A stretch of DNA of 64,000 nucleotides. It comes from Oikopleura dioica. Taxonomy: Eukaryota > Animalia > Chordata. Every line of letters begins with the position of its first letter. Within the stretch, counting starts at the first letter, position 1. A program made the position numbers and the translations under genes. This document shows positions 1 through 64,000 of the stretch, in pieces. The notes below the pieces were generated by a model. That model worked only from the letters and a program-made list of their open reading frames with translations, was not told the origin of the DNA and made no database searches. Location of the stretch: NCBI GenBank assembly GCA_907165135.1, contig OU015568.1:2666001-2730000 (forward strand), read 5' to 3'.

Positions 1-322
1 CAAATTTGGCTAATTTTAAGGGGTTTTTCATCCCTAGAATCCAGGGAACCCCACCAGGAACCCCTTTTTATTGTTAATTCTGACTCAGTTTTTTCCGCTC
101 TTTCGAATGAGCATACTTAGACTACCGTAGCTTGGATTGCTCGAAAAGTAGTCAGAAAAGGGGTGAAAAAAAGTACTAAACTGTAACAAAAAATTTTTTC
201 CAAAAAATTTTGAAAAGTCATTTTTGGTGTTTTAGTTGCTCCCAAAGTTTCAAATTTGTATCTATTACAGGGAAAAAGTTGATTTTTTTGTGCGTTATGC
301 CTACTTATATTTAAATTCTGGA

Positions 323-447
323 GAAGCCGCTTTGCGGCTTCGTTTCTAAAAAAGCCGCTACGCGGCTTTTCATCTTTGCTCTTTCAGACACTGACTCAGG
401 TTTTCTACTCAGGTTGCCGAGCCCAGGTCCTGAGTCAGGGTCTCAGC
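323..447. mobile_element. Right half of hAT-like MITE family carrying AP-1 (TGACTCA) boxes and AAGCCGC-N3-GCGGCTT palindromes
   Basis: Two AAGCCGC-N3-GCGGCTT hairpins, CTGACTCAGGTTTT and terminal GGTTGCCGAGCCCAG; the same modules recur at 15537, 53561 and 54032. Confidence 0.6.
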
Positions 448-862
448 TAAATGGAGAGAGGCCGCGTTTGTCTTATTACTTGCTCATTTATACTAATTGT
501 ATTCGGGACATTAATGAAATCGCTTTATATTGATCAATGATACCCGTTAATAAAAAATACAAGTTGTTAATATCGAGAGAGCAGTTATGATTCCCGCTCC
601 AGGAACATGATTTGAACACAAAAGCTGGATATTTACAATTTTTACACCGGGTTTTGTCGTACCAAATAAGCAAGCTCGGCGGAACTTGAAAGTAACTAAT
701 CCAATCAATTTAACCCGAAACGTCTTATTTTCGCTTCAACACTTTCAAAAACGTCATATTCGAATAAGCATCATAAATCTAATAAGTCAGCTTGTTTTCA
801 TCGTATCGGCAAGTTTATTTTGTTTTTATTATTTGGTTGTCAATCTTAAGAAAATGGACTCA

Positions 863-1193
863 AGCTTTTTCTGCCTCTTCGTTGATTTCTTGAGCGGGTT
901 CTTCTGAGAAATAGTAGGAAGAAGGGAGGTATTCGGGGGATCGTTTAGCTTCGACCATGTTGAAGAGGCCGAGAAGATGGTCAATTGTGGCTTCATCTTG
1001 CTAAAAAAAAGATGATTATTTTAAACTTAATTGAAAGTGATGAATTTTAATGTCGGGGCAAAATCCAAAAAACTCTAATTTAGTCCTGATTCTGGACATT
1101 ATTAAAACTTACTTTCCGAAATGCTTGTCGATCGTGCTCCTTAGTCAGAAGGGATGAAATGAGGGAGCCTCGTTTGAACCTCGATAGACCCTT
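863..1193 (-). CDS. Putative small spliced gene of unknown function (3' exons only)
   Basis: Two open minus-strand segments bounded by AG/GT (GLSRFKRGSLISSLLTKEHDRQAFRK; DEATIDHLLGLFNMVEAKRSPEYLPSSYYFSEEPAQEINEEAEKA*); no clear start. Confidence 0.3.
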
Positions 1194-1615
1194 AAAAGAC
1201 CTAGTCTGAAAATTGTTCAATCAGTTTTGATCGTTACATTGTCTTTATTGTAGTAAAATCCAGCTGAAACAGCGCTCAAAACGAGAAGAAATTTCCTCTT
1301 CACATGGTTGTGGATTTATTTCAAATAAAATCATCGAAAATAATAATTTAACAACCATAAATCAAAAGCATAGTCACTTCTCTCCTTTGAATCTGAATAA
1401 ATCTAAGAAAAAAAAATGCGCACTGTCGATTTTATACGGCAAAAATCTTAAGCTGATTGCGCAGTAATCCACCAAAATCGCTGCATTACAGAACCCGCTT
1501 TCTTCATTATCGTATTCAGCCCATTATGCGGTTAACATATGCTCTACTTTTTCGAACAAAACTTTATTGACATCTATTCTTCAGACTTTTTTAAAGTTCA
1601 ATTTTAGATAATTTT

Positions 1616-2551
1616 TCAGTAATATGATCGATATGTATTTTGACGAGGCAGGGACGCAGGATCGTAAGCAGCGTAAAAATCCGGCTTTCCTGGTTGATAG
1701 TAGCCTTGATCATTGTAATAGCTCTGTTTTGGCTGATAGATGTCATCTTCTTCAGGGCTCGAGGAACAAGCAGAGGCATACATGCATCCCATTGCTCCCA
1801 TCGCTAAAGAAGAATGAGAATAAGAAACAGAAAAACTATCAACCTAAGAAACCAGCTGCCCAAGCAAAGTATGCAGCATATCCGAGAACCATATTATAAG
1901 TATTATTCGTGACCATATTCCACCCTCCTCCTTGCATAGCACTCTCGTTTTTATAATAATTATTCTGAACCGAATCTTTATCATCCAATTAAACCAACTC
2001 TACCTGAATGACAATGACCAGTGCTAGAATTCCAGAAGTGAGAATCAACAAGGATCCAAGCAAATGGCCCGTTCCAGCAATCATTCCTCCGTTTCTAACT
2101 CTTCTTTGCGAACAATTCAGGCAAATTTTCAGCGTATAAATCGAAGCACACACTCCGAGAATTTCAAAGATCGCCCCAGAGACCATCATTATTTGGAGAG
2201 AAAGCAGCAATGGAGGCATGGAACTTATCGGCATATTCCAAAGATTGCAGCTCATGAATCCACCCATTGTTATCGTTTCGCACTTTTGCCAGAGACCAAA
2301 GGTTTGGACAACGCTTGTTTGAGAAGTTCCTTATCTGAGTTTTTTCTTGTTTTTCTTTGAAGACATAGAAGAGAACTATGATAAAAACGCTTTCCTGTTG
2401 GTGTTGCTTTGACCCAATGCGTACTAATCACGCAAAAAATCGACAGTGTCAAGGACATCACTCCTATTCGCAAAATAAACTGTCAAAATCTACGCTCAAA
2501 ATGGCGCCCAATCTTACCGAGAATAAATCCGATTGTGCTTGCGGCTGTCAT
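1616..2551 (-). CDS. Claudin-family tetraspan protein, 5 exons
   Basis: Spliced model MTAASTIGFILGVMSLTLSIFCVISTHW-x17-GLWQKC-x10-C, four hydrophobic helices, Tyr-rich tail ending RSYY; matches the claudin W-GLW-C-C signature. Confidence 0.9.
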
Positions 2552-3153
2552 CTGTTTTCAAAATCTGTTTGTCTGCGCTCTTCTTTCTTTGACGCACGAT
2601 ATTTTTTGTTTACAAATTGGCAGCTTTTTTGATACCAGATTCAGCCAAATGCAGCTTTGTGATAATTTCTCTATTATTTTCAGGCGATGAAGAAATGCTT
2701 ATTGAACAAATAAAGGCTCCACTACCAAAATCAAACAACGCGCTTGGAGCAAATACTCATATCAAATTGGTTCAACATTAATTTGACTCATTTAAATAAT
2801 AATTTGGACATTTTCCATCTTTTTTCAACAATAAAAACCGACAAGATTGATTTTGATTTTATTGAAAATGTTTATTTTCAATTTTCTTTCATGATAAAAA
2901 TCATCTTTGAACATGAGAAAAGGTGAACGATTTTGGCAAAAAATTTTTAAAAACCTGAACTGGTCTGACTGCACAGCAATTTTTATCAAGAAGAATTTTT
3001 AAATAAAATCTTAGATCGAATTGTCGGTGAAGATGTTGCAGTGGTGGACATAAATAGTATGTTTTCTGATGATTTTCATTATTTTCTCCATGAAAATAAT
3101 CGAAAGTTGCGATTTCGGACAATTCAAATATAATTCATAAATAAAAAAATTTT

Positions 3154-4986
3154 TTAGGAAGAGCCAGAAATCGTCGATTCTTCTTCGTTGTCGGACTCGA
3201 TTGTTATTTCGGCAGTTTCAGCTTCGTCTGATTCCGGTAGAGGGTTCGCGCCTGGCATCGTCTGGGCCAGTCTTGATCATGGTTTAGTTTAGTGGAAATA
3301 CAGAAGGAACAGGGTGAGGGGGGCGGAATAATGATCACCTTTGGAAATTGAGAAAACTCTGAAGAAGCTGCGCTGGAATATTTGCCCCGGTGGCGGAATT
3401 TTGAATCAAGCTCAGGAAATCGTTTTGCATCACTGGTCCCCTTGATCGGCCTGGTAGATTGTCTGTGACCATCGTCGGTGGAAAGTCCAGCGGAGGAAGG
3501 TCATAATCTGAAAGTTGAATTAATGTCTTTCTGTAGATTTCCATCATACCAAGCTGTGGGCGCTTACTTCGAGTCGATTGAGGCCCTGGATGATTTACTT
3601 CTGGATGCTTGTTCTTCATGTGACGGTGAAGATGATCGGACCGGACGACCTAAGGAGGAAAAGATGAGTTCATGAACCCAGAGTTCATTGATTCAACATA
3701 CTTTGTAAGGACAGTACTGGCACTGAAATCGCTCATATCTCAGATGCAGCATGTGATGTCTCTTGATCTCTTCTTTTCTTCCAAAGCTCCGAAGTTTCAC
3801 CTGAAGAAAATCATTCAGCAATTTTCCTCCTTGATTTCAAGGTGGTAATTTACCTGCCCATTGGTGTCGTGGTTGTACCAAATGCAGAATTTGCAGTTAT
3901 ACTTCAAGCTCTGATCTGGTTTCTTTCGATTTGAGACTTTGACGACTAAACCGCCGAGAATTAATTGCTGCACTTCCATTTGTGTCAATTCCATGCAGCT
4001 TTTGATCGCGACGGCTTTTTCTCGCAGAGCATCTTAATTTCGTTTGCAAGGAATTCACCCTAGAAGACCTTACCGAGATTCGCCGGGGTGGTAGGTGGAA
4101 TCTTCTGATTGAGACCATTGTTGTTGCTTGAAGCAGTCTTGACATTAACAGTCGCGACGACATCGATCGTCTGGGGAAGATTTGAACTTAAATTTTTAAT
4201 CATTTAAAAAGCTGTCTCGAAAAGGCGATGCAGCAGAGCGCTTGCTTCTCCTTTTGAAGAAAAAATAGGAAAAAACACCACTCGATGGCGTCTTTCTTAG
4301 CATGATGACAATGATGCTTACCCATGCAAAAGCGCCACCGAGCTGGCTTTGGGCGACTCTTGATTCTTCGACAACTTGACGTGAATTTCCTTCTTTCGCT
4401 GGACAACGTGATTTGAGCTGGACTAAAAAGGTCTTTATGACTTCAGTTCAGAGTAAAAACTGTCATATAGGAAAACGATTCTTACTCGTTGAAGCCTGGC
4501 GATATCTTCATCAAAATCAAGGGGAACAATTTCCCCATCAATTTTTTCGCGGCAGTTATCGTAATGCTTGATTTTGTGAATATCCAGTCGCTCGTCTAGG
4601 AGAAAAGCATCGTCATTTTGCGTTGGGCTGAAGTTCTCGGAAAGTTTTGGAAAGAAGGCGTCTTCAGGAAGCGGATCCGAGTGAATTTCCTCGATGATTT
4701 CCTCGGGGATTTCTTCTTCCTTTACGAAGATCCTTATCGAATAATTATTTTAGAATTCAATTATAAAAAAAGATTTTTGAAATCCTGACTCGGATTCTAG
4801 AAATTTTTCTTACAAAACTTACTTTGTCGGCTTTGCGGATTTCCTCCTTGATTTTGTCGGAGGTGGGGTAGCAACCGGCTCTTCTTTTAGAATCTCCTCC
4901 TTCAGACCTGCCATCAGCCTTTCTTCTTCCCCCTTATTGACGAAAGTCCCGTTCTCGAAAAACTCTCTTTTCCTCGGACTCTCCAT
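3154..4986 (-). CDS. C2H2 zinc-finger protein, multi-exon, acidic N- and C-termini
   Basis: Spliced fingers CKFC...KRHHMLH and CQYCPYKVVRSDHLHRHMKNKH; start MESPRKREFFE, stop after an acidic exon. Internal exon boundaries are partly uncertain. Confidence 0.75.
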
Positions 4987-7900
4987 TTCGATTTTGTCAC
5001 GATTTGCGAATGAACGAGTTGACGAGTAATTTTGGGAAAAGTTGACGGGAGGCGCAGCCGTCGGGTCGAAAAGGGTTTCTTCTTTTCTCGAAAAGGGCCA
5101 GCAGCGAGGGCCAGCGCCGCTCAGACAAAAACTTTAGCAGGGATTTTTTTTTACGAATTCGGACAAAAACTTATTTTCTTTTATCGAATTCTTATGGCGT
5201 TCCTTTCCTCGAATGACGATTGAAAGTTGCCGAAGAAAGCTTTTGACGCCTGTTTTTCTGTGACTCTTCTATGTCTTCAATTAGATCTTCTTGTAAATTG
5301 CCGTTTTTGAGATGCTGAATGCAATTATTCCAAGGCAGTTCCCTCTCCGTTCTTCGGCTAAAAATTATCTGATTATAATAAAATGATAAATTCAGAAAAA
5401 GTGATTTTAGTATTCCTATTTGAACTGACTTTTTTAGACATTCTTTCAAGTGTTTAGTGCCCGATCTTCGGTGCTTTTTTATATGAAACATAACAAAATC
5501 GGCAGAAAAAGCAGGTCATATTTTTTACCTTCTACGATCATTTCTCTGAAAATTCTCTGCTGATGATTCAAAACGCGAATCACACTGGAAATGAATGGAA
5601 AAGGATGGGCCCTGATCAAAATTCATCCTCAAAAATGGTTCACCGCGTTTGATCAACTGATGTAGATAGGTATGCTTCTTTCGATTGGGAAAATGATATA
5701 GAAGGAATCTCTTTTCTTGACTTTGAAATTCAAAGTTTGAATTGAAAAAAATGATGAAATTTCCAAAAAAGGGAGCGCCCGCAAGAGTCGCTTCTAGAAA
5801 AAAAAATCATCCCTTTTTTCTAGAGATTTTTTTCTACTGCTATTTTGGGATGATAATAAATGTTTAAATGATTGAAATTTTGAGCTCCAATGTTCGACCA
5901 TAAATCGCAAATTTGGAATTTGGCTCCTTTTCTTTCACACGAATCCAGAAAAAAACCACACCGTGCGTAACCGTGACAACCCCGGACCCTCAACATCCCC
6001 TTCCGCGTTTGTCAACCACCATTGAATATAACCACCAAATAAACTCGAGTTGTCATTACTTCGCCTCGCGCAAAAAAAAAAGAATGAAAAGCCGGCGGAT
6101 AAGAAAGAACAAAACCACTCGTCGAAAAAACAGGGGCAGGTTGTCCATTGTCGAGGGCCGCTTTGGAGACTTTGGCCGCCAGTTTTGAGCACTCTTGAAA
6201 TTCGAAATTTGAAATCGAAAAATCGAAAACTCAAAAAAATTTTCGGCCATGAAATTTGGCGACCCTTGATAATGTGACTAATAAATTTGCGACACTCAAC
6301 CCCTGATTATAAAAATAATTTACGCGAGTGTGTCTCACTAAAAAGTGACGCTCGTTAAATCAGGTAAAAAATGAAGCCGAAAGGGATCTAGATGAGATCA
6401 ACTCCTACCCCGGCCCTTTTTAGATTTTTATGAGACTCAGACTGAGATGCTCTCATTAGAATCAAATCAGGCGTTGGAAAATGAAAGCGAGCTAGAAAAA
6501 AATGTTGAGGGAGGAGGAGGAGGAGCTGATGAATAGAAACGAAAGATGAAGAATAGATAATCCTGAAAGCATGTGGAGGAAAGCTTCGGAAGTGGCGAAA
6601 GTCAAGGAGGATGAGTGGAAAAGAGTCATTGTTCGAATGATTCGCTTGATTCACGAAACCAGGAAACTGGCTGCCGAGCAATTGATTTTCAGTCCCTGGA
6701 CGAAATCCCTTTCGCGAAGCTCGCCATTTTTTCAAAAAGAGCAGAAATTGGCTCGTATTAAAACTCCTATTATTACGAGAAATTCTTGCGTATTAGTCAA
6801 ATTCTATCAGATTTATAACTCTAGCCCAAACGCTAACCCTAACCCTAGGCGATAAAAAAGCCTTGATTTTTTCATTAATTTTGCGAGTGGAATTTCGGTA
6901 GATGAAAATTTTCAAAAACAGAAGAAGGTAAGAAAAAAGTTACCATCCCCGTCTTGTGACGGGTGTAGTAGTCCGCGAATTATTTGCTGCGGAATCCGGA
7001 ATCAAACACAGAAAGTAAATAACACGCTCAAACAGGGCCAAGGTGAGAGGTTACAATCCTTTTTTTCTTCTTTCCAGTGATTTTTCTCCGCATAAAAATC
7101 AAGGAAAAATACCGATAAAGGCGAAAATAAAGGGTTGAACTTGAAAATACAGCTCTTTAAAAGCTATAAAAAGGGTTTCGGGGAAGCGAAGATAATTGCT
7201 CGGCCGTAAAAATGATTTTGAAAAGGATGATCTTGGAGTTGCCAATTCAGCTGCGCCAAAGAAAATCATTCAAGCATCATTCTTTGTTTCAAAAAGAGGG
7301 TTTACATAACACTTTTTCTATATAATTTATGGAGTAGGCCTCTTTTAAATTTCATCGAAAATGAATTCATAAAAATTGATTTTATTGGCAATCAAATAAA
7401 AGCTCATTTTCAAGGCAGAAATATGATTATTTTAAGAAAACAATTAAACCATTTTCGACCCTCAAAAATACCAAAATCGTTATTATTTTTTCAAAAATTT
7501 CTCCCTTTTTGACCATTTTATCACAAAATCATAAAATGAAAGTTCTGTCTACCTTTAGTTCACTAGCTGTCTCTCTTCGTTGTCTCCACTCGTTTTTGTT
7601 TTCTTCCTTTTTTTACAAATAAACCTCTTTTTTTCCCAAAATATTTTTTTCTGTGAAATCTCAAGTTTACGGATCAAGGGTTTAAATTAACGCCGCCGTG
7701 TTGAGAAAGAAAAAAGGATAGATCGTTTATTCGCCAGGCCGTAAAAATGGCCGGATGGTCTTGGAGTTGGCCCTTTTGTAAAAGGAGGTCTTCTACTGTT
7801 CATCCTCTGCTCGCGGGCGCCATCATGTAAGAGCATCGTTACTTTTACGAAGCGAGAAGGGAAACACAAGGGAGAGAGAAACGTGGGCAAGCCCTCCTTT

Positions 7901-9240
7901 ACGCGCTCAATTCACAAAACACTCAAACAGACCAACTCTCAGTAGGGTGGCCAACGCCTCAACGGTCACTGGTCGGTGCCCGATCCCTTTTACGAAAGAC
8001 GCGGAATAACGAAATCGAATCGATAATACTATGTTTCGTCTTTACTTGTTGATCAAATAATTGATCTTTTTCGACATCTTTTTCGAAAGAAAGCCGTCTT
8101 TCTAGCTCTCCGAACTTAATTTTTTTCTGGAAAAAATAATTTTTTTTTGAGAATAAGGTTCCTTTTTCCGGGCAAATATATGGAGTTGAATCGTGTCAGG
8201 AGAGATAGAAATGGTAGAAACTGTGAAGTGGTGTGATTCATGACTTCTGGAAAATTGGGAAGCAGAGAATCATTTGTCAGACAATTTATGTCTGGCACTG
8301 GAACTTCTTCCAATTTATGACGCATGAAGCAATTTTTCCAAGAGAAAATAAGTCGGAACTTCTGACTCAAACTTACCAACACTGGGAGATTCTAGAGCTG
8401 TTCCACCCTAGGATAAAGAGCTGGGACAAACAATGGTACAGGCCAGCCCTGGCCACGGTCGTCTAGGCAAAGACGCAAGGTAGAAAAGGGGCTCACCCAC
8501 TTGGCGGCGAAAAAATTCGAGAGAGGGAGCGCTTCGATTTTTTTTGTGTAAATTCGCTATTTCACCCCACTTCTCCTCCGGTGTGGTGCGCACCAGTAAT
8601 GAGCGGGAAAAGAGGGTGTGTGTGCCCAAGCACCAGCCCCTCGAAAAATGAAACGAGCGTGCCCAAGAAAAGCAGCTCTCCCCCCTTTCCGAAAGTCGCT
8701 CTTGAATGCGAGCAAACAATGGGACGAAACTTTCCGGACTCGTTTCTTTCTCTTACCTCAGCCGCACGCAAAGAAACTGACGAGGAAAAAGTTCTCCTAG
8801 GGATTCAGAAGACAAAGATGTTTGGCCCGTGTCAGCCGTTCCCAGCGGCCCGTTCGCGAAGAAAAAAGCAGGGAAGAACTGCTCCTAAGGATTAAGAAGA
8901 CAAAGGTGTTTCAAGGATGCTACGGAATTAATAGTCAAATTGAAATTGAACGGAAAAAGGAGGAAGTGACGCGTAACAAAAATTGAACTTCAAATCATTT
9001 ATCTGAAGTTCTGATTTAGAAATTGAAATTTGCCAATTTTTTGACGAGTATTGAGGATGGATATCGGAAGTTCTTTGCAAAGAAAATGAAATTTTTCAAT
9101 CGGCTTTGGGAATTTCGATGCTAGCAAAAAAAAATCTGCGATAAAGCGACATTTATAGCACTAAGACTATTTGCACTAAGCATATCTCGATCTTGACGCA
9201 AGAATAAAAAGGGAAAAGTGAGGTTTGTTTCGAGCCGAAA

Positions 9241-10355
9241 ATGCGACCCGAAGAGGTACTGATTTTTAACGAACAGATTCTTGAGAGGTTTTAAGAGTGA
9301 GTTGTATAAAGAAAGATCGACACCGACAGCAGAGGAGGCGAAGTTTTTGAAGCTTTGCGAAAATGACGATTCTGAAGGTAAAAAAAAATAATTTGATTTT
9401 TCTAAGAATTACAATTAACAATCAAGAGCTCAAACGGATGCTCGGTGCGGATCCGAATATCAAGCTGGCGATTCTGAAAAAATATACCAACGACGAAACC
9501 ATTTTCCACAAGCTTGCCTGGTGGAGGTACTCTTCCATGATTTCAGAACAAAATCTTTTTTTAGATCTAAAAACGCTTTGAGGACAACATTGAGCTTTAT
9601 GAGCTCTTTTTCAACACAGTACAAGAACTATAAAGACTCGAAGAAAAGTAAGGAGAACCAGGGAACGATGAAATACAAAGCGGACTTTCGCTTCATCCAA
9701 AATTATGAAGACAGTATGGATGAAGAGGAGAAGGAGGAGTACGAAAGAGCAGGAAAGACGTTTCTTGAGCAATTTCTTGATGAAAAAGATGCTTCAGGAT
9801 GCACTGCGTTGCAAAATGCTATTCTAAGGAAAGCTTTAAATTTCAACACCCCTTTTCGAGAAAAGCGCAGTTTGTTACTGAAAATTTGAAAACTATATAT
9901 AAGATACGTTCCAAGAAGTGCTGGAAACGATCGTCTATCGGAAGATTCCGAGCTCTGCATCCGGCTCATAGCTGATCGTCAATACGACTATAACTCTCAA
10001 GGTAAAGGTCGACTTGCCCTCACGATTTTCGATTTTCCTTTCAGATAATACTGGAATGACGCCGATCATGGACGCGATCAGTTCCGGTCACCTGGAAATT
10101 GTCCGAATACTTCTTGAGCGAAGCTGCTCTCGACCAGATGAGAGTCAAAAAAGAGACGCTGCAGAAATGGTTAATCCGTATCTGGAGGATAAACGAGAGA
10201 ATAATCTCAAAGTTTATGTAGAAGATGCAACAGATGAAATTCGAGACTACTTCATAAAATACTTTGAAATTCTTGATCCGGAGGTTTTTCTGCAAGAAGA
10301 AAGAAAACAAGAGGAAAGGAAGAAGAGAAAAAGTCCTGTTGAGATTGACAGTTAA
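9241..10355 (+). CDS. Ankyrin-repeat protein, multi-exon
   Basis: Ankyrin motifs KDASGCTALQNAI and YNSQDNTGMTPIMDAISSGHLEIVRILLE; a consistent spliced frame from ATG 9241; start uncertain. Confidence 0.7.
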
Positions 10356-10360
10356 TAAAG

Positions 10361-11221
10361 TCAGTAATTATGTTCAAGAGGGCACCGTGGTTCTCCATCT
10401 CTTCGACGGGCAAAAATGCATGAGGCACCAATGGCATGGGAACATCTTGGGAAAAAGGTTTTCTTATGGTCGTTAGTATCAAAATCTTCCCCGCAACGTT
10501 GACAAACTCGTGAGCCAGTCGCTTGTTGAATCCGACGAATTTCATTTCTCGTTTGTTGATAGTCCCGTTGAAGATCATCATATCGACTTTTGATTGTTTG
10601 TTTTTCTAGAAATTACAATTTTTGAAATTAAGAATGAAGATATCATAACATTATTAATTACCGATTTGAAGTTTCTCGTTATTTGAGGTCAACTCTCTTA
10701 TTTCCATTTTCATTCGAACCACTTGTCTTGAGAGATTCGTAGCTCTCTCTTCGGCATCTTTTTTTGCACAATCAAGTATTGCCTTGTCTTCCTCCAAATC
10801 TTCAATTTTTTGTTGAAATTCGCAGTTCGCGATTTTTGAATCTTCTAACTCCTTCTTCGTTCGGTTAAGACGATCTTCAATATCTTTTAAACGCTTATTT
10901 TCCTCCTTCACAAGATGTAGATCAGTTTTTGCATTGTAGAATAATGTCAATTCATCCTGGAGAGTCTTCTTAAACTCATTCATTTTTTGATCAATTTTTT
11001 TCGTCTCTATTATTGCATCAGAAAAGAATTGTCGTCTTTGCTTTATATCAAAGGCTTAAAAATATGTAAAATATTTGTTAAATTCTAAAGATAAAACTTT
11101 CTACGAGATTTTCAACTGCTATTCCGACTTTGTTGTCTTCCGTGAGCAATCGTTTTACTCGGTCAACCACTTCTTTTTCTGGGCCATCCTCAAAAACAGA
11201 ATCTTCCTCACTATCGCTCAT
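10361..11221 (-). CDS. Coiled-coil protein with C-terminal degenerate RING finger, 3 exons
   Basis: GT-AG splicing joins MSDSEEDS..., a long heptad exon, and a last exon CQRC...CSHAIGASC...CPLEHNY*. Confidence 0.75.
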
Positions 11222-11352
11222 CTCTGAACTGAGAATTGATTCACATCTCTGAGTTGAATTTCCGCTCGCAGCCGGTTGCAAGAAGGAATTCGAGTACGAC
11301 TAAATGTATTTGATAGGTATATTTCATGAAAACTAACAGAACGCTAGTAAAA

Positions 11353-11784
11353 TTAAAGACTTGAATATCCATTTTCCCAGTTGTAGACATTCTCGTATCC
11401 GAGTTCCGCCATAGCGTCCTAAGAAAATATAAAATCAGTTTCGAATAAAACGATTCTACCTGAGCCATGCCTCCTCGTCGACCACGTTGGCAGTAGATGA
11501 TGATATGAGCGTCTTTGCTTGGCTTGTCCATCATGTAGGCACTCTTGAATTCCTCTTCGGAACGTTTAAATTCAGCAGCGATTTCTAAAACAAATCATCA
11601 AATCCATTTATTGAGTCAAAAACTTACGTGTGTGTGGAATATTGAGGAATCTCTTTGCTTCCAATTTTCCTCCAGCGAGTTCGGAAGCTCCTCGAACGTC
11701 GATGAAAAGGTATTTTGGGTCCTGGAGCTTGGATGTTACTTCTGTCGTGGAGAGTTGCGGTAGGTTTGATGAAGTTCCTCCCAT
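11353..11784 (-). CDS. Single-domain rhodanese/sulfurtransferase (TSTD-like), 3 exons
   Basis: FIDVRGASE, FLNIPH, active-site loop IIYCQRGRRG, and C-terminal LGYENVYNWENG. Confidence 0.9.
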
Positions 11785-12309
11785 TTTTTCGAAAATTTAA
11801 GGTTTTTGAAGTGTTTTTAGATTTTTTTCTTTTTGAAAACTATTGAAAAACGCGCTGATTTTAAAGCAAAATAGTCTAGATCTAGAATATTCTTCCAATT
11901 TCTGGCCCCCAGGAATCTCTGATTGGTCTAAAGGTCGTTTGCATTTTTACGACAGCGCTCAAATTTGCACAAATTCCATTGCCAAAAATATGAAATTCTA
12001 ATTCCGACTTCGTGTGACGCAAATTTTGGTGTAACATCAAATATCGCCATTAGAGTCCAATATTTTGGATCCAATTATACGACGCGGTTCATCGAAAACA
12101 CGCACTTTTTAATGTAGATTTATTTTGAGAAAAGCACGGGCGCGGCGGGCAACCAAGTCATCCCAAAACATCGAGTTTTGGACTGTGTACGCCACAAATA
12201 CCGTAATTAAGACGGATGCTAATTTTGACATTTTATCGTTTCCCGGCGATGACTCAGACGATGAGGTTTCTTTGGAATGCCATTCTTGACTATTTTATTA
12301 AAACTTTTT

Positions 12310-13505
12310 TTAAAACAATTCACAGGAAACAGCTCTAGAGTCAAATACAAGCGGGAAAGTCGTGTAGCCTTCTTGTCCAGTCTCATAACTTCCATTTTCA
12401 TCAAGCCATTCTGTTTCCTCATTCCATCGGAATTTCTGAACAACCCAGGGCTGCTTCAAGCCAGGGATGAAGAGCAACTCGTTTCCGTTGAGTGCTGCTT
12501 TTCCAAGCATATTTGCATGCTGGAGTTCTCCGACTTGGGACCAGACGTAATCTTCGAGGCGATAGATTCCCTTGACAACTTCGTAGCCATCTTCGTTCAT
12601 GTCGTCGACCCTGGCGCTAGTTCCGCCGAGAGTGAGGATTCCTCTTTTGAAGGAGATCACTTCTGTGTAAGCGATGTCCACTGGATGATCTTCAATCAGA
12701 CGCCACTTCTGTTCATCCCTTAGTTCGACCTTTCCTCTCGAAACGCCGTACCCACCAACCGCAATCAACTGTTGATCGTACACGCCCAAGGCGACGTCGT
12801 AACCTCTCGCCACATTCACATTTTGATCGTCCAAGACGCTCGTTTCGCCGTCGAAGATCTCGCAACGTCGAGCATTTCCAAAACAGAGCCAGACGTTCTC
12901 CTCGAAAAGAGTAAGCGCGTGCCTCTCGGTGCTGAAGAGATACTTCAGCCTCGTTTGCTGCTCTTCGAAGTTGCATCCGCCAAGGATCGAGATTTTGTTT
13001 CCGTCTAAAAATCATATTTATGCATCAAAATTTTTACCACTCTTGTACCTGGGTAGCCGCCGAAAATCCAAAGTTCGCCTTTGAAAAAAACGCTGCCAGC
13101 GAAGTAAATTTGGTTGATTTTTGGCGAAAAAGCATCAACTTGCTCAAGCGAGTTTTCTCCAACAAAATATGATGCTGTAAGATCCGTTTGGTCAAAGCGC
13201 TGCCCGACTACAACAGTTTTCTTCAAAGGATCGTAGCAGTACTCGCTTGGGCAGTTTTCGCAACCCTTGATGAAAATTGAAAGAAAAAAAGGAAATCAAT
13301 TTCTTACTTTTGGGCAAAAGCCACCGCAAGGGCAGTTATTGAAGCAAGATTTGTAGTTGTTTTCGCACTGGAGATTGCAACCATCGCTTAAACAATTTGT
13401 CTGACAGTCGAGATAACTGGCAATACAGTCATTATCGCACTGTTGGGAAAGAAGCTCGTTCGAGCAAGCGTCAGAGACGGCAAAAATGGCGAGGGATAAT
13501 TTCAT
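12310..13505 (-). CDS. Secreted protein: Cys-rich N-terminal domain plus Kelch-type beta-propeller
   Basis: Signal peptide MKLSLAIFAVSDA, Cx3Cx6Cx3C repeats ending CPCGGFCPKGC, then Kelch-like GG motifs (LWIFGGY, LIAVGGY, ILTLGG, WSQVGEL). Confidence 0.8.
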
Positions 13506-13857
13506 TTCGAGAAGCAACTTATTTTCTTTCGAAAGCAGTTTTCAACTGGCTACCATCTGTTACTTCCCGTGAACTCGGTTGCCTAGCTCGGTTCTTCGTA
13601 CACTTGGACTTTAGTTGACCCTGAAGCCGACTTGCTATTTTCTTCTAGAAGCGAATTTTATCAAGAAATAACAGCTGTTCTTAAGATTATGTGAATTTGT
13701 GTCATTTAAACTTGGGCGAAAAGGTCACGAAATTTGAGACGAAACATAGTGTTAAAAATTCTTTTTGTTTATTTGCAAATATTTTGCATTGAAGATCAAA
13801 TGTACAGAAAAATTTGGAGTAAGTAAAATTTACTTTTCCAAAAGTTTTTCGACTCGC

Positions 13858-14838
13858 TTATTCGCAGGTGGCATCAGCGTCAGCAACGTATCCGGAGAGT
13901 CCTGCAGAGTCTGGGCAGCATTGGCTCTTGTTCAATCCAATCCAGTGGCTGAAGATTGGAAATAAGGAGATTGAAAGGGTTGAGAGGGGTGAAGCAGTGT
14001 TATTAATGATGACTTACTAAGGTTTGTTGTGACCGCCGCAGCATTGATGCTCAACTGGAATGCCAGGAGTAGAAACGCAATTTTCTGGGTCTCTGTTGTC
14101 GAAGCCTCCGTAGAAGAAATGGTACTGCTCGTCGAAGACTCTGAGCTGGTTGAAGCTGTCCTTGGCGAACTGAACATCGCACTCAAACAGCTCTCGAGAG
14201 CAGGAAGACTCGTTGTCTTGCGACTCGAACTGCTTGTTTTTCGAGGAGAATTTCCAGGTGTACTCGACGAATTCGCCGATGCAGGTGTCTCCGTGCTTTT
14301 CTCGAACGCACTTTTGGCAGTCTTTGTAAGCCTTGCACTTGTTGTCCAAAGCGTCCTGAAGAAAAAATAAGGGAATGGCTCGAATAGAGATTTTTTACCT
14401 TGGGAGCTCCACGGCCCATTTCAGAGAGAGGTCGATCACCTAGGAGGTGACAGTGGCATCCGTAAGCCCACAACTGTCTCTCATCAAACTTGTCTTTTCC
14501 ATTGAGCCCGTTGACTTTCCACATTTTCTTGTGGATAGCCTTAAGATCGGCATATCGTCGGTCACCATCTGGGAGTGCTCGGGTTCCTGAATTTTTGCCA
14601 TAAAGATAGATTCAAAATGAAATTTTTGTTGTAAAAAAATTTTTTTGTAGACAATTTCATTTTTTTTCTCTTATTAAAAAGAAGCGAACTTACCGGCTCT
14701 CGCCAAGGCAGGAATCAAGGGTTCTTTAGTCTCGCAATCAACTTCAACGCCTCCGAAAACGCAAACATCGTCGTCAACGATTCCGTCGGTCTCCGCCAAC
14801 ACAACTGTAGCGATTTGAAAAGCGGCAAAGAGTTTCAT
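13858..14838 (-). CDS. Secreted PLA2-like (catalytically inactive) protein
   Basis: Signal peptide, YGCHC, GRGAPKDALDNKCKAYKDC, C-terminal CCGG..CC module; close paralogue of 19010-19977. Confidence 0.85.
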
Positions 14839-15536
14839 TTGAAAAGGGGAAAAATAAGTTTTGATATCACTTACTTCTTATCGAAGCTTTAGTGAACGCT
14901 CCGAACGAGCAATTTTGCTTTTATTGAACCGCGTGGTAGTGGTGGCGCTGTTGCGGGAAATATTGATGAGCGGGAGATTGTTTTTATTCGAAGATTATGA
15001 TTTGATGAGATTTTTGAACGGTATTCTTCAATAGGGAGACAAATTATTCAGGGTTTCGCTAAGAGTTTGTTTGGTGAGGGTCTTAGTACAAGTAAGAGGG
15101 TAAAGGAGTCCCTAATAAGGATCTAAAAGATAATTTTCAAAATAAATTCTTAACACGAAAATCAACAAATAGAATATTTTCTCCCTAAAATTTTCGATAA
15201 AATTCTTTTTTCCCTATTTGATTTCCTTATTCTCGCTCCAAAACGACCCTCGCCGCGATATGTGAGCTAAGAAAATCCTCCGTTTATACAATAACTCTCA
15301 TCCTAAAAGCTCATTTGAATTCTAGCGCGAGTTCTTCTAAATTCAAAGATCCACTTTCTCTCGCGCGAAGAGAAAAAAACAATTCTTACGTCTTTACTCT
15401 GAATCCCAAGGCTGTCATTTCCAACAAAATCAAGCGTCAACGGATTTATTTTGAGCAGAATAACAAGGAAACGGATGATCCGGATTTTGCCGCTTTACGA
15501 TTTTTTTTTTTGAAATGACGAGTTATTGAAAAAAGG

Positions 15537-15593
15537 CAGGGGTCGGCAACAAAAGAAGTAAACCTGAGTCAGGGTCTCAAAAAGCTTTGAATG
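15537..15593. mobile_element. Left end of the hAT-like AP-1 MITE family
   Basis: CAGGGGTCGGCAAC (hAT-type terminus) followed by AAACCTGAGTCAGGGTCT; no matching right end seen. Confidence 0.45.
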
Positions 15594-17275
15594 AAGCGGC
15601 ATTGAAAATATTTCCAGCAATGCTTGAAAGTTAAAGAAATTTTTATTTATTGAAAAAGTCAGAGAAAAAAATTTTATCGGTAGAATTTAAGTCAATATTT
15701 TTCCGGGCTTCTTCAAATCACTTTGAACTGTTTTCACTTCCTGAAGCAATTATGATTTCCTGCAAGTAAAGATTTATGAGTTGCATATAATTTTACCGCT
15801 AAGCTAGCGTTCTTTCAATTATTTCTCGAAGATTGACGTGTTACATCCTAGTTGGTGTTGAAAACAGGCGCCCGACGTAATAACCATAATTCCAAAATAT
15901 CCAACTTCGTGGCAACTCAGCGACAAAAATTTAATCTCAAGCAGGGCCCCAAAACGAGTTGATTTCTCCACGAGTCCTGCTTATTTGGTAAAGAAGATAC
16001 ACGAATGATATCGTTTTTATGATCGTTGAATTTGTTTTGAACGAAATCATGGCCAACGACACCATTTTCCAACGCACCAAAGGCCACAATTCCCGAGGTC
16101 ATCAAAATGTGATTTTTAGAATTTCCGCCCAATCTGGCTAAATATCAATTTTCATGAGTGTCATTAATTTTGATTGATTTTCCAGAAGACTTTCCTTCAG
16201 GTCAGCATACGCCCACCGAAGACTCTTTAGCTACAGTTTGTTACGCTAGCAAATGAGCTTGGTTGTTTATGACTATTTTCATAAGAAAAATGACATTCAA
16301 AATGACAGGGTTTTATTTAAAAATGACATTTTCTTTAATGAATTTTTTTTAAAAGCAGCCAATTGGGACAGAATATAATCAAAAAAGCTGACTGCTTTTT
16401 TGTCATCGTCAAGTCTGCCAAAAGCAAGTTGAACCTGTCGCTTGGTCGATTTGACGTTGATTGGAAGACAAGCAAAATCCATCAATATAAATAAGCCGGC
16501 AGATAATTCCTTTTTGAAAATGAAAATTCATGATCAACGTTAACCCTCGTCTTCTTCATTTTAATTGGTCTTCAGTGGAAAAATTAAAAGTGAGATTTTT
16601 TAATAAATGTTCAGATTCAATGATTTTTCAATGACGTCAAATTCAGGGAAAACCCAACGTTGCGAAAATAGGCTAATTTAATCAACACATTTTGGACTAA
16701 TTTGAGCAAGATTTAAGCAACAAGTAGGCTCGTCTGATGCTTCCGCAAATTAATGATAAAGCCTCTCCCTCCACGTACCGAGTTGTTTGATTCAAACTCC
16801 AATACGAAAACTTAATTTGTGGCCGTCGTTTTTATGTTTGAGATTCAAACATGCGCGCGACGTAATGAGCTTAATCCAAGAAAAAACGTAAAAGACAGCT
16901 CAGCGCTTCTATTTTTATTAAAAAGATTGAAGTTATTTTCCATGAGCAAGCGGTTTTGTAACAGGAAGCGAAATTTCATATATCGATATAATTATAAAAT
17001 ACAAAAATTGTTTAGCGAGTCTTGAACTAAAAATAGAACTCCGAAAACCACATTAACTCATCTGTATCTTTCCTACAAGCCTGAGAGACTTTCCTAACCC
17101 CTTTGATCTCCGAAGATCCTAATAGCTTGAGCAATTAAAACGGGAGAGTGAGGAGAGAGCGCCGCGAATCTACTGAAGCAGCGCACTTCTCTCAACTATA
17201 AAACTCCTAGTTCAAGACTTTTTTAAAGAAGAAAATCGAGAAAAAGTCAGAAAAAAGCCATAAAAAAGGGAGAGC

Positions 17276-17566
17276 ATGAATCTTTTTAAATATCTTCTCC
17301 TCGGTAAGCCACCTCATAAAATTCCAAAAAAAATATTGATCGAAATTTTGACCTTTTTTATCTTTTCAGGTCTTTCCTACGGCCAAGACACTGAATCCGA
17401 CACAAACGCTCCTGCTCCAGAAGAAACTACCGCTGCTGTAACTGAAGTAGTCACTGATGCTCCCGATACAAACTCCACCGAACCAGATGACGGAAACAAC
17501 AGCCAATCAACCCTTGGTTTCTCGACTGTTCTCATGCTCGGTGCCTCCGCTCTGTACAGATTCTAG
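17276..17566 (+). CDS. Tiny Ser/Thr/acidic-rich, probably GPI-anchored surface protein (66-nt intron at 17304-17369)
   Basis: Signal peptide MNLFKYLLLGLSYG, a T/E/D/P-rich stalk, and hydrophobic C-terminus STLGFSTVLMLGASALYRF; TATAAAA at 17197. Confidence 0.7.
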   Translation: MNLFKYLLLGKPPHKIPKKILIEILTFFIFSGLSYGQDTESDTNAPAPEETTAAVTEVVTDAPDTNSTEPDDGNNSQSTLGFSTVLMLGASALYRF

Positions 17567-18084
17567 ATTCGTAATCAATTTCGCTGCAAGAAATTTGAAG
17601 TTGCCAACAATGATTTTTGTGCACGAATGAGAAGGCATCTTTTCAAATAATTCTGCTTTAATAAAAATATTTTTCAAAATTTCTTTTCTGAAAAATGCTT
17701 TTCTTGCTAAATCCCTCAGTCTTGTCCGAAAACCGCGACGCTCACAATAATTATCAGGAACGAGGTTTGTGTTAATAGCGTAAGAAAAATCCCCTCTGCG
17801 GAAAAGCTTTGATCCGGCCCCTGATGCAGTTTTGTTATTTGACAAAAGACGGAATAAGCGGTTGGATTTTCGAGTTTTTCGTTTTGAAATGAAATAATGT
17901 TCAATAATAAACAGAACACGGGTAGAACAGGTTGGGCATGGTTTACGCTCGATTCGGTTTTACGAATTGTTCAACCTTCTAATCGGCTAATTTTCCATTC
18001 GGCAAGATAACACAAGCTTTCGAAAAAAGTACGAGTATGAAGGGGCCGACGCATTAGTACAAACTGTATTAGCCAAACACGTTA

Positions 18085-18277
18085 TTGATAAGTACAACAT
18101 GTATTAACCAAAACTGTTTGGCTAATACAGTTTTGGTTGATCAATGTTCCCATAAAATCAAGATTTTCTTCTGTTTTCTATATAAATGGGTGCGGAGCGC
18201 CCTATTTCTAACATTCTTGATCAATCAAAACTGTATTAGCCAAACAGTTTTTGGTTAATACATATTGTACTTATCAA
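18085..18277. mobile_element. Fold-back MITE with ~60-bp TIRs and putative TA TSD (Tc1/mariner-type)
   Basis: 18085-18144 and 18217-18277 are near-perfect reverse complements, with TA on both flanks; a partial extra copy of the arm lies at 18061-18079. Confidence 0.65.
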
Positions 18278-19009
18278 TATGAACTGAACAGTTTTCTTCG
18301 CAGAAATAAAGCTTTATTTTTGCTATAAAGACTAAAAGAGATTTCGAGGGGGTTAAATAAACGATGACTTGACTTCTTCGAACATTTGCAGCAACTGATT
18401 TGTCTTTTATAAAAATAAGCAAACACGCGAAAAGACTAAGCTACTGATGATAGCAGACTCAAATCTGGGGTCACGCGGGGTTTATGAAAATCTTTTCTTT
18501 CGCAGTGCTTGCAACCCATAAATTTTTACGGTGAAAAAATTTTTTGATCATGGTCTATTTTTTTAAATTAAACTTAGCATATATTGATGTAGTTTTGGTA
18601 CAATGAATGACATCGAAATTTTGACATCTTGAAAGAATGCTTTAGTTGACTTGAGTCAACTTAGAAAGAGGTTGTCACGTTTGTCGTTTTAATAATTCTT
18701 ATTTTCCGTCTTAGACAAAAACCATCCAAAAGAAATGTCTTCCTGGATTCTTGCCATCTTTTTCAGTTTCATGCATCAGTTTTGCAAAGGTTAAAAAGTC
18801 CACTCGTCAGCATACACGATCAACGCATGCAATATTTCCAAGAGCAATTTTTACGATGGCGCGATTTGTTAGCTCCACCACCGCTCTAGCGCCGCTCCGG
18901 CCGTCCCTTATAAGCAGCGTCAATGTTTCAATTCCTCATCAAACTTCGATAAGAAGTAAAAAGATAACAAGACAAAGAGATCTTCTAAAATCTTCCAAGC
19001 TTGAAAAAA

Positions 19010-19977
19010 ATGAAACTTTACGCTTTTTTCGCCGCCATCGCTCTCGCCCAAGAAGACGACGTCGTCGCCGATGACGTCTGCATCTCCGGCGGAGAGGAAG
19101 TAAGCTGCTTGACTGTCCGAGGCCGAAAGGACAGAAACAAGAACAAGGAAGAGAACAGAAGCTCTTTGTCGCCCGAAGAGCGCCGATACGCCGATTTGAA
19201 GGCAATCGCCAAGAAAATCTGGGGCAACAACGGACTCAAGGGCAAGAACAAGTTCGACGAGCGAAAATACTGGGCTTACGGATGCCACTGCTACTTGCTC
19301 GGAGATCGACCTCTCACTGAGATGGGAACCGGCGCTCCAAAGGTAAAAAAAAGAGAAAATAATCTAGAAAAATTTTTGTGTCAAATATTTCCGATTTGCA
19401 TCTAAGGGTTAAACCTCCTTCCTCCCTTATCTTATCTTGAGTTTTTCTTTTTTCTAACGGAATATTTTTCAGGACGAGCTCGACAACAAGTGCAAGGCCT
19501 ACAAAGATTGCCAGAAGTGCGTCCGAGAAAAGCACGGTGACACCTGCATCGGCGAATTCACCCAATACACCTGGAGCTACAAGTCCAAGAACGGCATTGG
19601 CTTCGTTTCTCAGAACGAAGAAGGCTCCTGCGAGCAGGAATTGTTCCAGTGCGATCTCAAATTCGCCCAGGACACCTTCGCCGCGATGAACATCTTCAAC
19701 GAAGACTACCACTTCTTCTGGGGCGGATTCGACAACCGAGACCCCGACAACTGCCCCTCCAACGGTGGTATCCCAGTCGACCACCAGTGCTGCGGCGGTT
19801 ATGATCGACCCTAGTAAGTTTTCGAGAATTTTCTTAATTTTTTCTTGAAAATTTTCTTTTCGGATCTTTTTTTCTAAAAATCATTTTAGCCACTGGATCG
19901 GCCTCAACAAGAACAAGTGCTGCCCCGCTTCCGATGGCAACTCTGGAATCGTCACACCCGTCGAAGAAAACTGCTAA
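19010..19977 (+). CDS. Secreted PLA2-like (catalytically inactive) protein, 3 exons
   Basis: MKLYAFFAAIALA signal, YGCHC, GTGAPK|DELDNKCKAYKDC, CCGGYDRP|YHWIGLNKNKCC; GT-AG introns. Confidence 0.88.
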
Positions 19978-20582
19978 TTTAAAATTTGATGGGCTCAAAA
20001 AGCAACTCATCATTTCAGAAATACTCTTGTGGGCTCTGCTTCCTCAAATTAACTTTTGATCTCTGTGTAAATAAGATCCAAATAAAATCACATCTTTCTT
20101 AAACTTTCATTTTTTATTGCTTTTTTGACGATGATTTTGAACAAGATTTTGTACAAGATTTTGGTCAAATATTCAAGCAATCAGATTCAAGCATTTCCCC
20201 GGCTAGCCAATCAGATCTAAGCAAAAAGTGGTCGCAAAAATCGAGTTTTTATCGCTTTTTCGAGCCAAAAACCAGCGAAAATTTTGATTTTGAAGGTCAA
20301 TTTCTATCCCAAATAGAATGAAGAATTTTATTTTTATGAGATCACGGATGAAAATCGAAAATTTTCATATCGAGAATCGATTTTTCGACAGTGACCAAAA
20401 CGATCCAAAATCGAGAATAATGAATTCCAGCGCTCCTTATTTTCGCCGTCACTGCCAAATTTCACCGAATGGGGTTTTTGACGATCGAAGCTTTTTACGC
20501 GAGATTTCTCATCAATCGAGAGAGAGTCGAAGGAGATGGGGCTTGACACGAAAGCTGAGTCTTTTTTAGGAAAGGGATCAAA

Positions 20583-22852
20583 ATGGACAAGATTTTCAAA
20601 TTTCCCCAAAAATTGGTTTTTCATCCCTTTTTCTTAGCTGGCTACGATGTGCTCCGAACTCCACTTTTTCCGGAATACCAAGCTGAGCTTGATAAACTTG
20701 TAAGTAAGAAATATCAAATTTTCACCCATTGCGGCGGGAGTACCGATTTATTGGAAGAGCGTCAAAAGATCCAAAATATTTTAGCAAGAAAAAGAGCTGA
20801 ACGACGAAGCTGAAATCAACTACAGATACGAAGAGCATGAGAATGAATCCAAGGTTAAAAATGCTATCTCTTTAACAAAAAATCACTTCGAAATAGGTGT
20901 TGGTCCAAAAGCCGCGATTTATCTGGCTGTTGGAAGTTCCGACTCAGGCGCCAGAGGAAGATGACTTCAATACTCAGCCGCTTCCGGCACAGAGACGTAA
21001 GAAAGAGCGGAAAAAGTCGAGTAAAATCCATGTTTTAGGACAAAACGATGGGCTGGGCTCGACTTATCTAAATGAAGCCATTGATATGGAAAAACCAGTT
21101 GACTTGGGCTTCAAAGACACCAAATTCATCAAGAATGGATTCAGCTTTTCCGGTACATTTTAAGCTCTTCCACTAAAATGCTTGATCGTTTTTGTAGATG
21201 TCCGACAAGGTCGAGTCGGAGAGAGTTGGTTCATGGCTTCTATCGCGAGTCTGACTGTTTTCCCAAAGAATCTGGCTTACATGATTCAGAAGCAAAAGAA
21301 CATGGCAAAGCCACATGGACCCTTTGAGTTTCATTTCTTTGGTAAAACTGCCTTTCCGGGTTTTGATTTCATAAAATTAAAGATATGCACCAGTGGGTTC
21401 CTGTTTTTGTCGACAATATGCTGCCGAAAATGTGGACTACGAGAAGATTGACTCCTCAAATTGAACAAGGAAGGAACTTGTTAAGAAATTATTCTTGAGT
21501 CTGAAGTCACTTTTTTATCATTTTTTTTTGTTTCTTATCAAAAACAGCGGAGAAACCCGACCGAATGAGCTTTGGCTTGCCTACTGCGAAAAAGCTTACG
21601 CAAAACTCAACTCGTAAGATTACAATTACTTCTTGTTTTCACCCTCTTTCTCAGGGGATACAGCAGTATCGAAGCTGGACAAGCAGTAGAAGCAATGGCT
21701 GACATTACGGGAGGCTTTCCTGTACGAACAACTCTCAGCACGACGAAATACCTCAAAGAAACTTGGAACTTTATCTATCGGTACCCTGAGTAGAATTTTT
21801 TTGAGGAAATCGATTCTTCTAGAAATCAAGGAGACATGATCATCACTTCATGCATCTACAACAACGACAATTCCGGAGTAGAAAACGAACTGAATAACGG
21901 ACTTTACGATGGTCACGAGTACTCACTTCTCAAAGTTGAAATTGTCAAAAGTAAGATTTTTTTTCTCTTTTCGTTCATTTTTGACGAATAATTTTAGACA
22001 ACGATGATGAGTTTATCAAGCTGGTGATGTTGCGTAACCCTTGGGGAAATAACAAAGGAAAATTTCATGGAAATTGGTCGGAATCAAGGTAAAAAGCTCA
22101 GTGAATAATTTTTACCCAGTTCATTTTAGTGATAAGTGGATGACATTGCCTGACGAGACAAATACGAGACTGAGATCAGCATGGCCAGACGGTGGATTTT
22201 GGATGGGATACGACGAATGGCTAACGGTTTTAAGCCAGTTTTATGTTCTTTCTTACTTATTTTTTTGCAGAGCTTTGATGAGTTCACTTTCTGCCGAATC
22301 CCGAAAATTACTTACGGAGGATACATCGGTAAGAAGCTCCTGGCATGTTTTTTGTTCTTACAAATTTTTCAAGAGCCCGAATTCGAATGGAAAAAATATC
22401 ACTGTCTCAATGGAACATTCAAGAAACATAAGCTCACCTTTAGACTTGTTGCGCGATCTAAGCAAGAAATATGGATACAGGTAAAATATGCTCGTCATCA
22501 GAACAGAATATGACCAATTTTAGCCGCTATTTGACGATGGCCGAAACCGAAGAGATGAATTCCGACTGTTCCTCTGTGTTCGCGACAATCGTGATGGAGG
22601 CAATCAAGTTGTTCTCCCGACATATCCTACTGACTATTCTTACCGTAACCTCGTTCCCTACACCAAAGAAAGGTAGAGAAAAGTCAGCACCCACTTATTA
22701 TCCTCTTGATCAGCTACGTCTTCCACCTGAACTCCGGCAACTACACCATCGAGCTCGAGAGTTTCGACAAGAACTGCGAGCCAAACTTCGAGCTTGGCCG
22801 TGCCTGGGCTCTGCGATGCTTTGGAGAAGATCTTTCGCTCAAACAACTCTAG
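20583..22852 (+). CDS. Calpain-family protein (CysPc plus domain III) with catalytic Cys replaced by Ser
   Basis: DVRQGRVGESWFMASIASL, ELWLAYCEKAYAK, AMADITGG, GHEYSL, LRNPWG, GGFWMGY, and domain-III-like FHLNSGNYTIELESF; many short introns. Confidence 0.88.
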
Positions 22853-23030
22853 AAATTTTTCAATCAAGCGCTACTACCGTAGATATCGAACATTATCTCA
22901 ACATCGTCAAATATTTGTCAGCTGTTTTCGGGTTAATAAATAGTCATTGAATTGATCATCAGATCTGTTTATTGAATAATTAATAAAGAGGTTGTTTTTA
23001 AAAATAATAAGAATCTGATTGCTAGAAAGT

Positions 23031-23674
23031 TTACAAGAAGAGAGATTCGTCGCCTTCGAACATATCTCCGCTGCCTTCTCCGCTGCCTTCTGGGGTGGTG
23101 GTGATTGGCGCCTGAGTGGTACTGGTGGCGAAGGAGCCGCAGTTGGTCTTCAAGCAATCGTCCAAAAGTTCCCAGGCGTTGTCTCTGCAGAGCTGCTCGA
23201 GAGCTGGATCTGCAGCGACACCCTGAAAATGGTTTTGAGATTTGCAAGGAAATATATAATTTTAATCTGTTGATTACTCACATCACATCGATGGTGCTCC
23301 TGGATGTATCGATGTTCGCAGGAGTCAATGCAGTGGCAGGTGCTGTTGCACTCTTTGTGAGCGTCGTTGGCGTCGTGGACGCATTTCTGGTGTTCAGAGT
23401 GGTCGGTGATCTCGTTGCACTTGAGTTTATCCTCGTGGTGCTTGTCGTTGCAGTCGATGTGGCACTGGTTGCAGGGATCCTTGCAGATATTGTGCTTTTC
23501 GTCGGCTTCGGCTCGGCACTGGTTGTAAGCCTCGTTCAGTTCATCAAGAGGGTCGTACAAGGGCGCACACATTTCAAGGTCGGCTTCGTGGATCTTGTCG
23601 CACTCCCAGCTGCAGATGTTGTGAGATCGCGCCTTGGCGTGGATAGCAACAATGAGTCCGACAAAAAGTTTCAT
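23031..23674 (-). CDS. Secreted His/Cys-rich protein with Ser-Gly GAG-attachment tail, 2 exons
   Basis: Signal MKLFVGLIVAIHA, six Cx10C units rich in His/Asp/Glu, then TTTPEGSGEGSGDMFEGDESLFL*. Confidence 0.8.
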
Positions 23675-24252
23675 TTTTTTCTATTTTAGTTTTGATTTAT
23701 CTTTTAGATGATAGATTTATCAAGTGAGCAGTGATATTTATAGGAAGAACATCTGTGAAATTCTCGTGATCCGATTTTACTTTTTGCTGCTTTGGCAAGA
23801 ATTTCTTGGTGACGCTCTTAAATTCCATGAGAATTTTTGCATTGGAAAACAGAAATTCTCGCTGGAAAAACAAAGTAACGAAGCGGAATTTAACCGAAAA
23901 TAATTCAAATTTGACCCCCGTGGTTCAAATCTGTTGAACCTAAAATTTTAGTTTTTTTTTTTATCAAAAATTCTCATTTCTTAATTTTTTCATAAGGAAC
24001 AAGCCGAATTGGATTCGCACTAAACTTGACACTTATCATTTGTGACATATAAAACTACCATAAAAGTGCCATTTAACGAGATATGTGCATTGGGTCAGCT
24101 CCAACCTCAGAATGATTGATAGAAAAATTCTTTCTCTATCAATTTATTAGGCATAAACAATCCAAAATAGACCAGAGAACTTCCGAATAGTTCAGAAAGA
24201 TCCCGAATGGTTTCGGACATCTCGAGTTGTTTGAAGAGGCAAACGTCAAAAA

Positions 24253-25394
24253 ATGATGATAAGTGGAAATCAAGCAGCATTTTCTTTTCTCATTTTCATC
24301 TTTATTGGCGATTTTTGTCTCTTGCCGAAGATTTTTGGTGATAAAGAAAAAGAGCTTACTTCAGAAAAGATCATTCAAAAATCGCCTCCAGCAGAAAATG
24401 TTCTCCTTATGACAGGGTATAGAACTGGATCGTCTTTTTTTGGTCAACTGTTTAATCAAAATGACGATGTTTTATATGTAAGTTTGCTCTTTTTTAAAAC
24501 ACATCATGATCACACCATTAGCTTTTCGAGCCTGACCACAATTTACTGGGCGCGCTAAAAACGGAAACAATCAGCTTAGAGTTGCAAGAACAGTGGGCAA
24601 ATTTCATTTTGGACCTTTTTGAATGCAACTATTCAAATTCAACACCATACCTTGATTTTCTGGGCTACAGTCGTCAACTTGAAACTACAAAATTTGTAAG
24701 AAGACGGATTCCTTGAAACAACCTGCTTGCAGAAAATGGTATTTTATGAGAAGAGAGGCAGAAGATCTACGAAAAAAACAAGTGGTTAAAACGATAAAAA
24801 CGGCGAATGTGGAGGTTTTATTGCGTGTTGCGGATGATAGAAATGTCGATTTGAAGGTTCTTCTATACTACAGGTATATTTTTATATGAGCTCTATAATA
24901 TAGCCTATACAAAACAGCAAATACAAAACATAATTTGATTTTTTTTAAGAGACGCGCGGCCAGTCTATCTCAGCCAAAAAGCACTTGGAAAACTTCAAAA
25001 TTATTTTGAAAGTATCGAAAATTACTGCACTGAAAAAAGCAAGTTGAAAAAATTCTACGACGATAACCCTCAGTTTAACGAAGAGCTATATGAACAAAAG
25101 TTTGAAGACTTGGCCGAAAATCCAGTTGTTCAATTTCGGAAAATCTATGATTTCCTTCATTGGGACTATCCGGGGGAAGTAGAAGCCTGGATTAGGAAAA
25201 ATACTAAAGAATCTTCAGGTATTTATGAACTCGATTGACGCTTTTGATAAAAATATCTTTTAGATGGAGCTTATTCAACTTCGAGAAATTCATCAGCCAT
25301 CATCTCATCATGGAAGCAGAAAATCGACAAAAAAGAAAAATTCAAAGTTGATGGTATTTGCAACGAATATTTAAAACTTCTTCAATATGAATGA
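24253..25394 (+). pseudogene. Carbohydrate (6-O-type, CHST1-7-like) sulfotransferase with a 1-nt frameshift at ~24682 (pseudogene or assembly error)
   Basis: TM anchor, 5'-PSB motif TGYRTGSSFFG, LFEPDH; exon-by-exon paralogy to 46388-47498, with the frame broken at GAAAC-TAC. Confidence 0.75.
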
Positions 25395-25433
25395 AAATTA
25401 AATTAAATACTTTCTCTATTCCATTTTTTAAGT

Positions 25434-27761
25434 CTATGCATCAGTATTAATAATGAATATACAGTTTAGCTTCTCTGAACTATTTGAAAGTGAGTAGCCA
25501 AGACATTCTGGTTGATTTCGACAGATTCCAAAGCAGTTTTCATCAAGCTGAGCAAAGCTTCGATAGCTTTCTTGATTCTCCATTATTTCTGATTGAAGCT
25601 CGATTGTTAGCGGCATTGTGATATTTCTTCTGAAAAAATTGGTTTCTGAACTCGTGAAAAATGAAAACTGTTACATGGTTTGCGTTGAGGAGACTAAAGA
25701 CGAACCAAGACAGATTTTTCGACCATCAAGGTTGTCGCCAAGGAGTTGAAATTCTTCTGTCGTCTCAAAAGGGACTGCTCGGGCGATCACTTTTTTGTCT
25801 TCCAATTTTGATTTTAATCTGCTCAAGGTTTGTAATTGCTTAAATTTTGCTAAATAAAAATAATAAAAACCAATCCCATATTTAATTATCTTGCATCTCA
25901 AAGTGCCGTCTTCAATAGGAACTTCTTTATCTTCTTCGAATCCATCATCGCATTTGAAACAAGCAGTGCTTCCTAGAGATGTTGCAAGCCACCCAGATGC
26001 GCAAAGAATCGGTTGAGTGAGATTCTCCGTCGGGCAATAGTGACCCAATGGACAATCCTTGCAGAAGGTCGATTCTGGCTCATCTTGATACGTTCCCGGC
26101 TCACATGATTTTTGATGAGTCAGCGCTTCCTCATCGCAATAAAATCCGGCTTCGCAGCTTTTGCATGAAGCCATCTTGTCCGGGTTAAAGAATCCGAAGT
26201 TGCAAGGCTCGCTCTTCGCAGATCCTCTGGTTAAAACTTGATAACCAGGCGCGGATTCGATGCAAAAATCTTTTTGCTTCTCGGGTTGGTATCTATTTAT
26301 CTCGCATGGTTTGCAGCTTCCTTGTGCAGTTTGTTCTTGGTAGTGTCCCTCTTCGCATGGTTCCTGAAAAATAAACAAGGAAGAATTTTTATGAGCCAGT
26401 TTTACCGATAAGCCTTGAAGACAAAAATGACCCTTTTCACATGGAAGCAGGGAGATACCATCTTCAGTGGTATATCCATCTGGGACTTGCTCGCAGTCCT
26501 CCATGTTTCCATTCTTGTAACTATACGCCGGGCATGATTGGCAAACACTTAGTCCTGTAGTCAATGCTTCCGTTCCTTCAAAACTCATTTTTGTCAATTC
26601 TATTTAAGAGTTCACAAACCAAGAGGACAAGGAAACATTTGTCCTTTCACACAATAGTGATGCAGCAGACAGAGCTCACAAGCTTCTCCATTATTCACAG
26701 CATAAGAGCCCGAAATACAAGTGACGCAAGCGCTGCCAGCTTGAGGCGTGTACTCGCCAGCAAGACATGGAGTTTTTGTCGCACCAGAGCATGTGTTTCC
26801 GAGCGGGCAAGACTGATAGTCGGTCATTTCGTAACTTGGACACCACATATTTTCGGGACATGAAATACAGTAAGTTTGACCTATAAAAGATTTATTGGGT
26901 GATTTTTTACTACAGTTAGGATTTTATGAACCTGATAATGGTTGATATTCTCCAGGAAGACATTGGAAACGCTGCCCTTCCTGGCATCTGAAACCGGCTT
27001 CGCAGATTGATTGTGCTGACTGATCATCAAGAATATAATACCCAGTTGACGGAGTGTATCTCTGCCCGTTTTGACAAAAAAAGCCAGAATCACAATTTAC
27101 ACACTCTTTCTGCAATGAGTTCGCAAGAGTGCCATCTGGGCAGGAGATACATTCTTCGGTAAATGGAAGATAATATTCGCCTGAGTCAAAATATTGATAA
27201 AAAATTGAGGAAAACGACTTTCAAAACCTAAAGTGCATTGGTGTTTATGCCCGAATCTGCAGCGCTCATGTGATTGGCAAGAGTACTGGACGCAAGAATC
27301 TGTATAAGCGAATCCAACACCATAAGAATGGATTGGTGAAATACTGATGCATCTGAGAAAGTCAACCAATTCGCTGTTGCCAATATAGGAGCCATATTCG
27401 GCAAGGCAATAACTCAAACAGGGCCCAAAGCAGACAAATCTTGAATAACAAACTGCTTGAGGAAAAATAACATCCCCTTACCTTTCCATCTGGTTATGAT
27501 AAGAATATCTTGTGCAATGAGATGGAAGGTACGACTCCGAAACAATATTGCCTTCGCTTCCAAGAAAGCAGACTGCAAATTGATAGAAAAACTTAAAATT
27601 GGACGTTTTTATGAAGAAAAATTTCACATGGTAAAAACCTGAGCGCCAGAAAATTTCTGTTGTATCAGCTCGTATCCTGGTCCGTTTGTAGGACTGAAAA
27701 GAAATTAAATCAAATGACCAAAAGAAAAATTACCATGTAATTATTGATAGAGATCCGTGCA
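25434..27761 (-). CDS. Cys-rich GCC2/GCC3 (ephrin-receptor-like) repeat protein with C-terminal PAN-like domain; 5' end uncertain
   Basis: Repeated C..C.PG.YQ/C..G.YC units; last exon ENCFGICRNQPECLGYS is paralogous to the 28016 exon. Confidence 0.75.
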
Positions 27762-28015
27762 TTTTCTGGCTTTCTCTTTCTCTTCTCTTTTTATCTTTAT
27801 CAAGCAGTAGATCCGGTTTTTAACTAGTGCCGTCGTTAATTATTAAAGCACTAGATTATTCGTTATTTTGTTAGGTCTAGACAGTGATCACAGTTGTTTC
27901 TTTTGTTTTATGCAATTTTATAATATAAAATAATTTTATTTTCTTTCATTCTTACTAAAAGTCAATTAGAAAAAAGACAAATAAACTTATCTTTTTTTAT
28001 ACTCTTATGTTATCG

Positions 28016-31000
28016 TTATTTATTTATTATTTCTTGAGTGATTAGAAGGCAATTCAAGTCTCTTTGAGTATTTGTGATCGTATATCCGAGGCAATCGCGG
28101 TAATTTCGGCAAATCATAAAGCAGTTTTCATCGATTTGGGAATAAGCTCGATACTCTTTATTGTTTTCAATCAGCTCCCTTCGAAACATGATCGAGTTAT
28201 CACTGAAATTCGTAATGATAGCAAATGAAGACCTCTTACTTTTTGTCGATTTTCCATCGTAACGGATCATTTTTCATACAAAGCTTTAGGCCATCCATCT
28301 TTCTATCAAGAAATTGATACTCTTCTTTGACGTCAAAAGAGACTGGTCGAGCAAGAACCTCATTCATCAAAATATTTGACTTGAATCTGAATATGATTCA
28401 CAAAAAATGAACGAAATTTTGAGTCTGAATGTGAATCAATTTCCATAAGGAATTATTTTGCAGCGAATATCATCGTTCTCGATCGGCATGTCTTTATCTT
28501 CCTCAAATCCGACATCGCATTTGGTACATTGTAAACTCCGAAGTGAAGTTGCAATCCACCCTGACTCGCACTGTATCTTAGTGGTCATATTTGCGGAAGG
28601 GCAGAAATGACCAAGTGGGCATGGTTTGCAATCAGTTGACCCTTGTTGGTCTTGATATTCTCCCGGCTCGCATGAAATCTAAAAACTCTTTAATTAAAAC
28701 CATAATGTAAAGCTTACTTGGTCGACAAGCCCATTCGTTGGGCATTTGAATCCCGGATTGCAAATTTTACAAGGCTCCGCCATTTCTGGATTATAAAAGC
28801 CAGCGGCACAAGATATATTTTGCGTCGCTCCAGTGGTCAAAACTTCGGTTCCTTTGCGAGACATTTTGCATTTTGTTCTTCCTTTTCGATCCTGGAACCG
28901 ATGAACTTCGCATATCTTGCACGAGTCCTTGCCGGTCTCGTCTTGATATGTTCCTGGTGAGCATTCTTCCTAAAAATGGCCTTCTATCTCATTCAAATTT
29001 TCGGCACTCACCGATAGTCCATTTATACACTTGTGCCCTGCTTCACATTCTGTCAAGTTTACCCGATTCTCGGAGGTATACCCATTCGGGACTTGGCTAC
29101 ATGAGTCCATCGACTCATTTCGAAAGAAATAGACTGGGCAGTTTTCACACTCACTCAGACCCTCATTCAAAGCTTCTGTTCCCAAATCACATGGCTTCTC
29201 AATCCCATTGACACAAAAGTGGTTGATGTTACAAGTTAGACATTCGGTTGCGATCAAATTTGCGTATTTTCCATTTGGGCATGTTTCACAAGAAGCACCT
29301 TGTAAGGGAGTTATCTGTCCACTTGGGCAAGGCTCAGGATGAGTCGAGTTGGGACAAGTGAAACCAAGGGGGCATTGATCGTAATAGGTCATGTTGCTGT
29401 ACGGACAGTACGTGTTTGGAGGGCAAAGTTCGCAAGATTCTCTTCCTTATGAAAAGATAAAATTAAAAATTTTGTCTTGATTGGTCACCATATTCAGACT
29501 GATACGTTCCGGGTTCACATGGTGTTGCCTCTGTCATATTCATCAGTGGACATTTATTTCCAGGAAGACAGCTCTCACAGCCGAGAGCAGCTGCATAAGG
29601 CTGGAATGTTCCAGCTTCACAGGGCTTCGGGGCAATCATATTTTCTTCATTGCAAAAATACCCCTTTGGACAATCAAAGCAATAAGACATGGCTAAAATA
29701 AACATTGAGATTCAACAGTGAAACATACCTTCATTCGGCTGATATGTTCCTCTTTCACATTGCCACTAGATTTCAATGTTATCAATAAGATTTCGAAAGT
29801 CAGTTGCTTTACCTGCTGCCCGGTCATGCAATAATTTCCCTCATGACAAGCAAATTGATTCGAGCGAAGGTAATTCAAAAAATATCCGTCTTCAACTGTT
29901 TTGAGCACACTGTCTTCGCAGTATTGTAAGGGAGACATGTAGCGAACTTAATTTTCTATGCCTATTTTTTTATGTTATTTGCAAACCATTGAAGGGGTCG
30001 AGCTCAAATCTATTGCATCTATCAAAGGGTTCTTCAGGTCCAAGATACACATGATCTATCCACATATCGAGAACTTCATCAGTTTCAAAATAAATATTTC
30101 GATCAGAAGGTTGCTTTGTAGTTCTTGCAATAATGTTTGTCCAATTCGAAAGCTGAATATTTTCGAAAGACAAAATAAAATTTTTATCAGTTTACCTCGT
30201 GAGCTTCAAAGAAGTATTCTTCAAGAATTTCATATTGAAACATCGTTTGTTCAGTCACGTAGGATTTGACGGCAGAGATTTTAACCTCTTCATCTCCGCC
30301 AACTTTGATCCATGCTGAAAAAATGAGTTCTGTACCAACATAAAGCGATCCGAGGTTGAATTTGATTCCTTGAGAGTTCCATTCTTGGTCAAAAATGCGA
30401 ACTGCGCTTCCGACAAGTCCGGGAACAAGTTCTCGCTGAGTGCCATCGTTAAAAAATAACCAGCGCGGCCAGACAAACGCTGAACTTTATTACTGGTTAC
30501 AGATTGTTCGTCCTCGAATTGAAAGATTTCTAGTTCTTCGCATTCGTCGCTGAAGCATTTTTGACATTCAGTTCCGTTATTGACCCGTAGCCATCCGGGA
30601 TCACACTTTACGTCGCAGCCATTTTTCTCTACATTCAAAAAATAGGAAGACTCTGAATCACAGATGCAACTTATCCCATTTGACGGGTTCAGACTTGACC
30701 CTAGAGGACATTCCCAATAATTAGCAGGACAAAACTCTTCATCAGACATATAAATATCAGCTCGACAGGAAAACCGGTAGGCAGCCCCGCAATCAGTAAC
30801 AAACCACTCGTCAGTACTCCCAAATCGAATGCAATCTCCATTCCACGTCCTTGGCTCATCCGCAGCCCATCTCATGAAAGGAGGAAAAATTTCATTCGGG
30901 TCGGTGAGTTTATTTTTATAGCGCCAGCTCCAGTCGTAGTTCCAGATACCTAAAATCTCCGGATGCCAAGAATCGTTTCTCTTCCAAGATCGAAATCTTT

Positions 31001-31297
31001 CTTCATCCAACTCGTCCCAGAAGTAAGTAATCGATTCTTGAAAATTATTTTTCAATATTAATAATTATTTAATTTTTATAAAATTTTTAAAGTTCCTTCT
31101 TAAAATCAATTGTTTGAATAATTTCCTTGATAATATTTACAAACATTATTAGCGGAAAAAAGGTCGCGGGCTTCATTTCCGGGAATCTCTCGATACTTTG
31201 GGCAAACTCTCTTAGGGTCAGACTCGATCGGTGGCCCCAAGGTTTCATGCGTTGCTCTCGACCTCTCAAAAAGACAAACATATAGCAAAAATTTCAT
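28016..31297 (-). CDS. Secreted C-type lectin/EGF/GCC2-GCC3 repeat protein with C-terminal PAN-like domain
   Basis: MKFLLYVCLF signal, CTLD-like WAADEP...DCIRF...W..TDC...FSC, multiple CEAGTFQ/CLPGNKCP repeats, last exon ENCFMICRNYRDCLGYT. Confidence 0.8.
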
Positions 31298-32577
31298 GCT
31301 AGAGCACAAACTTGAAGCGCTGCTCTGGCAACTTCTCGTTAAAAACTTCCAAGAACTATGGACTTTAATTAATAAAATATCAAGTATCAATTGACAATTG
31401 TCAGTTTTTTCATGTCGAAGTGAGAACATCAGAATTTATGATGAATACCGTAACACCGTACCGTAGTTTACAGTTCAAATTCTCCGATAAAAGCTGTCGA
31501 AACCGAGCTTGTTGTACTTTAGCTTAAATACCAGAGCAGATATGGGCGTGGTACACTGATTTTTCGCCAAAATATCAAAAACGAAAACTCTCGACGAAAA
31601 TCGAATTATCGCTGCTTTCAAAAAACGTGTCCACACCCTGCTGTTGCTTCATTGAAATTGGCATTGAAAAGAAAGTATCCCCAATTGGCAGGGGCCAGAA
31701 AATGCAACGCGGATGCGCGCCATGATTTTTTAACAATGTTAAACGATCATACGTCCCCTCGGCGCATATGCTCGGCGGTTGAATTATTCAATTTGGGCCC
31801 TGAAAATATGCCCCTCGAAATAAACAAATTGCGTTATGCATTATCCTCGACTTTTTTGCTTCTAAAGAATCTGATTTTGTCGCTTAAAAAGATATCTACC
31901 AAAGAAATATTTTAAGAAACCAGTCAAATTAAGTATCGAAAGTGATAGTTATTAATCAATTTACAAAAGAAATTTATTAAAATAAATGTTACTTTTGCAT
32001 TGAAAGAACTAAGATAAGGGTTCAGTTTTTCCATCCGCAATATGGAATAAGGGTATCACTCTCATATATTTGATGAGAAAATGAGCAATTATCGGAGGTT
32101 AGCGTTGTGCACCCCCTTATTACTTTGGTTGACGTCTTTTTTGAAGGCTTGAGTTAATTATGAGGTCAAAATCAGTCCGTATTCATATATTCTTCTTTTT
32201 TGTCAGCTGTGTGTTTTCCCACATCCCGTGGAAGAAAAGGAAGAAAGTGCTCCCCCGAGGGTTCAGGGAGGTGACGCAAGGGGGCGGTTGATTTTCGCTT
32301 TATTGCATGAAACTACATTGGCCTTATTCAGGAGAAAATCTGTTTAGCGTCAAGGATATAAGATATTGATAGTATTGGGCGTTGGGCACGCGAGCGGCAC
32401 CACCTGGGATTTGGGCACGCGCGACTATAAAAAGGTATGAAATGGGGAATCAATCGTGAATTGTTTGACGCAGAGATTAGCAAACTTTCCATTAAATATT
32501 TTTTCAAGAAAAAAGACTAAGACGCAAAAGTTAAATTATAAAGAAGAAGCAAACTTTATAGCGAAAAGAGGAAATTT

Positions 32578-33763
32578 ATGGAGACGGTGAATTCAAGGTG
32601 CGAAATGGAACTTACAGCTTCGACAACTGGAACTTATTTTCCTCGAGATTTTATGGTGAGCAAAATCATTAGTTCAAAAGACCATAAGTTATGATCGATT
32701 TTTATCCACAAGAAATTTTCTTTTCTTCGTAAAGCGAAAATATATCTCTATCATCTACATAAATTAAGGTTATTTCGTCTTAAATTTTACGGACGTTTTC
32801 ACAGAAAAATAATAATTTCAAATTATTTATTTGTCTCTGCGAACCTTCTCATTATTTCAGTTAAAATTTTAATAACGTTAACTTCTCACTGACACAGAAC
32901 AACGGCCGCTATAAATAAGAGCTTAAAAATGGAAATACATATGCAGATAAGATTTTTTTTATTCTAGCTCCGATTTACTCTTATCTTTTTTGATAAATAT
33001 TCAAGAAATTCCACTTTATTTTCCACGCGCTGGAATAATCAGCACACGAAACGCTTATCTTAGTGAAAGTTTAATGACATGAAAAGTTGGCTCGCTAAAA
33101 CCACGATTAGGCGCACGCCTGGGGCGATGATATTTCCCCCTCGCGGCCGGATCGCGTCTTATACTTCGAGAAACATTTTTTGGCGCAGGAGGATTCTTTA
33201 TCACTTTTCATTTTCTCAGAAAGAATCAAAACGAAAAACAGGGCTGCTTTTGTAGACAAGAAAATGGCAAAAGAGAAGGTTTATAAAAAGAAAAAAAGAC
33301 CATTTTTAGACAAAAATAAATTGAAATTTCGACTACTGAAAATCTCAAATCATTTTTTTTAGTACAACAGATGCAACACAAGTATCCTCAACTCAAACAG
33401 TCGGGAAGACGAGGTCATAATCGTCCATTTCACAAACGAGACCGAGATCGATTTCGACAAGATCTTCAACCGAGGTAACAAGCCACAGCCCTTTAGTAAC
33501 AGGGTTATACTTTTTGCATTATTAGAGAGACAGAGGCTGCTGCAATCGATGAGAAAAGAATCGACACCGATACGACCTTGCCGCATCAAATGATGCACCC
33601 AACACGTGATTTATTAAAGATCGTCACTCGGCCTGTCACTCATGTTTTTATAACTCTACTATTGACTTGTGCTTTTATATTCTTCTTTCACATAAATAAA
33701 GAATTGATTCGAAAACACATGATTTGCTCAAAAGTTAAAAAATACTTCAGTAAAAGATTTTGA
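32578..33763 (+). CDS. Putative CUB-like single-pass membrane protein (tentative spliced model)
   Basis: RCEMELTASTTGTYFPRDFM|YNRCNTSIL...VIIVHF resembles a CUB N-terminal half; later hydrophobic HVFITLLLTCAFIFFF. Splicing of the last exon is unresolved. Confidence 0.35.
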
Positions 33764-34444
33764 AAAGGTGCGTGGCAAGCAATTATCCATAAAATGGCAC
33801 GTAAGCCGTTGCGAATTGACTGAGAAAAGGCCTGCCTCCGAAATGCCATATCTTGATGAACAGTACGACACCTTCGTAGAGCAGAAAATCGTTCATTAGC
33901 TTCCTGCCCGTGAGAAAGAAGTGACGCTTCTATATCGCTTTTAGAAGCTTTCTGAAAAAGTCATCAGGTTCAACCTTCTCAGAGGGCCATGAAATCGCGC
34001 CATCACATAATAATCAAAAGAAAGACCAAAAATGCCACGAAAAGTTGGCTAAAGTTCGCGCGGCAGCGATATCAAAAAAGAAACGAAATCTGATGTTGCA
34101 AGAAAAGGTCAAGGTTGGCCTGCCTTCTAAACTCGCTGCACTAGAAAGAAGCCATAATATCAAAGCAAGCATGGAATGTAGGTGATTTGCACGATGACAT
34201 TTCCGACCGGCCGGAAAGTGATTTGTCTGCGGATTTCTATGTCGGAAATAAAAGGTAATTTGACCGATATTAAACTTTCACCTTCATTATGAGAATATTT
34301 CATGTACATATCTTATATTTTCGGATGTTGACTTCGTAGTATTCACAAATAGGTTGTAGAACGTTTTCGATTTATTTATCAAATCATCTTCAGTACTAAT
34401 TAAATCATTACAAGAAGAATACTCGAAAAGCAGCTTGATTGCTT

Positions 34445-34710
34445 GACATCATAAACATTCGGACATTATAAACAATCAGACATTTAAAACACTGTTTATA
34501 ATGTCTGATTGTTTATAATGTCCGCAATGTTAATAATGTCTGGTTAGGATTTGGCGATATTTTTTTCTGTTTATAATGTCCGGTTTGTTTATAATGTCCC
34601 GAATGTTTATAATGTCTGGGTCAAATTTCAGATTTTGTTTATAATGTCCGATGAGTTTATTAAGTCCGAATCGGATGTCAATAATATCCGACTTGTTTAT
34701 AATGTCGGAA
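34445..34710. repeat. Hairpin plus tandem cluster of TGTTTATAATGTC(C/T)G units
   Basis: 32-bp inverted repeat 34460-34491/34493-34524 with a 1-nt loop, followed by further direct copies of the unit up to 34710. Confidence 0.85.
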
Positions 34711-35275
34711 TTTTCAAAATGTGTTCGAGGGTTAATTTTTTTCGTCGAATTATTTCTATGTATGAAAAAATTTAACCGTTTTTTAAACTCGTCAATGATT
34801 CTTGGCGATCGAAAATACTGTCTACTGCTGCTAGAATGAAACTAAAAATTTTAGCATTATGCTATTGAGGAGGGAAACCAAGAAAAGGAACAACTAAGAT
34901 TGGACGAGACACCAAGAGAGCGAACAAGAAAGGAAATGACAGCAAAAGAGCGAGTAAGAAAAGTGGGCAAAAGGCGACCTGGGGAGAGGCAAGATTGGAG
35001 GAAAAATGCAGAATTTACCCGGATCTTCAGTTCAAAATAAGTCCTTACTGGAGACTTTATTAATCAGAATTTTCAATGAATAAAAAGAGACAGAGAAAAT
35101 TTTAGAGAGAGAGTGATTACAGTACATAACATAAAGTTTATTATAGGCTGTAAATTTTACCGATGAAGACGGTCATACTTATTTAATCAAATCCTTTTCA
35201 GAGTTCTTTTTCAGAAAAGCTTTATTAATATTTTACTTTAACGAAAAAATATTATAAAAATTACTCATCAAAATT

Positions 35276-35464
35276 CTAACTCTGTTCCTTCTGATCCTTG
35301 CTGAGGTTATCAGCAAAATCCTTGATGATATCTTGGATATCGCTGAGCTTTGCTCTCTGCGCATCATCAAGAGAATCATAGAAATCGCTCTGGTCCTTTG
35401 GCAAGCGATTGAAGTCCAACAGCATGCTGTAGTCGTATGTAGGGGTTCCGTTCTCGTTGCCCAT
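35276..35464 (-). CDS. Possible small acidic helical protein (62 aa ORF)
   Basis: MGNENGTPTYDYSMLLDFNRLPKDQSDFYDSLDDAQRAKLS... is protein-like in composition; upstream exon/frame unresolved. Confidence 0.3.
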   Translation of the reverse strand: MGNENGTPTYDYSMLLDFNRLPKDQSDFYDSLDDAQRAKLSDIQDIIKDFADNLSKDQKEQS

Positions 35465-36322
35465 TTCAAAAAATCAATTTTTTTTTGGTTTGGTGAAGAT
35501 GGATCTTCGACGGCTTCTTTTAAACACCTAAAACGGAAGTGCTCTCCCGGGTTAAGGTGCCTCTCGCTCACGTACCATTTATTTCCGGTCTATTTTTCAA
35601 CCCTCAGCGACCCTGTTTGTCTATTTTCAATATTTGCCCCCCTGATTTTTCAAAACTTTGGCAGGGGTCTATATGGCCTATTTATAGATTACTCGTCGTT
35701 TGAGGATCATTTTGATATATTACAGTACCCTTAACGTAAATGAGTCTCCGAAATTTTGCCCTTTAAAGTTTGGAAAAATGCATGTGAATTGTACTTAGCG
35801 TGAAAATCGTTATTTTTTTCGATTTTTCAATGTTATCCAACAGAGACAAATAAGGGGTCTATTGAAAGCTTAGAATGTACCGATTAACAATATGATAACC
35901 GCACTAGAAATTTCGGCCACTATTTGGCGCTAGGGAGCAATAAAACACCTAAAAATCGCCAAAAATGGCTTCCAACTTCGAAGTTCTGGAAAGCAGGCAA
36001 ACAGCCCACGTTATTCTTGATCAAGCTGAGATGGACAAGAAAAAACATTATCGCCAAAAAAGGAACGTGTCTCTCGCCTGCTAATTCAGCGAATGCACTT
36101 CCTGTACGTTATTGCCTTGGCAAACTGATTTCCTTCCGATCTCTGCGATCTCATTTTGTCCGGCGCAATTCTCATCAGGGCGCGCCACCACGGTGCTCTC
36201 TGGTGGTGCACAGGCGGAGCACGCTATTTTGACACAGCTGTAGAAAGGTTAACGCTCTTTTTAAGCGACGTAGACGTTCTCTCCTTATTCTCATTCAGTA
36301 AAATTAGAAAAGAAAGGAGAAA

Positions 36323-37723
36323 ATGAAATTATTGCCAATTTTACTTGGAAGTGCAATTGCACAGTCACAGAATGATATTTTGGACATGAAAAAGAGAAGC
36401 TTCCTTCAGGAAATCGAGCTCGACGCTATTCTTCAGCTCCAGGTAAAGAATCTTTCTTTTGAGAAATTATCAAAAAATTTGAGAGAAAATCGTTCTCATG
36501 ATAAAAATTTCAGGACTACATTCAATTCGAAGATTTCAATGTAACTCAAGGAATCATTGAAGGTCTCAACTCATACAGAGATGATCATCCAGAGAAAGAA
36601 AATGAATGGGGTGAAAAAGCTGATAGTCTCTTTGAGTTTGAGCAGAATACTGGGAGACTCGTCCGGTAAGAATAAATTGACTTTAGAAATAAGAAAATAA
36701 AGATTTTTATAAAAAAAATTTCTTCAGAACTGGAGGTGGAGGACTCACTCTTGCCGATCGAGGTCACATCATCAAATACCTCCAAATGAAGATCGTCATT
36801 CTCTTCATGCAGAAAAACAAGTTCCTCGGAAAATATTGCTTCTACGGCTGCTGGTGCTTCCCCCGTGGAGCCGGAAACAACGGCGGCTTCGGTCAACCAG
36901 TCGACAACATCGACAAGTCCTGCCGAGAATACTCGACCTGCTACAATTGCATCTACAACCAAAACATTGGCAGTCAAAAATGCCCGGAGAACACTGCCGA
37001 TCGATACCAAATCGGAGGCTTTGTTGATAGATTCGGATCTGTTCAGATTTTCTGCACCGATCCTTGGGGCACTTGCAACAGATCCCGATGTGAATGTGAC
37101 AGGAAAAGCTTTAAAAATCTTATTTCTTGGAAAAAGTAATCAAAAAGGGAAAGACCATAATTTGGTAATAACTAATGAAAATATGAGATAAGCGAATATT
37201 TGATAAGCTGATTTATTCTTAAAATCTCTTAAATCATTGGATAAGCTTTGAAAAAGATCTCTTGCACTAAAACTCCGCCAGTACGAGCCCGAATGGAACA
37301 TGCAGTACCACCATAAATGGGGTAGATTCCAGCCTCAGGACGCATGCAACTTCAACATCAATGAATTCCGAACTTCCGGAAAACTGAAGATGGTCGGCAA
37401 CGAGTAAGTAGTGATCTTGACCTTTCGATCTTGTCTCATTCCTCCAACGTGACAAAATAATCTGATCGACCTTTTCAAGCTACGTGATGGACAACCGACC
37501 TTACATCGTCAACTTCGCCATGGGCACCCACGGTGGCGGAGGAGGAGGAAACGGTGGCCCTCAATCCAGCGTGAAAAACTCCATGTTCCCGATTTATGGA
37601 CCAATTATCGGCTGCTGCGGGCGCTTCCCAACTGTCCATTACTTCCGAAAAGGGCAAAAATGCTGCGCCGACGGTCAAGTGACTGATGCAAAGGCCCCTT
37701 GCGATTCTGATTTCACACAGTGA
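36323..37723 (+). CDS. Secreted PLA2-like (inactive) protein, multi-exon
   Basis: Signal MKLLPILLGSAIA, FYGCWCFP..GFGQPVDNIDKSCREYSTC, CNRSRCECD, C-terminal CCGRFP..KCC. Confidence 0.82.
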
Positions 37724-38168
37724 TGAAAAACTGACCAAGTGTGAAAAAGTCATCTGTACAGAAAATACCTCAATGCTTTTGCTCAAAGAAGGCCCTTTTA
37801 TAACATTATTTTTTGCTGGCGATTTTGAGAAATAAGAGTCTTTCTTTTGATGCAAATGTATTTGGGGCAATGATTATTCGAAAAAAAAACTGTCCCTGAT
37901 TGTAAATAATAAATTTCTCATAAAAGTTACTAGGAATAAGTAAAATAGTTCGATTTGACCGAAAGTTAAAAGCAAATATTGTGTGGACGAGCGCAAATAA
38001 TGTTCTGATGAAAATCTATTCAAAAGTCCGAGCAGGAAATCCTTTCAAGTGAAGAATTTATGCACTGCAAACAGAAGACCTTTTATTAAATCGAATCTTC
38101 AAGAGAAAATTCTAGCATAAATTTTTAATGTCGTTCTTTTTGTCTGATTGAGCTAGAAAAGAGTTACC

Positions 38169-39748
38169 ATGAGAGAAAATGTAGATAAGAATAATAAAGC
38201 TTTGAGGGTAAAAATCTCAAAGAGAAGATGGCTGATTATGACAGTGATGTTCTTTGCGGTATGTAGCCTTGAATGAAAATTGAAGTCTTGAGCTTTTGAA
38301 ATCAAGGAAGAATAATTTCTTTTCAGAACATGACCAGCTCTATCCAATGGCTTCAATACTCAATCGTTCCAGATATCTTTGTCGAGTTCTATCAAAAGTC
38401 ATACAATGCTATTTCTGCAACGACGCTTCTTGGCTCAATTTCGATGATCGTCATGATCATCCCCGTCACTTTCCTTGTCGAGTTGAAATCGACGAGATTT
38501 GTGCTTCTTCTAGGAACGAGTTTGAGTTTTATCGGCGCCGTGATAAAGTGTTTATCTGTCGATCCAGAGCGATATTGGGTACTTATGTTGGGACAAGCAC
38601 TGGTGGAGATTAACATGCCGATTGTCCTCTCCCTTCCTCCGAAAATCGCTGCGAACTGGTTTCCAAACAATGAGCTTGGCCAAGCGATCTCTCTTTCCGT
38701 CTTTGGCGATCAGCTCGGAATCGCGCTATCATATCTTGTTCCGTTTGTTGTCAAAGGGCCGATCAACACTTACGGAGCAGGTTTTGATGAAAACTGGTCG
38801 AATCAAACAATTCATGGGGAAAGTAACACGACAGCCGCGATTGATGAGGTTTCAAGACAAATTTATGGAATGAATATTTTCACCGCGACGATTGCTTTTC
38901 TTACTGTCGTTTCGGTCTTCTTTTGTTTCAAGACAAGCCGAAAAATCCACCATCAAATTCAGAGCTTCAGAGGCGGAATACACCAGTAAAACAGGAATCA
39001 AATCAAGCATTCAAGCGATATTTTGGCGACCTGAAGAGGATCTTCACAAGTAAAAATTCAGTTCTGTACATGCTTTCTTGTGGCCTTCATGTTGGTGTGT
39101 ATTCTGCTTTCTTCACTCTTTTGAACCAAATTATCAAGCCGTTCTTTCCCGACTCGGAGAAAATCGACAGCGAAATCGGCATGATGGGATTCGCCGCAAT
39201 ATTTGCAGGAATCATTGGATCGTATCTTTTTGGTTTCGCACTAGACAAAACCAAGCGCTTCAAAATTGTGTCGACTGTTACTGTCGTTTCGAGCCTGATT
39301 TCACTTGCCTTTTTGACTGGATTTTTGAATTTTTCGAACCTGATTTCGATGTACATTCTCGTTGGTTTCTGTGGACTGACGATGACCTCTCAATTCACAG
39401 TCGCATACGACTTCATGGCTGAAATAACTTTTCCCGTGTCTGAGTCCTCTATGTCTGCAATTTTGAACATGAGCTATGGAATCTTCGGATTCATCATAAC
39501 TCAGTTTTCTCAAATGGCAATTGAAGGAAACGCTTCTCAAACACAGGGGGCGTACAATGGGCTTTATATTCTTAGTAAGTTTGATTATCACATATCTTCT
39601 CTAACGCTGCTTAGTTGGGACAGAGTTTCTATGTGAAATTCTCAATTTTTTCACAAAGGAAAAGCTCAACAGAAATGATGCAAATCAGAAAAGTGAAGAA
39701 AAAGAAATTGGAGTCGTCAATAATAATTTTCAAATTTCAGATTTTTGA
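38169..39748 (+). CDS. FLVCR: MFS transporter of FLVCR/SLC49 family; 1-nt frameshift at ~38930
   Basis: KRRWLI, QWLQY, LGQAL..., PPKIAANWFP.NE..A.SL.VFG.QLGIA, KPKNPPS, EITFPVSE motifs; two overlapping ORFs are offset at TTC-AA-GAC. Confidence 0.88.
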
Positions 39749-39986
39749 AAAATAAAAAGAATAAATGCAGCATGAAAAGTATCATCCAGAGCCAATCAAG
39801 CATTGACAAGAAACTCCAGTTGACATTATAATTTCGCAGCGAAGCATCTAATCAGAGTATCGATAAATTGCAAATTGGCGACTTACACTCTCAGAACTGC
39901 GTTCAAATTCTGAGACAAGCAAGAAAAAATGAAAAAAAGATTGCAAATCAAACTTTTGGAAAAGCAACGGACAAAGTCGCTTGAAA

Positions 39987-40950
39987 ATGCAGCTGCGTAA
40001 GCGTATCTTTTAAATAACTTCTATTAATTAAGAGCAAGTTGTAATCCGTCAAAAGCTCTAAATCTTAGTTCTAATCCGTACTTTTCTTAGCTCTCGGGAA
40101 ATCTTCGCGCAAGTGCCTCGCCGAGCATCAATGGTCGCTCCTCAAACCGACGATCGGTATCTAAAGAGAGAAAAATATATTCTCATGGAAAATCCGAAAA
40201 AGCTATTGAAGCAAAATACAGTGATAGGTCTTCGAGACTTTATCACGAGGAATCCGAGGACGTCGATTTTTGGAGAGCAGAAAAAGGGGGTCTTCAATAT
40301 CGCTATCATCGGTGGAGCTGGAGTTGGAAAGTCGGCGCTGATGGTCAGGCTTCTTACAGGCTCGTATTCTCATTTGTATTCTATTTTATACTTCGGCAGG
40401 TCGATTTATCGGGGAATACGCCGATATCCAAGCAACTGGTCGAAAAACCAAAGTCATCATGGATCGCGAAATCGTCCTCCAATACACTGATCCTGACAGG
40501 GAAAACTCCAGGGAAAACTTTGGCGATTTGATCAGCTGGGCCGACTCAGTCCTCTTGGTTTACGATTTGGTCAATCAAAATTCCGTCGCAATCGCTGAAG
40601 TTCTTTATATGAAGATAAAGTCTGAACGGGCAAGGAATTCGAAGAGCTTTTCGATATTTTTGGTCGGGAATAAGTCGGATTTATTGACGACGGAAGGACC
40701 AGTTGAACTCTCAGAAAATTTCAAAGAGAAGTTTGATGCACATTTGAAGATTTCGAGCAAATACGAGCCGGAATCCATCAATGAATTGGAAGAAAAAGTG
40801 GCTTCTGTCTTATTCAAATCTCAAAACGAAGAAAAACGAACTCCTCCTCTTGAGCTCTCGTTAATGGGAAAAGTCAGTCACAAAAAGTTCTTCTGGAAGC
40901 GTCATTCGAGCAAAAGCAGAAGTGATACTTCCATTCTCCATCGAAGGTAA
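39987..40950 (+). CDS. RERG/RASL11/RASL12-like small GTPase, 4 exons (one GC-AG intron)
   Basis: IAIIGGAGVGKSALMVRLLTGRFIGEY, WADSVLLVYD, LVGNKSDL; no CAAX box. Confidence 0.85.
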
Positions 40951-41776
40951 GAGACATCAAAAATGAAAAGCACGGAAGCTGCTTAGAAATGGTATCGCAC
41001 CGCTGGTCCACGAGATGAGCTCCGAAAAATCAAGCCCGATCAGTGGCAGATTCAGCTTTGGAAAGCTCAGAAATGATGATCAATGAAAATCCAACATAAT
41101 TAATAATATAGCTTGCCTTTTTTATCCTGCAAATAAAAATCGTTCTGTCTTATTTACAAAAAAATATAACCGGCGTCTATTCATATGAAAAAGACCTCCG
41201 TCTTCTCCGGCAGACTATTGACTTCCTATTGAAAACCTCCATCAACCTCTTTTCAGGTCAGCTCGCGGGCGTAATCCCTTTCATTCCATCGATTTCAAAA
41301 AGAAAAACTAATTTCCCGTGATCCTTATCGCTCATCTCGAGTGCTGTGGCACTCCTCTTTTGTAAACTTTTCGCTTCTGCGCAAAATTAAAAATTTCGTA
41401 AAACAGCGTGAAACGGGTACAAAACCGCGAAGAGTAAATTTGGTAGAGAAAGTATTTGGATTTATTACGAATCGAGAGAGGAAAAAAGCGAGAGAAATTT
41501 ATTGCCTGATCGTCAGGATTTATTGTGATTCCTACTAAAGAACGTAAAACTGAGAGATCCCGAGGTATGTTTGAATTTTTTCTCAGTTAAATTTTTGGTT
41601 GAAAAAAATCTATTTTTTTTTTGTTTCTAGCCCGAATTGACAAAATTTTGTTGCTATTCTGATCTATGTGTTTGTCCAATTTTAGACCATTAAGATTTCC
41701 GCGTTTGCCGGGTTGCCCAATAAGATTTCAGAAAAAAATCTTCGAAAAAACAAAAGTAAAGTTTTTTTTCAGAAAA

Positions 41777-42710
41777 ATGCGTCTTTATCTTGCCTTCTTA
41801 TCACTCTGCTCCTCCACTGAAATCAACGAAGACATCTATAAACGCCTCGATATCCTCGAAAACTACCAAAAACTTCTCATCTCGAACATTCGTTTTCAAC
41901 GCGCGCGCATCAACATTTTAGAAACAAACATGAAGAGCCTTCAAGAAGACAACAAACAACTTGCTAAGCAGATTTTGTATTTTGTCGACGACTATGATCG
42001 AGAGTACGACTATGCTTTTTCCGGCTCTGGAGATGGCGCTTATTACCCGAATGCTTGGGAAATGAGAGCTGCTCTTGTCGACCGTGTCAGGTGAAGAAAA
42101 ACCACGGACCGTGGTCCACGGTTAACCGCGATAAAGAGCGATCATTTTAGAGATAAGCGCCAAAACTCCCTTCCAGAAGAAAACTTTTTTGATATGGAAA
42201 TCGAAGAAATCAAAGACGAGCTGAAAAGCTGGAAACATATGAAGTTCGATTTCTTGTCTCAAATTCGAACCCTAAGTGACAATTTTTCCTCCCTTGAATC
42301 GAAGATCAAACAGGTAAAGAAAGAAGAAAATGATAAATGGTTCATTTTCAGTTTGAAATCAACGAGAAGGACTTCTATGATCTAGAAGAACGACATAATT
42401 CTGTGGAGAGGTTTTTGATCAATGCTCATAAGAATAAAGACCTTCAAGGTCCTCCAGGAAAGAGTTTAAATTTAATAAATGGTGAATTTCTCCGTTAAAA
42501 CTTTGTAACTCGAATAAAGGTCCCCCTGGAATTCAAGGGCAAAAAGGAGAGCTTGGTCCAGTCCGACTTGTTGCTGGCCCGGTTGGTCCTCCTGGCGAGC
42601 CAGGAAGACGAGGCGAGCCTGGATTCAAAGGAGAACCCGGAAGAACAGGTTATTTGAGGGGATTGAATGGCAAAAAAGGCGAAAAAGGAGAAAATTGCGA
42701 CTGTCGCTAA
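41777..42710 (+). CDS. Secreted coiled-coil protein with a short C-terminal collagen (Gly-X-Y) domain
   Basis: Signal [13 protein letters not shown], heptads, FSGSGDG, then [11 protein letters not shown]...[13 protein letters not shown]. Confidence 0.8.
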
Positions 42711-43404
42711 TTATTTTCATTCCTTCTGACTCAGAAGGGTTCAAACTTTCACTGTTACTTTCAAAATTTTATGAATAAAAATAAGCTCGAAGTGGTCTAA
42801 AAAAATACCTGATAAGGCATTATTTATCACGTGTCAAAAAATGAGTGATCCCTGGCATGACGGGATTTCTTTGTAATGTGACAGAGTGCGGCAATAAACG
42901 CCTTCAAAATATCTTGCAGGTTCAATGCTTTGGCCAAAACGCAAGCACTTACAGAGAGAGCACTTTTTTTGGTCATTTGCCGATCTGCTTGTGCATTTTT
43001 TGTTTAGACCAAAAGAGATACAGTCAGCTTTTTAGGTGTAAACAAAGGCTCAGGCATGTTGGGAAATCGGCAAAGTCGACTTCAAATTCAGGATATTTTT
43101 AGATAAAATGAACGGTATTTCATCTTCTTAATTAAATTCTACCCTTTGTTATCCTTCTATTGACTCATCAATCAGCAGGAAGCCAGAAGTCTGACAAGTG
43201 TGGTGTAAATAAAACGGCTTTGCATTTTTAACAATTGAAATTTGCGGGCTCTTTCGCTTTCGAGGAGGAGCACTGGGCGGCACCAAGCTGCTCCGCCAAA
43301 TCACCAAAAACAACAAAAATCAAACAACACCGTCATAACCTCAGTTCACGTTGTTGAGATATACAACCAAAAAAATATTTTTTTTCTTGAAAAAATAGAG
43401 AAAA

Positions 43405-44537
43405 ATGAGAGTTTTCGGCCTTTTACAAATCGCTTCTTTTGTAAAAGCGAGCAATATGACTTGGACAGGATCACTTGAAAACTTCGACTTCGACCTGCTC
43501 TTGGCCGAATCTGACAGCCCCATCGCGAAGGAACTCCTCTCCCTTTCCCCACTCAACGGAGAAGAAGTAAAGATCGACTCAAGAGGATACTTTGACACGG
43601 AAGCGCAGCGCGCTGAAAACCGTAAGCGCAAGCTCAAGTCGATTCTCGAAGTCGTCATGTTCTTGCAAGCTGACAGGAGCGCATTCACGCTTGAGAAGTA
43701 CTTACAGTACGGTTGCTACTGCTTCCCGCAGAGGGATGCTCAACTTTTTGTCGGAAGAGGAAATCCAGTTGATGAGGTGGATAAAGTTTGCAAAGCGTTT
43801 CAGACTTGCTACAGGTAAAGACCACAACAGGGATTGCTGCTTCCTTGAATATATATTTATTTTGGTTATCCTCGATTGAGTATTTGCTATAAAGAGCAAT
43901 AATTTGGTGATGTACTAGAAGGTGGTTATTTTAATTTAAAGATGCGTCGGAATTGATTACGGACAAGAAGATTGTATCAATAGTTTGGGATACGAATTTG
44001 AAGGGAAAGAGAATAAGAAGACTGGAGAGAGAACTCTTCATTGCAAAGGTAAATTCAAGTATTCATGAAAAAAATGAAACTACATCTTTTCTATTCAATT
44101 TCATTTCTTTATCATTTATTGTTTATTTGATATAAGAATAAATTTGTTGAATCAATAATTTTTAAAATTAAGACGCGAAAAGGAGCGAAGAATCAAAATG
44201 TTCCAGCGCGCAATGCGAATGCGATAAGGCCCTCGGTTTGTTGAGATTTGATCGTCATATCTTTAACAATCAATTTTGTTTAGCGGAGGGGCTCGCTCAG
44301 ATGGAGATTATGTGGAATCCTAACAACAGCGCGATGTATGGCGGGTTCATGTTTGAAACGAGCTGTCAGAGGGTGGAAAGATCAGTGACTGAGCGAGAGC
44401 CAGTTGATGTTAGATGCTGCGGCTACTATCCAAAAGTAAGATCTCGGGAGTATATTTTTTTATTATTGAACTTGTTTCTCAATACAGTGAAGAGAATGAT
44501 TATGAACCAAAATAATTGTAGATATAAAGTCGATTGA
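43405..44537 (+). CDS. Secreted PLA2-like (inactive) protein; 3' end uncertain
   Basis: Signal MRVFGLLQIASFVKA, YLQYGCYCFP..GRGNPVDEVDKVCKAFQTCYR, later CCGYYP. Confidence 0.78.
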
Positions 44538-45490
44538 TTTTTGAATTGTTCTTTTTTGCAAAAGACACGATGCTCCAGACGGAAAGAATGATCCCTGAAA
44601 ATAATTTTCTCCCCTAATTCTCATCAGCTGAACTTACCAAAAAGAGGCCAAAAAATTGAGTGAGCCATGTCCGAAGTCTTGATTATTCGATGCATAGTTA
44701 CTTCCTGAGGGTTTTTTGTGCTCTGGAAACATGAGAAGCTGTTGCCCTTTTCCATCGTTATCAAAAAATTCGAATCAGAAATTTTTTGAGCTAAGTAACT
44801 GATTTGATAATTTCCTGAAGGCCAAATGTTTCGTTGAATCTCTCAGTCGCGTTGTTCAAAATGTCCGTATTGCAAGTGCACTGCGGGGGATGATAAGAGC
44901 ACGGCAGGAGATCAGTAACGAACGAGTATTCGTTTTGGTGAAGGAGCTTTTTAACGATTTCATTTTTTTGCCGTTTACGTGATTCGGATTTATGAAAATG
45001 AAAACGTTCATAAGCTGTTTTGTCTCCGTAATTCGGATTTGTTGAGACGAAAATTTCTAAGCAGTTCATTTTTGGAGTGCATCCTCGATCGCTCAAATTT
45101 GTGACTGGGCACATGATCTTTCCATTGTAAATTGAATCGATAACTGTGCAATTGGTTTCCTAAAAGATGCTGATTTCGCGATTCTACAGATTAAATTTAC
45201 CTGCAAATGTCTTGAGTGAAGACCAGGAACAATTGTCTTGATCGTAAAGACCAGCGAAACGCAGGAAAAGATCAATAATAGCACCGATCCGGCTTTAATT
45301 CTCCGTTCATAAAAGAAAAAAAAATTCTCTTACCAAGAATAAATTGATTTTTATCCGTCAAGGATTTCGACTTTACCGTCACACCTGGAACTTTTGGGTC
45401 ATTAGGTTTTGATGCTCTTTTCCCTGACTCATCCTCTAGGCTTTTTTGAGTGGCAAGATTGTTTTTTCTGTTCAGTCCCCGTTTTCTCAT
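44500..45490 (-). CDS. KCNMB: BK-channel beta-subunit-like (KCNMB/CaKB family) two-TM protein
   Basis: TM1 after TDKNQFILA, ETNCTVI, CLEIFV, CSYHPPQC, FSCF, HSIFWP and TM2; these match, in order, KCNMB motifs EDRAILLG, EE.QCT, CLQV.V, CSYIPKC, FSCY, HSLFWP. Confidence 0.78.
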
Positions 45491-46387
45491 TTTTATCAAA
45501 TTATCCTTGGCCGTAAATGAGCGGCATAAAATTAAAATCGATCCTCTTAATCCATCATAAAATCAGATTATTCGTTTATATTGCCACTTTCCTTGGCCGC
45601 CGGATGCTAAATTTTCTCACTTTTTCTTGAGCCCAAGAAAAAAATGCCATTTTTTCATTCAGATTGAATTAAGAAAAATCAGCTCATTTTCTCTCGGTAA
45701 AATGGAAATAATAATAATTTACCAGGCTCGTAAAACACTTGTTAACTTACTTTGCCTGAGGAAGAATGATGATAAAAACCAGCTTGTTGCGCTCGTTTTT
45801 TCTAGCAGACTTTTCAATCAAATTCGAAGCGTATTTGAAAAGTACCTTTTCCACTTTGATGGACGGAATTAAGCCTCCTACGAAAGCTGAATTAATCATT
45901 AATAACAGCTTGGCATAAAACGAGAGGAAGTACTGTTTCATCTGATCAGATTTTCGCACGGATTTTCTATTCGACGAATATTTTTTATTTTTGGCGATTT
46001 GACACGCGTTGTTTGAGCAGAATTTATCATTTGGTGCATTCTAAAATTCGTCAAAAATATTTAATATGCCAAAAATTTCTGTTAAAATCATTTTTCTCTC
46101 TCTGAATGCTCACCTTCCTCCGCTCATTTTTTAAACGATATTCGATCAATAAGAAATTCCATCTTTTTATCATAATTAATTTTCGTTCTAGCGCTCCCCA
46201 TACGCGTACCGATCGAAAAATGGCCAACGAAACTGCTGCGGAGAAAAAACATACGACCCAAATGTTCTTGAATGCTGCCCTGGTGACAAACTCCAATCTC
46301 TTGGAACCTGTATTTACTGAAGAAAATAATCGTCTCCTCTATTCACTGTACATATTTTTATTGATAAATTTTATATAAAAAGCGGTT

Positions 46388-47498
46388 TTATGAAATTTCA
46401 TATTGAAGCAGTTGCAAATATTCTTTACATAGAGCGTCGACTATAAACTTTTCCTCTTCGTTGATTTTCTCTTTCCAAGAAGAAATGATGGCTGATGAAT
46501 TCCTCGAAGTCCCATAAGCTCCGCCTATTTAAAATTCAGAAGAAAAAAGCTGAAGATTTCTTACCTGAAGACGACTTCGTATTTTTTTCGATCCAGGCAT
46601 TTAAATTTTCCGGAAAGTCCCATTGAAGAAAATCGTAAATGTTTTTTGAATATAAAAATGGGTTTTCCGCTAACTCCTCAAATTTCAATTGATGAAGTTT
46701 GTTTTGAAGCTGGGGATTTTCGTCGAAAAATTTCTTTTCCTTGCTTTTTTCGTTGCAATAAGTGCTCATTTTCTTATAATATTGCTGATCACGCAGTTTC
46801 CCGAGCTTTTTTTGGCTAAGAAAAACAGGTCTTGCGTCTCTAAAAATTATTTGAGAAGATAAACGCTGAAAATCTTAACCTGTAGTAAATGAACACCCTT
46901 AAATCAACATTTCTTTCATCCGCAACACTCAGTAAAACATCGATATCTGCAGGTTTTATCGTTTTTATCACTCGTTTCTTTTGATGACAAAGTTCTGCCG
47001 CTTCCGTCCAGTTCCATCTCCTACATCTACTTCTTTTTGATGATGCGGTCTCGTCGCAAATTTTGTAGTTGTTGAGCTGACGACTCTTTTTGGTAAAAGG
47101 AAGATATGGTTTTGACTTGGTGAAGTTGCATTCGAAGAGGTCAAGAATGTAGTTTGCCCATTTTTCTTGAATTTTCGGGTTCATGTATCCCCTTTTTGCG
47201 AGATGTTCATGATCGGGCTCGAAAAGCTTAGGACATTCATAATAAATAATTTGTAACAACACGAGCTTACATATAAAACATCTTCGTTTTCATTGAAGAT
47301 TTCTCCAAAAAACGACGAGCCAGTTCTATATCCTGTCAAAAGAAGAACATTTTCTGCCGGCGGAAGTTGCTTTGGAATGATTTCTTCTGATTTGAGACTG
47401 TTTTCTCTATCATCAGAAGCTCTCGATAAACCATAAAACATCGTTATTAAAAAAAGAACCACAAAGAAAAATGTGAATTGATTTCCTTTCATCATCAT
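46388..47498 (-). CDS. Carbohydrate (6-O-type, CHST1-7-like) sulfotransferase, intact
   Basis: Type II TM anchor, TGYRTGSSFFG, LFEPDH, VIKTI, FEELAENP, GAYGTSRNS. Confidence 0.88.
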
Positions 47499-48742
47499 TC
47501 GGACAAGTTAGAAACTGCCAATTCTTGTTTTTTCTTCTTATCTCTTAGTTATTAAATGAGTCTTGAAAGATCAATAAAAGGGGGGCTCAAATATAACAGG
47601 CAAACTTTTCCCGGGGACCACAATTTTAAAGGTTAATTATTATACATTAACTTAATGTGTCCAGGGAAGAATATTGAACCCGTTAGAATTGTGGCCCCTT
47701 TTTATGAAAATATCAGTTTCGAAAAGGATTTCGGCGTCTCTGAATTTTAAACAGAACCTAGCCAATGGCTAGAATCCTGTAAGTAATTCATGCTGACGGC
47801 AAGACTCAGCAAGTTGTAGCCGTGTAACGAAAATCACATCTGCCGCGGTAAAAAGGACCCGAAGCAAAACTCCTTTTCGGCCAAGATTTTCTGTTTCTCG
47901 TCTTTTTTTTTCTTCAACAAAGTTGTTTTTTCGATCTTTATTCTATTTCAGAGATAACTTTTCACGTAAGTATGGAAGGAATTTTTCAAGAATGATTTCT
48001 AAAATGCTGTATCTTCGGGTTTCTCGGTAGCTTAAAAATGAATAATTATTCAACATGATTATTTCTCTCGATTACCAGTAGCTAGGCGAACCTTCTTTCC
48101 ACCCTTTCTCGCTTTTTTATGCTTCTCGTGAGATTGTTTTTCGCCAAAGACTGAACAAATTTCTCAAGTGCAAAAAACTTACGCCACAAACCGAAATTCT
48201 TCTGGAGGCGGAATGACTCTAAAGGAATAATTTTCATTTTGTCGAAGGAAAAATGGTACCTTTGTCGTTCGAGAATTTCATCGACAAATTGACTTCGTAT
48301 TGATCCGACGGGTCGGTCGAAGACATGGAGGAAAGTGAGTCTTGGGGACGAAGAATCCTCCGGCAAGGCATGGGAGTGTCAACGTGAGAACGCTGGCTTC
48401 CTTGACCGAAGCTCCAGATCTCATCGAAGCGAGCTAAAATTCGGTTCAAATTGATATTCTCTAGAGAGAAAGCAACTTTTAAATTCAATTTACAGAATAT
48501 AAAAAAAAAATATATGAAAATATTTACGAACCTTGAATTCTCTCTTTCGTCCAAAAATCCATTTTTCTTCCCAACCATGTTCACCCTCCTCTTTTAATGG
48601 TTGCCGTAGCACGCGAAAAGTGCTCAGACGAGCATCAAAGAAGGGCTTATTCACTGTTCAAAGCTCACATGCAATCGACTTTGAAATAAGAGAGGAAGTT
48701 TAATCGAATAATTTATTAATAAATAAATGCTCGGAGGCAGTT

Positions 48743-49949
48743 TTAGGCAACTTGTTCCAAGTAAATAGGATCTCCAACACGAATTTCGCCTTCTTTTACG
48801 ATCACGTGATCTGTGCCAGCTAGAATTTGAGTTAGGACTTAATAGACTTTCGTTGATTACCTGGAATTTTGCAGAGCTTTCTTTCTGCTAAGAAAGGAAC
48901 ATCTCTTGGGTTGATCTTTCTGAAAGTCTTGAGCGTCTTGGTAGGCTCGTCTTCCTGGCAGACTGTAATTTCTTCCTTGTCAACTGTAATCAGGGGGCAT
49001 CGTAGGGACTCTCGGGCCATTGCAATTATACAATCGCCGATGTGGAGTCTTCCTATCCATTTGTCTTCCTCCCAAGGCTCGTTTTTCAGCGTCTGAAGAA
49101 GATTACGAACGTATAAAAAAGAGAGTCTAACTTTGACAATGATATTGGACCGGAAATTCCAGTGAGAAATCTTGTCTCTATTCGCAGGAAGCTTTTTGTT
49201 GACATCATCGACCGAGTCTTGCGAAATCAGCTGAATCGGATAGTGATTGCTGAAATTGTCCGTTTTCATGTACTCGATGCCTTTCAATCTCCAGTCGAGC
49301 GCTTTTCCGTTCTTTTCCGGAATCCAGTTTGTCTTGCTGACGTCCCGGCCTTCTGGATTCACTGTCAGTCTTGTTTCTTCACCAAGATACTCAGTGAACC
49401 ACTCGGCTGCCGCATCCCCGCCGTCGGTTGCTTCGATTTTGTCTCCGTAAAAGTCGATTGAAGCCGGTTTTCCGCAGTCGGAAAGATTGAAAACCAGCGG
49501 TTTCATATCTGGCGCGGTGAAAATGAACTTCTCGTTGTTTGCACCTTCTTTGACTTCAATAAGCTTTTTCGAGCTTCAACTTTAATTCAACTTCAAACGA
49601 GAAAGATTTAGCTTTCGCTCTTTCCTTGAGCCGCAAGTTTTGAATGGCACTTGTTTTGACTCCATTCAACTTCCTCGTGGCGAAGAATCGATCGATCAAA
49701 TTTCCCGACTTCAATCCGAATCCGGTGACCATCGCTTTTGTCAGCGGGATTCCTCGGCATGTTTTAAGCGGAAAAATCACCAACTCTTCGACGTAACCGA
49801 CGAGCTTTTTCGATTGGACTTGTATTTCCGGCTCTCTTCAAAAAAATTAAGTTTCGAAAAATTTCGTTCAGTTACTTTGTCAGAATTTTATAAGCAATGA
49901 AGCTTGATACACCGGCGAGAATCGCGGAATCTGCAGCTGGAAGCTTCAT
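48743..49949 (-). CDS. MTARC: MOSC-domain protein, mitochondrial amidoxime-reducing component (mARC)-like
   Basis: N-terminal anchor, VGYVEELVIFPLKTCRG, GLKSGNLIDRFF, FRSNIIV, EDKW, RCPLITVD (Moco Cys), GEIRVGDPIY. Confidence 0.9.
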
Positions 49950-50242
49950 GGTTGAAAGTTCTCTAAGTCAGTTTTCCTGCTGAAAAAGCGAACAATGCTT
50001 GTTCTCATTCAATATTTGCCCAGTGCACTGCCTCCGAGGGATCGACCTTTGTGTCGATTTGAACTGATTAATCTTTTTTATCACTTTTAGTCATAATAAT
50101 GAGCTCTAGAAACAAATGAAATGATGTTGCCAAAGATCTGGGTTAGGGTTTGAATGAGTTTCCGAGCCAAAATACTGAGCTGTAATTTATATTTATATTT
50201 AGTGTTTTACTTATTTATTTTACTTCAAGCGCAATTCGTTAG

Positions 50243-50554
50243 AATGAATCCGCAATAACATGCGGAACTGTGCCTTGTCAAAACTTCGGCGAATGCTTTG
50301 GCTCCTTAATTCCGAATCTAGAAGAATCTTATGGTGGTTATTCATTTTGTCGATGCGGAGATGTGTTTTACGGAGAATTCTGCGAGAAGACGCCCTGTAC
50401 AAAGAAGCCTTGTTTAAATGGAGGAAAATGCAGTTTTCAATACATAAAAAACTGTACAGATGATCCTTTTCAATTTTGCTGGACCCATGCCTCTGATTTT
50501 AAATGCTCTTGTCCTCGAAATTTTGCCGGTAAAACTTGCCAGATCAAAAAGTGA
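50243..50554 (+). CDS. Exon encoding two EGF-like domains (small secreted protein; 5' part unresolved)
   Basis: CGTVPCQNFGEC...CRCGDVFYGEFC and CTKKPCLNGGKC...CSCPRNFAGKTC. Confidence 0.65.
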   Translation, partial: NESAITCGTVPCQNFGECFGSLIPNLEESYGGYSFCRCGDVFYGEFCEKTPCTKKPCLNGGKCSFQYIKNCTDDPFQFCWTHASDFKCSCPRNFAGKTCQIKK

Positions 50555-50756
50555 AAAGAAGGGTAAAACTTTATTTACAGCAAGAATAAACTTTTAAAAG
50601 GATAGAAGGATTGCTTGAGTGAATTGTTGGGACGGAAAGAGGAGCTCATCAGTAGTAACATAACCTTCGCCCTAAATTTACAAACATTTTGAAAAACGAC
50701 CAAACCTGTTACGGAAGCGACGATTTTCGGTGAATTTTAGATGTCTTTTTCTTTGT

Positions 50757-51558
50757 TCACTTTTTGCTCTTTGGAAAATGGCGGAGACGATAGAATTTGA
50801 GGAACAAATCTTGGTTGAACGAAATCATCAAGAAAGGGGTAGTGTTCACTTCAAGCAGAGCCACTAGCCTTCGACAAGAGCCATGGAAATGAATCGGTCG
50901 CCTTCGAGGATTTTGATTTCGGAAATGTTCGACTGTCACGGATCTAACTGCACATTGTTCAACATTGTTGATACAATACTTGATCATTATCCGGCGGTTT
51001 GTTGAACCATCTTAGTTCGTCCGGTTTAAAAAAAGTTTGACCGTTTCCTGAATCGCATTTTTGTTCTTCTTTCTCCTGAAAGAATTGTTAAATAAGTGAG
51101 CTAAAAATCAGAGAAGTGCTTTGACCACAGCTTTAAAGGGCAAGAGGGTAGGGGCTCAAACCACATAAAACCTTCCGGTTCCGAGATTGTTGCTTTGTTG
51201 AAGTTCATTCCTTTTTTATTGCATAATTGCTTTGTTTCAGACCATTAAGATTTTAAGGAGAAAAAGTGGTCGAAAAATACGGAAAAGATAAAAACGTGGG
51301 GCGAATTATTTCGTCATAATTGGAAGGCTCAGCCGCAAAAATTCCCGTTTTCGGGTCACGTGGCATATTTTCGGTCGCCGCCACGGACCAGCTAGCTAAA
51401 GTTGTGGTTACTTAGCTGTGAGTCTACGCGGAAACAAGCGAACGCCGGGAAAGGAAAGGGGAATTACCTGAAGTTGAGCTCGTCGCGGAGTTTAAGGAGG
51501 ACCATCGTCGTGACGCTCCAAATCGAGTTTTTCGGTTGTGTTGGAGGCGCTTGCCATT
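50757..51558 (-). CDS. Possible spliced gene of unknown function
   Basis: First exon MASASNTTEKLDLERHDDGLLKLRDELNF with a GT donor; downstream exons not resolved. Confidence 0.25.
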
Positions 51559-51730
51559 TGAATCGCGATTCTAAATCGCACCGTCAATTTTAACCTTTCG
51601 GGCATTTTTTCGACGCTAGTTTTTTAAACTGCTTTTACGACAAAGCAATTTCCAATGCTTTTAAATTGATCTTAATCGGTCTCCTTTTCCTTTCAAAATT
51701 TTATCAATTTTTTGACTTTTTTTTTCTTAA

Positions 51731-52529
51731 CCCGTTAAGGGGGTGGTGGTCGAGAAAATTTTTTCGGACTTTTTAAAATTTTGATATTATTTTTAGATTC
51801 CTTGATAAAAAAGGAGCATTTTTGGTCTCTAGCTTTTTTTGATTGGACCAACTTTATTTAAGAAAATTTTCGATTTTATACTTTGAAATCGCCATTTTGG
51901 GGAGTTTTGAAACGCGTTTTTCTCACTAAAACCGATTCAAAATTGTTTTTTTCATTGCGAATTTATGTTTCTTGATCATATCTCATTTATAAAAATCTAA
52001 AAAATTACGATTATTGTTATGTTTACAAAAATTTCATTGAAAAATGAGTAAAATGACGATTTTTTCAGAAAACAACATATTTTCATTCAATTACTATTTT
52101 CTTTTCTAACTGGCTGAACTTTGTAAAACTAAGCCGCCCACACGCATAAGGGTTTAAACTTTCCTCTCGGTAAGTTTTATTTCGAAAAAAATATTAAGGG
52201 GATCGAGTTTTTTAGGTCAAGAGATGGGTCTACTTTGAAGGAATTTTTCACCATTTTTTCGAAAAATTATTTTTTTCAAACATAGCCGCCCGCATAAATT
52301 GGACCCTTTTTAACTTATTTTCAATCAGAGAAAAAAATATTTTTTTGAAAAAATTGGAGTTTTTTAGGTTGAAAAAAGTCTTAGTCTCGACCACCACCCC
52401 CTTAACAGGGTGGTCGATTTCACCTACGCTTTTGCATGTCTGCGATTGAGTGAAATCATGAATCCGGGCATCCGATTGGCTACTCATTTCCACGCGTGGA
52501 GATTAAATCTCCACGGGCCTGTTAACGGG
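51731..52529. mobile_element. piggyBac-type MITE (~132 bp; TIR CCCGTTAACAGG, TTAA TSD) interrupted by a Kolobok-like MITE
   Basis: TTAA|CCCG-TTAA at the left and CCTGTTAACGGG|TTAA at the right; removing the 51739-52401 insertion plus one TTAA restores the left TIR. Confidence 0.75.
51739..52401. mobile_element. Kolobok-like MITE, 663 bp, TTAA TSD
   Basis: Perfect TIR GGGGGTGGTGGTCGAGA / TCTCGACCACCACCCCC, flanked by TTAA on both sides. Confidence 0.85.
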
Positions 52530-52533
52530 TTAA

Positions 52534-52928
52534 GGGGGTAGAACTAGGATTTTCGAAAATAGGCAATTCTAGACCGGCGCTCAAAGCCAGGCAAGCTAAG
52601 ATATTCAAATTCTCTCTTCAGCTGAAGATAGAGCAAACCTAGATCTAACAACATTTTTCTTAAAAAAATTTTTCGTCAACAAATTTTGGCGGTAGAGAGC
52701 GATACACCAACCTATCTCATCGAAAATCGCCATTTTAGCCTATTCGCGTCCTCAAATTTCTCGAGTCACGTGGCTAGGCATTTTTTTTAAATTTCATTTT
52801 TTGATAGTTTAACGCTTTTTCTAGCAACATCTTTGAGGAAATTTCGTTAACATAAGTAAAAACAGGTTTTTCTTATTTAAAGATGCTCTCAAAAGTCACT
52901 TATTTTCGAAAAATCTAGTTCTACCCCC
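52534..52928. mobile_element. Kolobok-like MITE, 395 bp, TTAA TSD
   Basis: 28-bp TIR GGGGGTAGAACTAG(G/A)..TTTCGAAAATA with TTAA at 52530 and 52929. Confidence 0.85.
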
Positions 52929-53560
52929 TTAAATCATATTTTTTATCCGACTTTTTTGTCATCCTCTGAAAGGTTGCTTTGGTGTATCAAGGCATTTGAA
53001 TAGCTAATTAAATCTAAAATTTACGAAAAATACAAAAACTGCATATACAAGCAATTATCTCAATTAGCCCGTTTCTTGAGCAAATATTGAATCTATCAAT
53101 AAAAAACACAGCTTTTCTTTTTTATTCTCTATTTATCCAAAAGCAAGTCTACAATCCGTTGGACCCTTTTTACGAGCAAAATAACTTTGAATCTAATAAA
53201 GGCTGATAAGGCCCTAGAATTTTCAATTGAAGGCTTATCAAAAAATGCCCCCACACGTTTTAATCGACATTCATTTTATTGAAACATTCGATTTCAATTT
53301 TTCAATTGACCACTTATCATGAGTTCGATAAGATATTACCTGAGCTGGCGGTTGAAGTTGTGGAAGAGGTGCTGAGCGAGTCTGGCGGCGGAAAGTTGAC
53401 GGGAAGCGTGCTTCCGAACGGATCGTAGGAAGTCCGCCGGGCCGCTAACAAAATAGAATATATTAGAAGAAATATTAATCATTAGATTGTTTTCACGATG
53501 ATTTCTAATTTTTCCATTTAGAAACTTTCTGTTTCTGTTTTTTGAAATAAAGGGGACTGG

Positions 53561-53654
53561 CTGGGCTTGGCAACCTGTGTTGAAAACCTGAGTCAGGGTC
53601 TAGAATATCTTTCAGACCCTGACTCAGGTTTTCCACAGAGTTTTTCGAGCCAAG
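53561..53654. mobile_element. Short palindromic copy of the hAT-like AP-1 MITE
   Basis: CTGGGCTTGGCAACC...AAAACCTGAGTCAGGGTCT / AGACCCTGACTCAGGTTTT; degenerate right terminus. Confidence 0.65.
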
Positions 53655-54031
53655 AGCATTGTAAATATTAAATGCCCGTGTGTTTTAGAGTTCGATTTGT
53701 ATAATAGGTTAAGTGTTGTCTATTTAGCGCGTTAAATGGCCATTTAGATGGTGGATCTCTTAGCTGAACGTTGAAAATGTCAAGGCATGCATGTTTCCTG
53801 AGCTGGCCCCCTCTTTTGGGAATAATGGTTAGAAATTCTAATTCGGATTTGAAATGGAATCACTCCTCGGTGCACTTGAACTCTAATCCGCTTAGAGTAA
53901 CACTTTCAACCAAACAGGGAAGGGATTACTGCCAGACCGCAGCCACAAGAAGACGTGGATTCGTTAATTTCAGCGAATTCAGCGTCAACCAAATATTTTA
54001 AAAAATTTAACAAGAAGTTTTTACCTAGAGT

Positions 54032-54197
54032 TGGCAACCTGTGTCGAAAACCTGAGTCAGGTTCTGAAAAGCTTCAATAAAAAGCCGCGTTGCGGCTTTT
54101 TGAAATCGAAGCCGATTTGCGGCTTTATTAAAAGCCGCTTTGCGGCTTTAAATTGAGGCTCTTCAAAACCTGACTCAGGTTTTTATTTAGGTTGCCA
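54032..54197. mobile_element. Complete copy of the hAT-like AP-1 MITE with three internal GC palindromes
   Basis: TGGCAACCT...AGGTTGCCA ends, inverted AAAACCTGAGTCAGG/CCTGACTCAGGTTTT, and three AAGCCG(C/A)-N3-GCGGCTT units. Confidence 0.7.
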
Positions 54198-55628
54198 GAT
54201 TTATCAAATAACGGGAGCCTCCTGTATTGAGATTTGTTAACACAATAACCCCTTGCAGCAGATTTAGGGCAGTTGTTTCGTAAAATATGCGTTTTGCATA
54301 TTCGACTACGACACACGCTGTCAGAAAACGAGGGGGAGTAAAGGTTTTAAAATGCAGCCCAAAAATGTTTCGAAGAGGATTGGCGGCAGCTGAAGCCGCT
54401 TTGCAACTTTTTCTTTGCAATTCGGCAGCGTTTTTCCAGCTTTTATGATAATGAGTCATTTTTCGAAAAATAAAAGAAAAAGAGTCCTTCTTTTATTTTT
54501 CGTTATTTTTTGCTGAGGTTGAAAAATTCAGAAGCAGAAGTTCTTTTAGGTCCAAAAATCCGTTCTAAGTCCGGCAGTGAAGTGTCCCGAGATAGTGTTT
54601 CTTTCTCTTCTTTCCGGTCGTTCATACTCTAAACGGTAATTTCCACGGGCTTCCCACCCTGATGTAACTATTATTTCGCTATTTATTGCAAAAGTAAGCT
54701 GCTAGTGCTAATGCAAACACCAACTTGCTGATTATAATAAACACATGTTCTGGGGCGGCACTTTTGCATAGAGAGGCTCACACGTTTTTTCAAGTAAATG
54801 TGTTTGGAAAACATAAGTTTCACGCTCTCAATGCTCATTTGAATACAGTCAAGTATACAGTAGTCATTAAATTACATAAATTAGCGATTTTGAACTTTAA
54901 TACGGCTCTAGAATATTCCTTTCTGTCACTGAAAGAAATTTTCTTTACCTTATTATTTTACTCCTAAAGGGTCAATCATTAAATTCCCATGTCCAACAAG
55001 AATTATTGTCAAAGACAAACGGACAATGTTACGAATAAACGCCCCGAAAACTAAACATACAAGTAAACGAATATTTATGAAATAATCATCTGTCAAAAAG
55101 ACAAAAAGCTGAAAGCAATTACTGAAAAAACGGGAAAACGGGAAATGACACGATTGAAAAAGAAACATTTAAGAGTAGAAAATGATGAGTGTGATGAATA
55201 AAATTGAAGTGATATGAGTTTTTAGAACTTTGTTATCGAAAAGAGGGAGAAAAAAATCTGCGGGTAATTTTACGCTCAGTTATTGGGCACGTGTTCGCCC
55301 GAGTCGAGTGAGGAGTAAGGGCTCTTTGTAGTTTAGAAATTAATTTTTCGAGGAAAATTTCACAATGCACTCTTCATTCAGATTGCTCTTTGACTTCTAT
55401 TACATAAATGAATCATTTAAAATGATCAAAAATATTGAGATGATGAGGATATCAATCTTAAGCTCGGATTTATGATAGGAACCTTTTATTCTTTTTACTC
55501 ACACAATGAACATTTTCTTGGCAGTTTTTGAGTCGTATGCTTATATCCGTAATAATACACAACCTCCAAGAAAAATAGAGATTTATTGTTCTTAACCTAT
55601 TGAACTAGAAATAATACAGTTTTTATGG

Positions 55629-55995
55629 AATTTTTGGACATCAATTTTTTGGACATTTTTGCAATTTTAAGGGGTTTTCTTGGGACACTTTTCAAAAGTG
55701 CCTGTATCAAATTTTTGGACATTTTCTGCGCCAAAATTTTAAATTTCCCGTTTTTTGCCAGATATGGCGTTTTTTCTTATCGAAAATCTTACTTTTTTTT
55801 GAAAATGATGAGATTTAAGCTTGATCTAGTACCCCAAGAACATTTTTTGTCTTTAGAAGAAGGATGAAACAGAGGATGATGGAGATTTTCCTCAAAAAAA
55901 AAATTTTTAAACGTTTTGGGTGGGACATTTTTTCTGACAGCATGCATCAAATTTTTGGACATTTTCGCGAAAATCTTGGGACAAAAAATGTCCAA
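55629..55995. repeat. Dispersed direct repeats of TTTTTGGACATTTT (about 5 copies, one inverted)
   Basis: Two similar blocks (GGGACA..TTT..ATCAAATTTTTGGACATTTT) at ~55682 and ~55922, plus AAAATGTCCAAAA at ~55985. Confidence 0.5.
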
Positions 55996-57646
55996 AAGTT
56001 CCATAATTTACTGTATCCAGGAAAAGGCAAAAGGTCTATTTCTTTTGATTTTCCTCGAAATCTTAAATCTACAATCTCACCTAAAACATCAGGTCGAGTA
56101 AATCGTCGTCTCCTATTCTCTACCATTTTCAAACTCAAAGATAATTCACCAAAAAGCACAAGAATCAGTCGGTTACTTTTTCAAAAAAAGCGCGATCGTC
56201 GCCGGCCTCCGCTCACGCCGCGCGGTTTGGAGGGCGCCACAGCGTTTTTTCTCAATCATCAAGAGCGGTGTTATGCGTTCTTATTTTTGTAATTAATCAT
56301 TTTCAAAGCATCGTTAATTTTTTTATTAATCAAATCTGCATATTCTTTTGATCTGTCGTTTTGCCTGCTAGATTTTTTTCTTTTTTTTTTGTTTAATTCA
56401 ATCTAATTCGATTGTATTTAATTGTTTATTGACAAAATAATTTGGTTCTCCATAACCACTTAGCTGTAAACTGCTTACCCCTTGCAACGAGCACTAGAGC
56501 TCCTTATCCATCAAAAATTCTATTTGAACAAAAACACACGAAACTTGTTGACCTTTTCCTCAAAACTCTGAGTTTTTTCTTCCTTGATCGAAAAAGGAAA
56601 AAAAAGATGATGACGGCGAGGAGACAAATTAATAAATCCTTATCATTCAATTTGCGAGGCAGTTATAACTGAAGATAAGTCACGCTAACAAGAGGTTAAA
56701 ATCCCCATCGATAGCAAAAAAGAAGGCATTCAGGAAACTTAAATTTGAGAAATTTGCTATCAAAAGAGTCATATTAAAGCTGACTGAGGCTTGAAAGTTC
56801 ATTCATTCGTATTTTAAAATACTCGTCAGTAATCGGATGTATTCGGTCAGAAAAAAAGTTTTCTTTATTGTCAAATCTCACTGCGGGGCCGGAGCGAAAG
56901 AGCAACAACCTTCCTCCTTTTTGAACAATTTCGAGCCGTTGAGCGTCTTTGCTCCTTGAAGTGGCTTGATTCTTAATTAACAGTGCTTACATCTCCTAAT
57001 CCGATAATACCGTTGTTATGCTTCATAACTTATAAGTTGCAATTTCTGCGCATAAAAAGAACTTTCTACCGAAGAAAAGAAGAAAAAGAGTTTTTCTTTT
57101 TTGTCAAAAAATTATCGCCGCAGATGCATGACAAATTAACGGGGGCACAATTTTCACGGAAAATCGTAAAAATGGCTACGTTTTAAAATTGAAATTGCGT
57201 CACACGTTAGACAGTCTACCTTTCTAGCATTCTAGAGCTCGATTTTAAAAAGGGGTTCGACAGATTATTCTTTCATTTTTGAACTTATGAAAGATTTTTG
57301 ATAATAGCGGTTCGAAAGTCACATATTTCCAATAATTCCACCCCTAGATCTGATTGAAAATCATGTTTTTGGAAATCCACGTGAACTGAAAAAATGTGTC
57401 CCATGGCCGGTGGGTCAGCAGCCGCCCCAAACAACACTAAACAAGAAGCTAAACAACAATACTCTTGGGCACCACGTTGACTATTTTCAAGCGAATTAAA
57501 TATATAAACACGTTTTTTGCGTGTAACTACGGCTGAGAATTTTCTAACCGAGGATTAGTCTCTGTGGGGGCAGCAAATTATCAGAAACGTTTTTGGCCCA
57601 TTTCTTCAACGGGAAAAATAGACTTACACGGCTTCTACTCGTTTAA

Positions 57647-57979
57647 GGACCCCCCGTCAGCTTTTTTCGAAAAATCAAATTTCTGAATTTTAAAATTTTG
57701 ACCCCGGAAATGGATTCTTCAGGTCAAAAAACGATTTTGAGGCTTCATTTTTGGGGGTCTATCTCGACTCTAACACCTTCAAAATCGCATTTGAAAATTG
57801 GACTTTTCGTCGAAAATTGACAAATTTGCCTCAATTTTGGCATAAAAATTGATTTTTCTTAGTCAAATATTCCTCTTGTCATGTTTTTGAAGCAAGTTTA
57901 ACCCTCGGACGCATTAAGAACCAAAAATATGGTGTTTTAAAAATTTCCATTTTTCGAAGGAAAAAGCTGACGGGGGTCC
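57647..57979. mobile_element. Kolobok-like MITE, 333 bp, TTAA TSD
   Basis: TIR GGACCCCC(C)GTCAGCTTTTT / AAAAAGCTGACGGGGGTCC, with TTAA at 57643 and 57980. Confidence 0.85.
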
Positions 57980-58445
57980 TTAATAGCTGTTTACGCAACA
58001 AATGTTACATCTTTCATTCCCACTATCAAAATTCTAGAAACGGCTCTGACAGATTTAAGATCTAAGAAAGATCTACTTATAGACCCAACATGGTAAACTC
58101 CAGCATTTACAGGTTCCGAGTTATTCAAGCGGAAAGTTGGTATAATCGAAGGTAGTACCCTAAAATAAAACAGTCCTCTAGTTAGCGATGCTAATTGTTT
58201 TCTCTCAATAAAATTAAGAGCACTCTTAGAGTATCAGCAGGTGTACCCTCAACACAATCGTGGCTGTCGAAATATGAACGCGTAAAAGCATCACTTATCA
58301 CAAGAAGAGAGCATCGGTGGAGAGAAAGAACGCGCGCTTTGCGCCACAAAATTGCCACCTCGGTGGTTCTCGTTGGAAAGGTCTGTGGGAGAAGGTCCTC
58401 TCCTCTTAGGCATAGTAACTGGCTCGAATGGCGGACAAAGTCCTC

Positions 58446-58517
58446 GGAGAAGTAGTGCAGTGGTAGCACACCGGTTCATGAACACGGAGGTCCCTGGTTC
58501 GACCCCAGGCTTCTTCA
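58446..58517 (+). ncRNA. tRNA-like Pol III gene inside LTR1 (defective anticodon arm)
   Basis: 7-bp acceptor GGAGAAG/CTTCTTC, D stem GTGC/GCAC, T stem CCTGG/CCAGG with TTCGACC loop, A and B boxes, TTTT at 58522. Confidence 0.85.
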
Positions 58518-58816
58518 ATACTTTTCACTCGCCTTTGCCTGATCCTACAAACTGGTGAAGACAGTGGGTTGTCTAGGTAGCCAAAACAAACCCTAAGCTG
58601 AGATTGACAAAGGTTCACTCAGTAGCTCAGGAGAAGCTGAAGGTTGGGAGGGTTGGTAGGCTTGTAACGGTTGGGGACCGTGGCACCAGACAAAGAACCA
58701 AAACCCAAGGCGGCATATGTAAGACGAGTTGTTAGAGCAGTTACTAGGGGGAGTTGTGGGAGAAGGTCCTCTCCTCTTAGGCATAGTAACTGGCTCGAAT
58801 GGCGGACAAAGTCCCC

Positions 58817-58888
58817 GGAGAAGTAGTGCAGTGGTAGCACACCGGTTCATGAACACGGAGGTCCCTGGTTCGACCCCAGGCTTCTTCA
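58817..58888 (+). ncRNA. tRNA-like Pol III gene inside LTR2
   Basis: Identical to the copy at 58446-58517. Confidence 0.85.
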
Positions 58889-59175
58889 ATACTTTTCACT
58901 CGCCTTTGCCTGATCCTACAAACTGGTGAAGATAGTGGGTTGTCTAGGTAGCCAAAAACAAACCCTAAGCTGAGATTGACAAAGGTTCACTCAGTAGCTC
59001 AGGAGAAGCTGAAGGTTGGGAGGGTTGGTAGGCTTGTAACGGTTGGGGACCGTGGCACCAGACAAAGAACCAAAACCCAAGGCGGAGTTGTTAGAGCAGT
59101 TACTAGGGGGAGTTGTGGGAGAAGGTCCTCTCCTCTTAGGCATAGTAACTGGCTCGAATGGCGGACAAAGTCCCC

Positions 59176-59247
59176 GGAGAAGTAGTGCAGTGGTAGCACA
59201 CCGGTTCATGAACACGGAGGTCCCTGGTTCGACCCCAGGCTTCTTCA
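59176..59247 (+). ncRNA. tRNA-like Pol III gene inside LTR3
   Basis: Identical to the copy at 58446-58517. Confidence 0.85.
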
Positions 59248-59546
59248 ATACTTTTCACTCGCCTTTGCCTGATCCTACAAACTGGTGAAGACAGTGGGTT
59301 GTCTAGGTAGCCAAAACAAACCCTAAGCTGAGATTGACAAAGGTTCACTCAGTAGCTCAGGAGAAGCTGAAGGTTGGGAGGGTTGGTAGGCTTGTAACGG
59401 TTGGGGACCGTGGCACCAGACAAAGAACCAAAACCCAAGGCGGCATATGTAAGACGAGTTGTTAGAGCAGTTACTAGGGGGAGTTGTGGGAGAAGGTCCT
59501 CTCCTCTTAGGCATAGTAACTGGCTCGAATGGCGGACAAAGTCCCC

Positions 59547-59618
59547 GGAGAAGTAGTGCAGTGGTAGCACACCGGTTCATGAACACGGAGGTCCCTGGTT
59601 CGACCCCAGGCTTCTTCA
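59547..59618 (+). ncRNA. tRNA-like Pol III gene inside LTR4
   Basis: Identical to the copy at 58446-58517. Confidence 0.85.
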
Positions 59619-60408
59619 ATACTTTTCACTCGCCTTTGCCTGATCCTACAGGTCGTTGATGAGTTTGAGATGCAATCAGCGTTAGGTCAGGTGACAATCT
59701 GGAAGCGACGCGGCGAAATTATAGCTCGAACGCGTCGAAAATCACGCAATTCCAAATAATAGTAGTTTTCTCTTTCAGTTGAACCTGCAAAAATTTTTCG
59801 AATTCTCAAAGGCAACATTTGTTTTCTTGAAAAATTTGGTAATTAACGGATTTTCGGCTTCTTATTGGCCGTTGGGTCAAGCGCATTTTTTGACGAATAA
59901 GAAGCCTGTTTTAGCTTAATCAGCCAATAAGAAGCGAGAGACCTGTTTCAAAAAAAGTTTTTCATGAAATAAAAAGTTTGTTTTTACCGAAAAGCAGTTT
60001 TTTCTTGATGTTTTGAATCAAAGAAAAACTGGGTTTGCGGTCTTGTCACGATTTTTAACAAAATGGTGAATCAACTTTTACTGCGTTTTCAACGTGGTTT
60101 TATTTGATTTTGTAAGAGCTACTTGCTAAGGGAAATGGGGTCAACATGACGGAAAGACAAGATATCGTGGTTGATGGGGGAGACGTTTAGATAACTGCGA
60201 TACAAGCGCTTCCATGTTGGGAGTGGGCTTATGCGGCATCACCGCTGCCCAATTACCGTAATTTAGTTTTGATAAATCAGAAACGGTTTATGTTATTTGC
60301 AAACTTTCATCTTCTATCTGGTTTTTAGCGACTTTTGCAAAGTGGAGTTAACAGAAAAACAGATTTGCCGGTCTGCGTCGGCATATTTATCGAAATGAGG
60401 CTCTACGG

Positions 60409-60417
60409 TATATAAAA
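60409..60417 (+). promoter_or_regulatory. Candidate TATA box for the 60465 gene
   Basis: TATATAAAA about 50 nt upstream of the ATG. Confidence 0.45.
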
Positions 60418-60464
60418 TCAGGTCTCTCTTTTGAACTTTGCAATAAACGATTCTTTCGAAAAAA

Positions 60465-60851
60465 ATGATGTTTCTTTTTGTTTTTCTTTTACTTGGATCT
60501 GTATTTTCTGATCCAGCAAAGTTGCTCGCTGATCGACTCAGGTATTATTTGAATATTTTGATGCCTAGCGTAAAAACGCAATTTCAACAAATGAATCATT
60601 TGAAATGATTTTCTAGAACTGAGATGTCTCACCCGGCGGGTTCACAGTATTCCAGGAAGCCTTCTTATGAAGAGAGCCCAATTGCACGATATATAAATTC
60701 TTTCCATGGTGCAGCAGGTAAATTATCTCGGCAAGCTAAAAATGATCCTGGCTTACGTATTGATACTCGAGACTGGCTTCTTAAATATAAGGGAGGTCCC
60801 AGAGGTAATGGTTGGCGACCAGTTTCGCAAGATAATAGAGCAGATCATTAG
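60465..60851 (+). CDS. Small secreted protein/peptide precursor, 2 exons (intron 60542-60616)
   Basis: Signal MMFLFVFLLLGSVFS; a GT-AG phase-2 intron joins it in frame to TEMSHPAGSQYSRKPSY...DNRADH*. Confidence 0.65.
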
Positions 60852-61080
60852 AAATTCGCTGTCCGAGATATTTTACCCTCACTTTGATAAAAAATGAACA
60901 ACATGGGAGTGTGGAAACTCCTCACACAACTGTACGAAAAAATTTTATTTATGTCGATTTAATAAATGTAGAAAAGAGAATGCTTCTTTCAGGAAGATAG
61001 CGCAATCGCGGGCAAGCTTTTAACATGCAAATAAATAATGATTGAGAACATTGAGAGAGAAAGAACGCATGCCAAAGGAT

Positions 61081-63447
61081 TCAGGAAAAGTTTGCTTGCG
61101 CAACTGAACTTTCAACGTGCATATCGATGATGATGCCAATCATCGAAATCAGGATAACCGATGACAGAATAAAAGCCCAGAAATGCGAGCAGATCTTTCC
61201 GTAGAAAATCCAAGCTTCTTTGAAAGCATCTTTATCTTGATCTGAAAACACTTTGGCTTATTGCAATCAAGGAGGAAAATATACCTTTCACATCTTCGCC
61301 ATTGACAAGACTTGTGATGACAGTAGGAATCGTGTAGACTCCATGCTTGAAGACCTGGAAAAATTTCGCGCATCGAAGAGCGAACTTTGCTCTCCACCGG
61401 TCGAATGTGAAGACACGGTCGGAAGTTTTATCGTGGCACCATAAATTCATCGCTATAATAAAACATGTTGTCATAAAGCTCATAATCATAAAGTTCTCAA
61501 GAAATTTCTTACTTATGATAATATGAGCGAAGACGCTTCCGATGGCGATGATCAAAAACATGATCAAAAGACGAGGAGCGATGCTGATATCCTTGAAAAT
61601 CGGAACAGAACTAGTTCATGGCTCAGACTCTGCTCTTTAACATCAGACGCGCAAATTCTAGAGCCGTTCCTGGAAAGAACGTCCAAATAAACAATCATGG
61701 TCAAGAGCATTGTGACTTGGAATCCAAGTGTTTCACCAGAAGAAACCGGCATCCAGATACCGAGAACGACCAGAATGCACATACAAACAATAGGCAGGAA
61801 GAGCGTTAGCTCATAAAAAGCGATGTTACGAGCTACGGCAAAAGTAACTTCCTATGGTTTTATCATTTTTCTTTTCTTAGCATAGAATTCCGTATTATTA
61901 TTAATACGGTAATACGGTATGATCTAACCATTCCTTGAACTCTAGAATATTTGTTCCCATCATTTCCAGTTATCGCCACATCAGTGAATTTATACCCAAG
62001 AAAATTCCACGCTGGATTGTCGTCGTAAAAAACATTTTGAAGAACAGTCATATCGGTCTGACTGTAATCTAACGACTTCTCCCCATCTTTCGGATCGAAC
62101 TGGACGCCATTTTTGAACATCCATTTTGTGACTTCAAGAGAAAGTTTACTCATCGGCATTCCCGGTGTTGACAGATCGATGGAGCAAACTTGAACATCAA
62201 AAGGGTAAAGGGCGGGGTCCATCGAGCAAGAAGTGCTGAGTCGAAGCTTTCGAGACATTTTTACTTCTCCGCGGTAGTTAACTATGCAGCCGTATTCTTG
62301 GATCTAAACAATTTCTTCACTAGGTGCCTTTTTGAAATCGAACTTACCTTAGCAAAGTTACCCCAGGTGTCCAGGTTGACAATCTCAATTGGGGGAGTCC
62401 AGATTAGATTTGGGTCGACTTCGATCTTTTGTGTGTCATTGTAATACATTCGATCCCATTTCAGCCTATCGTCTTAAAAAAGATGTTGGTAAAGATAGTG
62501 TATCTTCAATAAGGACCAAAGTTGGGTTTAGAGTAAACAGATACCTGTCCATGAAGAAAATACGACAATGGTCGTATCCATGGCGCTATCTGCAAGTTCC
62601 AACGCATTCAAGCTCACCAGTTCTACTTCGACATTAACTTTCATCGCGTCGGAAGTCATAACAGTTAGAACATCGTCAAGGAGATCAAGATCCTCAGCAT
62701 AAGCGAGACGTTGCTCCGGATTTTCTCCGGTTCTTGGGGACTTGGTCGACGTTGCCGACGAAGTTGACGATTGAGTTGTTGAACCATAATCTTCATATTC
62801 AACGGGTCCGTTCTTTGGATCGCAGGCGCCATTATACTCAACATTTTGACTTCCATAGTCAAAACCAGGGCTAGCGAATTGGTGCCACACTATCCGCAAT
62901 TACTTGGCTTAAGACTCCACTTATTAATTTTGATCTATTTTGATCAAATAAAGCGGTTGGAGACAAACCGCACCAACTCGCTCAAACTACTTTTTGGGGG
63001 CCCAACCATTGTTTTTTTGTAAGTACGGCCAGCGGGGCACCATTTTGCCAGCCCTGGGCAGGACCGTAGAAGATGTTCATAAGCCAGCCAACACAGTCGT
63101 TCTCTCCATTTTTCTTCCAGGTCCAGCCTTCCGACGCTTCCCATTCGCAGTTGAATGCATAATTTGCAATTCGCGATTCTTCGTAATCTGATGACCAAGT
63201 TTGTTTCATCTTCTTAAACCATTTTTTACAAATTGCTGGAGCATCAAATTTTTCATGGGATGGATCTAACCATGTGAACCTGAAATAATACTCATTATAA
63301 TTTTCCTGCGTCCAGTTGTACGTACTCTGGGTTGAGAGGGCTGACACTCTTCATGTATCCCGCATCGTACAAAAGTTTTTTGGCCAAAACCTCCTCAACG
63401 GATTTCGCATTTGCGGAGATGAGAAAATACAAAAGAAGTTCTCTCAT
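61081..63447 (-). CDS. Divergent cation-type Cys-loop ligand-gated ion channel subunit (nAChR non-alpha/5-HT3-like)
   Basis: Signal peptide, WT|DDRLKW, IWTPPIEIVN, Cys loop CSMDPALYPFDVQVC, M1-M2 WMPVSSGETLGFQVTMLL, M3 and M4; no vicinal loop-C cysteines. Confidence 0.9.
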
Positions 63448-63723
63448 AATTTTGTTTCTCTGTTCTGCAAAGCTGCTGATACCTCGGTGGCTTTGCCCGC
63501 TGAAGACATAAAATTTTACTGACAATTTTTACGAGTAGGTCTCCAAGAAGTCGAGTTACGGCAAAAGTTTTATGTGATTACATTTCAAAAACAAATTAAA
63601 CCTTCGTTCGCCGACAACATAAAACTGCTCCCAATAAAAAATTTCTGCTTCGGATTGCATTTTTTTTTATAACTATATTATTTTAGTCTATAATTGTACA
63701 TATAAATATCACAGAGGCAAACG

Positions 63724-64000
63724 TCAGCTCTCGTTTCCGAGTTGAGCTATTTTGTAGTTGAGCTGACTGTATCCAAGTCGACCTTCTGTCGTCCAAAAGT
63801 ATATCCTCTTCCTAAAACTAATTTAATTTTCTGGTGAATAATGAAAACTTACGTTCTCGTATCGAAATAAGCTTGTGAGATCGAGAAATTCCCGAAGATT
63901 TCTGAAACTTGATCGACTTTGAAAGTGTGGCTGTTGAAAGCATACTTGACAACGACAGAGTTGTCTCTTGCAAACGACCTGAAGCCGTAGTAGACACCAC
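63724..64000 (-). CDS. 3' end of an olfactomedin-domain protein (runs off the window)
   Basis: GVYYGFRSF...VKYAFNSHT...SQAYFDTR|TKRIYFWTTEG resembles the OLF C-terminal blades (CGVLY...DYNP..LY.W..G). Confidence 0.6.

Follow-up and report, generated by a model that had tools for sequence, protein, structure and literature searches.

The window examined here, a 64-kb stretch of DNA, belongs to chromosome PAR of Oikopleura dioica OKI2018_I69 (Okinawa). A single array was detected by Tandem Repeats Finder in an intergenic stretch of this chromosome (58384-59650; period 371, 3.4 copies, 96% matches, score 2420). Exact-string and blastn comparisons resolve it into four LTRs of 166 bp each with TG..CA ends, which are separated by internal regions of 205, 193 and 205 nt, and the three methods together bear out almost exactly the LTR-I-LTR-I-LTR-I-LTR organization put forward for this position in the original prediction. 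An LTR-internal-LTR monomer is 537 bp long (166+205+166). The G+C content of the array was found to be 51.7% compared with 39.1% for the window. The ORFs in the array are at most 98 aa in length and the two that were tested gave no Pfam match, in agreement with the predicted lack of coding capacity. A MOSC gene neighbours the array, and an exact look-up of a Cys-loop receptor exon returned no match.

Each LTR starts with TGTGGGA and ends with TCCTACA, which form a 6/7 terminal inverted repeat. As had been predicted, LTR1 differs from the other three LTRs by one substitution only (58444, T in LTR1 and C in LTR2-4). A primer binding site (PBS) with the sequence TGGTGAAGACAGTGGG begins 3 nt past each of LTR1-3 and an 8-nt polypurine tract (PPT), AGGGGGAG, ends 1 nt ahead of each of LTR2-4, where both spacings are those expected from the prediction. 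Within the array the LTRs are bordered by ..GAGT and AACT.., and therefore the GGTC observed directly outside the first and last LTR lies outside the repeat unit. At fixed array edges a 4-bp match would occur by chance with a probability of 1/256, and the earlier view that a single 4-bp target-site duplication (TSD) surrounds the whole array is upheld at this one locus. The positions of all features are listed in Table 1.

Table 1. Features of the tandem LTR array on the window (positions counted from the first nucleotide of the window)
Feature	Position	Strand	Remarks
Left TSD copy GGTC	58380..58383	+	directly abuts LTR1, outside the repeat unit
LTR1, 166 bp, TGTGGGA...TCCTACA	58384..58549	+	T at 58444, C in the other LTRs
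tRNA-like sequence, LTR1 (LTR positions 63-134)	58446..58517	+	ARAGORN; Rfam tRNA 50.5 bits
A box, LTR1 tRNA-like sequence	58453-58463	+	TAGTGCAGTGG
B box, LTR1 tRNA-like sequence	58496-58506	+	GGTTCGACCCC
TTTT run, LTR1	58522..58525	+	candidate Pol III terminator and R/U5 border
Internal region I1, 205 nt, non-coding	58550..58754	+	
PBS unit 1, TGGTGAAGACAGTGGG	58553..58568	+	3 nt after LTR1
Polypurine tract AGGGGGAG	58746..58753	+	ends 1 nt before LTR2
LTR2, 166 bp	58755..58920	+	
tRNA-like sequence, LTR2	58817..58888	+	ARAGORN, Rfam
TTTT run, LTR2	58893..58896	+	
Internal region I2, 193 nt	58921..59113	+	variant: C>T in PBS, extra A, 13-nt deletion
PBS unit 2, TGGTGAAGATAGTGGG	58924..58939	+	
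Polypurine tract before LTR3	59105..59112	+	
LTR3, 166 bp	59114..59279	+	
tRNA-like sequence, LTR3	59176..59247	+	ARAGORN, Rfam
TTTT run, LTR3	59252..59255	+	
Internal region I3, 205 nt	59280..59484	+	identical to I1
PBS unit 3	59283..59298	+	
Polypurine tract before LTR4	59476..59483	+	
LTR4, 166 bp	59485..59650	+	last element of the array
tRNA-like sequence, LTR4	59547..59618	+	ARAGORN, Rfam
TTTT run, LTR4	59623..59626	+	
Right TSD copy GGTC	59651..59654	+	

These features bear on whether the array could be an ordinary tandem tRNA-pseudogene cluster or a satellite that arose without retrotransposition, through segmental duplication at the locus. Such an origin would be in keeping with the one locus known from the window, the viral and metagenome contigs and the protein collections, and tRNA-like arrays do exist elsewhere, for example in L009, where a tRNA-Lys-like sequence is part of 300-nt arrays. 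However, the edges of the array are LTR edges and its extra partial unit is exactly the 166-bp LTR. A local duplication does not predict this together with TG..CA ends and their inverted repeat, a TGG 3 nt after every LTR, a purine tract 1 nt before every LTR and a flanking 4-bp direct repeat outside the unit, and we consider it highly improbable.

The sequences of I1 and I3 are identical, whereas I2 carries three changes (a C>T in its PBS, an additional A and a deletion of 13 nt) although the LTRs are near-identical, an observation that we count against the Helenus-type reading given below. Changes confined to I2 are not the pattern expected from a single, simple unequal crossing-over. On this point the original prediction needs correcting, as the internal regions are not all alike. 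It could be argued that the element is real but that its unit count and the variant I2 are polishing artefacts of nanopore assembly in a repeat, since the reads had a median length of 840 bp and were polished with Racon and Pilon (PMC8008620) and the extra A sits in an A run, where nanopore errors are typical. The coverage of 221x with reads of up to 166 kb, compared with an array of 1.27 kb (PMC8008620), speaks against this, and neither the 13-nt deletion nor the C>T is typical of homopolymer errors, so that an artefact seems quite unlikely. The copy number given here is that of a single nanopore-based assembly. The insertion had also been called recent; the near-identity of the LTRs stands, but it is a weak sign of age because recombination within the array homogenises the repeats.

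A 72-nt tRNA was identified by ARAGORN in every LTR and the Rfam tRNA model scored 50.5 bits against a threshold of 29, where those in the four LTRs are the only tRNA hits within the 64 kb. The acceptor, D and T arms are fully paired and both the A box (TAGTGCAGTGG) and B box (GGTTCGACCCC) are present. In the anticodon stem only 3/5 of the pairs are standard, the loop reads TCATGAA with C in place of U33, and the label 'His, anticodon ATG' assigned by ARAGORN is not a natural isoacceptor. A 72-nt cloverleaf with intact A and B boxes had been predicted, which is correct for the length and the boxes but not for the anticodon arm, which is defective in both its pairing and its C33. Judging from its sequence, the tRNA-like element is not a working tRNA, and a functional tRNA gene cluster was ruled out by the incomplete anticodon stem, the C at position 33 and the unnatural 'His-ATG' identity. 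Minimum-free-energy folds of the tRNA-like sequence (z = -0.73) and of the whole unit (z = +2.24) were no more stable than those of shuffles; the cloverleaf is supported by the covariance-model score and not by folding energy. A second tRNA relic considered in the internal region (TAGCTCAG ... GGCACCA) gave no match to the Rfam tRNA model with E up to 10 and was rejected.

The TTTT run is located 4 nt past the end of the tRNA-like sequence and is the sole T4 run in the 371-nt unit; therefore, a full-length Pol III transcript would need to read through it. Runs of at least three T were observed in the unit only just after the tRNA-like sequence, and TTT was found 0 times in the rest of the unit, where about 3 would be expected (P of about 0.02 for dinucleotide and about 0.08 for mononucleotide shuffles), which is only weakly significant. 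Depletion of T4 was dropped as evidence for Pol III since a sequence of this size has no TTTT by chance in 57% of cases. Candidate promoter and terminator motifs together with the weak depletion of T runs suggest that the LTR may be transcribed by Pol III.

The array is probably a Helenus-type TRIM ('TRIMp3'), that is, a protein-less LTR retrotransposon with a tRNA-derived Pol III unit in each LTR. The name "Helenus" was given by Kojima in 2024 to TRIMs with tRNA-derived LTRs, which are defined by a tRNA-like LTR, a PBS, a PPT and a total length of 311-1263 bp; animal members have 4-bp duplications and a Gypsy-type PBS, are linked to Gypsy partners and can form tandem arrays (LTR-11_DR), and their Pol III transcription was left unproven in that study too (PMC10886601). 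The Oikopleura array shares with them two or more short LTRs, each with a tRNA-like sequence that retains the A and B boxes and probably does not function as a tRNA. Like most Helenus elements it has a defective anticodon arm, a PBS and a PPT lie between the LTRs with no ORF, and the PBS is of the 3'-end type found in animal families. Furthermore, the 4-bp duplication (GGTC here, at one locus) is as in all animal Helenus, the 537-bp monomer falls inside the published length range and tandem arrays have been reported for zebrafish LTR-11_DR.

Several differences from the published elements were also noticed. The host is a tunicate (Appendicularia), a group absent from the published host table, and the PBS fits none of the primer types listed by Kojima. 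The start of the PBS is complementary to the 3' end of the element's own tRNA-like sequence plus CCA, which Kojima reports as absent, and the multi-copy status is published for Helenus whereas the Oikopleura element is known here from one locus. None of ten LTR/PBS k-mers (six of 9-15 nt, and four of 11-12 nt from the tRNA-like part) was found in the Kojima supplementary files, including DataS1, in a check that misses k-mers split by line breaks. This appears to mark a separate family within Helenus and does not exclude membership of the group. The array is thus of a known kind, described in 2024 in other animals, and it is the host lineage that is new and not the element type. The SINE/TRIM hybrid that had been proposed is not a new kind, as tRNA-derived TRIMs were already named Helenus, and the name 'Ajax' given to them in the original prediction is wrong, as Ajax is a 5S-derived TRIM group from nemerteans (PMC10886601). 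The suggestion of a possible new tunicate family survives, given the host table, the absent k-mers and a literature search that found no paper pairing Oikopleura with TRIM or Helenus.

The comparison with Cassandra made in the original prediction is apt, as the LTRs of Cassandra are equipped with a Pol III promoter and terminator and the element occurs in LTR-spacer arrays (PMC7215508); its hosts are plants and ferns (Kalendar et al.). Both elements are non-autonomous, carry a promoter and terminator (candidates here) within each LTR and form tandem LTR-internal-LTR arrays similar in appearance to a cluster of small-RNA genes. However, Cassandra carries a 5S module where the Oikopleura element has a tRNA-like one, and the Cassandra duplication in plants is 5 bp. 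Ajax is likewise a TRIM of animals whose LTR contains a Pol III promoter, but it differs in its 5S-derived module, 5-bp duplication and PBS for tRNA-Leu. Membership of Cassandra or Ajax was rejected as there is no 5S, with tRNA alone found by Rfam in the array (E up to 1), and a retrozyme was rejected as no hammerhead match was obtained there (Rfam, E up to 1). SINE2 elements are also short and non-coding with a tRNA-like head containing A and B boxes, but SINEs have no LTRs, PBS or PPT, carry a LINE-derived or A-rich tail and use target-primed reverse transcription. A tRNA-derived SINE was ruled out by the LTR-PBS-PPT layout and by the absence of an A-rich tail at the array end.

A search with the LTR and internal region by blastn against the 64-kb window recovered the array only, with no second copy. 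An exact 21-mer of the tRNA-like region gave 0 matches in viral contigs and 0 in metagenome contigs. The 98-aa minus-strand ORF had no words in common with any entry of a 5.8-billion-protein index, and the 81-aa plus-strand ORF had no relatives among 1.84 billion representatives, where only P0005 and P0006 were returned; the former is an unrelated tRNA-Lys-like array and the latter a low-complexity protein. Membership of a mobile multi-copy family, as assessed from these searches, is unproven because one locus was seen in the window, the viral and metagenome contigs and the predicted proteins. The 16-nt PBS matches 19 viral contigs, none of which was accepted as an autonomous partner as no LTR-like repeat lies upstream. 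They look like a few unrelated contig families because groups of them share near-identical flanking sequence.

A host primer tRNA gene, if it exists, would end with ..AACCCACTGTCTTCA. When metagenome contigs were scanned for a tRNA gene ending in the way that the PBS predicts, 7 matches were obtained, none of them a tRNA, and these are chance matches. An alternative source of the primer is the element itself, where the tRNA-like RNA of the LTR, trimmed and CCA-tailed, would prime its own PBS and so combine promoter and primer in one. With CCA added, the 3' end of the tRNA-like sequence has a reverse complement that starts with TGGTGAAGA, which is the same as PBS nucleotides 1-9, and of all sites in the LTR-I-LTR monomer it is the PBS that forms the most stable duplex with this CCA-tailed end (-19.6 kcal/mol; next best -18.2). 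Six nucleotides match beyond the generic TGG, for which the uniform chance is about 2e-4, or by estimate about 1e-3 once the common A73 and C72 are allowed for. RNase P, RNase Z and the CCA-adding enzyme require no more than the acceptor and T arms, both intact here, as for MALAT1 mascRNA, and Tf1 of fission yeast provides a precedent for self-priming. In addition, nine nucleotides is the length accepted by Kojima as PBS-tRNA pairing in many Helenus elements, for example TGGCGCCCA (PMC10886601).

The complementarity nevertheless ends after 9 nt, whereas a primer that is copied back in each cycle should give about 18. PBS nucleotides 1-18 are laid out like another genuine tRNA 3' end (CCA, A73, a 7-nt acceptor strand, then CCCAC starting with the invariant C61) and the match breaks at position 58, the normal stop of reverse transcriptase. 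Such complementarity was sought by Kojima across Helenus families and none was found (PMC10886601), and one chance 9-mer would be unsurprising among a few hundred families. In unit 2 the pairing is made neither better nor worse by the C>T change of the PBS. The 9-nt complementarity may therefore be due to chance (roughly 1 in 1000) and self-priming is considered unlikely. If it were functional, this would be the first LTR element with its own tRNA-type primer gene, whose LTR module provides both promoter and primer, an arrangement sought and not found in published Helenus (PMC10886601).

For a Helenus-type element, we propose that Pol III would initiate at or slightly before the tRNA-like sequence, near LTR position 63. 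Part of the transcripts would end at the TTTT (LTR 139-142) to give a small tRNA-like RNA, and read-through transcripts would extend to the TTTT of the next LTR to give a genomic RNA, with U3 at roughly 1-62, R at roughly 63-142 and U5 at roughly 143-166. A Ty3/Gypsy-type (Tor) element would provide, in trans, the reverse transcriptase and integrase that copy this RNA, the first strand being primed by a tRNA annealed at TGGTGAAGACAGTGGG and the second by the polypurine tract, and the cDNA would insert through a 4-bp staggered cut. The array would most likely have formed once the element was in place, through unequal recombination among its LTRs, a route shared with Cassandra, Wukong and zebrafish LTR-11_DR. 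Alternatively, an older array may have given rise to a read-through transcript whose multimeric copy was then inserted here.

Tor elements differ from the array in that they possess gag and pol genes, often together with env, and rely on Pol II for transcription from the LTR. As LTR elements of the same host that make 4- or 5-bp duplications (PMC4402516), they appear to be the only elements that could plausibly provide reverse transcriptase and integrase. Mobilisation by a Tor/Gypsy integrase, as suggested in the original prediction, would fit the evidence because the TSD is 4 bp, Tor duplications are 4 or 5 bp, and animal Helenus elements combine 4-bp duplications with a Gypsy-like PBS. The array would imply a recently active Tor-type partner that is able to mobilise a Helenus-type element, and it would extend the range of Helenus/TRIMp3 to tunicates. 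The genome of Oikopleura dioica is among the most compact and transposon-poor animal genomes and is known for extreme scrambling. Arrays of near-identical repeats, if bound by Pol III, would serve as recombination substrates and are relevant here because of this scrambling. The tRNA-like sequences of the LTRs also account for four false tRNA gene calls ('tRNA-His-AUG') in the window. Copies of this type across the genome would inflate the number of tRNA genes counted, as was shown by Kojima for rust fungi (PMC10886601).

Tandem Repeats Finder, run on the window, reported 58384-59650 as a single array with a period of 371, 3.4 copies and 96% matches. String searches and blastn resolved it into four 166-bp repeats and three spacers (Table), and the array is therefore of the form LTR-I-LTR-I-LTR-I-LTR, as the original prediction had it. 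Every LTR starts with TGTGGGA and ends with TCCTACA, which gives TG..CA termini and a terminal inverted repeat of 6/7. The PBS TGGTGAAGACAGTGGG is located 3 nt downstream of each of LTR1-3 and the PPT, a purine run AGGGGGAG, ends 1 nt upstream of each of LTR2-4; all of these ends and spacings had been described correctly. The one predicted LTR substitution was also recovered, LTR1 differing from LTR2-4 at position 58444 alone. I1 and I3 are identical in sequence whereas I2 differs by a C>T substitution within its PBS, 1 extra A and a 13-nt deletion. The G+C content of the array is 51.7% compared with 39.1% for the window, and no second copy of its LTR or internal sequence was found by blastn in the 64 kb.

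Features of the array and its neighbours (positions in the window)
Feature	Position	Length or strand	Basis or remark
LTR1	58384-58549	166 bp	string searches and blastn
LTR2	58755-58920	166 bp	string searches and blastn
LTR3	59114-59279	166 bp	string searches and blastn
LTR4	59485-59650	166 bp	string searches and blastn
Internal spacers I1, I2, I3		205, 193, 205 nt	string searches and blastn
tRNA-like modules	58446-58517, 58817-58888, 59176-59247, 59547-59618		called 'tRNA-His (anticodon ATG)' by standard tRNA finders
Cys-loop ligand-gated ion-channel (receptor) gene exons	61232-63525	minus	opposite flank of array
MOSC-domain ORF	48832-49506	minus	matches O. dioica OKI2018_I69 PAR gene model

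The target-site duplication GGTC abuts LTR1 on the left and LTR4 on the right, so that a single 4-bp duplication surrounds the whole array as claimed. Because the bases adjoining the LTRs within the array differ, GGTC lies outside the repeat unit and the edges of the array are unambiguous; the chance of a 4-bp match at fixed edges is 1/256. The simplest account of an array with one duplication is that its LTRs recombined unequally once the element had inserted; for I1 and I3 to be identical while I2 differs, at least two rounds would be required. Alternatively, the array might have integrated as a multimeric cDNA, reverse-transcribed from RNA that had read through an older array.

A lack of coding capacity had also been proposed and was observed here. 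No ORF in the array exceeds 98 aa, most start at TTG or GTG, and the two longest unique ORFs have no Pfam match. These two have no relatives in an index of 5.8 billion clusters or among 1.84 billion representatives, except for matches accounted for by translation of tRNA-like sequence or by low complexity.

A 72-nt tRNA was called by ARAGORN at LTR positions 63-134 in 4/4 LTRs. These are the sole tRNA calls across the 64-kb window, and a tRNA count for the genome would wrongly include them. The tRNA-like sequence scores 50.5 bits against the Rfam tRNA model (threshold 29), and with E values of up to 1 allowed no other Rfam family matched the array. The acceptor arm (7 pairs, one of them G-T), the D arm (4 pairs) and the T arm (5 pairs, loop TTCGACC) are intact, and the A box TAGTGCAGTGG and B box GGTTCGACCCC agree with the Pol III consensus. 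The cloverleaf with intact boxes that had been predicted thus holds for the boxes and these three arms but not for the anticodon stem, where 3/5 pairs are formed. A decoding tRNA was rejected because of this defective stem, an anticodon loop (TCATGAA) that lacks U33, and the ARAGORN identity 'His, anticodon ATG', which is no natural isoacceptor. The LTR module is instead a predicted tRNA-derived promoter and processing module.

The sole TTTT of the 371-nt unit occurs 4 nt past the tRNA-like sequence and one further TTT run lies shortly past it. The other 339 nt contain no TTT compared with about 3 in shuffles (P about 0.02-0.08), while the absence of TTTT by itself has no significance. This placement fits a Pol III unit with its terminator inside the LTR, the arrangement described in Cassandra (PMC7215508).

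The LTR, PBS, PPT and duplication anatomy and the Pol III motifs can be read directly in the sequence, and from them we infer the steps of transcription and mobilisation. Pol III would initiate at the tRNA-like sequence; a stop at TTTT would release a small tRNA-like RNA, and transcripts continuing as far as the TTTT in the following LTR would give the genomic RNA, with U3, R and U5 at roughly 1-62, 63-142 and 143-166 respectively. Reverse transcription and integration would be carried out by Tor proteins. Tor is a plausible partner because it is the Ty3/gypsy family of the same host and has duplications of 4 or 5 bp (PMC4402516).

TRIMs with tRNA-derived sequence in their LTRs are defined as Helenus and those with a 5S-derived promoter as Ajax, both being grouped with Cassandra as TRIMp3 (PMC10886601); the name Ajax in the original prediction was therefore misapplied. 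Animal Helenus elements have 4-bp duplications, lengths of 311-1263 bp and a PBS that is complementary to tRNA 3' ends and is shared with Gypsy elements, and those of zebrafish occur as tandem arrays (PMC10886601). The O. dioica element, with a monomer of 537 bp, agrees with Helenus in every structural respect, and a non-decoding tRNA-derived module is likewise present in published elements (PMC10886601). On these features the element is assigned to the kind described in 2024. Known hosts belong to Ctenophora, Chordata, Mollusca, Brachiopoda, Nemertea and Arthropoda, the chordates being coelacanth, sturgeon, paddlefish and ostariophysan fishes, with no tunicate in the host table (PMC10886601). 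Six k-mers of the element (9-15 nt) and four of its tRNA-like part (11-12 nt) were absent from the supplementary files of that study, where the consensus sequences are, and no mention of Oikopleura together with TRIM or Helenus was found in the literature searched. The interpretation was essentially right in structure; the tunicate family that it held to be possibly new is not new in kind but is a new member of Helenus, and apparently the first from a tunicate. In the assembly paper, 44% of OKI2018_I69 repeats are unclassified (PMC8008620).

Nucleotides 1-18 of the PBS are laid out like a genuine tRNA 3' end, in the order CCA, A73, a 7-nt acceptor strand, CCCAC from C61 and 2 more nucleotides. 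The match would end at tRNA position 58, the normal stop of reverse transcriptase. The T-stem strand CCCAC is also found in the tRNA-Leu and tRNA-Lys primers of Kojima's list (PMC10886601). A metagenome scan for a tRNA gene with the predicted 3' end gave 7 matches, none of them a tRNA. The element's own CCA-tailed tRNA-like RNA could also act as primer, since PBS nucleotides 1-9 are exactly complementary to its 3' end plus CCA and the PBS is the top pairing site for this end in the monomer (-19.6 kcal/mol). Past the generic TGG the coincidence is 6 nt, by our estimate roughly 1 in 1000, and accepted PBS-tRNA matches are often just 8-9 nt (PMC10886601). However, Kojima found no such complementarity in the published Helenus elements (PMC10886601), from which the O. 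dioica element differs in this respect, and we consider self-priming improbable because a primer copied back every cycle should match about 18 nt. The complementarity is a specific lead that is cheap to test.

Two other tRNA-like sequences were noticed. At 58623-58688 in I1, and at the equivalent places in the second and third units, an A-box-like TAGCTCAG is followed 66 nt on by a GGCACCA end resembling a CCA-tailed tRNA 3' end. It resembles the remains of a retro-copied tRNA, a reading rejected because the Rfam tRNA model gave no match even at E up to 10. In addition, metagenome contig L009 (ERZ25068633, ctg133587_1x_l) has a 300-nt unit repeated in tandem at 1603-4714, in two neighbouring arrays that run in opposite directions and comprise 4.5 and 5.8 copies (99% identity). 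Each unit includes a tRNA-Lys(CTT)-like sequence, and the 594-aa 'protein' P0005 is a gene caller's read-through of one array. The arrays might represent a further TRIM with a tRNA-like sequence or, alternatively, a satellite derived from a SINE, in some eukaryote.

The array is intergenic, at about 2,724,384-2,725,650 of OU015568.1. The nearest annotated gene on one side stops at 56126, and the Cys-loop receptor gene on the other, whose ORF 61863-62258 matches Neur_chan_LBD and has the Cys-loop motif, points its 3' end toward the array from about 1.6 kb. Relatives of the MOSC gene (P0002 and P0003) were observed at 75-78% identity on JGI metagenome contigs of ~1.1 kb, which shows that marine metagenomes include other Oikopleura-like lineages, although a 21-mer from the TRIM was not found there. 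The gene model at 50864-56126 encodes 116 aa over a span unusually long for O. dioica and contains an inverted repeat at 54047-54183 (54 nt, 85% complementary, 29-nt loop) that could be a MITE-like hairpin. Furthermore, short direct repeats are clustered at 55616-55968, just inside or upstream of this model, with the motif CATCAAATTTTTGGACATTTTC occurring three times together with a 62-nt pair at 76% identity.

Follow-up and report, generated by a model that had tools for sequence, protein, structure and literature searches.

A tandem array with the features of a Helenus-type TRIM in Oikopleura dioica, and a nine-nucleotide match between its PBS and the 3' end of its own tRNA-like sequence

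A tandem array of short LTR-element units was identified in Oikopleura dioica, within a window of 64,000 nucleotides (the whole stretch of DNA that was analysed) of contig OU015568.1, the PAR chromosome in the OKI2018_I69 assembly (GCA_907165135.1; window position p is record position p + 2,666,000). The stretch 38743-59506 of the window matches OU015568.1 with 100% identity. The repeat structure of the array, its TG..CA ends, tRNA-like sequences, PBS-like and polypurine motifs, the short duplication at its flanks and its lack of coding capacity can all be read directly from the DNA. Together they are probably explained by a non-autonomous TRIM of the Helenus/TRIMp3 type that is mobilized in trans and primed by a cellular tRNA, and a cellular tRNA is the most likely primer. 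An earlier note on this DNA had proposed instead that the element encodes its own primer, on the grounds that its PBS is complementary to the 3' end of the tRNA-like RNA carried in its LTRs.

Results

Organization of the Array

Between positions 58384 and 59650, Tandem Repeats Finder identified a 371-bp unit present in 3.4 tandem copies. The array is organized as LTR-internal-LTR-internal-LTR-internal-LTR, with four direct repeats of 166 bp and three internal regions between them (Table 1), and one LTR-internal-LTR unit measures 537 bp. All four repeats possess TG..CA ends, the array both begins and finishes with a complete repeat, and the sequence GGTC adjoins the first LTR on its left and the last LTR on its right, as a 4-bp target-site duplication. 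LTRs 2 to 4 are identical and LTR 1 deviates from them at a single base (LTR position 61), a degree of similarity that points to recent activity or to homogenization. The earlier note described this anatomy correctly, with its LTRs, the tRNA-like sequence and the A and B boxes in it, the T4 run and the PBS.

Every internal region opens with AAC, followed by the PBS, TGGTGAAGA(C/T)AGTGGG, and closes with the polypurine tract AGGGGGAG and one T, after which the next LTR follows immediately. Regions 1 and 3 are identical (205 bp, variant A), and region 2 (193 bp, variant B) differs from them by C/T in the PBS, one additional A and a 13-nt deletion. The internal variants are ordered A-B-A although LTRs 2 to 4 are identical, which indicates that the array derives from at least two variants or from duplication of a dimer, and not from simple stepwise copying.

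Table 1. Positions of the array's features in the window.
Feature	Position	Strand	Remarks
Target-site duplication GGTC, left copy	58380..58383	.	Abuts first LTR
LTR 1, 166 bp, TG..CA ends	58384..58549	+	One base off LTRs 2-4
tRNA-like 1	58446..58517	+	ARAGORN, Rfam; acceptor, D and T arms intact; anticodon arm reduced
A box of tRNA-like 1	58453-58463	+	B box at 58496-58506
TTTT, possible Pol III terminator	58522..58525	+	Sole run of at least 4 T in 371-bp unit
Internal region 1, 205 bp, variant A	58550..58754	+	
PBS 1, C at base 10	58553..58568	+	3' half also in local hairpin
Polypurine tract AGGGGGAG	58746..58753	+	1 nt before LTR 2
LTR 2, 166 bp	58755..58920	+	tRNA-like 2 at 58817-58888
Internal region 2, 193 bp, variant B	58921..59113	+	PBS 2 at 58924-58939, T at base 10
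Polypurine tract of internal region 2	59105-59112	+	
LTR 3, 166 bp	59114..59279	+	tRNA-like 3 at 59176-59247
Internal region 3, 205 bp, same sequence as region 1	59280..59484	+	PBS 3 at 59283-59298
Polypurine tract of internal region 3	59476-59483	+	
LTR 4, 166 bp	59485..59650	+	tRNA-like 4 at 59547-59618
Target-site duplication GGTC, right copy	59651..59654	.	Abuts last LTR

tRNA-like Sequences in the LTRs

Each LTR carries one copy of a 72-nt tRNA-like sequence, and the four copies are identical. ARAGORN labelled all four as "His, anticodon ATG", and each scored 50.5 bits against the Rfam family RF00005, for which the gathering score is 29. The acceptor stem, which contains a G2-U71 wobble, the D arm and the T arm are all intact, and the discriminator base is A. 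The anticodon arm has only a 3-bp stem and an 11-nt loop in the Rfam alignment, and thermodynamic folding gives it as an extended hairpin capped by a tetraloop; with this arm reduced, the tRNA-like sequence cannot decode. Both an A box and a B box (GGTTCGACCCC) are present in every LTR. The CCA end is not encoded, the 3' end being followed by ATAC and then TTTT. This T run starts 5 nt past the tRNA-like sequence and no other run of at least four T is present on the forward strand of the 371-bp unit, a scarcity that carries no weight since about 0.9 such runs would be expected from the composition.

Complementarity Between the PBS and the tRNA-like 3' End

The three copies of the PBS that had been reported are its only occurrences, all on the forward strand, with 0.05 expected from shuffled sequences, and each begins 3 nt (AAC) beyond the CA end of a 166-bp repeat. 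As had also been claimed, the CCA-added 3' end of the tRNA-like sequence is exactly complementary to bases 1-9 of the PBS, with U71 of the G2-U71 wobble included. The reservation that few of these bases are informative holds too, with three of the nine belonging to the universal CCA and six being encoded. A match of six encoded bases has a probability of 2.4e-4 under uniform bases, and when the tRNA-like tail was shuffled 200,000 times with its composition preserved, a fraction of 6e-4 gave an anchored match of at least nine; with the frequent occurrence of A73 and C72 in real tRNAs taken into account, the chance of the 9-nt match is estimated at about 1e-3. The complementarity is real and not trivial.

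In an ungapped comparison, 11 of 18 positions of the tRNA-like end and the PBS match, and seven of the nine bases at positions 10-18 are mismatched. RNAduplex predicted 13 pairs (nine, an internal loop, then four) with an energy of -19.5 kcal/mol, compared with -32.8 kcal/mol for a perfect 18-mer; a duplex of 15 pairs with two bulges, as previously put forward, was not reproduced. A single position of the PBS was said to vary, and to be the bulged one in that duplex: the variation was found, at base 10 (C/T), but the bulged duplex was not. Because internal regions 1 and 3 are identical, the C/T difference represents one substitution inside one array and not a set of independent copies, and a substitution between two variants of the same array carries no information on covariation. 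Either base would pair with a G (G-C or G.U), be it G67 of a tRNA that has this base or its counterpart in a local hairpin.

The 3' half of the PBS can form such a local hairpin (58562-58578), in which AGA(C/T)A and TGTCT enclose a 6-nt loop and the C/T variant is accommodated by a G.U pair. When the region 58446-58600 was folded as a whole, the acceptor stem of the tRNA-like sequence stayed closed and the PBS formed a local hairpin of its own; shuffled versions of the region fold at least as well (z = +1.22).

Search for a Primer tRNA

Among the tRNA ends compiled by Kojima (2024, PMC10886601 Fig. S2), the best anchored match to the PBS is one of 6 nt, with tRNA-Trp. PBS bases 12-16 (GTGGG) are the complement of the T-stem of bee and human tRNA-Leu in the same register, and bases 1-5 and 11-16 equal the site for this tRNA, with only the five central bases differing (PMC10886601 Fig. 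S2). This tRNA-Leu-like T-stem register suggests that the site reflects a different tRNA, one with another acceptor stem.

A scan of metagenome contigs for the tRNA 3' end implied by the PBS returned 27 matches, two of which are true tRNAs and 25 of which are not tRNAs. The two, a tRNA-Ser-GCT (contig L008, 2806-2885) and a tRNA-Leu-TAG (contig L010, 7706-7786), finish in exactly the 13 encoded bases implied by the T variant of the PBS, and show that this end does occur in nature. Both contigs are metagenomic, AT-rich and organelle-like, and L010 holds 19 tRNA genes in 11 kb. The same scan applied to 185,579 prokaryotic genomes gave 11 matches and no tRNA. The remaining 36 matches from the two collections are due to chance, and neither collection yielded a cellular tRNA with the implied end beyond the two organelle-like ones; with the other matches not being tRNAs, the implied 16-nt tRNA end must be rare. 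Literature searches with the PBS and with the tRNA end it implies matched nothing other than PCR primers and an siRNA.

Coding Capacity and Search for Further Copies

The ORFs of the array have no homologues and coincide with no gene on record, and the array accordingly has no coding capacity. A full HMMER search of representative sequences with these ORFs gave one spurious match only, to a protein of 3276 aa, and a word-index search and two exact look-ups with them returned no copy of the family. A scan of viral contigs for the 3' half of the tRNA-like sequence gave no match, and when one unit was compared with the masked window by BLAST at low stringency, the matches were due to chance and no further copy appeared. 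No ORF for a reverse transcriptase was found in the window, in which the ORFs of host genes were searched singly, with exons not joined. Since no second copy was found, we infer rather than observe the dispersal, the partner element and the transcription of the family.

Discussion

Judged by its sequence features, the array is a tunicate member of the published Helenus/TRIMp3 class, and its architecture is one already known. Helenus comprises TRIMs with a tRNA-like sequence inside their LTRs, a PBS and a polypurine tract, with lengths of 311-1263 bp and, in animal families, 4-bp duplications; it is grouped with Cassandra, which carries 5S rRNA, and Ajax as TRIMp3 (Kojima, 2024, PMC10886601). 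The likeness is close: the array combines short LTRs (166 bp), each with a tRNA-like sequence and its A and B boxes, short internal regions (193-205 bp) without ORFs, a PBS whose TGG stands 3 nt after the 5' LTR, a polypurine tract before the 3' LTR and a 4-bp target-site duplication. The 537-bp unit is within the size range, and the tandem arrangement has been reported for LTR-11_DR (PMC10886601). The origin proposed for Helenus is the insertion of a SINE into the LTR of a TRIM, and the animal families have PBS regions in common with Gypsy elements only (PMC10886601). Two differences stand out. The host here is a tunicate, whereas the text and tables of PMC10886601 name no tunicate host and, among chordates, only fishes; the PBS and tRNA-like strings of the array are likewise absent from the sequence file and tables of that work. 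The array also possesses the 9-nt complementarity between the 3' end of its own tRNA-like sequence and its PBS, unlike the Helenus families, in which no complementarity between LTR tRNA-like sequence and PBS was found, the question of a retroelement supplying its own primer having been raised and rejected (PMC10886601).

Other classes share parts of this structure. The LTRs of Cassandra TRIMs similarly carry a small Pol III gene with promoter and terminator (PMC10886601), but that gene is 5S rRNA and the hosts are plants, whereas the gene here is tRNA-like; Rfam gave no 5S match in the window. Retrozymes, too, are LTR elements that are non-autonomous; each of their LTRs contains a small structured RNA, and tandem arrangements are frequent. 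Their structured RNA is a hammerhead ribozyme, and the Rfam scan of the whole window at the gathering threshold gave four tRNA matches only. A tRNA-like head and a Pol III promoter are features of tRNA-derived SINEs, but these are mobilized by LINEs and lack LTRs, PBS and polypurine tract, landmarks of LTR elements that are all present in the array. Tf1-type elements prime from their own transcript, whose 5' end folds back onto the PBS, and the array would resemble them, if it were self-primed, in drawing the primer from its own RNA and not from a cellular tRNA. An exact search of 58550-58600 found no stretch of at least 6 nt complementary to the tRNA-like sequence's first 15 nt; provided that transcription starts at the 5' end of the tRNA-like sequence, this excludes Tf1-type fold-back priming at the level of sequence. 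The mascRNA is a tRNA-like RNA without a working anticodon arm that is processed by RNase P and RNase Z and receives CCA; it is a processing precedent for the tRNA-like sequence, but it belongs to no mobile element and has no role in priming. A cluster of functional tRNAs was rejected as well: functional tRNAs would have an anticodon stem of 5 bp, a loop of 7 nt and an anticodon in use, and the tRNA-like sequence has a 3-bp stem, an 11-nt insert and ATG.

In the favored explanation, the array would have arisen from one insertion, marked by the GGTC duplication. The tRNA-like sequence would serve mainly as an internal Pol III promoter, through its A and B boxes, and as the R region repeated in the element's RNA. 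Transcription by Pol III would start at the tRNA-like sequence of the 5' LTR, and some transcripts would read past the first T4 run and terminate at the one in the following LTR. On this model, R would consist of the tRNA-like sequence and its trailer (about 80 nt), U5 of the last 24 nt and U3 of the first 62 nt of the LTR. An autonomous Ty3/gypsy element of the host, which here means the Tor elements, may provide the required proteins in trans. In the OKI2018_I69 assembly, Tor Ty3/gypsy elements dominate the LTR fraction, SINEs make up <0.1%, and 44% of repeats are unclassified. Tor elements carry env and are virus-like. A cellular tRNA would start reverse transcription from its CCA end at the TGG site, plus-strand synthesis would be primed at the polypurine tract, and integration would generate the 4-bp duplication. 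The cellular primer could match the PBS over at least 16 nt, or could share the acceptor end only, possibly as the parent of the tRNA-like sequence. The 9-nt match would then be either chance or inheritance, with the tRNA-like sequence and the primer tRNA sharing a parent with the same acceptor end. The array itself may have formed by unequal recombination between LTRs, or by the joining of two variants (A-B-A).

The proposal that the element supplies its own primer would have the LTR tRNA-like RNA made by Pol III up to the T4 run, trimmed by RNase P and RNase Z, CCA-tailed and annealed to bases 1-9 of the PBS. What speaks for it is the exact, anchored complementarity, with U71 of the G2-U71 wobble included and a chance of about 1e-3, together with the intact acceptor, D and T arms, the discriminator A and the TTTT 5 nt downstream. 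RNase P, RNase Z and the CCA-adding enzyme recognize the top half of the tRNA fold; this half is intact in the tRNA-like sequence, and mascRNA shows that such an RNA can be processed. On the other hand, a GG start together with a weak acceptor stem can expose tRNA-like RNAs to the addition of CCACCA and to degradation. The length of the match is less of an obstacle than the earlier note allowed in expecting about 18 nt, because the host-tRNA assignments of Helenus PBSs often rest on 8-12 contiguous nt (PMC10886601 Fig. S2) and nine is within this normal range; nor did the two collection scans yield a cellular tRNA with the longer implied end. Against self-priming stand the mismatches at PBS bases 10-18 (seven of nine, ungapped), the resemblance of bases 12-16 to the T-stem of another tRNA, the absence of any such complementarity in the class survey (PMC10886601) and the three PBS copies, which are not independent and offer no evidence of covariation. 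Weighing together a low prior (no precedent is known, and the published families show none), a coincidence of about 1e-3 and the T-stem-like distal half of the site, we consider a self-encoded primer unlikely, and a cellular tRNA is preferred.

Two further readings do without a self-encoded primer, and both are less probable still. The complementary segments TCTTCA (58512-58517) and TGAAGA (58556-58561) lie 38 nt apart on the same strand, and could form a stem of the R/U5 leader around the PBS in the element's own RNA, with no part in priming. Stems that flank the PBS are common in retroelement leaders, with comparable ones in retroviruses, but the predicted fold of 58446-58600 keeps the acceptor stem closed and the PBS in a hairpin of its own (z = +1.22), and a leader stem is very unlikely. 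The least probable reading, for which we see hardly any room, is that no retroelement is involved and that a PBS-like motif occurs by coincidence in tandemly clustered tRNA genes or pseudogenes, or in a satellite of 371 bp. The four tRNA calls of ARAGORN and Rfam, the tandem 371-bp repeat (3.4 copies) and the lack of another copy in the searches made would all be compatible with it, but the anticodon arm is defective, its ATG anticodon is not used by His tRNAs, complete TG..CA repeats stand at both ends of the array, TGG follows 3 nt after and the polypurine tract ends 1 nt before the repeats, and GGTC is present on both flanks. A TRIM mobilized in trans and primed by a cellular tRNA is the reading retained here.

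O. dioica has the most compact chordate genome, with few retroelement families, and a Helenus-type element in this animal extends the published range of the class to tunicates. To our knowledge, it is the first of its class in which the 3' end of the LTR tRNA-like sequence is complementary to the PBS. The question of an own primer becomes testable in this O. dioica family through a sequence census and small-RNA data; if it were true, a self-encoded primer would free the element from the tRNA repertoire of the host. There is also a practical consequence for annotation, in that standard finders call the tRNA-like sequences of the LTRs as four genes for tRNA-His (ATG), which can inflate or distort tRNA annotations, and further members of the family would add false tRNA genes to the automatic annotation of the O. 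dioica genome.

Other Features of the Window

A MITE-like element of about 345 bp (57641-57985) is located 400 bp to the left of the array. Its terminal inverted repeats share a perfect 16-nt core (57651-57666 and 57961-57976), and TTAA just outside both of its ends suggests a piggyBac-type target site. About 200 bp to the right of the array, AATAAGAAGC occurs three times within 80 bp (59857-59935), one copy being inverted, compared with about 0.35 copies expected in the whole window. Two of the three copies are preceded by CC, which gives CCAAT, and the cluster may be a promoter element of a neighboring gene.

Further away, an annotated OKI2018_I69 MOSC protein of 227 aa (P0001) is encoded at 48832-49506 on the reverse strand. 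Its closest relatives, from marine metagenomes, are 341-343 aa long with MOSC_N and MOSC domains, and the ORF in the window matches MOSC_N weakly; the gene model may lack an N-terminal portion. The window also contains two pairs of inverted duplications, 14236-14563 with 19178-19592 and 24252-25391 with 46397-47499. The copies of the latter pair are 21 kb apart, share about 67% identity over 1.1 kb and lie beside an exon with Ephrin_rec_like repeats.
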